Shown in pieces: positions 1-36,914 of a DNA stretch of 36,914 nt. Made by a program: the position numbers and the translations under genes. Every line of letters starts with the position of its first letter. Position 1 is the first letter of the stretch. The stretch lies in the IMG/VR virus record IMGVR_UViG_3300025018_000069, positions 1 through 36,914 of that record; one strand, 5' to 3'. The notes below the pieces were generated by a model that ran no database searches, was not told the DNA's origin, and was given only the letters and a program-made list of their open reading frames with translations. The stretch comes from a virus. Lineage: Duplodnaviria > Caudoviricetes.

Positions 1-127
1 CAATGCCAGTCGAAATGAGGGAAACCCACACAGGCCACAACGTCATACTCTACACAATGACACCAGCTAGAGGCATCAGAATGACCAACTTCGACAAACA
101 CGTCAAAGACATAAAACTAGCCCTAGA
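1..127. repeat. Terminal direct repeat (copy 1); assembly overlap indicating a circular/complete genome
   Basis: 1-127 (caatgccagt...ccctaga) is identical to 36788-36914; 127 nt is a typical assembler k-mer length, and the repeat falls inside a CDS. Confidence 0.97.
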
Positions 128-1016
128 AGCCAAGAGTGTGAGAATCCAAGCTCCAATACCAGGAACAGGACTGGTGGGAATAGAAGTAAACCGAGACAAC
201 CAGGGAGTCCTACCATGGACAGATGACCTTCTAGACAAAGGAGAAATGACCATCCCAGCAGGAGTCGACGTATACGGAAAACCACACAAAATCGACCTCA
301 TAGAAGCCCCACACATACTCATCGGAGGAACAACTGGCTCAGGAAAAAGTGTGTTCATGAACACAGTAATCAAAGCCCTCACAAACCAAATGGACCCAGA
401 GGACATGAGAATGATACTAATCGACCCAAAGCGGACAGAGTTCATCGAACACGAAAACCTACCACACCTAGAGGTTCCAGTCATAACAGAAATAAGTAAA
501 GCCTCACTAGCACTAGAGTGGTGTGTAGAAGAAATGGAAAACAGATACCAAAAACTCAAGCAGGCCAGAGTTAAAAACATCAAAAACTACCGTAAAAGCT
601 ACAGAGATATGCCATACATGACAGTAATCGTCGACGAACTCGCAGACATCATGCTCTCAGGAGAACAAAGAGTGATAACTGAAACGACCATCAAAAACAA
701 CAAACCATCAGTAACTACAACGAAACTCAATGAAAGCGACATAGTTAAGGACTCGATTATAAAACTAGCACAGAAGGCCAGAGCAGTTGGAATCCACCTA
801 ATAGTGGCCACACAGCGACCAAGCGTGGACATAATCCCAGGAATCATGAAGGCCAACTTCCCAACACAAGTAGCATTCATGGTCAACAAAAAAGTAGATA
901 GCCAAGTGATACTCGACCAAAATGGAGCCGAGGAACTAATAGGAAAAGGCGACATGCTCTTCGCTAGCCCAGGAACACAAGGATTACAGCGACTACAAGC
1001 CTACTACACGGAGTAA
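3..1016 (+). CDS. C-terminal FtsK/SpoIIIE motor part of the nuclease-FtsK fusion that starts at 35851
   Basis: VRIQAPIPG, PHILIGGTTGSGKS (Walker A), LIDPK, EMENRY, VIVDELAD (Walker B), ARAVGIHLIVATQRPS, GAEELIGKGDML; ends before any gamma domain. ATG at 3 equals the internal Met at 36790. Confidence 0.95.
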   Translation: MPVEMRETHTGHNVILYTMTPARGIRMTNFDKHVKDIKLALEAKSVRIQAPIPGTGLVGIEVNRDNQGVLPWTDDLLDKGEMTIPAGVDVYGKPHKIDLIEAPHILIGGTTGSGKSVFMNTVIKALTNQMDPEDMRMILIDPKRTEFIEHENLPHLEVPVITEISKASLALEWCVEEMENRYQKLKQARVKNIKNYRKSYRDMPYMTVIVDELADIMLSGEQRVITETTIKNNKPSVTTTKLNESDIVKDSIIKLAQKARAVGIHLIVATQRPSVDIIPGIMKANFPTQVAFMVNKKVDSQVILDQNGAEELIGKGDMLFASPGTQGLQRLQAYYTE

Positions 1017-1018
1017 AT

Positions 1019-1099
1019 ATGAACAAAATTAACACCAAAGTACAACTATGGAATACCACCAGTTGTACTAATCCAACCCCCACAGGAAGGAATAACTAA
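1019..1099 (+). CDS. Possible 26-aa peptide (MNKINTKVQLWNTTSCTNPTPTGRNN)
   Basis: Fills the gap after the fusion stop and couples to the next ATG via TAATG; no homology evidence. Confidence 0.3.
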   Translation: MNKINTKVQLWNTTSCTNPTPTGRNN

Positions 1100-1356
1100 T
1101 GCAAATAGATAGAATACTGATGAAAGAACAAGCAGATAGAACCTTCAATAGTATATCTAAAATACACCTCTCTATTCAAGATGAAAGGCTAAGAAACTTG
1201 ATGAAAAAAGATGATGTTTGTGGTCAATGTGGTGGACAACTATCAAGGGATGAACATCCCGACGGTATAGCTGTTGGAAAATGGGAATGCACTGAATGTG
1301 ATTGGTTTCAAGACGATATTATCAACACCAGAATACAGGAAGAATTACTATGGTAA
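1099..1356 (+). CDS. Small zinc-ribbon protein
   Basis: CGQC...CTEC pairs; GGAAGG upstream; more T-rich than the genome norm. Confidence 0.65.
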   Translation: MQIDRILMKEQADRTFNSISKIHLSIQDERLRNLMKKDDVCGQCGGQLSRDEHPDGIAVGKWECTECDWFQDDIINTRIQEELLW

Positions 1357-1775
1357 CTAAAAAACAAATAATGAATTGGGCAAGCATTGGGTTCGGCTCA
1401 GATAAAAATGAGCCTAAAATGTTTGAAGAAAAATTAGACGAACTACTCCACCAATTAGAAACAGAGGTGCGAGATAGAACTCAGGACGAGATTTTCAGAA
1501 CTCTCAAGCAGGACAAAGAGATTAATTCTGTATTACCCCATCCAATTGATGCTATTGAGTTTGTTATGGAACAAAGAGAACTCAATCAAAACGATATGAT
1601 TCCCTATTTTGGGAGCAAATCAAGGGTTTCTGAGGTATTGAATAAAGTCAGACCATTATCAAAATCTATGATTCGTAGACTTATGGCAGGTTTAGAAATA
1701 TTGGCAGAGGTTTTAATTCAAGAGTACGAACTATCCCAACCAAAGGAGGACAACCATGAAAACATGGACGATTAA
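1350..1775 (+). CDS. HigA-like antitoxin / Xre HTH protein (orphan)
   Basis: PIDAIEFVMEQRELNQNDMIPYFGSKSRVSEVLNKVRPLSKSMIRRL...LIQEY closely resembles the HigA C-terminal HTH; likely start is ATG 1350, overlapping the upstream stop. Confidence 0.8.
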   Translation: MVTKKQIMNWASIGFGSDKNEPKMFEEKLDELLHQLETEVRDRTQDEIFRTLKQDKEINSVLPHPIDAIEFVMEQRELNQNDMIPYFGSKSRVSEVLNKVRPLSKSMIRRLMAGLEILAEVLIQEYELSQPKEDNHENMDD

Positions 1776-2523
1776 ATCCACCAGTAACCCAGAAAATACA
1801 TACTCAGTAAGCATGATAACGCCATACCATTGGGAGTGTACCTGCCCAGACTTTACAATGAGACACCACGAGTGTAAGCACATAAAAGGAGTGCAAAAAG
1901 CCTATGACAAAAAAAATAAACAAACTACTCAAAGTAAACCTACTCCAGATAGGAGCCAAACAACCGAGATACCGAGTGACAATCGAGGACATGGACAAGA
2001 ACGAGATATTGTACAGAGTGGAGAGCTTCGCAGGAGTAGTATCGACAATGGAAACCCAACCAGAGTTTCAACAGGAAGTGAGTCTACAGGGAAAAGAGGA
2101 CGTAGCGATAGTAGCACAAGCCCAGAAACTAGCGTGGGGACACCCAGTACTGAGCCTATGGTGCCTGGACCAACTGAAGGAAGCAATCAGACCGAGACTC
2201 AACGAGATAAGGAAATTCGTGAACGAGACGCTGAGCGAAAACTCCAACAGAGAAAATATGAACAATGGCTCCTCAGAGAAACCCCACACTCCAAAGAACT
2301 CCACAAACGACTTAGAGAGCTAGAAAAGAAAATGAGCGAAAACCCAGAAAAGGCCTGGATTTACGACGCACAAATCGCCCCAATAAAAACAGGCATCAGG
2401 AAAATGAACCAACGTGACTGGCAAGCAAAACCACCTTTTAAGACAAACCTACTCAACCTACAACCAGCTAAAAAACACATTAAAGACGACAAAACTGGCG
2501 AAATAATGGCATCACTTGTTTGA
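1756..2523 (+). CDS. SWIM zinc-finger protein with long extension
   Basis: YSV...CTCPDF...CKH SWIM motif at the N-terminus; strong RBS AAGGAGG. Confidence 0.7.
   Translation: MKTWTIKSTSNPENTYSVSMITPYHWECTCPDFTMRHHECKHIKGVQKAYDKKNKQTTQSKPTPDRSQTTEIPSDNRGHGQERDIVQSGELRRSSIDNGNPTRVSTGSESTGKRGRSDSSTSPETSVGTPSTEPMVPGPTEGSNQTETQRDKEIRERDAERKLQQRKYEQWLLRETPHSKELHKRLRELEKKMSENPEKAWIYDAQIAPIKTGIRKMNQRDWQAKPPFKTNLLNLQPAKKHIKDDKTGEIMASLV
1904..2323 (+). CDS. Hypothetical protein nested in another frame of the SWIM ORF
   Basis: Globular-looking sequence (RYRVTIEDMDKNEILYRVESFAGVV); AGGAG about 12 nt upstream; the overlapping frame is low-complexity S/T/P/G here. Confidence 0.6.
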   Translation: MTKKINKLLKVNLLQIGAKQPRYRVTIEDMDKNEILYRVESFAGVVSTMETQPEFQQEVSLQGKEDVAIVAQAQKLAWGHPVLSLWCLDQLKEAIRPRLNEIRKFVNETLSENSNRENMNNGSSEKPHTPKNSTNDLES

Positions 2524-2543
2524 GGCTAGACACCTAGTCATTT

Positions 2544-2559
2544 TTATGTAATTATATAA
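2544..2559. promoter_or_regulatory. 16-bp near-palindromic motif TTATGTAATTATATAA (operator/promoter element)
   Basis: One of five copies; preceded by CTAGACA at 2526; immediately before ATG 2562. Confidence 0.65.
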
Positions 2560-2561
2560 AT

Positions 2562-3065
2562 ATGAAAAGAATAATTGCAGCAACCATAGCACTAGGAATA
2601 CTCATAGGAACAAGGGTAAATAACCAAGCTCCAGAGTACGTCACAGTAAACTTTGAAAACAATCACTACATAGTAGAGGAAGCCAGCCCATCAGCAGAAA
2701 TTGTGCCAATAGCACATGCACAAGAACCAAATGAAACCCACAAAGAAGAATCGAACCCAGACATTGAAAAAATGCTAACCTACATCCACGGAGCAGAAAG
2801 CACCTACGGCAGAAATACCAACCCCAACGCTCTTCACAACATATGTGCAGCTAAAGGAGAATGGAACGAACTCGGATACGGCGGCATGGCACTCAAAATC
2901 TGCTTTGAAAGCGAGGAAGCAGGAATGGCTAAGGTAAGAGACTGGCTCACGAGAAAACTGAAACAATTTGAAGGAGACGAAGCCAAAACGCTTTGCCACT
3001 ACAACCTAGGCGGAGAACACGTCAACTGTAAATATTATCAAAACTACATAGGAGGGGAAATCTAA
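2562..3065 (+). CDS. Membrane-anchored/secreted lysozyme-like (SLT/glucosaminidase-like) protein
   Basis: N-terminal hydrophobic helix; IHGAESTYG (catalytic Glu-Ser) and HYNLG (YNxG) motifs typical of the lysozyme-like fold. Confidence 0.6.
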   Translation: MKRIIAATIALGILIGTRVNNQAPEYVTVNFENNHYIVEEASPSAEIVPIAHAQEPNETHKEESNPDIEKMLTYIHGAESTYGRNTNPNALHNICAAKGEWNELGYGGMALKICFESEEAGMAKVRDWLTRKLKQFEGDEAKTLCHYNLGGEHVNCKYYQNYIGGEI

Positions 3066-3401
3066 ATGCCTACACTATATGCACACGACCCAGCAAAACG
3101 AAAGAAAATTAAAGTCGGCGAGGTCATAGGAACAGCAGTGATAATCGAAAAAAACAGTAAAAAGCACTTCATGCGAGTAGTTGATGGATACGGAATCCAA
3201 AAAGAAGCAATCACACTTCTAGATGAAGCTGGAGTGAAAGAAGTCAGAATACACGAGACCGACACAGGACTATACTGGAAATCAGACCTGAGCGACTGGA
3301 GACTATTCGGCAGACTAGCAGACTACGGTAACGGCAAACAATGGTTCCTATCAATGAAATACATGAAGCAGTACAAACCTAAAATGGACACCATAAAATG
3401 A
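3066..3401 (+). CDS. Hypothetical phage protein
   Basis: RBS GGAGG; tight packing with neighbours. Confidence 0.75.
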   Translation: MPTLYAHDPAKRKKIKVGEVIGTAVIIEKNSKKHFMRVVDGYGIQKEAITLLDEAGVKEVRIHETDTGLYWKSDLSDWRLFGRLADYGNGKQWFLSMKYMKQYKPKMDTIK

Positions 3402-3661
3402 TAAAAACAAACCTCCATTTAATCAACTGGGCATCTGGAGACCACACGGGAGCATCTTCAAAAGCCATTTTAAGGTTTATGATGGGACTAGAACCAAACC
3501 ATTGGGGATACATGCCGCCATCAGACAAAGAAGATAGAGTCAGGTGCATTAAACTGCTTAGAATAGAACCAGAGTTTTTCGCAAGACTCTCAGAAATGAG
3601 AACATTATCAAAAGAATGGAATGAACAAATAGACCTCATTCTAGAAGAAATACAGGAGTAA
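3398..3661 (+). CDS. Conserved hypothetical phage protein
   Basis: ATGA overlap; W..G.TG.SSK.I...PSD..D..RC..LL pattern recalled from small phage proteins. Confidence 0.7.
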   Translation: MIKTNLHLINWASGDHTGASSKAILRFMMGLEPNHWGYMPPSDKEDRVRCIKLLRIEPEFFARLSEMRTLSKEWNEQIDLILEEIQE

Positions 3662-3663
3662 TT

Positions 3664-3924
3664 ATGACAGTACAAGAACGACGAGTAAAAGTAATCGAGA
3701 AAATCCTCGAAGACACAATTAATGACCAAGTGGCCATGGAAGTGGGAGTTGAAATCAAAACAAACATGCTCCTGACCATGGGAGACCACCCACAAGCACC
3801 ACAGGTAGAACAAGCTATTCAACAGGAAAAGTTTGCACTCGCAGAACAACCAAAAGTGATAGCCATACTTCAGAAAAAACTAGAGGAAGCCCAAAATGCA
3901 GTTCTACGTGGAAATGCTAGCTAA
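3664..3924 (+). CDS. Hypothetical helical protein
   Basis: RBS AGGAG; coiled-coil-like composition. Confidence 0.7.
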   Translation: MTVQERRVKVIEKILEDTINDQVAMEVGVEIKTNMLLTMGDHPQAPQVEQAIQQEKFALAEQPKVIAILQKKLEEAQNAVLRGNAS

Positions 3925-4126
3925 AGTCTACGAGATGAACCAGCCAGAGCATCGTCTAGAGTTAAGAAAAGATTTGCATGAAGTTGGATTTTTCGACTTC
4001 AAAGAAAATGAGATATACTGGAAACTACTAGAAAAATCTAAGGTAGACCCACCAGAAGCAGAAGACTTTGCAAAAGCGGTACAGATATACAACCACGTGT
4101 TTCTAAGAAAAGGAGTAATCAACTAA
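3896..4126 (+). CDS. Hypothetical protein
   Basis: GAGG RBS; TAATG-coupled to rusA. Confidence 0.65.
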   Translation: MQFYVEMLAKVYEMNQPEHRLELRKDLHEVGFFDFKENEIYWKLLEKSKVDPPEAEDFAKAVQIYNHVFLRKGVIN

Positions 4127-4626
4127 TGTTCATAAAAGTAGCACCAGTATCTAAACCAAGAATGACTCAACAGGACAAGTGGAAACAGCGTCCAGTTGTC
4201 ATGAAGTACCGAGCATACAAAGACCAAATTAGAGAGAGTGTTAGTAAATCATTTGAAGAATCTCAAGTAGTCCACTGGCTTGTTTTTGTCGTTGAAATGC
4301 CAAAAAGCTGGTCTAATAAAAAAAGGGCTCAAATGGACGGCCAACCACATCAACAGAGACCAGACATTGATAACTTCATAAAAGGCTATTTTGACGCCAT
4401 TGCGGAGGAAGACAGCCATATATATGAGGTCCACGCACTCAAGGTTTGGGGAACAAAACCAGGTATTTACTTAGGAGTAGACGACTATGCCAGCATATCC
4501 AAAACCATCAAAAAAGAAGAAAAGCGACAGAGTCCAGAGCAAAAACAGGAAAAACTGCTTGCAAGACTTGGAAGACAGGGAAATCCACGGTTGCGAGGTG
4601 TGTCTCCTAGAATACGAAGAAGGTAA
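4126..4626 (+). CDS. rusA: RusA-family Holliday junction resolvase
   Basis: PVSKPRMTQQDKWKQRP N-terminus and RPDIDNFIKGYFDA...EDSHI catalytic motif. Confidence 0.9.
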   Translation: MFIKVAPVSKPRMTQQDKWKQRPVVMKYRAYKDQIRESVSKSFEESQVVHWLVFVVEMPKSWSNKKRAQMDGQPHQQRPDIDNFIKGYFDAIAEEDSHIYEVHALKVWGTKPGIYLGVDDYASISKTIKKEEKRQSPEQKQEKLLARLGRQGNPRLRGVSPRIRRR

Positions 4627-4852
4627 GCGTACAGCCCCAAATAAAGGCTGTTGGCCACTAGACCCAGCACATCGCCACGAAAGAGATATATACTTTGAAG
4701 GCGACAGAAACGGCGAACAACTCTGGACAGTAAACCAAGTAATAATAGCAGGAAGGGCTCATCATAAAGAACTCGACTACCCGACCAACAGGGCATACCG
4801 AGAAGCAGTCTTTCAAAAGTTGAGAGGCAAGGATGAACTCAAAAACATATGA
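4487..4852 (+). CDS. Degenerate HNH/zinc-binding nuclease-like protein
   Basis: CEVC...LDPAHRH...GRAHH pattern; AGGAG RBS; overlaps the rusA tail by 140 nt. Confidence 0.55.
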   Translation: MPAYPKPSKKKKSDRVQSKNRKNCLQDLEDREIHGCEVCLLEYEEGKRTAPNKGCWPLDPAHRHERDIYFEGDRNGEQLWTVNQVIIAGRAHHKELDYPTNRAYREAVFQKLRGKDELKNI

Positions 4853-5120
4853 AACTACAAGTAAAAAGTTTACAAACAGCTACGAAGCAGCATACTACCT
4901 CATGTGTGGTGCAGAAATTGTCGAAGTTACCTCCAAAAAACTGTCTTATCATCAGTCGAAAAAAAGAGGGCTCAGATACCAATGGGTTTTTAGAATGGAT
5001 AACATCCCAACAAATTGCATTAGCGATTGGAGTAGTCATAAAGCAGTGGGCTCGCTCAGAGAGTTCGCAGAAGCAAGAATTAAGGTAAAACAAAAAGTCA
5101 AGCAATTATTGAAATACTAA
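4833..5120 (+). CDS. Hypothetical protein
   Basis: ORF in the operon, AAGG upstream; basic C-terminus. Confidence 0.65.
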   Translation: MNSKTYETTSKKFTNSYEAAYYLMCGAEIVEVTSKKLSYHQSKKRGLRYQWVFRMDNIPTNCISDWSSHKAVGSLREFAEARIKVKQKVKQLLKY

Positions 5121-5130
5121 AGGAATAAAC

Positions 5131-6426
5131 ATGCAAATCGAAACCAGGAAACTAACAGAATTAGTACCATACCCACGCAACCCTCGTGAAATATCAAAAG
5201 AAGCCTACCAAGACCTTAAGAGTAAAATTAAACGCTGGGGACAAATCGGAGCATTATTGATTGACGGCAGAGACAACGTAACCATTCTAGGTGGAAACCA
5301 CGCTTTCGAAGCAATGAAAGACCTTGGTCACACAGAAGCTAAAGTCGAATACAGAACACCAAAAAACGACGCAGAAGCCCTGGAACTAGTAATTCTACAC
5401 AATGAGAAGTTTGCCAGCTGGATATCACAAGACCTAGCGGAACTAGTCCACGAATATAGAGGCCAGATAGACCTAGAAGCCTACACAATCGATTTAGGCA
5501 AGGGTACAAGGATAGACAAAGTTCTAGCCCGTTATGGGGAAACTGAGGAGGACGAATTCGACCAAACACTCCCAGAAGACCCAGAAAGTAAGTTCGGAGA
5601 AGTCTACCAACTAGGACGACATCGCCTAATGTGCGGAGACTCAACCAACCCACACCACATTGCACAACTCATGGGAGAAGAAAAAGCTAACCTCATTGTA
5701 ACCGACCCACCATACGGCATCAGCTACACAGGCAACCCAACAGGAAAAGAATGGGCAATGATTGCCAATGACGACAAAACAGGTAGCGAACTCATGGACT
5801 TCCTCTATGCTGCATTCTCAGCAATCTCACAACACACTATCGAGAACTGCCCAGCCTACGTCTACCACGCAGCCAGTACACAACCAGAGTTCATGCAAGC
5901 ACTAAAAGAAGCAGGATTTTTCTTCAAACAGCAAATCATTTGGCACAAATCAATGGTCCTAGGAATGAGCCACTACCACTGGGAACACGAGCCAGTAATA
6001 TACTGCAGTCTAGGAAACGGAACAGTCCCATTCTACGGAGACAGAACCGACAAAACAGTCATCAGTGTACTAGACTACAAAGACCTCGACAAACTGACTA
6101 AAGAGGGAGCAGTCAACCTACTAAAAGCACTAAAATCAAGAACCACCATCTTCTATCAAACCCAACGAGGACAAGAATACGAACACCCTACCCAGAAACC
6201 AGTAGGAGCAATCGCCCCATTCATTAAAAACAGCAGTAGGCCAGATGAAATAGTGGTCGACCTATTCACAGGCTCAGGAACAACCCTAATGGCCGCACAG
6301 CAACTGGATAGACAAGCACGATGCATGGAGTTCAGCCCAGCATACTGCGACGTCATACGCAAAAGATACGCAAAAATGGTGGGAGAAGAACACCAATGGA
6401 TGGAGTTGACAAAAGCGGTTAAGTAA
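5131..6426 (+). CDS. ParB-like N-domain + N6/N4 DNA methyltransferase (beta class)
   Basis: LVPYPRNPR/GGNH ParB-like N-terminus; HRLMCGDST, VTDPPYG, HPTQKPV, DLFTGSGTT. Confidence 0.93.
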   Translation: MQIETRKLTELVPYPRNPREISKEAYQDLKSKIKRWGQIGALLIDGRDNVTILGGNHAFEAMKDLGHTEAKVEYRTPKNDAEALELVILHNEKFASWISQDLAELVHEYRGQIDLEAYTIDLGKGTRIDKVLARYGETEEDEFDQTLPEDPESKFGEVYQLGRHRLMCGDSTNPHHIAQLMGEEKANLIVTDPPYGISYTGNPTGKEWAMIANDDKTGSELMDFLYAAFSAISQHTIENCPAYVYHAASTQPEFMQALKEAGFFFKQQIIWHKSMVLGMSHYHWEHEPVIYCSLGNGTVPFYGDRTDKTVISVLDYKDLDKLTKEGAVNLLKALKSRTTIFYQTQRGQEYEHPTQKPVGAIAPFIKNSSRPDEIVVDLFTGSGTTLMAAQQLDRQARCMEFSPAYCDVIRKRYAKMVGEEHQWMELTKAVK

Positions 6427-6442
6427 CTATATAATTAAATAA
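6406..6442 (+). promoter_or_regulatory. sigma70-type promoter overlapped by the 16-bp motif
   Basis: TTGACA(6406)-18 bp-TATAAT(6430); CTATATAATTAAATAA at 6427-6442. Confidence 0.8.
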
Positions 6443-6444
6443 TA

Positions 6445-6603
6445 ATGTCTAAGAAACCTAAAAAAGTAATCACTACCACATATCTGCTAGAAACCACAGC
6501 AAAAAAGCTGAAGGTATACGCTGCAAAAACAAACAGAAGCATGTCTGATGTTATGGATAAAGCGGTCAAAGATTACATAAAACCAGCCGCAGCCAGAAGT
6601 TAA
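6445..6603 (+). CDS. Ribbon-helix-helix (CopG/Arc-like) regulator, 52 aa; not in the ORF track
   Basis: MSKKPKKVITTTYLLETTAKKLKVYAAKTNRSMSDVMDKAVKDYIKPAAARS: beta strand (TTTYL), helix A, turn (RSMS), helix B; nearly leaderless. Confidence 0.8.
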   Translation: MSKKPKKVITTTYLLETTAKKLKVYAAKTNRSMSDVMDKAVKDYIKPAAARS

Positions 6604-6627
6604 AAATTAGAATCCAAAGGAACATTT

Positions 6628-8232
6628 ATGGGACCAATGACGCCAAAACAAATCATTTTCGGAGAAGAAGCTCGTGAAAAACTACTTGCAGGAGTTGACA
6701 AGATAGGTAGAGCAGTAACAACAACACTCTCCCCAAAAGGTAGAAATGTCGCACTGGGACAAATGTTTAACCAAACACCAAAAGTAATCCACGACGGAGT
6801 ATCAGTAGCTAAAGAAATCGTCCTACCAGACCCATTCGAAAACATGGGTGCATTACTGGCCAAAGAAGCTGCAGAAAAAACAAACGATGCAGTCGGAGAC
6901 GGAACTACCACAGCAATCCTACTAACACAGCAAATAACTTCTAAGGGAATGAAGCAGATTAACAACGGCATCAACCCAATGTTCATGAAGAACGGAATTG
7001 ATAAAGCTGTCAAAGCAGTAACCACTGAAATCAACAGACTAGCAAAACCACTTCAGAGAGCAGACTGGGAGAAGGTAGCAACCATATCAGCCCAAAACCC
7101 AATGATTGGTAAGAAAATCGTAGAAGCACTCGAACTCGTCGGAAACAACGGAGTAATCGAGGTCAAAGAGGGTAAATCTACAGACATCACTATCGAACAC
7201 AAGGAAGGCATGACCTACGGCGGAGGATACATCTCTCCATTCTTCTGTAAATCACCACAGGACCTAGAGGTGGAAATCAGCGACACCAACATCCTAATCA
7301 CCGATAACAGAATCAGTAAGTTCGAAGACTTCATGCCACTACTAGAAAAGCTATCACCAGTAAGCAAAAAGCTGGTAATCATCGCCGAAGAAGTAAGAGA
7401 CGAAGCCCTCCAGGGAATGGTAATGAACAAACTCAGAGGACTCCTAGACGTTGCCATCGTCAGGGCTCCGTTCTACGGCCAAAGACGCAGAGACATGCTC
7501 GAAGACATCGCAGTCCTAACAGGTGGAAAAGTAGTAACCGAAACAAAAGGACTCTCACTAAGCGACCCAGAAATCATGACCTACCTAGGAAAAGCTGAAA
7601 CAGTCAGAGCAGACAAACACAGCACCTCAATCATCGGAGGCAAGGGAGACGAGAAGGACATCGCAGCTCACGTGGCCAAAGTAACCAAAGAAAAGAAACA
7701 AGCTAAACTCGCTCACGAAAAAGAAGCAACCACACTGAGACTAGCAAAACTCACAGGTGGAGTAGCAGTCATCATGGTGGGAGCAGACTCAGAGTCAGAA
7801 ATGAAGAATCTCAAGGAAAGAGTGATTGACGCCAAAGGTGCAACTCAAGCAGCTATCAGCTCAGGAATCGTCCCAGGAGGAGCTATCACACTCATTAAAG
7901 CAGTAAAGGTCCTACACAAAGTTAAAGCCGAAAATGCCGACGAACAAGCAGGAATTGACCTCATCAGAGACATAGCAACCGAACCATTACTGCTCCTAGC
8001 CAAAAACTCAGGAGTACAACACCCAGAACACATGCTCTACCAAATACAGGAAAAAGACGACGCCAACTACGGATATAACGTAATGACAGGCGAGTATGGA
8101 GATATGATTGAAATGGGAATCATCGAACCAGCACTCCTTGCAGTAAGCTCACTCAAATACGCAGCAAGTGCAGCAAGTATGATTCTAACAACCGACTGCC
8201 TAGTAAACGATATGCCAGAGGAGAAGAAATGA
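6628..8232 (+). CDS. groEL: Chaperonin GroEL (Cpn60)
   Basis: TTLSPKGRNV, HDGVSVAKEI, VGDGTTTA, APFYGQRRRDMLEDIAVLTGG, RLAKLTGGVAVI, GIVPGG; lacks the GGM tail. Confidence 0.97.
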   Translation: MGPMTPKQIIFGEEAREKLLAGVDKIGRAVTTTLSPKGRNVALGQMFNQTPKVIHDGVSVAKEIVLPDPFENMGALLAKEAAEKTNDAVGDGTTTAILLTQQITSKGMKQINNGINPMFMKNGIDKAVKAVTTEINRLAKPLQRADWEKVATISAQNPMIGKKIVEALELVGNNGVIEVKEGKSTDITIEHKEGMTYGGGYISPFFCKSPQDLEVEISDTNILITDNRISKFEDFMPLLEKLSPVSKKLVIIAEEVRDEALQGMVMNKLRGLLDVAIVRAPFYGQRRRDMLEDIAVLTGGKVVTETKGLSLSDPEIMTYLGKAETVRADKHSTSIIGGKGDEKDIAAHVAKVTKEKKQAKLAHEKEATTLRLAKLTGGVAVIMVGADSESEMKNLKERVIDAKGATQAAISSGIVPGGAITLIKAVKVLHKVKAENADEQAGIDLIRDIATEPLLLLAKNSGVQHPEHMLYQIQEKDDANYGYNVMTGEYGDMIEMGIIEPALLAVSSLKYAASAASMILTTDCLVNDMPEEKK

Positions 8233-8822
8233 CCAAACAATTAAACTCACACCAATTCGAAGAAGTGTATAAAGACCTAAAAATCGACCTAGACGAACTA
8301 GGATGCATCATGGCCAACATACAACCACTAGTAAGTATGGAAGAACCAGACGAAGTAACAGAAGCAGGAATAACACGCCATCTTTACAAATCACCAAACC
8401 CAAAGCGTAAATGGATAAACGGATGGGTTGTGGGAAAAACCGCTCACGTAACACTGTTGTACGGACTTTTAGAGAACGGCCACACATGGAAAAAACAAGT
8501 AGACACAGTGCTTAAAGACTGGGAAATGAAGACAGTGGAAATCGACCACATAGATTACTTTGATAGTCAGTATGATGACGAACCATACTACTGCGTCGTA
8601 GCCCACATCAAAGTAACCGACAAACTCCAGGAAGCAAACGACAGACTCCAGTTTCTCCCACACATTAACACATTCGCAGGGTATAAACCCCACATGACAA
8701 TTTGCTATATCAAGAAGGATAAGAAGACTCTAGACAGTTTTCTCAAGTGGATGAACAGAGCCTGGAAGGGTAAGAGACTAAAAGTAGAGGACAAGCTCAA
8801 CTATGGATATGCACCTAAATAG
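8229..8822 (+). CDS. acb1: Acb1-like (T4 gp57B-type) 2H phosphoesterase, anti-CBASS nuclease
   Basis: Two HxT motifs in Acb1-like context: AHVTLLYGL and YKPHMTICY; N-terminal GCIM; ATGA-coupled to groEL. Confidence 0.8.
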   Translation: MTKQLNSHQFEEVYKDLKIDLDELGCIMANIQPLVSMEEPDEVTEAGITRHLYKSPNPKRKWINGWVVGKTAHVTLLYGLLENGHTWKKQVDTVLKDWEMKTVEIDHIDYFDSQYDDEPYYCVVAHIKVTDKLQEANDRLQFLPHINTFAGYKPHMTICYIKKDKKTLDSFLKWMNRAWKGKRLKVEDKLNYGYAPK

Positions 8823-8838
8823 CAAACTCATTGCAATA

Positions 8839-9228
8839 ATGGATATCGTCGAAAAAAACGGAAGATGTTCAAGCGTTGGATGTAGACACAAACTTACCTG
8901 GCCAGAGGGTGCAGAACAGGATGAAGTGTGTAAAGACTGCCTAGAAGCCGTTAAATCTGGCAAGGAACTCAGGGCAGTAATGTACGAAGAATCAGGAGAA
9001 ATAATAGTAATTCTAGGAGGAAACCATGACCAAACAACAAATCCTAATCGACATGTGGCAGTTGTTGATGCCAGAAACAAAACATGTGGATGTAATGGAG
9101 CAGGACCAACAAACAGAGGTTTGGAAGAACACGGCAACCACACTATTCAACCTACTAGTGGGAATGATGTGGGGAACCGACCTAACAGTCGCAAAAATCG
9201 AGGAATTAAAAAAAATAGTAGAAAGTAA
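8839..9228 (+). CDS. Zinc-finger-like hypothetical protein
   Basis: CSSVGC...CKDC; start uncertain (8803 or 8839); C-terminal half overlaps the next gene. Confidence 0.55.
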   Translation: MDIVEKNGRCSSVGCRHKLTWPEGAEQDEVCKDCLEAVKSGKELRAVMYEESGEIIVILGGNHDQTTNPNRHVAVVDARNKTCGCNGAGPTNRGLEEHGNHTIQPTSGNDVGNRPNSRKNRGIKKNSRK

Positions 9229-9244
9229 AAAGGAGACAAAATAA
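9026..9244 (+). CDS. Hypothetical protein
   Basis: RBS AGGAGG 5 nt upstream; TAATG coupling downstream. Confidence 0.7.
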   Translation: MTKQQILIDMWQLLMPETKHVDVMEQDQQTEVWKNTATTLFNLLVGMMWGTDLTVAKIEELKKIVESKKETK

Positions 9245-9540
9245 TGTCAAGACCAGCAGATTTAGACCAACCCAAAAGAGCCAATGATTTAGAGGTAAGA
9301 CCCGTACCAGAAAAACTTGATAGAGTAACTACATTGATTGAGCGTATTGAAGTTAGCGTAAGCAGACTATCAGAACGATTAGACCCAGTTATGTCACCAA
9401 CTGGTGCAACAGAGGCCTTACGTGGGGAAAACCCACAACCATCTCAAAGTTTGATTTCAAACAAAATGGACAGTTTTTCTGAACAACTGTTATCAATCGA
9501 AGCAAGAATTTGCACAATCATCGACAGACTGGAAATCTAA
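9244..9540 (+). CDS. Hypothetical coiled-coil protein
   Basis: RBS AAGGAG; two heptad-like helices. Confidence 0.7.
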   Translation: MSRPADLDQPKRANDLEVRPVPEKLDRVTTLIERIEVSVSRLSERLDPVMSPTGATEALRGENPQPSQSLISNKMDSFSEQLLSIEARICTIIDRLEI

Positions 9541-9541
9541 A

Positions 9542-9832
9542 ATGCCAAACACATATAAAATCGAACAAATCAAAGTAGCACCAGGATTTGTCATTGTTAA
9601 GCCACAAGAGATTCAAGAAACAGTTGCAGGTATCTACCAACCAAACAAAGAAAAAGAAGTCCCTCAGTGGGGTGAAGTGATAACAATCGGCGGAGCAGTC
9701 AAAAAAGACCAACTCAAACTCAAATCAGGCGACGTCGTGATATATAAGAAGTGGCAAACAAACGACGTTAAAGTCGGAGACAAGAAGTACTACTTCCTAA
9801 ACTATGACGAAATCATCGGAGTAGTTGAATGA
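9542..9832 (+). CDS. groES: Co-chaperonin GroES (Cpn10)
   Basis: PGFVIVKP, mobile loop TVAGIYQP, GEVITIG, GDVVIYKKW..NDVKV, EIIGVVE; 96 aa. Confidence 0.9.
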   Translation: MPNTYKIEQIKVAPGFVIVKPQEIQETVAGIYQPNKEKEVPQWGEVITIGGAVKKDQLKLKSGDVVIYKKWQTNDVKVGDKKYYFLNYDEIIGVVE

Positions 9833-10032
9833 AATATACCAAGTTTAAGTGGAACAGGGGACCATCATTCATATTTAACGAAGGATTCTTAGACTTTCCG
9901 TGGCTCCCACTATGTATAGCGTGGAACTGGTCTGGATTGAAATACTACTACTCAGTGAGGATAAACGGAACTATTTACATGAGAGCATTAACACACAAAT
10001 TTGGAATGAAAAAAACGAGCATAAAAGTATAA
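9829..10032 (+). CDS. Hypothetical aromatic-rich protein
   Basis: ATGA and TAATG coupling on both sides. Confidence 0.6.
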   Translation: MKYTKFKWNRGPSFIFNEGFLDFPWLPLCIAWNWSGLKYYYSVRINGTIYMRALTHKFGMKKTSIKV

Positions 10033-10295
10033 TGTCAGCACAAACACTCACACACAAAAGCAGAACAGGACGCAAACTAGGTAGATACATCGAACGACGA
10101 TTCAAAGACGGTCCATACCAAGTAGGTACAGACAGACAGGGTAGATGGAAGTTCCGAAACAAATGGGGCAAAATCTACGGAATAAGAGAGTACCCAGATG
10201 TGTTCGTACTATTCGACCTAAAGAACCCATCACGCATAACCGCCATATGCAAACTAACAAAAGGTAAAAAAATCAAAGAGGTCCACGATGACTAA
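10032..10295 (+). CDS. Hypothetical basic protein
   Basis: Likely start is MSAQT at the TAATG junction rather than 9900. Confidence 0.6.
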   Translation: MSAQTLTHKSRTGRKLGRYIERRFKDGPYQVGTDRQGRWKFRNKWGKIYGIREYPDVFVLFDLKNPSRITAICKLTKGKKIKEVHDD

Positions 10296-10536
10296 CATGC
10301 AAAAGATAGTTCTCCCACAATACGAGGTATCAGCACTTAACTCAAAAGGGGAAGTCATTCCAAAATACAAACAGATACTAACAGCAACATTTAGTGTAAG
10401 TAACGACGTTCACAAGTACAACGAAGAACAAAAGCCTCCACTCGTTAAAATCGCCATTTTCACCATGCTAGCGACCCTAGTAACGACAGGAACACTTATA
10501 GCTATAGCGTGGCTCATTTCACTCGTGGTAAACTAA
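10288..10536 (+). CDS. Small membrane protein
   Basis: C-terminal hydrophobic helix IAIFTMLATLVTTGTLIAIAWLISLVV; GAGG RBS. Confidence 0.65.
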   Translation: MTNMQKIVLPQYEVSALNSKGEVIPKYKQILTATFSVSNDVHKYNEEQKPPLVKIAIFTMLATLVTTGTLIAIAWLISLVVN

Positions 10537-10574
10537 TCACAATAGTAAACCATAGCCCTCCAAGAAGGATACCT

Positions 10575-11105
10575 ATGTCCAATGAATCCAAAGAACTAAC
10601 CGTTTTCGAGCAACAACAGAAGCTTATAGAAGCAGGCGGAGCAAAGTTTAAGAAATGGTGCGGATACTTCCTAGACCCACAATCAGATACCTACGGAAAT
10701 GCCACCAAATCAGCCCTCAAAGCCTACAAAACGAAGAAGTATCACAGTGCTGGTGCCATAGGTAGCGAAAACTTAAAAAAACTTAAAAACTACGGCATAG
10801 GATTCCTTGAGCAAGAAGGTATTACTGTTAAAGACTGGTTCAAAGTGTTAGCCAAAAAAGCAATGGAAGGCTCATACAACGAAACAACAGACTTCATGGA
10901 GCGATTCGGACTAGTGGAACAGAAGCAGAATGTACCGCAAAATCAAATCAACCAACAGTTCAACCTGGGGAATATCGCACAGGCATTCTCCCAAGCTCGT
11001 AAAGAGAGGGGACTGGACAACCAAACTCAAACGCTCCCAGGAAATACTCCTACTAGGGACGCTATTGCAACTCCTACTGGAAATGATAACAGCCTTCCTG
11101 AATAA
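10575..11105 (+). CDS. terS: Terminase small subunit
   Basis: F..W..YFLD.....GNATKSALKAY.....SAGAIGSENL TerS HTH motif; start MSNES with AAGGA RBS; upstream of terL. Confidence 0.8.
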   Translation: MSNESKELTVFEQQQKLIEAGGAKFKKWCGYFLDPQSDTYGNATKSALKAYKTKKYHSAGAIGSENLKKLKNYGIGFLEQEGITVKDWFKVLAKKAMEGSYNETTDFMERFGLVEQKQNVPQNQINQQFNLGNIAQAFSQARKERGLDNQTQTLPGNTPTRDAIATPTGNDNSLPE

Positions 11106-11114
11106 ACTTACCTA

Positions 11115-11159
11115 TTGACAAGGCATATTCTAGACGTGTACTCTTATATAAGTATATAA
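11115..11159 (+). promoter_or_regulatory. sigma70-type promoter followed by the 16-bp motif
   Basis: TTGACA(11115)-18 bp-TACTCT(11139); TTATATAAGTATATAA at 11144-11159. Confidence 0.7.
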
Positions 11160-11177
11160 AGCATCGAAAGGAACCCA

Positions 11178-11381
11178 ATGGGACCAGCAGACTTCGTCTA
11201 CACAGACACAAAAGGACAGGATTGGTATCTTCATACCAAAGACGTAACACTCCGAAACGGACGTGTACAAACAATCTACTTTTTCGCAAGAGATGAGCGA
11301 GAAGGACGCTGTGAAAAGCCAGATAACATGGTTGTCATGGAAACAGCACGTACTGGTATGCCAGTCTTAAAAAGAGCATAG
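11178..11381 (+). CDS. Small conserved host-type protein of unknown function
   Basis: KGQDWYLHTKDVTLRNGRVQTIYFFAR...TGMPVLK matches my recollection of a ~65-aa family common in CPR and Chloroflexota chromosomes; AAGGA RBS. Confidence 0.75.
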   Translation: MGPADFVYTDTKGQDWYLHTKDVTLRNGRVQTIYFFARDEREGRCEKPDNMVVMETARTGMPVLKRA

Positions 11382-11420
11382 TACAATGAAACGGTCCCCG
11401 CAAAAATGCAGGGACCACGA

Positions 11421-11492
11421 CCCAGGGTGGCAGAGAGGAAATGCACTCGTTTCATACACGAGACAACGTCGGTTCGAACCCGACCCATGGAA
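11421..11492 (+). tRNA. tRNA with CAT anticodon (Met/Ile2), atypical acceptor stem
   Basis: D arm GCA/TGC with GG; anticodon stem CTCGT/ACGAG, loop TTCATAC; T arm GTCGG-TTCGAAC-CCGAC; acceptor CCCAGGG/CCATGGA with two mismatches; no encoded CCA. Confidence 0.8.
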
Positions 11493-11514
11493 CACAAGTA
11501 GAGGCTCATAACTA

Positions 11515-11582
11515 GGGCAGGGTGCTAGGCACAAGATGGTCTCCAAAACCGTCTCTGCAGGGAGCGTAACCTTGACTGCTCG
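11515..11582 (+). tRNA. Degenerate tRNA-Trp(CCA)-like element
   Basis: Anticodon arm ATGGT-CTCCAAA-ACCGT; acceptor GGGCAGG/ACTGCTC; T stem CAGGG/CCTTG with non-canonical loop AGCGTAA; shortened D arm GTGC-TAG-GCAC. Confidence 0.55.
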
Positions 11583-11593
11583 CAAAGGAAACT

Positions 11594-11692
11594 ATGAACG
11601 AATACGAATACAACCAACGCAAAAGATTCTACATCATTATGGCTGCAGGGCTCTACCTAGCAGTAATGTTTACACTTCTAATCTTTATTTAA
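11594..11692 (+). CDS. 32-aa single-TM peptide; not in the ORF track
   Basis: MNEYEYNQRKRFYIIMAAGLYLAVMFTLLIFI; AAAGGA RBS. Confidence 0.6.
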   Translation: MNEYEYNQRKRFYIIMAAGLYLAVMFTLLIFI

Positions 11693-12166
11693 GTGTATAA
11701 ACACGCTAAAATGGGTAAGTATATGACGAACCCCAAAGAAATAACCCACTACTGTACAGCCTGTAAAACAGAACACACCTTCATAGAAAACGAATGGCCA
11801 TTCTGGAACCTCAAAATGATAGACGAGAAGCCAGTCTTTTGGTGCAATAAAGGCTTAGATTGTGCAGGATGTAAAACAGTCCACAGAAAAAACGGAATAA
11901 CTAAATCGTACAACCACCCATCAGGAATGACGCTGTGGCTGTGTGCAAAACACATCAACGGCCACGGTAACGGAGAAATAGACTGGGACATGTACAGTCC
12001 ACAGGAAGTTATGAGCGGAGTACACCTAGGGATGGAGCGAGAAAAAGTTTACGGAGAAGACACTGAGAACCACGACATCGTCCACGCACAGGAATTGGAG
12101 GCCGTAGACCAAACATTGCAAGAACTAGGCGAATTAGAAGCAGAGGACCACGCACAGACATGGTAG
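11693..12166 (+). CDS. Cys/His-rich zinc-binding protein with acidic tail
   Basis: CTACKTEH...WC and CAGCKTVH...LCAKH, a duplicated unit; start probably 11723. Confidence 0.65.
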   Translation: MYKHAKMGKYMTNPKEITHYCTACKTEHTFIENEWPFWNLKMIDEKPVFWCNKGLDCAGCKTVHRKNGITKSYNHPSGMTLWLCAKHINGHGNGEIDWDMYSPQEVMSGVHLGMEREKVYGEDTENHDIVHAQELEAVDQTLQELGELEAEDHAQTW

Positions 12167-13815
12167 AAGGACCACAAACACCAGCAGACCTGATGAGATT
12201 GGCAGTTGAAGACCCAAAGCAAATCATTGAGGCATTTTTCTGGGTGGCTGATAAGAACGGAGACAGAGTCCCATTCATATTCAACGACCTGCAAAACGAG
12301 TTTTACTACGGCAGAAGCAAGCGTGACGACATCCTCAAGGCAGGGCAAATAGGGTTTTCCACAATGATTCTAGCGATACTCACAGTAAAGTTCTTACTGG
12401 TCCCAGGAAGCTGGTCAGTGTCACTCTCATATGAATCAGAAGCAACAGCCAGACTATTCAACAAGGTAGACTTCTGGTTAAACCCAAAAAACTTACACCC
12501 AGTACTTAGAACATTTCTAAAGTTATCCACAAATAGGTTAGGAGCAAAGATAAACTCAGCATACGACCCACAGCCCGACTCAATGTTCTACATCGGTACA
12601 GCAGGAGCAGCAACCTTCGGACGTGGAGACCGCATACACTACGCCCACCTATCAGAAACATCGCGATGGAAGGACGCAGGACGCATCGCCACAGGTATCA
12701 TCCGTGCAGTACCACTCCCAGAATTAGACATTGATACATGGATAGTAGGAGAAACTACAGCCAACGGCGTAGGAAACTACCACTACGACGAATACGTACG
12801 TGCAGTGAATGGCAAATCGAAGTTCAAACCATACTTCGGTCTATGGCTCAAACACGCAGAATACGAACTACCAGGAGACCCAATAACCGACTACGACGAA
12901 GAAGAAATCAACATCAAAAGAATGTATCCAAACCTAGCAACTGACGCAAAACTAAGGTGGAGACGCTCAATGGTAGCCTCACTAAAATCAGAAGACGGTA
13001 GAAGCCCAGAAGACATGTTTAAACAGGAGTTCCCAAACACATGGCAGGAAGCGTTCCTATTCTCAGGCAGCCCAGTATTCAACACAAAATCACTAAGCGG
13101 AATGCTCGCACAGAAAAAAGAACCACTCAGAATAGGAGAACTTGTAGGACTAACACCAACCATCACATTCGTAGACAATCCAAGCAAAATGGCCCCAATT
13201 AAGATATTTGAGGAACCAAAGAAGGACGGCCAGTACCTAATCTTCGGAGACGTAGGAGAGAACCACGACAGGTGTGTGGCGACTGTTTTGGACAAACAGA
13301 CGGCCAATGTAGTGGCAAAATACAAGCAAGTCATCAACGCAAGAACATTCGGTAAAGAGATTCAGAAACTAGGCTACTACTACAACAAATGTATGATTGC
13401 AGTCGAAATCAACAACATGGGTCAAAGCACAATGGACCAATGCATCGAAGACAACTACCCACACATATACTTCAGACAACGACTAGACAAGGTCAGCAAG
13501 AAAACAACAGACGTCCCAGGATGGAGAACCACCACACAAAGCAAAGCACAAATGATAGGCCACATGCAGAAATTGATTCAGGAGGGCCTAATGCTGTATG
13601 ATGAAGATATTATTACCGAAATGATGACATTCATTCGCACCAAAAACGGCTCAATGGAAGCCGAAAAAGGAGCCTATGATGATTGTGTTATCAGCGTCTG
13701 TGGTGCATACTTTATACTAAAGCAATACCCATATGCCCCACCAGCATCCCAAAGCAGCAGAGCATCGAATCCAGGGCAGAGACTTAGGCAAATGAGGGGT
13801 GCAAAAAGGAGATAA
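12160..13815 (+). CDS. terL: Terminase large subunit
   Basis: VPFIFNDLQ adenine-binding motif, ILKAGQIGFST Walker A variant, YAHLSE Walker B, ETTANG coupling motif, FKQEFP, IFGDVG, AVEINN and DDCV nuclease residues. Confidence 0.93.
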   Translation: MVEGPQTPADLMRLAVEDPKQIIEAFFWVADKNGDRVPFIFNDLQNEFYYGRSKRDDILKAGQIGFSTMILAILTVKFLLVPGSWSVSLSYESEATARLFNKVDFWLNPKNLHPVLRTFLKLSTNRLGAKINSAYDPQPDSMFYIGTAGAATFGRGDRIHYAHLSETSRWKDAGRIATGIIRAVPLPELDIDTWIVGETTANGVGNYHYDEYVRAVNGKSKFKPYFGLWLKHAEYELPGDPITDYDEEEINIKRMYPNLATDAKLRWRRSMVASLKSEDGRSPEDMFKQEFPNTWQEAFLFSGSPVFNTKSLSGMLAQKKEPLRIGELVGLTPTITFVDNPSKMAPIKIFEEPKKDGQYLIFGDVGENHDRCVATVLDKQTANVVAKYKQVINARTFGKEIQKLGYYYNKCMIAVEINNMGQSTMDQCIEDNYPHIYFRQRLDKVSKKTTDVPGWRTTTQSKAQMIGHMQKLIQEGLMLYDEDIITEMMTFIRTKNGSMEAEKGAYDDCVISVCGAYFILKQYPYAPPASQSSRASNPGQRLRQMRGAKRR

Positions 13816-13817
13816 CC

Positions 13818-15755
13818 ATGGAAGCTAAAGACAACTCAGCCTCAATACTAAGAAAAAGAGCCAAGATATCACGGGACTGGTGTGCTCCATTCTTTGATAA
13901 CTTTCTTGAAAACTACGAACACTACTTCATCAGAACAATAGACAAAGCCGTAGAAGAAAAAGCAGACGCATATCCATTCTACTCACAAATCATGCTTCCA
14001 ATGACATACCAAATTGTGGAAACAATCCTCCCACGCATGTTCGGTAAAATGTTCAGCTTTTCACTAGACACAGAAGCAGAGAATGATAGACACGACGAGT
14101 TCGCCTTTGAGAACCTTGTACGCTACCAAATTGACCACCCATACCTAGTAGACGACCCATTCCAATCCAGACTTGTAGGAGCCTTAAAAGAGGAGTTTAT
14201 CACAGGAAACGCATGGTTCAGAACACCATGGATAAAACAGGTGGAGAGAGTTCAACAATGGCAACCATACTCACCAGAACTAGGCATTGCACCAACTGAC
14301 GACCAAGAAATGGTCATGCAAGCAACAAAAGAGTTCGGACTAGAAGCTAAATGGATGCTCGTAGACACAGAGAAAACCGTGTTCGACGCACCAAACTTCC
14401 AACACAGAAGCATCTTCCAAGTGCTCCCAGACCCAAAGAAGAAACGTGTATCAGACCTCGGATGGATTATCGACGAAGAACACATGACGATGGACCAAAT
14501 CATGCAGATGGTAAACGCAGAACCAAATGAGTTCTCAAACATCGAAAAGCTCAGGAAGTTAGAAGAAGCAAAAGACCAAGTGGAAGTCTCAGGAGAGTCA
14601 GTAGACTACGAGGCAGCATTGGCCGACATCTTTGATGCAGAAGACTTCACCAACAAGGACGACACCCAACACCAGTTCAAAGTTAGCACAATGGTAGAAA
14701 AAGACAAACTGGTAATGGTAATCAACGAGAAACTAACCATCAGAGAAGGAATCAACCCCAATGGCGACGGAAAACTCGGTTACGGCCTAATGAAGGACAT
14801 CTCAATCCCTCACCAACTGTTCGCATGGGGAGAACCAGACCCAATCAAGAAGCTTGAAGACGGCATGTCAGACCAGTTCAACATGCGTAACGACGATGTA
14901 TTCTACGACCTAATGCGAATGTGGCAGGTAGACCCAACAGCACTCGTGGAAGGAGTAAGCTTTATCCCAGAGCCAGGAGCAATCATTGAAATGAAGCCAA
15001 ACGCTCCAGCTAATGCAATCAAACAACTGGATAGCAAGCCAGTAGCAGCGTCAGCGTATCGTGAGTATACAGAGTGGGAAAGCGTCATTCAGGGAACATC
15101 AGGTGTCACCGACTACGCAACAGGAGCTGCAGAACCAGGAATGAACCCAACCCTCGGAGGAGTTGAGAAGCTACAAGCAGCAGCCAACAACAGATTCCAG
15201 CTGAAGCTAAACCTGTTTGAAAACCTAGGACTCACGGCCATCGGCACACAATACATTCAGCGAAACATAAGATACTACGACTCCGATACTCCTGTTAAAA
15301 CACGACAAGGAAAGATGATAATCAAACCAGAGAGCATCAGAAGGTTGCAAGGTCCAATCAGATTCAGAGTCACAGCAGGTTCAACAGAGTCACAGAACTA
15401 CGATAAAGACTGGGCAAGATGGAAAGCTGTAGCAGATATGGCAGGCGACCCAGCTAACCCAATATTTGCAAACCTCCGCCCAGAGTCGTATGATGCAATA
15501 GCGAAGGGAATATTAGACGCACTCAGAGTTCCGAACGCAGAAGAATTGGTAGTCAGGGCTCAAACCCAACCAGGTTCAGTAGACCCGACAACAGGCCAAC
15601 CACGCACACCAGTAGCAAACTTAAATCCTGACGGAAGCATCATGGCTCAAGAACAGCTTGAAGCTTTAGCAGGAGGAGCAGGAGGACAACAAAATGTTGA
15701 ACAAAACACGCAGCCTTTACCAGCAGATAACCCAACGCCGCAAACATTCGGATAG
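13818..15755 (+). CDS. Portal protein (podovirus type)
   Basis: Directly after terL; 645 aa; QIVETILPRM, SGVTDYATG...TLGGV pattern of P22/SU10-like portals. Confidence 0.85.
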   Translation: MEAKDNSASILRKRAKISRDWCAPFFDNFLENYEHYFIRTIDKAVEEKADAYPFYSQIMLPMTYQIVETILPRMFGKMFSFSLDTEAENDRHDEFAFENLVRYQIDHPYLVDDPFQSRLVGALKEEFITGNAWFRTPWIKQVERVQQWQPYSPELGIAPTDDQEMVMQATKEFGLEAKWMLVDTEKTVFDAPNFQHRSIFQVLPDPKKKRVSDLGWIIDEEHMTMDQIMQMVNAEPNEFSNIEKLRKLEEAKDQVEVSGESVDYEAALADIFDAEDFTNKDDTQHQFKVSTMVEKDKLVMVINEKLTIREGINPNGDGKLGYGLMKDISIPHQLFAWGEPDPIKKLEDGMSDQFNMRNDDVFYDLMRMWQVDPTALVEGVSFIPEPGAIIEMKPNAPANAIKQLDSKPVAASAYREYTEWESVIQGTSGVTDYATGAAEPGMNPTLGGVEKLQAAANNRFQLKLNLFENLGLTAIGTQYIQRNIRYYDSDTPVKTRQGKMIIKPESIRRLQGPIRFRVTAGSTESQNYDKDWARWKAVADMAGDPANPIFANLRPESYDAIAKGILDALRVPNAEELVVRAQTQPGSVDPTTGQPRTPVANLNPDGSIMAQEQLEALAGGAGGQQNVEQNTQPLPADNPTPQTFG

Positions 15756-16065
15756 TGACATTGCAAAATTGATAGAGGACGGAAAAGCAGTAAAATCATT
15801 CCGTAAAACTAGAACAGCAAAGCTTTTGGAAGACTGGATTGAACAGCAACGCAAAGGACAGCAAGAATACCTCCAAATGGAAATAGGCTCACTAAACGGC
15901 CTCAACCTAATAAAGTTCTGGGGAGCATTTCTCAAGTATGTATACCTAGTGCAGGAAAACAGAGCATACCGCAAACTAGAAGCATTTTTAGATACCACAG
16001 AATCAACAGGAGCAAAATATGAAGAACAACAGCGAAGACGAGCTGAAGCGAGTACCGACAAATAA
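15694..16065 (+). CDS. Hypothetical head-module protein
   Basis: GGAGG RBS; position after the portal. Confidence 0.7.
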   Translation: MLNKTRSLYQQITQRRKHSDSDIAKLIEDGKAVKSFRKTRTAKLLEDWIEQQRKGQQEYLQMEIGSLNGLNLIKFWGAFLKYVYLVQENRAYRKLEAFLDTTESTGAKYEEQQRRRAEASTDK

Positions 16066-16399
16066 ACAAGGTGACCAACCAGGAGAATTCGGTGCTACAC
16101 CAGAACCACTAACTGGCGACAAGTTTTGGAATCGCATTAAGTGGTTGCACGAAAAAGGTCTCCACAAAGGTGACTACCAAGAGTACGAAAAACCGTACTA
16201 CAATCTCAACAAAGGCTCCCATTACTACGTCCTTGATGACCCAAAAAAGGCAACAATCAGGTGCCTAAGCTGTCCAGTAAAACACGGAGGAGTACTAGAA
16301 GCACACCTGCTAACGAGGTACGAATTGAATGAGGGCGTTCTGTACTTAGACGGCGAAGCAATCAACAAAACCCCAGAAGACTTCCACCTCGGTGCATAA
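16019..16399 (+). CDS. Hypothetical protein with CxxC/His
   Basis: AGGAG RBS; H...CLSCPVKH. Confidence 0.7.
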   Translation: MKNNSEDELKRVPTNKQGDQPGEFGATPEPLTGDKFWNRIKWLHEKGLHKGDYQEYEKPYYNLNKGSHYYVLDDPKKATIRCLSCPVKHGGVLEAHLLTRYELNEGVLYLDGEAINKTPEDFHLGA

Positions 16400-16487
16400 A
16401 CAGTTTACAATAACTTTACAATCGAAATAAAACAGTTTACACTAAGATTCAGCACAAAAAGTAATCATAGCCCTTGAAAGGACACCT

Positions 16488-17531
16488 ATGTCAATAACGC
16501 AATCAGTTACCCCAGAAGCAGAAGGCACACCAGCACCAGTAAGCGGAGTAGAAAACAACTTCGACGAACAAGGTCATCAAACAGGAGCAGACGACCTTTT
16601 TGAGTTTGACCAACCAGAAGCACCAGTAGACGACACCCCAATCATTCAACCAGCCCCAGGAGACGAAATTGTAGACGACACCCCAACTGAAAATCCAGTT
16701 GATGAGGACGGTCTAGAAGGTGTGAGAGTTGAAGAACAACCACCACAACCAAAAACTGAAGAACAGCAAAAGACTGAGAAACCTCAAACAGAACTAAAGT
16801 TATACGCTGACAAATTCAAAACAACACAAGACTTAAAGAATGCATTCGTTCAATTAGGCGGAGACCCAGCTAACTACGGAGAAAACGTATCAGCTCTAGA
16901 AGAAGCATACCGTGTAAGACAGTCCGAGTTTAGCAGAGTAAGAGCCGAAATTGCACACAATCAGCCAGCTCCAGAACCAACAAAATCATTCCAAGAATTA
17001 CTCAATGAGGAGTTTGCAAAATACGACCCGACCACGTTTGAAAACCCTGCAGCAATGTGGAAAGCCCAAACAGAGGCAACCGCAGCAGCAGCAGCAAAGT
17101 TTGAACAGCAACAAAATCAGCCAAAGGCAGACCAAATCACCCCACAGGAAATGGACAGGCAGATTAAAGGCTTAAATGAAATGCATGCCATCGAAACAAA
17201 GGTCCCACGATTAAAGTCAGACAAACAATTCAGAACTGGCTTCGCAACCCACATTCTTCAAATGAAACAAGAAGGAAGACTGGTGGAAAAAGCACCAGGA
17301 GTGTTAGACCTCGACCACGCAATGAAAGACTACATCGGTGGTGTGAAATCATTAGTAGAAGAAGCAAGTAAAGCGTACAATCAAACTCAAACGGCTAAAA
17401 ACTTAAGTACAGCAACCAACTCAGAAAATGCCCCATCTAACCCAGCCAACTCACCAAGCAGAAGCCCTGAAGATGACATTTTAGAGGGTATTTTAGAGGC
17501 ACAAGCAGCAGACGCACGGAAATATAACTAG
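16488..17531 (+). CDS. Capsid scaffolding protein (putative)
   Basis: Acidic, Pro-rich N-terminus; YADKFKT..DL..A motif; directly before the capsid gene. Confidence 0.75.
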   Translation: MSITQSVTPEAEGTPAPVSGVENNFDEQGHQTGADDLFEFDQPEAPVDDTPIIQPAPGDEIVDDTPTENPVDEDGLEGVRVEEQPPQPKTEEQQKTEKPQTELKLYADKFKTTQDLKNAFVQLGGDPANYGENVSALEEAYRVRQSEFSRVRAEIAHNQPAPEPTKSFQELLNEEFAKYDPTTFENPAAMWKAQTEATAAAAAKFEQQQNQPKADQITPQEMDRQIKGLNEMHAIETKVPRLKSDKQFRTGFATHILQMKQEGRLVEKAPGVLDLDHAMKDYIGGVKSLVEEASKAYNQTQTAKNLSTATNSENAPSNPANSPSRSPEDDILEGILEAQAADARKYN

Positions 17532-17533
17532 TA

Positions 17534-17563
17534 TTGACAAGCAATAACAAAGTGCTTTATCAT
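17534..17563 (+). promoter_or_regulatory. sigma70-type promoter for the capsid gene
   Basis: TTGACA-18 bp-TATCAT in an intergenic gap; AAGGAG RBS before 17644. Confidence 0.75.
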
Positions 17564-17643
17564 GAATAGTTAACCAAGTAATCACGCATTCCCTAAGCAA
17601 ATTCTAGAAATTATACAGCTCAGAAGGAGCAAAAAGGAGTGTT

Positions 17644-18786
17644 ATGATAACCGCAGTTCGCTCAACAGGCAATGTAGTCTCAGGACGTAGAGTAGTAGAT
17701 ATGTCGAAGAAAATCGACGTTCTCGAACCTGACTCAGCCCCACTAACCCAATTAACCAAAAAAATGAAGAAACGCACTATTATCAATAGTGAGTTCAAAT
17801 GGATGGATGAGGAATCTCTCACCAAATACGACGCAATTAACTACGGCACAGGTTACACCGCAGGTGACACCACAATCGCAGTTGATACAGGCACAAAGTT
17901 CAGAGCAGGTGACGTTGTTAAAAATGTCGGTTCAAGTGAACAGATGTTAATAACAGCCGTGTCCACAAACAACTTAACCGTTCGACGTGGATGGGGTAGC
18001 ACAGCAGCTGGTGCCATGACTGACGACGATGTGCTGTTGGTTGTCGGTAACGCCAACGTAGAAGGTGCTACAAAGCGAGATATCAAAGTACAAGACCAGA
18101 CCGTGAGAACCAACTACGCTCAAATCTTCCGTACACCATTTGGTATCACTGACACCGCAAAGAACTCAGAGTTATACGGTGGACCAGACCTCAAACATCA
18201 ACGTAAAACCCAGATGATTGAACACCAAAAAGAAATGGAACGTGCATTCTGGTGGGGAGAACCAAAAGAGGATACCTCTAACGACTCACACCCACGTAGA
18301 GCCACAGGTGGTACAGACTACTGGATTTATACCAACGGTAAAGACGCATCAGGAGCAGCTACCCAGCTAGAGTTCAACGAATTCTTGCGAGTAGGTTTCC
18401 GATACGGTGGTCGAAAGAAATGGCTCTTCTCAGCACCTTTAATCACTGACGCAATCAGCTACTGGGCATCTGGTAAACTCCAGGTAACCCCATCGAGCAA
18501 AACCTTTGGTATTGCAGTAAGTCAATGGTTAACCGCTTTCGGAATGGTCAACATCGTAAATAGTAACCTCTTCTCAGAAGTTACGACCTACGCAGGATAC
18601 GCATACCTGATTGACCCAACTCAACCAGAGTATGTCCATCTCGCAAACAGAGACACTAGATTGAAGACAAACATTCAAGCTAATGACGCTGATGGTCAAG
18701 AAGACGAGTACCTCACAGAAGGTGGACTCAGATTCAACCAAGAGAAAAAAGGTTCCGTATTGTACGGTGTCACAAGTTACTCATAA
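17644..18786 (+). CDS. Major capsid protein (SU10/DUF5309-like, HK97 fold)
   Basis: PDSAPLT, FKWMDE, inserted domain (E.M.ITAV...LTVRRGWGST), NYAQIFRTP, EMERAFWWG, RATGG. Confidence 0.88.
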   Translation: MITAVRSTGNVVSGRRVVDMSKKIDVLEPDSAPLTQLTKKMKKRTIINSEFKWMDEESLTKYDAINYGTGYTAGDTTIAVDTGTKFRAGDVVKNVGSSEQMLITAVSTNNLTVRRGWGSTAAGAMTDDDVLLVVGNANVEGATKRDIKVQDQTVRTNYAQIFRTPFGITDTAKNSELYGGPDLKHQRKTQMIEHQKEMERAFWWGEPKEDTSNDSHPRRATGGTDYWIYTNGKDASGAATQLEFNEFLRVGFRYGGRKKWLFSAPLITDAISYWASGKLQVTPSSKTFGIAVSQWLTAFGMVNIVNSNLFSEVTTYAGYAYLIDPTQPEYVHLANRDTRLKTNIQANDADGQEDEYLTEGGLRFNQEKKGSVLYGVTSYS

Positions 18787-18812
18787 ACTGAGTAGCTAGC
18801 CTAAGAAACTAG

Positions 18813-18840
18813 GGGAGGAGAGCCTAAAAACTCTCCTCCC
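18813..18840 (+). terminator. Strong hairpin after the capsid gene (terminator or stabiliser)
   Basis: GGGAGGAGAG-cctaaaaa-CTCTCCTCCC, a 10-bp perfect stem; no U-tract on +. Confidence 0.6.
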
Positions 18841-18871
18841 ACCCAAAGCATATAAAGCAGAAGGAGACAAA

Positions 18872-19123
18872 ATGTCAAAAACAATTCACCCACGAAAAGC
18901 TAAGGCAATTCGATTAGGAGTGTACGAAGCACAAAAACCAGGAGCTGTAGTTGCTAGCGATATGCAACGAGACGCTGTCACTAAAGTAGCGGATAAAAGC
19001 AAAACCGAAGAAAAGACATCTGGAGTAGACAACAAAGTCAGCAAATCAAAAGCCAAGAAGAAGCCAGAAGCCCCAAAAACGGCGGATAAAAGCAAAGCTG
19101 ATGACAAGCCAAGCAAAAAGTAG
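18872..19123 (+). CDS. Lys-rich small protein
   Basis: AAGGAG RBS; ADKSK repeated. Confidence 0.7.
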   Translation: MSKTIHPRKAKAIRLGVYEAQKPGAVVASDMQRDAVTKVADKSKTEEKTSGVDNKVSKSKAKKKPEAPKTADKSKADDKPSKK

Positions 19124-19160
19124 TAAACTGAATCTATATAGCAAATAAAGGAGCAACCAA

Positions 19161-19520
19161 ATGAAATTCTTATCCACAAAATACAAAGAACTAATCGTAA
19201 CAGTAGACCCAAAGTCATTCGTCATTGACGGTGGCCAAAAAGTTACAAAAGGTCTTTTAGGGCTCTACCCAACTGGACTCTCAATCTATTTCAAGAAAAA
19301 CGAATTCGACACAAAAAGTCTCAGAATGACCTTCGGAGAAGAACAAAAATTGATTAAAATACTCAAAGCACATCCTAGTTATGGAACCAGCTTCGTAGCT
19401 GAAGACGTAGCAAAAGAAAAAGTTGAGCTAACTCCAGAGCAGAAGCAAGCTAAGGCAGACAAAGAAATTGCAGCCGCAACAGCAGCTGACACAAATCACG
19501 ACAAGCCGAAGAATAAGTAG
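19161..19520 (+). CDS. Hypothetical protein (virion module)
   Basis: AAGGAG RBS. Confidence 0.75.
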   Translation: MKFLSTKYKELIVTVDPKSFVIDGGQKVTKGLLGLYPTGLSIYFKKNEFDTKSLRMTFGEEQKLIKILKAHPSYGTSFVAEDVAKEKVELTPEQKQAKADKEIAAATAADTNHDKPKNK

Positions 19521-19522
19521 TA

Positions 19523-19552
19523 TTTACTTCCAAACAAAACATCTGTTATACT
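19523..19552 (+). promoter_or_regulatory. Putative sigma70-type promoter
   Basis: TTTACT-18 bp-TATACT with TG extension. Confidence 0.5.
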
Positions 19553-19557
19553 GAGAA

Positions 19558-19782
19558 TTAGAACAATTTTCGTATCAACTGTACCCCCAAAGCAATTAAG
19601 AGAGATAGTCCTGAAATTATGTAGAAGCCAACGGCAAAACCTACATACTCACTGTTATCTCCAGCATAAATCATTGATAGCAACTCTAAAAAGTTAACAG
19701 CTAAAATGATTAAAATAGGCAAAGCTGCCAGTCCAAAAAGAACAATGGCGGTCTTGTATAAAATAGAAAAGTATCGTCTCAT
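19558..19782 (-). CDS. Two-TM membrane protein on the opposite strand
   Basis: Fills an otherwise empty 290-nt gap; two hydrophobic helices with basic termini. Confidence 0.6.
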   Translation of the reverse strand: MRRYFSILYKTAIVLFGLAALPILIILAVNFLELLSMIYAGDNSEYVGFAVGFYIISGLSLLIALGVQLIRKLF

Positions 19783-19812
19783 GGTCGAGATGTTACCATA
19801 AGGAGAAAGATT

Positions 19813-21300
19813 ATGTCAATATTGTGGGACGCTATCAGACAGGGAGTAGGAGATACTGTAGACAGAGTATCGACGCCTTTTAAGAAAGTAGGACTTCCAG
19901 ACTTCGGTATTTCCGAGGCCATCGCAGGAGGACCAACTGTAAATACTGGCAAACAATTAGCTCCACAAGGCATGGCATCAGAGGCTCCAAACTCCTCACA
20001 GGCTCCAGGTGGAATCTACGACCAATCAGGAAACCAAATCGGTTCATCCAACACTTATCAAAGAGTAAATACCCAGACAACCCCAAGACCAGACAACGGT
20101 GGAGGCGGAGGTGGTGGTGGTACTGACAACGCACGATACAACGAACTCAAAGCTATCGCAGATAAAGGCGACCTTAACCCATCACAACGAACAGAATATG
20201 AGCAAATGATGGCCACCATCAATCAGGGTCAAGGAGACCAACAAGGTGCAGCTGAACGTGCTGCAGAAGCTCGCAGACAAGCAGCAATGGGCAAATACAA
20301 TGCTATGGCTAAAATTGCAGAGGGTGCAAAAGGAATGGCTAAAGAGTCATACGACTGGCTCGTAGATACCATTGGCTCAAACAAACAAGATTTACTTGGT
20401 AGGGTAGCAACTCAGGAGACACAAGGTCTAACTGACTACCAAATGCAGGAGGAAAAAACAGCCAAAGACTACGACAAAGCTAAACAAGAAATCCTATCAA
20501 CCTACAGAGACCTTCAAACACAGCAAGAAAAAATCATGCGTGGTGGTGGTATGAGTTCAAGCTCAAGAAGCCAAGAGGCACAGCTGAGACTCAGTAACTT
20601 ACTAGGAAAAGACCTCAGTACAGTCCGAACCAATGAAGCAGACTCATTGGCTATGATTGGTAATGCAGTAAGTAAGTTCAAAGACAACATTCGTCAGACT
20701 AACATTAGTATCGAAACAGAATCCACTCAAAAACTGGACAAAGCAGCTCTAGACTACAAGCAACAGATTCAAAACATTGATAACAACATGACACTAAGTG
20801 CAGCTGAAAGAGAAGAAGCTTACGCACAAGCAGAATCACAACTTGCATCAGATAGCCAGGCAATTACTCAATGGGCAACAGGACTTAAGGTCCAAGCACA
20901 GCAATTCCAAGCAGAACAAACGGCAAAACTCGACAACTTCGTCGCAGACATGCTTGATGAAAATGGAATGTTGAATAGCGGTCTAGAAGAAAAACGAGGC
21001 AAAACAAACGAAATGCTCACCGCAATGGGATACACTCCAATGGAAACCAACCCAACAGTTGACCAACCAGGAGTAGGTGTCTATCAAAAAGCCAACATGT
21101 CCTACAAGGATAAAGATTCTCTAGACGCAGCACTGCAGGCAGGAGAAATCACTCCAGCAGACTACCAACAGCAACTAAGACAGATTCAAAGTGCTGGACC
21201 AAGTATGTCGGTAGCATCGGCCAACCCAGTAGGAGCAGGAGTTACACCAAGAGGAATGTCGGCCACTAGAGACCCACTATTTAGTGCAATCACAGCCTAA
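19813..21300 (+). CDS. Putative DNA ejection (internal virion) protein
   Basis: AAGGAG RBS; Q/A/E-rich coiled coil with Gly-rich linker; adjacent to the giant protein. Confidence 0.65.
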   Translation: MSILWDAIRQGVGDTVDRVSTPFKKVGLPDFGISEAIAGGPTVNTGKQLAPQGMASEAPNSSQAPGGIYDQSGNQIGSSNTYQRVNTQTTPRPDNGGGGGGGGTDNARYNELKAIADKGDLNPSQRTEYEQMMATINQGQGDQQGAAERAAEARRQAAMGKYNAMAKIAEGAKGMAKESYDWLVDTIGSNKQDLLGRVATQETQGLTDYQMQEEKTAKDYDKAKQEILSTYRDLQTQQEKIMRGGGMSSSSRSQEAQLRLSNLLGKDLSTVRTNEADSLAMIGNAVSKFKDNIRQTNISIETESTQKLDKAALDYKQQIQNIDNNMTLSAAEREEAYAQAESQLASDSQAITQWATGLKVQAQQFQAEQTAKLDNFVADMLDENGMLNSGLEEKRGKTNEMLTAMGYTPMETNPTVDQPGVGVYQKANMSYKDKDSLDAALQAGEITPADYQQQLRQIQSAGPSMSVASANPVGAGVTPRGMSATRDPLFSAITA

Positions 21301-21337
21301 TATTGTGGTCGTAGTCTAAACGGCTTACAATAGGATT

Positions 21338-24300
21338 ATGGCAAAAGATTACTTAAAAAGCGTACTCGGTCTATTCGACAACGCAAAAGAACTAGCAAGA
21401 CAAAAAGCTGAAGAAGCACGAAGAAGGGCAGCAGAAGCAGCTCGTCAAAGGGCTCAACAGGCTCAAAGTTTTGTACGCTCAATCCCCCAAAAAGCAAGAG
21501 ATTTCAACGAAGTAACTGCCGACGAGAGAAATGCGGGTAGAAACAAGCTTATCAACATGGGATTCAAACCCAGTAAACCAGCAGCAACTCAGGGAATTAA
21601 GATAACCGACGCCATCAAAGACACATCAAAAAATGTAGCCAACGACTTTGGAAACTTCTTCAGAAACAGCAACTTCGGCGGTAAAAGAGTCCAACCAGTA
21701 ATGAACATGGTCGGAAACACAGCAGAAGCAATAGGCTCTGGTGTGAGTGGGGCAGCCATGAACGTCATGAACCTAGCCGAAAAGCCAACAGCAACAAACC
21801 TAGTAAGACAGGGAGCAGGACTCGTTTACAACGTAGCCAAGCCAATCGCAGCATCAACACCATTCTTCACAGCAGCTAACATAGCCACACAGACACCACA
21901 AGGAGGCAAACTAGACCCAGTCGCTAGAATATCAGCAGGACTACTGCGTGGACAAACAGGAGTGAAAACACTAGCACCTGACGTTGAGGAGAGAAAACAA
22001 AACTTCTTTGGAATGGAGTTCGACCCAGCAACAGCAGGTGGAGAAATGCTCGGATTCGTCAAAAACCCAGTAAATAAGAAACTATTCTCAGCAACAGAGG
22101 CGATAAGCCCAAAATGGTTCCTCAGAGCATCTGGAAGCCCAGCAGCCCAACAAGCACTCGGTAAAATACAAAACTTCCTATCCAAGAATGCAGTCCGTGG
22201 AAGTATTGAAGACATTATGATGTCCCTCGACGAATTACCAGAAGACGCATCGCTACAAGAACAAGCAAAATACCTCGCTGAAAAAGGATTGTGGGGTGCA
22301 ATAGCAGAAAACGTAGGACAAGGCTTTTTCAAAGGCTCTGAGTCGGTAGTAAAGGGTGCTAGCGAAGTAGCAACCAAAGGATTAGACAAAATCGACTTCA
22401 AACCAGCAGTTGAGTTCCTTGAAAACATAAACTTACTCAGAAAAACCACAGGAGAGACTCCTGAGCTACCAACTAAAACAAAAGGACCACGCTCAGCAGA
22501 AGACATCATTCGTGACGCACAAGGTAGATTCTCAGTCAAAGGTGCAGAACCACAAATGAGCCGTGTCGAAATGCTGGCCAGAGACCCAAATACAAATCTC
22601 GCAGAACTCTCAGCCCCAATGAGAAAACAAGTAAACGATTTCAGGTTCACAGAAATGGGAATCAGTGCAGGTGGCAAGCTTCCAGGAGTAGGTGAACTAG
22701 TTGAACGTCCAGATGGCACTGGAATGGAACAAAAAGCTAGAAGCAGACTCAACCAACCAGCACAAGCAGCCTACGGATTCGCAGGTGGTATAGAGCCTGT
22801 GTACGACGAAAACGGCAAACCAACAGGAGAAGTGAGATACAACGCCGAAAAAGGCATGGCAGGATTCTTTGCAGCTGGAGCGTTGCAGAGTAAAGCAGGA
22901 AAAAACATCATTGAAGAAGGTCTCCAAGCACTCGGTAAAAACGCAGAAGACTTCAAACTAGAGACAAAAACACCGACAGAAGCACCTCAAAAATACTACA
23001 GAGTAGTGGCAGGAGACGCAGTTGATTCAGTTAAAGCCAACGGACTAGATGGAGACGCAAAAGCTGCATACAACATCGCTCAGGGTCCAAAAGAAGGAAA
23101 TCTAAACTATTTCAACACCAAAGAGGAAGCACTGAACTACGCTAGAGCAAACCACTTCCAAGACAGCAAGGTAGCACTAGTTGAAGTAGATGCCCCAAAA
23201 ACAGGCGATACTACAGCACTAGGTGGTACATCAATTCCAAAATCTGAAAGTAAAATAACCGCAATAACAGACTTGACTCCAGAAAAAAACGAGTTTGGTG
23301 GTGTTACTGGAATGAAAGAAACACAATCAACACCTGTCCAGGAAGCTCCAGAAGCCATAATTCAGACAGCTAGAGAGCAAATCAGCAAGATTCCAAACAA
23401 ACCAGAAGTAAGTTGGAGAGAAGCAGCTGACAAGTTTTATACCCAATGGGTAGACAGATTCCACCCAATTGAAAAAGCAGCAAAAGCAGTCGAAGGAAGC
23501 CTAAAAGACCAAAACGCCTCACTCAGACCAGAAAACAATCCAAAATACCAAATCAGACGATTCTTGGGAGTTGGTGGTATTGCAGAAGCAAAGTTCAAAG
23601 AGGGAGTAGAGCCAGTACTTAAACAACTTGATGAGCAAGGAATCGATAAGATTGACATGGATGCATACCTAAAAGCACGTAGAGACGCAGGATTCGGCAC
23701 AGTTGGCCGTGATATCAAAGGCTCTGACCCAGTGAAAGCCCAAGCAACAATAGCCGCTTTTGAGGCAAAATACGGACCAGAAAAGCTACAAGCAGTCGCA
23801 ACACAACTCTATGACCACCAGAACAAGCTATTTGACGAACTCGTCGATGCAGGATTCATGAAAAGAGATGTTGCTGAAAGAATCAGGGCGGCTAACCCAG
23901 ACTATGTACCATTCGAGCGTGTCATGGATGACGAAGTACTCGAAGACTACCTGGGAATACCAACGAAAAAAGTGGTGCAAGGCAGCAAGCCAGTAGACAA
24001 ACGCATTGAGGGCTCAGAGCGAGATATCTACAGTCCAATCGAATCGATAATCGCCAACACATACAAATACACAGCAGCCGTAGAGAAAAACAAGGTAGCC
24101 CAATCAGTCATTGGTCTAAAAGAAATCATGCCAGAAATAGGCTTCAGACAAGCTAGTGAAGCTGGTCCAGGAACAATCCCAGTATGGGTAGATGGAGCAA
24201 AACAGCACGTAGAAGTCGGAAAAGACATCGCTGAAGCAGCCAAAGGATTGAACGAGGAGAGTATGAACGTGGTACTCAAAGTACTACAGTGGCCAGCAAA

Positions 24301-26533
24301 AATACTCCGCTCAGGAGCAACAGGCCAAAATCCAGAGTTTATGCTACCAAACATAGGCCGTGACCAGTTCGAAGCAGCATTGTTCAGCAACTACGGATAC
24401 AAGCCATTCTTAGACTACTTCAGAGGCTTAGGACACATAATGCGTAAAGACATCACAGGAAGCGATGAGGTCGTGGATAGGTGGATGAAATCAGGTGCAA
24501 GCCAAGACCTAACGAGCATGAGTGGCCGACAAAGCATTGAAAACTTCTTCAGCCAAAACAAAACCAAAAGAAAATCGATATTCGGATACATGGGAGACCT
24601 ACTAAACTTCATGGGTAGATACTCAGAACAACCAACACGTGTAGGCCTGTTTGATAGAGCATATAAAGCCACAGGAAACGAACGATTAGCCATGTTTGAG
24701 TCAAGAGACGCCACCCTAGACTTCTCACGTATGGGAAACAAAATGCAGGTAGCCAACAGTATTGTGCCATTCTTAAACGTCGGTATTCAGGGATTTGACA
24801 AGCTCGTCAGACAAATCAAAACCAAACCAGCAGTAACCATGGCTAAAATGGGAATCTACGCCCTAGCACCACAGGCAGCAGCTACGATGTACAACCTAAC
24901 AAACTTCCAGGAAGAATACAACGAAATTGACCAGTGGGTGAAAGATACCAACATAGTGCTCGTAAAAGGCAGAAATGAGAAGGGAACAGTGGATTACATC
25001 ACATTCCCCAAAGCAAACTCAATGCAGCCGTTTATGAACCCACTAGACAACTTCTTGTCATACATGGCAGGAAACGACACGGAAACATTCCAAAGACTAG
25101 CAACCAGCTTAATATCCAACACACTCCCAGTTGTTGAAGGTGGAAGCACCCTAAAAGAGGTCGGTGTACACACCATCGGAAAACTGATGCCACAAGCTGG
25201 AAAACCACTAGCAGAGAACCTAATAAACAAATCATTCTTCAAATACAACAGCGACAAAGATGAAGCTAAAGAAATTGTGCCATACTACCTCAAGGATAAA
25301 GCTCCAGGAGACCAGTCGTTCAAATACACGCCAGCAGCATACAAAGCAGCAGGTAAACTACTAAACGTAAGCCCTCTACAGATTCAAAACCTCGCAGAAG
25401 GATACTTTGCAGGATACGCCAAACTACCAGTACAATTCATTGACTTCATGAAAAAAACCAGCGAAGGCGAGGAAATATCACCAAATGACGTAAGTATTAT
25501 GAGAAGGTTTGTAAGAGAAACATACCCATCAGGAAACACATCGGTCAAAAAACAACAAGCAGCAGAGACACCACTCATCGGCCAAGCTAATGCAGCAGAA
25601 AACATTCCAGTCGCCCCACAAACAGCTCTGAATGGTGAGAAGGACACAGATATTCCCAACAACGAAACTGACGAGCGAAACTGGTTCCAAAAGATGTTTA
25701 ACATAACCCCAGGAGGTAAAGACTCAGCTCCACAGGGAGTAGTAATCCCAGATAACGACAAAGAGTTGGAAGTAGTATACAAAGAAGCAAAATCAACCCT
25801 AGACGGCTACGATGACCAAATGACCAAATATAAGTATGGCCAGTACGAGAATGTAGAGCAGAAAATTGCTGACCTCGAAGAAGAAAAAGCCTTCGCAGAA
25901 CAAATAATGGCAGAGATAGACAGTAAATATCCCGAAAAAATATCAAACATGGAGCTAAAAACATACGTCTCAGGAGCAGGAGCAAACGTCGATGAACGAG
26001 CAGAGTGGGCATACAACAGCATCAAGAAGCTAGCTGAAGCAGGCGATACTGATAAAGTAACTGCTTTCATTGACAAACTCTGGGACGAAAAGGTCCTAAC
26101 GAGTGGAAGCAAGGGTGTTGCAGCCAAAATCCTCGACGAGTACGGAATCAATGTCTATGAATACGGTAAAGACACAAAAACCAGCAAAGACCCAAGTAAA
26201 AAGAGCAGCTCAGCAGCTTCTAAAAAAGCAGCGACAGAAAAAAAGAAACTGATGGACGCATTCTTCAAAAATGTGCAAAAACAGCCAAAACTAGGTGGAA
26301 ACTTCCAACTGCCACAAACACAGGTAAACTGGGGAAACACAAGCATGACAGCCCCAATAAACGAGGCAGACGCACAATTTAGCACTAAGGTCCCAACAGC
26401 ACCGACTCAAATGGAACAATTCTTCCAACCAAAACAGGGTAAAACTAGCTTCGCAGAAGCACAAGAAGTAGTCGACTCGGTAAGAGGTAGAACAGCTGGA
26501 GACAGCCGTTTGAAATTGAGATATAGTAGATAG
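21338..26533 (+). CDS. Large polyvalent ejection protein with LPD38-like region and a possible ART-like domain
   Basis: 1731 aa; YVPFER, LRSGATGQNPEF, RDATLDFSRMG, VPFLNVGIQG, EEYNEIDQWVK, PLAENLINKSFF motifs recalled from LPD38-containing proteins. Confidence 0.75.
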   Translation: MAKDYLKSVLGLFDNAKELARQKAEEARRRAAEAARQRAQQAQSFVRSIPQKARDFNEVTADERNAGRNKLINMGFKPSKPAATQGIKITDAIKDTSKNVANDFGNFFRNSNFGGKRVQPVMNMVGNTAEAIGSGVSGAAMNVMNLAEKPTATNLVRQGAGLVYNVAKPIAASTPFFTAANIATQTPQGGKLDPVARISAGLLRGQTGVKTLAPDVEERKQNFFGMEFDPATAGGEMLGFVKNPVNKKLFSATEAISPKWFLRASGSPAAQQALGKIQNFLSKNAVRGSIEDIMMSLDELPEDASLQEQAKYLAEKGLWGAIAENVGQGFFKGSESVVKGASEVATKGLDKIDFKPAVEFLENINLLRKTTGETPELPTKTKGPRSAEDIIRDAQGRFSVKGAEPQMSRVEMLARDPNTNLAELSAPMRKQVNDFRFTEMGISAGGKLPGVGELVERPDGTGMEQKARSRLNQPAQAAYGFAGGIEPVYDENGKPTGEVRYNAEKGMAGFFAAGALQSKAGKNIIEEGLQALGKNAEDFKLETKTPTEAPQKYYRVVAGDAVDSVKANGLDGDAKAAYNIAQGPKEGNLNYFNTKEEALNYARANHFQDSKVALVEVDAPKTGDTTALGGTSIPKSESKITAITDLTPEKNEFGGVTGMKETQSTPVQEAPEAIIQTAREQISKIPNKPEVSWREAADKFYTQWVDRFHPIEKAAKAVEGSLKDQNASLRPENNPKYQIRRFLGVGGIAEAKFKEGVEPVLKQLDEQGIDKIDMDAYLKARRDAGFGTVGRDIKGSDPVKAQATIAAFEAKYGPEKLQAVATQLYDHQNKLFDELVDAGFMKRDVAERIRAANPDYVPFERVMDDEVLEDYLGIPTKKVVQGSKPVDKRIEGSERDIYSPIESIIANTYKYTAAVEKNKVAQSVIGLKEIMPEIGFRQASEAGPGTIPVWVDGAKQHVEVGKDIAEAAKGLNEESMNVVLKVLQWPAKILRSGATGQNPEFMLPNIGRDQFEAALFSNYGYKPFLDYFRGLGHIMRKDITGSDEVVDRWMKSGASQDLTSMSGRQSIENFFSQNKTKRKSIFGYMGDLLNFMGRYSEQPTRVGLFDRAYKATGNERLAMFESRDATLDFSRMGNKMQVANSIVPFLNVGIQGFDKLVRQIKTKPAVTMAKMGIYALAPQAAATMYNLTNFQEEYNEIDQWVKDTNIVLVKGRNEKGTVDYITFPKANSMQPFMNPLDNFLSYMAGNDTETFQRLATSLISNTLPVVEGGSTLKEVGVHTIGKLMPQAGKPLAENLINKSFFKYNSDKDEAKEIVPYYLKDKAPGDQSFKYTPAAYKAAGKLLNVSPLQIQNLAEGYFAGYAKLPVQFIDFMKKTSEGEEISPNDVSIMRRFVRETYPSGNTSVKKQQAAETPLIGQANAAENIPVAPQTALNGEKDTDIPNNETDERNWFQKMFNITPGGKDSAPQGVVIPDNDKELEVVYKEAKSTLDGYDDQMTKYKYGQYENVEQKIADLEEEKAFAEQIMAEIDSKYPEKISNMELKTYVSGAGANVDERAEWAYNSIKKLAEAGDTDKVTAFIDKLWDEKVLTSGSKGVAAKILDEYGINVYEYGKDTKTSKDPSKKSSSAASKKAATEKKKLMDAFFKNVQKQPKLGGNFQLPQTQVNWGNTSMTAPINEADAQFSTKVPTAPTQMEQFFQPKQGKTSFAEAQEVVDSVRGRTAGDSRLKLRYSR

Positions 26534-26534
26534 C

Positions 26535-27167
26535 ATGAATCCAAAAGTACTGATAGCGATGCCAACTAGAGCATACGTGCATGCAAGAACAATGACCACA
26601 GTATTCTCACTCACGGCAACACCAGGAGTGAGTCTAGCACTAGCAACGCAGTTAGGGTCAACAGTAGCAGCACAACGAAATAAGCTGGCAAAACTAGCTA
26701 TAGAGAGAGACGACGACTACATACTATTTGTAGACAGCGACTCAGAGTTCGGAGCAGACGCACTGGATAAAATGCTAAAGCTGGATAAAGACATCGTAGG
26801 GCTGATATACGCAAGAACGAGCGAACCATACGAGCCAAATATATCGGAGCTTGTTAAAAAAGATGGTAGAACTGCTATAATGGTTCCAAAGCAATTTAGC
26901 AGAAAAAGACCGTTCAAAGTGTTCTCGATAGGAACAGGAACAATGCTAATTAAGGTATCCGTCCTAAAGGCATTGGCAGACAAACTCGAAGAAGAATGGT
27001 TCAGGTTTACGAGAGTAGAAGGTGTGAAAGCAGGAGAAGACACATACTTTTGCTATCAGGCAGGAAAAGAAGGTTTTGAAGTCTGGGCAGACCCAACAAT
27101 CGAAACCAAACACTGGGACAATTACGGATTCAGTCTCGCAGAATACGACGCAATCAACGGCAACTAA
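26535..27167 (+). CDS. Glycosyltransferase family 2 (GT-A fold)
   Basis: KVLIAMPT, RNKL, YILFVDSD (DxD), IGTGTMLIK, GEDTYFC, VWADP...H. Confidence 0.85.
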   Translation: MNPKVLIAMPTRAYVHARTMTTVFSLTATPGVSLALATQLGSTVAAQRNKLAKLAIERDDDYILFVDSDSEFGADALDKMLKLDKDIVGLIYARTSEPYEPNISELVKKDGRTAIMVPKQFSRKRPFKVFSIGTGTMLIKVSVLKALADKLEEEWFRFTRVEGVKAGEDTYFCYQAGKEGFEVWADPTIETKHWDNYGFSLAEYDAINGN

Positions 27168-27205
27168 TAGTACCCCAAAGCAAGCAGTAATAAAAAGGAG
27201 CTATT

Positions 27206-27865
27206 ATGATAACCCTCACACAGGGTCTTGCCGACACAAGTAAAGAGCTAGGCGAGTCAACCACAAATACCAGTGCAAGAAGAATCCAGCACTACAACGA
27301 CGCAATTCAAGAGTTCTCAAACGAAAGAAAATGGAAGTTTTTAGTTAAAGAAGATACCAGTCTAGTTACTGGAGTGGACAATGCTGCCATCGACATAACA
27401 GGCATAGACGACATGCGTATGCCTGGAGGTATCAAAGAAATCACCGTTGATGGATACACAGACCCATTCCTCCCAGTAAACTTTGAGGATAGATTTGTAG
27501 AATCAAGCAAAAATAGGTTTTATATCACCCCAGACGAACAATCACTCAAGTTCACAAAAGAACTAAATTCAGGAGAGACGCTAGACATGTGGTACTGGTA
27601 CATCCCAGAGAGAATTGACGACACAGCTAGTGAAGAATCATTCCCAATTCCAGCAAGATACCGAAAAGCAATAGGAACCCTATCAGCAGCATTCGTGCAG
27701 TACAGTAGATACCTAGATGGTCCAGGAAGTCGACTGATTAACTTTTACAACGTACTACTGGAAAAAGCCGAACTCAACCAGTCTGAGAAGAACTCAGGCA
27801 CACCAAATAGAATCCCAAATCCAATGGCATGGAGGGGTCCGATAAGAAGGGGTAGAAGACGATAA
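27206..27865 (+). CDS. Head-tail adaptor (tail tubular A-like)
   Basis: Size and position; N-terminal helices followed by WKFL; TAATG-coupled to the nozzle gene. Confidence 0.65.
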   Translation: MITLTQGLADTSKELGESTTNTSARRIQHYNDAIQEFSNERKWKFLVKEDTSLVTGVDNAAIDITGIDDMRMPGGIKEITVDGYTDPFLPVNFEDRFVESSKNRFYITPDEQSLKFTKELNSGETLDMWYWYIPERIDDTASEESFPIPARYRKAIGTLSAAFVQYSRYLDGPGSRLINFYNVLLEKAELNQSEKNSGTPNRIPNPMAWRGPIRRGRRR

Positions 27866-29805
27866 TGCGAAAAGCAATGCCTAAAGGCCAATCACTACCA
27901 GAACGAGAATGGCACTTTGATGGATTCAAACAAGGTAACGATACATTCTCACTAGCAACTGAATTGAGTAAAAATGCCCTCAATAGTATGGTTAACGCCG
28001 AATTATACGGTAGAAAGTCACTCAGACCACGCAGAGGCGGAACTGCACTTGGAGACACCCTAGGAGCAGGTCCAATCGATGGTATGTTCCAATACAGAGA
28101 GGGAGACACCAACGACATAATGGGAGTCTGTCTAGGAGTTCTAAAAAAATACAACGCATCTACAGGGGTCTGGGACACCGTAGGGACACCATTCACATCA
28201 GGAAAAAGAACACGTGCTACAAAGTTGAGAGGTGCCTTGTACTTCGCCAACGGATATGACGACTTCACTAAATACACAGAGTCAGGTGGTGTGGAGACAT
28301 TTACAGCCGTAGCAGCCCCAGAAGACCTCGCTGTAGCAGCACAGGGAACCACAGGAACAGAAAACTATGAATACACCGTTACCACGGTAACCAACAAAGG
28401 ACAGTCACTTCCAGCAACAAATGTATCAATTACAGATGGAAACGAGACTCTAGACGAAACAAACTTCAACAGAGTGACATTCACACGGAGAACAGAAACA
28501 CAGGTAATCGGTTACAACGTGTTTGGTAGAGCAACATCGGGAACAGGTGTAACGCTCATGAAATACATTCCCCAACAATCATCAGGAACAACAATGACAT
28601 TTGACGACGACGGTAGTATTATTCCACAAATATGGCTACCACCTGATGGAGACAGCACAGACGGTGTAAAAGTCAAAATGTGGGAACAGCTAAAAGGCTC
28701 ACTTGTGGGTGCAGGACTCATTGGAGAAGAACACAGACTATTCTTCTCAGGTACAGGTGATAAGTACGAATCATTCAGCCCAGCACATAATGGTGGGTGG
28801 GTAGACGTACGCCCAGGAGACAACGACCTAGGTATCAACGGCTTCTCTCCATTTGAACAAAAAGTCATTGTGGCCAAGCAAAACTCAGTTCACCAGTTCT
28901 ACTTTGACGCAACAAGCGGAGACGCAATCATTCAGGAACTAATCTCATATGTAGGATGTGGTGCTCCAGGAAGCATGATTGTCATGGAAAACGACATCGC
29001 AATGCTGGACTCAGAAAAGAAAATTAGAATTGTAGGTTACGAGCCAAACTTTAACACAGCAATCCGTACAACATCGCTCTCAGAAGGTAGAATACAAAGC
29101 TTACTGGATGAAGCAGACTCAACATATATTTCTAACGCAGAAGCTGTATACCACGAGGGAAGGTACATTCTAGCCCTTACAACACAAGGAAGCACGACAA
29201 ATGACAGAGTGGTCGTCTATGACCGCAGATACCTAGCATTCCTAGGAAAATGGACAGGTAAAAACACCCACGTCCGCTCATGGTTGGTATACGACGGTAT
29301 CGATGGTAAAAAACGCCTTTTTGCAGGCTCTAGTGACGACGACGGCGTAGTATTTGAAGTAGGTGTTGAAGGAGAATTAACAGACCACGACGGCTCTTCA
29401 GTTGAAACATCACTGAGATTCAGAAATGAAGACCTCGGAAACTCAGGACAGGTAAAAATCTGGAAATGGGTGGACATGAGGTTGTTTAGAATTAACGGAA
29501 CAATTAAGCTCAAAACCATTATGGACGGTGTGACTACAATCGACGAAAAAAGCTTCTCAAGCGTTATCAGAACAGGTTGGGGAGTTGTTCAATGGAATAC
29601 CCAAAGATGGGGAACTCAAACAGGAGAACCAGCAAGTGCTAGTGATTTAGACCAAACTCGTAGAAAAGAGATTTATGAGTCAGGAAACTCACTACAGTTT
29701 GAAATTATCAAAACTGACACGCAAACCGATTTTATTCTAGTCAGCTTGCGAGGAGAGGCATTCATACTCCCAACAGAAGTATTTGACTCTGCAATGTATA
29801 TATAA
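27865..29805 (+). CDS. Tail nozzle / stabilisation protein (P22 gp10 / T7 gp12-like)
   Basis: Beta-rich 646 aa; F..G.N..., NAEL...SLRPRRG, LYFANGYD, RLFFSG, VGC.APGS. Confidence 0.75.
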   Translation: MRKAMPKGQSLPEREWHFDGFKQGNDTFSLATELSKNALNSMVNAELYGRKSLRPRRGGTALGDTLGAGPIDGMFQYREGDTNDIMGVCLGVLKKYNASTGVWDTVGTPFTSGKRTRATKLRGALYFANGYDDFTKYTESGGVETFTAVAAPEDLAVAAQGTTGTENYEYTVTTVTNKGQSLPATNVSITDGNETLDETNFNRVTFTRRTETQVIGYNVFGRATSGTGVTLMKYIPQQSSGTTMTFDDDGSIIPQIWLPPDGDSTDGVKVKMWEQLKGSLVGAGLIGEEHRLFFSGTGDKYESFSPAHNGGWVDVRPGDNDLGINGFSPFEQKVIVAKQNSVHQFYFDATSGDAIIQELISYVGCGAPGSMIVMENDIAMLDSEKKIRIVGYEPNFNTAIRTTSLSEGRIQSLLDEADSTYISNAEAVYHEGRYILALTTQGSTTNDRVVVYDRRYLAFLGKWTGKNTHVRSWLVYDGIDGKKRLFAGSSDDDGVVFEVGVEGELTDHDGSSVETSLRFRNEDLGNSGQVKIWKWVDMRLFRINGTIKLKTIMDGVTTIDEKSFSSVIRTGWGVVQWNTQRWGTQTGEPASASDLDQTRRKEIYESGNSLQFEIIKTDTQTDFILVSLRGEAFILPTEVFDSAMYI

Positions 29806-29837
29806 AATGCTTTAGAATAAAATAAGGAAACACAACT

Positions 29838-31007
29838 ATGTCAAGCACAAGAGCCATAAAACCAGAAGACAACCAGGGTGGTACGTTTACACAGCAACTG
29901 ACTGTTGCAGAGGTAACAACTGCATACGTGTCTCCAGTTCCAACAGAAGCTCCAGGATTTATCGTGGCAGAGCCAGGAACGGCAAAAGAAGAAGCTATTT
30001 ATTTCAAATCAAAAGACGCAGGTGCAGGTACAATCTCTGGACTAACACGTGACTTCACCAACCTAAACGGCGGAGTAGGCCAACAACATGAGAATGGAGA
30101 AGACTGGGAAGTCCTACAAAGTGCGTTATATATTCAAAACATTATCGATATTCTACTCTCAGGATTCATCATGGAACAGGCAACTGTGGCAAAGGTGGAC
30201 GCAGACAACTTTACTGTGGTAGGTAACGTAGCATCGATTTACAACGTCGGAAGGCTCATTAGATGCAACGGAAGCTCAAGTTATGTAGCAGCGGTCACCG
30301 CAGTGAGCTATTCATCAGGGACAGGTCTGACAACGGTTACCACGTCAGGAATTACAATCCCAACCCTCACATCCATAGAGTACACAATCCAACCGCTAGG
30401 AACGGCATTCCTGACTGCTTTAAGCCCATCAATTACAACTCCAAAAATAACTACATCAATTAACGACGCAAATGGAAATGAGGTAATTAAAACACCAGCA
30501 ACAGCAAGTGCAGTCAATGAAATAACAGTTACAAACTCAGCAACTGGCGATGCCGTAGAAGTAAGTGCAACTGGTGGAGACACAAACATTGACCTAGATA
30601 TTACTCCAAAAGGAACTGGTGTAATCAAAGGAAAAGTAACTCTTGAATTAACTGTGAAAGCAGCAGACACAGATATGGAAACTGGTGATGCTCAAGCCTG
30701 GTTCAGAGTTCCTAAAGAGTTAGCTGGAATGAATTTAGTTGCAGTAGCTGCTGCTGTTTATACAGCTGGTACTACTGGTACAGCCGACATTCAAGTGAGA
30801 AATCACACAGACACTGCAGACATGCTTAGTACAAAAATAACAATAGATAGTGCTGAGACAGATTCGAGTACAGCAGCAACCCCAGCAGTGATAAACACTG
30901 CAACTGATGACGTGGTTGAAGGTGACATTATTGCAATTGATGTTGATGCTGTTCATACAACTCCAGCACAAGGATGCAAGGTTCAACTAACCTTTGCAAA
31001 ACCATAA
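29838..31007 (+). CDS. Tail fibre / spike protein
   Basis: T/A/V/G-rich; LTSP.ITTP, AVNEITVTNSATG..SATGGDTNIDL.ITPKGTG fibre-like motifs. Confidence 0.75.
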   Translation: MSSTRAIKPEDNQGGTFTQQLTVAEVTTAYVSPVPTEAPGFIVAEPGTAKEEAIYFKSKDAGAGTISGLTRDFTNLNGGVGQQHENGEDWEVLQSALYIQNIIDILLSGFIMEQATVAKVDADNFTVVGNVASIYNVGRLIRCNGSSSYVAAVTAVSYSSGTGLTTVTTSGITIPTLTSIEYTIQPLGTAFLTALSPSITTPKITTSINDANGNEVIKTPATASAVNEITVTNSATGDAVEVSATGGDTNIDLDITPKGTGVIKGKVTLELTVKAADTDMETGDAQAWFRVPKELAGMNLVAVAAAVYTAGTTGTADIQVRNHTDTADMLSTKITIDSAETDSSTAATPAVINTATDDVVEGDIIAIDVDAVHTTPAQGCKVQLTFAKP

Positions 31008-31744
31008 TGGCAGAGCTTAACACATTAGCTTTATTATCAGATGGAAACTTAAAAGGATATTATCGTTTTGAGGGAAATGATAATGATAGTAGTCCAAGTG
31101 GAAATAATGGAACTTTAGAAACATCTATAACATATGGTTTATCTTATGGAATATATACTCAGGGTGCTTTGTTTAACGGTAGTAGCTCACGCATAAATTT
31201 TGGTGCTGACTTAGCAGCATGGAAATTCACTGGTAGTTACACAATAATGGGATGGGTTAGAAAAACATCTGGAGACGGAGTGGCTAAAGCAATTATTTCA
31301 AATCAGTATGATGGTGCTGGTAATGATAGGGGTTGGTCTGTTCAATTAAATACTTCTAATCAACTAATAATAACATTTGGACTAGGAACAACTGGTTGGA
31401 CTGTCTTAACGAGTAGTGGAACAATAACAGTAGATGGTAATTGGCATCACTTTGCAGTTAGAAGAAATGTAAATGCCTATGAGTTTTTTATTGATGGTGT
31501 CAGTGTAGGAACAGCTACCAACTCAACAGCATATTCATATGCGGCAGGAACAAATTCTTGTGTTATTGGAGCAGCTTATGACCCATCATATTCAAAGTTT
31601 TGGGGAGGATATATTGATGATATTGCATTTTTTAACAGGTCTTTAAGTAATTCAGACATATTATTACACTCAGTAAATCCACCAATTTCTGCAGGTGGCA
31701 ATACAATGTTTTTTGGAGGAGCAAGAGGATTTACGTTAGGATAA
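31007..31744 (+). CDS. LamG/concanavalin-A-like lectin domain protein (receptor binding)
   Basis: LKGYYRFEGN..DSS..GNNG, TIMGWV, DGNWHHFA, FFIDG, GYIDDIAFFNRSLS; start at TAATG 31007. Confidence 0.85.
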   Translation: MAELNTLALLSDGNLKGYYRFEGNDNDSSPSGNNGTLETSITYGLSYGIYTQGALFNGSSSRINFGADLAAWKFTGSYTIMGWVRKTSGDGVAKAIISNQYDGAGNDRGWSVQLNTSNQLIITFGLGTTGWTVLTSSGTITVDGNWHHFAVRRNVNAYEFFIDGVSVGTATNSTAYSYAAGTNSCVIGAAYDPSYSKFWGGYIDDIAFFNRSLSNSDILLHSVNPPISAGGNTMFFGGARGFTLG

Positions 31745-31767
31745 AAACATAAAAAGAAAACAATGAA

Positions 31768-32121
31768 ATGTCAGACACAGAATTATCGCAAAAAAACCAG
31801 CAAGCAATAGGAAAACTTGAAAAAGCAGTTGCGGTAACTGACGTGAAATTGGACCGAGTAACACAAGATATCTCAGAGATTAAAAACAACCATTTACTAC
31901 ACATAAACGACCAATTGTTGACTCTAAACCAAACGATTGTAGCAAATCAAACACTAACCACCAGCCTGATAACAAATAAGGTAAACGAAATATACTCAAA
32001 GCTAACAGAGTTAAAAATAAATGACGCCAAAACAGAACCCAACAACAACATTGTGTCCGAGGCCATTAAATACATAATAATCGCAGTAATTGGGGCAGGG
32101 TTAGTATTACTTTTGAAGTAA
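31768..32121 (+). CDS. Coiled-coil protein with C-terminal TM (lysis-module, XhlA/holin-like)
   Basis: IKNNHLLHI motif, heptads, C-terminal YIIIAVIGAGLVLLLK; precedes the endolysin. Confidence 0.6.
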   Translation: MSDTELSQKNQQAIGKLEKAVAVTDVKLDRVTQDISEIKNNHLLHINDQLLTLNQTIVANQTLTTSLITNKVNEIYSKLTELKINDAKTEPNNNIVSEAIKYIIIAVIGAGLVLLLK

Positions 32122-32131
32122 AGGAGCATCT

Positions 32132-33160
32132 ATGCAACAACTATCACAACGTGACTCAAAATGGGCAAACATTCGACTGGGATGGGGAGACAATAACACC
32201 ACCACCATCGGTACGCACGGTTGCACAATCACTGTAATAGCAATGCTTGCAGGATTAACCCCAAAACAGGTAAATGAACGCCTCATAAACGTACGAGGAT
32301 ACGCACAAAGCTCGTCAGGTGTATTCAACCTCATAATCTGGAGTAAAATCCAAGAAGCGATTCCATGGCTACAATTTGAGTGGAGAAACTACACATACAA
32401 CTCAGACGCCGATAACAACAGAGTAAAGCAGGCCATAGACAAAAACGGCATCTGTTTGGTTGAAGTCGATTTTGACGGCACACCAAGAACAGACGACAGA
32501 CACTGGGTAGGATACATCGGAAATCAAAAAATGAACGACCCATGGACAGGTACAGAGCGTCCAACATCAACCTACTCAATAGCGAAAGGATACGCAATTG
32601 TGAACAAAACAGGCCAACCACCAACAGATAGCGATGGAGAATACACCCAAGTAGAATCGTCGTTATTCAGAACAATAGTACACAACTCAACCCTAGCAGA
32701 CGACACAGTAAACTACCTAGGTCTCGCAGAAAAAGCAGACAACGTAGACTTCTCAACAGTTAAAAAGAGCCTAGAAGCCAGAGACGGCAAGCTCACCACA
32801 TGCAAGAATGAGCTCTCTACCAGAGAGGCAGACCTTGCACGAACCCAACAAGAGATTAAAAACCGTGAGGAGCAAGTTGGCAGACTTACCGATACCATTG
32901 ATAGTCAATTAAAAACTCACAAAGACGAAGTCATCGCACTAAATAAGGCCTTAGAAAATACTAAAAAAACAGTAGAAGCACACACAGCAACCATTGAGCA
33001 ACTACAAAGCAAGTTTGCTGAGGAAGCTAAAGCCAAGGGACGAGCATTAAATGACCTAGCAGAGTGCCAAAAGAAGCTTGAGCTAGCCGAAAAAGAGCAG
33101 TTTGGCGACTTAACATTAGGAAGATGGCTCTCACTACTCACAACTGTTAAATGGGGTTAA
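32132..33160 (+). CDS. Putative endolysin: C39-like cysteine peptidase + C-terminal coiled coil
   Basis: SQRDSKW...TIGTHGCTIT (Cys), HWV (His), MNDPW (Asp); about 130-aa coiled coil. Confidence 0.8.
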   Translation: MQQLSQRDSKWANIRLGWGDNNTTTIGTHGCTITVIAMLAGLTPKQVNERLINVRGYAQSSSGVFNLIIWSKIQEAIPWLQFEWRNYTYNSDADNNRVKQAIDKNGICLVEVDFDGTPRTDDRHWVGYIGNQKMNDPWTGTERPTSTYSIAKGYAIVNKTGQPPTDSDGEYTQVESSLFRTIVHNSTLADDTVNYLGLAEKADNVDFSTVKKSLEARDGKLTTCKNELSTREADLARTQQEIKNREEQVGRLTDTIDSQLKTHKDEVIALNKALENTKKTVEAHTATIEQLQSKFAEEAKAKGRALNDLAECQKKLELAEKEQFGDLTLGRWLSLLTTVKWG

Positions 33161-33181
33161 AAGCTGATATTATTATAAGTA

Positions 33182-33520
33182 ATGCAGCAAAAGTACATAA
33201 AAGTTTGCGGAGGTTGCAAGAAGCAGCTGAGAACAGCAAATCAAAGGCAAAGGCGACACATTAAGTGTAAAAAGCCTAAAAGAGTAAGAGTAAATTATTA
33301 CTCTAAACAAGCACTGTCTGTTAGAGGTAGAGACAAACACCAGTGTAGAAAATGTAAAACATATCTTGGTGGTAACGTGATTAGATATGAAGGTCAAGTA
33401 CACCATATCGACGGAAATACAGGAAACAACGACGAAAAAAACCTAATTCTACTATGCACACCATGTCATAGAGAAATACATAAAAAAGGAATTGAGTCGA
33501 TTAAAGAAATATTAAAGTAG
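33182..33520 (+). CDS. HNH endonuclease
   Basis: RDKHQCRKC...VHHIDGNTGNN...NLILLCTPCH. Confidence 0.9.
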   Translation: MQQKYIKVCGGCKKQLRTANQRQRRHIKCKKPKRVRVNYYSKQALSVRGRDKHQCRKCKTYLGGNVIRYEGQVHHIDGNTGNNDEKNLILLCTPCHREIHKKGIESIKEILK

Positions 33521-33532
33521 CGAAAGGAAATC

Positions 33533-33712
33533 ATGAAAATGACAGCAGTCGAACAACAAAAATTCATAAAAAACCTATTTAAGTTTACAGCCCCAATTTT
33601 GGCTATATTCTTCGGACAGCTAGCAATAGGAGTAGACTGGAGAGCAGCCGCATTTGTCGCACTGTACGCACTGTATGCCGCTCTTTCGGACTTCTTCTCG
33701 AAAGTTCAGTAA
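33533..33712 (+). CDS. Putative two-TM holin, 59 aa, Met-Lys-Met dual start; not in the ORF track
   Basis: MKMTAVEQQKFIKNLFKFTAPILAIFFGQLAIGVDWRAAAFVALYALYAALSDFFSKVQ; AAAGGA RBS; lies in the lysis module. Confidence 0.7.
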   Translation: MKMTAVEQQKFIKNLFKFTAPILAIFFGQLAIGVDWRAAAFVALYALYAALSDFFSKVQ

Positions 33713-33715
33713 CCA

Positions 33716-33937
33716 ATGTACAGAGACATCTACGCACTACCATTTGACGGTCTAACAATCGAAGAACAAATCATTCGAACCACATCGGGGAAATTGATTA
33801 AACACTTCAGAGGATTAGAAGACGCAGGATTCATTGATACACCAACAGCGAGTGGATTGATTGGTAGCGTGAAAAAACTTGCAGCAGTCGCATGTGAAGC
33901 CCACTGGGGCGATAAATACCCTCAATCTAAAATCTAG
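33716..33937 (+). CDS. Hypothetical protein
   Basis: Last ORF of the late operon. Confidence 0.65.
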   Translation: MYRDIYALPFDGLTIEEQIIRTTSGKLIKHFRGLEDAGFIDTPTASGLIGSVKKLAAVACEAHWGDKYPQSKI

Positions 33938-33939
33938 GC

Positions 33940-34270
33940 ACGACAACCCAACCCGTTTATTACCCTTCGGGGTTTAACTATATTCCGTCCCCCCTTCCCA
34001 CTTCCCTCGCTTCAGTCCTGGGTACCCGATGATGGTACTCCTCCTAGAATCCTGTCTAGGTCATCGTCCATCGGTACACCCTATCCTTCGCTCAGTTGCT
34101 CGGACTCTGAATTAGGCGAACCTCTCATCAGAATCAGGGTCGTGGTGGGTACTTTGTTAGTTGTTGCACCATTTCTGGTGTGTACCTAGCTCCACGCAGC
34201 CACACTATCCTCAGCTCGAAAGCTGAGTGGGAAGCACATCGTCCTGGACAGACCAAACCACATGCTCCTC
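33940..34270. other. Structured non-coding region (candidate origin or ncRNA)
   Basis: Longest gene-free stretch; loses the A-rich bias; nested stems GTACC/GGTAC, CGATGA/TCATCG, CCTAGA/TCTAGG; CTCAGCT/AGCTGAG; ACCC-TTCG-GGGT; CTTCCCAC/GTGGGAAG long-range pair. Confidence 0.55.
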
Positions 34271-34276
34271 ACTCAA

Positions 34277-34432
34277 TCATCGAACACCAACTAAACTAGC
34301 CCACAGAGTAAAAAAGACAAATAAAATCGCCCCAATCACCACCGCAGCAGAATAGACAAAACGCAAAAAACGCACCCAGGTAACCCTTGTGGAGTTATCC
34401 AGATGCGATTGTTGCGAGTCGATACTAGTCAT
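34277..34432 (-). CDS. Possible 51-aa single-TM peptide
   Basis: MTSIDSQQ...RFLRFVYSAAVVIGAILFVFFTLWASLVGVR downstream of a leftward promoter; caution, the reverse of A/C-rich DNA is often hydrophobic. Confidence 0.4.
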   Translation of the reverse strand: MTSIDSQQSHLDNSTRVTWVRFLRFVYSAAVVIGAILFVFFTLWASLVGVR

Positions 34433-34436
34433 AAAA

Positions 34437-34497
34437 TAAACCCTTTGGAGTGGTGTCGTGCTGCTGGCTGCGGAACAACAACACCCCAAAGGGTTTA
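34437..34497. repeat. Inverted repeat, 12-bp perfect arms
   Basis: TAAACCCTTTGG(34437-48) ... CCAAAGGGTTTA(34486-97), with additional imperfect inner pairing. Confidence 0.85.
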
Positions 34498-34545
34498 GTG
34501 CAGCCATAAACATTTTACTCCGATAGCTTACCTATCAGCAAATAC

Positions 34546-34575
34546 ACAATAACACCAAAAACAGACCCGTGTCAA
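34546..34575 (-). promoter_or_regulatory. Leftward sigma70-type promoter
   Basis: Minus strand TTGACA-18 bp-TATTGT with TG extension. Confidence 0.55.
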
Positions 34576-34594
34576 ATACCAAAATAAACTGCCC

Positions 34595-34626
34595 CTAGAC
34601 AAACTCGATGTTATGTAATTAAATAA
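34595..34626 (+). promoter_or_regulatory. CTAGACA + 16-bp motif TTATGTAATTAAATAA at the start of the early operon
   Basis: Same arrangement as 2526-2559. Confidence 0.65.
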
Positions 34627-34648
34627 GAATACAAGGCAAGTAAACAAT

Positions 34649-34795
34649 ATGAAATGCGACAAAAACCATAACATGACTCTAGAGGAAATACTAATATACA
34701 AAACCACCTCACCTCTAGAGGACGACCAATACAAAACAATGTGGTGGTGCGAAACCTGCCAGGAGGCAAAAAACCTGGAAGAAGGAGACTTATGA
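34649..34795 (+). CDS. 48-aa zinc-binding peptide; not in the ORF track
   Basis: MKCDKNH...WWCETC; ATGA-coupled to the next gene. Confidence 0.65.
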   Translation: MKCDKNHNMTLEEILIYKTTSPLEDDQYKTMWWCETCQEAKNLEEGDL

Positions 34796-34989
34796 AAAAA
34801 GTCAATATCGACACAGGAGCAGTCAAAAAATCGCTCCAAACAGTAGCAAACATGGCTGCAGGAGCAATCCTCCTCACCATACTAGGTGCGACAGTCTGGG
34901 CAACCATCAACTTCGACGTACTGGCCAAAGCAGTCAGATACCCAGAAGCCGTCAGACAAATGGAAGTAGAAGTCCTAATCAAAAAATAG
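34792..34989 (+). CDS. 65-aa single-TM protein
   Basis: AAGGAG RBS before ATG 34792; AAGAILLTILGATVWATI. Confidence 0.7.
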   Translation: MKKVNIDTGAVKKSLQTVANMAAGAILLTILGATVWATINFDVLAKAVRYPEAVRQMEVEVLIKK

Positions 34990-34992
34990 CGA

Positions 34993-35034
34993 TTGACAAG
35001 GCACAGTATACTAAGCTATTATATAATTAAATAA
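34993..35034 (+). promoter_or_regulatory. sigma70-type promoter overlapped by the 16-bp motif
   Basis: TTGACA-18 bp-TATTAT; TTATATAATTAAATAA at 35019-35034. Confidence 0.8.
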
Positions 35035-35046
35035 GAAAAGGAGACT

Positions 35047-35847
35047 ATGGAAAACAAAGCATTATCAGTAGACAACTACCTAAACCCAGAGAGATGGGCT
35101 CAAATGGAGAAGCTGGCCACAAGCCTAGTCCAAAGTAGAGCATTCCCAAAGGCAATACAGAACGCATCTCAAGCACTAGTAGTGATGCAATGCGGAGTCG
35201 AAATGGGACTCAAGCCAATGGAAGCAATCAACGGCCTAAGCATCATAAACGGAGTAGTCAGCCCATGGGGAAAGACCACAGTCAAACTTCTAAGAAACCA
35301 CGGCTGGAAAATAAAGTATGAAGCTACAACCGAGCGAGGTGGCGGAATGACAGCAACAGTCACAAAAGACGACGAAAGCTACACCGACACACTCTACTTT
35401 GACAACGCAGTCAAATCAAAATGGACCCACAGCTACAAGGACGGCAAACAAATCCTAAAAGTAGGCTGGTACGAGGGAGCAAACAGGGAAATGAAGCTCA
35501 GATACGGCGTACTGAGTAAAATAATCAAAACATACATCCCAGAAGTCCTAGGAAGCCTCGGAGACATCGCAGAAGTGGCAGAAGACTACATCATAGTAGA
35601 AGAACCAACCGACACCAATGTCGGGACCAAAAACAACGTAGTAGTCGAACAGACCAAAGAACAGCAGAAATCTACACTAGCCGATTTCCTCGAAAAAAAC
35701 AAAAACAATCCAAAAAAGGTTGAAAAACCTTCAAAAACAGTAGAAAAAGAAGCAAAACCTGCTGAAAAAGAGCCAGAAACAGTCAAAAACGAGGAAAAAA
35801 CGCCCGACAAGGCAAACGCCCAAGAAGCAGAAATAGTAAAGGAATAA
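35047..35847 (+). CDS. RecT/Redbeta-like single-strand annealing protein
   Basis: LA..L..S...PK......AL.....G.EMGLKPMEAINGLSIING..SPWG...ML pattern of RecT-like SSAPs; disordered K/E tail; adjacent to a nuclease. Confidence 0.7.
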   Translation: MENKALSVDNYLNPERWAQMEKLATSLVQSRAFPKAIQNASQALVVMQCGVEMGLKPMEAINGLSIINGVVSPWGKTTVKLLRNHGWKIKYEATTERGGGMTATVTKDDESYTDTLYFDNAVKSKWTHSYKDGKQILKVGWYEGANREMKLRYGVLSKIIKTYIPEVLGSLGDIAEVAEDYIIVEEPTDTNVGTKNNVVVEQTKEQQKSTLADFLEKNKNNPKKVEKPSKTVEKEAKPAEKEPETVKNEEKTPDKANAQEAEIVKE

Positions 35848-35850
35848 CAC

Positions 35851-36914
35851 ATGCGAGAAATATCACTGCCTATCGAACACATCAGCTACAGCTCAATGAG
35901 GAAGTTCTGTAACAACCCCCAGATGTTCTTCAAAAACTACATTTTAGGAATCTGGGACTTCAAACAAAGCATGGTAATGCTAGTAGGAAGTGCATTCCAC
36001 AAAACAATGGAACACTACTACAAAACAGGAGACCTAGATACGGCCATAACCATCGGTTCAGCATACATAAGCACCATTAAAGAAGACGAAATCCAATGGG
36101 GAAAAACAGGCACTAGAGAGGCTGCACAAAAGAGATTAGCCTCAGCAGTGAACTTCTACATGAACGAACAGCCAGAAGTCGGAAAAGTAATCGGAGTCGA
36201 AGAAGTAGTCACCACAGACAGAGGATTCGGCGGACAACCACTCCCAGTACCAGTCAAAGCGGTAACTGACCTAGTAACCGAAAGAGACGGCAAACTACAC
36301 CTCTGGGACTATAAAGTAGTGAGTAGCTTTACAGACCAAGAAACAGAAGACCCACTCAAAATAATCCAGGCAATGTTCAACTTCATAACCCAGACAGCAA
36401 AACATGGTAAAGAACCAGTAGACTTCACATATCTAGAGATAAAAGCGAGCAAAAACAAAGACGGAAGCCCACAAGTACAACCATATAAAATAATCTACTC
36501 AGAGCAGGAACAGTACAAAACATTCTTCCTAAAGCTCTACACCGACGTCATAGTCGAACTATCAAGAGAAGACCGCAGATGGCTGCCAAACTTCGGAGAC
36601 ATGTTAACAGGAGCTGAAAGCTGGGAAGACTACATCAGCGATACCCTAGACTTCAAAAAACTACCCGATGTAAGTCACAGAGCTAACCTAAAACAGGTCC
36701 AAGTCAAAGGATATGAGGCATCGGACATCGAAACCGACGAAACCCTCACAAAAGAGCAAAAAATCAAAGCAAAGCTCCAAGAGTTCGCAATGCCAGTCGA
36801 AATGAGGGAAACCCACACAGGCCACAACGTCATACTCTACACAATGACACCAGCTAGAGGCATCAGAATGACCAACTTCGACAAACACGTCAAAGACATA
36901 AAACTAGCCCTAGA
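35851..36914 (+). CDS. PD-(D/E)xK (RecB/PDDEXK_1-like) nuclease fused to an FtsK motor; 650 aa, continues across the junction to 1016
   Basis: Hand translation has no stop: MREISLPIEHISYSS...GSAFHKTME...GVEE...AVTDLV...LWDYK...Q, then KIKAKLQEFAMPVEMRETHTGHNVILYTMTPARG (FtsK alpha domain); AAGGA RBS. Confidence 0.9.
   Translation, partial: MREISLPIEHISYSSMRKFCNNPQMFFKNYILGIWDFKQSMVMLVGSAFHKTMEHYYKTGDLDTAITIGSAYISTIKEDEIQWGKTGTREAAQKRLASAVNFYMNEQPEVGKVIGVEEVVTTDRGFGGQPLPVPVKAVTDLVTERDGKLHLWDYKVVSSFTDQETEDPLKIIQAMFNFITQTAKHGKEPVDFTYLEIKASKNKDGSPQVQPYKIIYSEQEQYKTFFLKLYTDVIVELSREDRRWLPNFGDMLTGAESWEDYISDTLDFKKLPDVSHRANLKQVQVKGYEASDIETDETLTKEQKIKAKLQEFAMPVEMRETHTGHNVILYTMTPARGIRMTNFDKHVKDIKLAL
36788..36914. 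repeat. Terminal direct repeat (copy 2)
   Basis: Identical to 1-127. Confidence 0.97.

Follow-up and report, generated by a model that had tools for sequence, protein, structure and literature searches.

In AdnAB, AddAB and RecBCD, the motors are SF1 helicases and the nuclease is C-terminal, and in HerA-NurA the nuclease, NurA, has an RNase H-like fold. According to passages of PMC9960219, the N-terminal barrel of HerA-NurA is the putative exit, 5' resection depends on translocation, and HerA residue R552, which matches an arginine in loop I of FtsK, is needed for resection. For FtsK itself, passages of PMC7321959 describe DNA that travels through the protein from beta to alpha and is gripped by two loops, R632/K643 and K657/R661. 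The phage annealing pairs treated in passages of the review PMC11611040 use a motorless exonuclease, and in lambda this exonuclease is bound by the C-terminus of the annealase.

Here we describe a phage locus in which a PD-(D/E)xK nuclease and an FtsK motor form a single polypeptide next to a predicted annealase (Table 1). The stretch of DNA that we analysed (36,914 nt; hereafter the window) is the complete 36.9-kb record of a tailed phage, with terminase, portal and major head genes. We conclude that the fusion is real and conserved, and that it is a version of the phage exonuclease-annealase module with an added FtsK motor. We further propose, with a probability of roughly 0.55, that the fusion is the ATP-driven end-resecting partner of the adjoining predicted annealase, replacing the motorless exonuclease of Red/RecET-type pairs.

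An earlier reading made from the DNA alone (hereafter the sequence-only reading) did not recognise this architecture as a characterised system, and in the parts of the literature searched we likewise found no description of a nuclease-FtsK fusion. The fusion is not described in the available passages of PMC7321959, PMC9960219, PMC11611040, PMC8093625, PMC8987985, PMC5512222, PMC7824862, PMC4569894, PMC12839542 or PMC13299392. In those of PMC11611040 there are 0 occurrences of FtsK, a motor or a fused partner, and in those of PMC8093625, a survey of Firmicutes, 0 occurrences of FtsK or translocase.

Table 1. Coordinates of the fusion gene, its neighbours and related features in the window.
Feature	Position	Strand	Evidence and details
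Predicted single-strand annealing protein, divergent RecT/Red-beta fold, 266 aa	35047..35847	+	PHROG 4171 (E 2.2e-9); structure model; core ~10-180, then mostly disordered tail
Conserved short motif L-x-[DE]-F-[LI] in annealase tail helix, residues ~197-219; candidate partner-binding site	35635..35703	+	Homologue alignment, structure model
Sigma70-like promoter TTGACA-18-TATTAT; annealase and fusion probably transcribed from it	34993..35022	+	11/12 match; argued from position
PD-(D/E)xK nuclease domain of fusion, residues 1-267	35851..36651	+	Pfam PDDEXK_1, fold matches, conservation; G46, H50, E117, D140, D153, K155, Q173
Short flexible linker, residues 280-297	36688..36741	+	Sole segment at pLDDT < 50 in P0004 model
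Start of FtsK alpha domain	36742..36914	+	Pfam; 36788-36914 within it is the terminal repeat
FtsK alpha and beta motor, remainder of fusion gene	3..1016	+	Stop 1014-1016; Walker A K428, Walker B E525, arginine finger R573, DNA loop R585/K596
Direct terminal repeat (circular assembly overlap), splits fusion gene in record	1..127 = 36788-36914	.	Sequence identity; IMG/VR class
RusA resolvase	4126..4626	+	Pfam (E 1.1e-14); not a conserved part of the module

A single-chain nuclease-FtsK fusion

IMG/VR places the record in its class of direct terminal repeats, and the contig is circular through a terminal repeat of 127 nt. The open reading frame that begins at 35851 runs without a stop up to the contig end (354 codons) and continues in 3-1016, and rotation of the contig yields one ORF of 650 aa, the length (313+337) given by the sequence-only reading. 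Ahead of the contig end, Pfam identified PDDEXK_1 at residues 10-216 (E 3.6e-14) and FtsK_alpha at residues 291-354 (E 2.7e-7); since both domains lie in one frame within this part, the fusion does not depend on the circular join, as that reading had argued. The 3-1016 part matched FtsK_SpoIIIE (E 7.5e-48), so that the rotated ORF contains the three Pfam domains that had been anticipated, and FtsK_gamma is absent as expected. The join itself is independently supported by whole copies of the protein in two further cluster members, P0331 and P0328, which are identical to the joined ORF at 650/650 and 649/650 positions (both on 36.9-kb contigs, possibly from the same sample). We also compared positions 34600-36914 with a Logan contig from a sequencing run that may be the source of the window, and observed 0 differences; this contig extends 1345 nt beyond the window end.

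To place the two halves structurally, we used the predicted structure of a 92% identical homologue, P0004 (mean pLDDT 87.9, pTM 0.57), in which the arrangement of the domains is uncertain. Residues 2-265 of this model matched AdnA (Z 16.5, rmsd 3.9, 237 aligned), the putative exonuclease 3l0a (Z 16.4), RecE (Z 14.9), ACE1 (Z 13.7), Cas4 (Z 12.9) and AddB (Z 12.2). A PDB sequence search with the nuclease profile returned 0 matches, and the fused nucleases lack conserved cysteines of the kind that would hold an Fe-S cluster. Conservation was counted in an alignment of 129 homologues at <90% identity (out of 153 rows), in which D140, D153, K155 and Q173 are invariant (129/129) and G46, H50 and E117 are conserved in 128. 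The Pfam match, the AdnA and RecE fold matches and the conserved active site agree with the earlier assignment of the N-terminal domain to the PD-(D/E)xK fold. On the modelled structure, the domain is RecE/AdnA-like, and its nearest folds include the end-resection nucleases AdnA, RecE and AddB.

The remainder of the P0004 model (residues 298-650) matched E. coli FtsK with Z 41.1 (rmsd 1.8, 329 aligned) and HerA with Z 19.7. In the same 129 homologues, motor residues K428, E525, R573 and K596 do not vary, while R585 is present in 126. As the catalytic residues of both the nuclease and the motor are conserved, both halves are under selection as enzymes, and the invariant arginine finger, which acts in trans, suggests that the motor forms a hexameric ring on dsDNA. 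The fusion scored 219.7 bits against the NCBIfam FtsK model, which has a cut-off of 1566. We found no membrane segment (top 19-residue hydropathy 1.16), no Pfam match to a gamma domain and no strand-separating pin in the fusion. The chain stops 58-93 residues after the QRP arginine in the 129 homologues, compared with 104-211 residues in 80 cellular FtsKs, and the sequence-only reading was thus correct that the protein has neither a transmembrane nor a gamma domain. The span between the end of the nuclease and the alpha domain falls into two narrow classes among the homologues, of 61-73 and 84-89 residues.

The DNA-gripping loops were compared by transferring the P. aeruginosa numbering of PMC7321959 (passages of which were available) by offset from the QRPSV motif. 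Loop II of the motor is kept, with equivalents of R632 and K643 in 126 and 129 of the 129 homologues, respectively. The loop-I arginine (R661 position) is R or K in 59/129 fused proteins versus 80/80 cellular FtsKs, the latter being the yield of a metagenome scan with full alignment that relied on motor motifs. The window has Q at this position and keeps K609 and K610 in loop I, a loop that lacks basic residues altogether in 16 of 101 fused proteins.

Annealase linkage, family and hosts

The fusion gene starts 3 nt past the stop of the upstream gene (TAA CAC ATG), as had been read from the sequence. There is moderate evidence that this upstream gene is RecT-like, as had also been proposed: in addition to the PHROG match, the best fold match of its model is lambda Red-beta (Z 7.0, rmsd 3.7, 133 aligned), followed by RecT (Z 5.4), and one of its relatives, L008, scores above the Pfam RecT cut-off. 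The window annealase itself had no Pfam match, and Foldseek with its model returned only matches at E 0.04-0.07, to Sak, Red-beta and RecT. Transcription of the two genes from one promoter had been claimed; the site ahead of the annealase was indeed found, and its position suggests that the genes are co-transcribed, but the promoter scan detected 4 sites versus 4.0 in shuffled sequences, which is the level expected by chance.

We asked whether the same fusion occurs beside annealases in other viral loci. Our first locus search recovered 80 viral loci, 52 of which contain the full fusion, and every one of these 52 has an annealase gene no more than 860 nt upstream. The annealases of the 52 loci fall into three clusters, namely Bet-like, RecT and the window's type (7/8 examples pass Pfam RecT). 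On a tree of 56 distinct fusions, these three divergent families alternate with at least 5 changes, where the minimum is 2. When the nuclease alone served as bait, we recovered 95 loci, partly on the same contigs as in the first search, in which 86 genes were fused, 8 were cut by the contig end and 1 was broken, and no split form of nuclease and motor was present; this bait was built from fused members and is therefore biased towards fusions. An annealase gene is present in 91 of the 95 loci (downstream of the nuclease in 11 of these), and three of the four misses are at contig edges.

The gene that follows the annealase is not always the fusion. In 21 loci of the window's annealase family, the next gene encodes the fusion in 6 and a motorless protein in 15, which belong to YqaJ (4), a PDDEXK-linked family (7) or a third family (4). 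The controls were 11 phages whose nuclease is motorless, 7 of which are at least 90% complete; no FtsK of any kind was found in them, and no YqaJ was found in 34 fusion phages. As the fusion and motorless nucleases alternate beside the annealase, with no FtsK in the controls and no YqaJ in the fusion phages, the fusion fills the exonuclease slot of the module. Motorless relatives of the fused nuclease are also found beside ERF, RecT or window-type annealases (loci L258, L259 and L294), so this nuclease fold does not require a motor, which has been added to a known module.

The tail of the window annealase contains a candidate site for contact with its partner. In its L-x-[DE]-F-[LI] motif, which lies in a predicted helix (residues 204-219) of a tail that varies elsewhere, F214 is invariant and L211 is present in at least 90% of the 33 closest annealase homologues. 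This motif occurs in 6/6 loci with the fusion and 0/15 without it, a comparison that is confounded because those six annealases are also the closest kin. A different tail motif, M/L-G-N/K/A-L/F, is common to five RecT-type and one Bet-type annealase whose fusion partners form one clade (support 100). This MGNL-like tail, being shared across families, makes a stronger case than the window's motif, and it represents a single cross-family instance. Profile-profile comparisons of the three annealase families were not significant even for the two families that both pass Pfam RecT, making this an uninformative test.

A search for longer relatives with the 354-aa query recovered 55 full-length homologues (622-737 aa), down to 25% identity. 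All three Pfam domains are present in 54 of these 55, so the homologues are not consistently split; consistently split homologues were what the sequence-only reading had named as counting against the fusion. Within the best 150 of 323 matches taken as representatives, 148 were classed, comprising 56 fused, 85 nuclease-only and 7 partial proteins. All trees were built with FastTree and midpoint-rooted, with no topology tests. A motif filter excluded 9 rows from the motor tree, in which 63/64 fused motors group together (support 98) to the exclusion of 40 cellular and 17 unfused viral FtsKs. The unfused viral FtsKs near this clade have no adjoining nuclease or annealase. In the nuclease tree, all 66 fused proteins and 10 short sequences are separated from 66 stand-alone nucleases (support 92). 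These ten short in-clade sequences, together with L346, a 299-aa motorless copy amid host genes with no annealase, indicate that the motor can be lost. The simplest reading of the trees is a single origin of the fusion followed by occasional motor loss. No loci were recovered when two single motorless nucleases served as scan queries. In INPHARED, 411 records match the protein, the 40 listed ones over the motor, but none reaches 80% coverage, and we found no cultured phage there with the full architecture. Public databases carry members of the family under generic names.

Relatives of the fusion phages were also found in bacterial genomes. Among 20 GTDB loci, 8 are from Saccharibacteria/Saccharimonadales and 7 are from other taxa on contigs of at most 41 kb. 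Several are integrated prophages with the integrase at the far end, and host genes, presumptively named from their sequence, lie just upstream of the annealase. We verified that hosts of fusion-phage relatives are Saccharibacteria, and the host of the window phage is probably a member of Patescibacteria. Two strong matches, one of them motorless, were found in 401 sampled genomes of the phylum of Saccharibacteria, and a host test with a gene from a provirus flank gave low-identity matches (24-31%) in 3/301 genomes. We considered the module as phage integration machinery and dropped this idea, as the prophages examined encode a tyrosine integrase at their other end. No integrase of this type is present in the window phage.

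The sequence-only reading had also suggested that RusA would complete the pathway. The gene is real, but a RusA match is present in only 5/34 fusion phages (4 above the cut-off) versus 1/11 controls, and we do not regard it as a general part of the system.

Proposed mechanism and alternatives

We propose the following sequence of events for ATP-driven resection. The motor would form an FtsK-like hexameric ring that, having no gamma domain, would load onto DNA ends or irrespective of sequence. The ring would pump dsDNA from its beta to its alpha face, into nuclease domains held on a short tether; because FtsK pumps in this direction (passages of PMC7321959), a nuclease N-terminal of alpha would meet the exiting DNA. 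One strand would then be trimmed, probably the 5' strand as by RecE and lambda Exo, leaving a 3' tail that the annealase, bound through its short tail motif, would coat and anneal. This activity would likely be used in phage genome repair, circularisation or concatemer formation, and the motor would provide speed, processivity and a push through bound proteins. HerA-NurA-like resection is in our view the best reading of the fusion, and it gains from this geometry. The sequence-only reading had likewise called the pair a motor-driven resection and annealing machine; our results support the proposed architecture in one chain, its conservation and its link to an annealase, and resection itself is the step that we infer.

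The main points against this reading are the many motorless relatives beside annealases, the apparent losses of the motor and the eroded loop-I arginine. These same features are consistent with the strongest alternative, that the nuclease resects without ATP in the manner of RecE or lambda Exo while the motor does a separate job, such as sliding to ends, stripping proteins or branch migration after annealing. All of the linkage evidence fits this alternative equally well, the motor was apparently lost more than once, RecE is a close fold match and the linker is flexible. We nevertheless consider it unlikely, given the predicted position of the nuclease at the exit face of the pump, the short span between nuclease and alpha domain with its two narrow length classes, and the lack of a split form in the loci recovered with the nuclease-only bait.

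We regard it as improbable that the motor serves to replicate or handle the phage genome, be it in recombination-dependent replication, in restarting forks or in untangling and segregating concatemers, with the nuclease processing intermediates. Neither DnaB nor SSB was found in the 34 fusion phages, and in some loci the fusion is followed by genes that look initiator-like from their sequence. Passages of PMC13299392 put forward the hypothesis that stand-alone phage FtsKs disentangle concatemers. However, the controls also mostly have no DnaB (present in 1/11) or SSB (2/11) and have no FtsK at all, which indicates that such phages need no FtsK for replication. In addition, packaging has its own terminase and portal, the prophages have their own integrase, and the fusion lacks the XerD-activating gamma domain.

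A similarly low chance is assigned to degradation of host or competitor DNA, with the motor feeding the nuclease as in HerA/FtsK capture and defence systems; the sequence-only reading had offered a host-chromosome degrader as its alternative. The fusion is probably an early gene by its position, passages of PMC12839542 propose that HerA/FtsK motors channel foreign DNA to nucleases in defence, and PADLOC returned matches to SspH, HerA and an Argonaute-linked Cas4-like nuclease. These matches span single domains only, however, and PADLOC found none for four neighbouring genes. The alternative is further weakened by the constant company of an annealase and the place of the fusion in the exonuclease slot, by the persistence of this link through family swaps and a reversal of gene order, by the occurrence of the fusion in integrated temperate prophages, and by the lack of a conserved sensor or self-protection gene downstream. 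Lastly, because the record ends split the gene, one might suspect mis-assembly or a chance joining of two genes across the circular join. This explanation is refuted by the presence of nuclease and alpha domain in one frame ahead of the contig end, by whole identical proteins from other assemblies and by more than 100 distinct full-length homologues, leaving it a negligible chance.

Extending the proposal of ATP-driven resection, we tentatively suggest, with somewhat less confidence than the proposal itself, that the fusion may be a third design of motor-driven end resection, alongside helicase-nucleases and HerA-NurA. In this design, a self-assembling single-chain FtsK ring would place six nucleases at its exit face and pass ssDNA to interchangeable annealases through co-evolving short tail motifs. 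Such a protein would constitute the first ATP-driven Red/RecET-type system, would be widespread in Patescibacteria phages and could serve as a compact two-gene recombineering tool. If true, an FtsK-pumped pair would mean that evolution recruited a motor of chromosome segregation to process DNA ends and so arrived, with other components, at the layout of HerA-NurA. As two genes suffice, ATP dependence, Walker A and DYK mutants and tail swaps can be tested directly, and the pair could yield fast, processive resection for long-insert recombineering. Genetic tools for Saccharibacteria are few, and the fusion would be a native recombination system from their phages.

Comparison with known systems

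Like the phage exonuclease-annealase pairs (lambda Exo with Red-beta, RecE with RecT, and YqaJ/DUF3799 with RecT), the locus has a PD-(D/E)xK nuclease gene with an intact active site adjoining an annealase of the RecT/Red-beta fold, the window's own annealase being divergent. As in lambda, where the C-terminus of the annealase binds the nuclease, the fusion-linked annealase has a conserved tail motif that is a candidate binder. Unlike those pairs, the nuclease chain here carries a 350-aa FtsK ATPase.

The fusion resembles HerA-NurA in combining a pump of the FtsK/HerA superfamily with a nuclease that, judging in our case from the chain order and the published direction of pumping, would lie on its N-terminal, or exit, side. 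It differs in being a single chain, in having a motor of an FtsK clade with an alpha domain instead of HerA with a HAS barrel, in having a PD-(D/E)xK nuclease instead of NurA, and in being phage-borne with an annealase partner rather than RecA/RadA. With AdnAB, AddAB and RecBCD it shares a motor and a RecB-family nuclease on one chain, but its motor is predicted to be a dsDNA ring pump of the FtsK type and its nuclease is N-terminal.

In common with cellular FtsK/SpoIIIE and stand-alone phage FtsK (PHROG 1358), the motor keeps the alpha and beta domains, Walker A and B, the arginine finger and loop II. In contrast to the cellular proteins, it has no membrane anchor, long linker or gamma domain, it forms a separate clade and its loop-I arginine is variable. 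Together, these comparisons suggest that the fusion works in the manner of Red/RecET pairs and could share its construction with HerA-NurA, while departing from each of these, and from cellular FtsK and AddAB, in a defining feature.

Repeats and other genes of the phage

Upstream of the early genes of the window, a 28-bp inverted repeat sits in a largely non-coding stretch, and one copy of a 19-nt direct repeat overlaps the annealase promoter. The 12-nt core of this direct repeat recurs with one mismatch at position 6432, and it occurs exactly in the loci L298-L300; the repeat is a possible operator or phage promoter element. We also observed that this 37-kb genome carries both GroEL and GroES, and that a GroEL-like gene is present in two relatives (L299 and L300).

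Repeats and additional genes of the window phage
Feature	Window position	Remarks
Transcriptional regulator	1302-1775	small
N6/N4 DNA methyltransferase	5131-6426	fused ParB-like domain
GroEL	6628-8232	phage-encoded; 534 aa; score slightly below NCBIfam equivalog cut-off
Protein matching PHROG 755 (RNA ligase)	8229-8822	
GroES	9542-9832	phage-encoded
HNH endonuclease	33182-33520	
Inverted repeat	34437-34497	28 bp; 82% complementary; 5-nt loop
Direct repeat	34611-34629 and 35019-35037	19 nt; AT-rich

Insertions within the fusion family

Residues 535-556 of the fusion (window about 666-731) form a 22-residue insertion after Walker B, which is a beta-hairpin in the structure model and is absent from a close homologue (P0005, 628 aa). 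A 984-aa family member, P0167, contains an insertion of ~290 residues within Walker A, the ends of which resemble those of an intein.

Prophages and matches in cellular genomes

In prophages L347-L348 (genome G001), L349-L351 (G002) and L355-L356 (G407), the host-phage junction lies directly upstream of the annealase gene, with an integrase at the opposite end. When 401 genomes from the phylum that includes Saccharibacteria were searched, ~25 gave a weak match to the nuclease (L318-L345), within frames of 950-1120 aa that are probably cellular helicase-nuclease fusions. Genome G147 encodes a 299-aa member of the nuclease family that has no motor (L346:7859-8758); it is surrounded by host genes, and neither an annealase nor an FtsK was found near it within the 16 kb read.

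Candidate viral relatives

Among matches in BFVD, A0A8S5RDL0, which is named as a PD-(D/E)XK protein, aligns with 31% identity over 394 columns and may be a member of the fusion family. In Siphoviridae sp. ctHip2, FtsK and a PD-(D/E)xK nuclease are encoded as separate proteins (A0A8S5RUZ7 and A0A8S5RVC0), a pair that is possibly a split analogue of the fusion.
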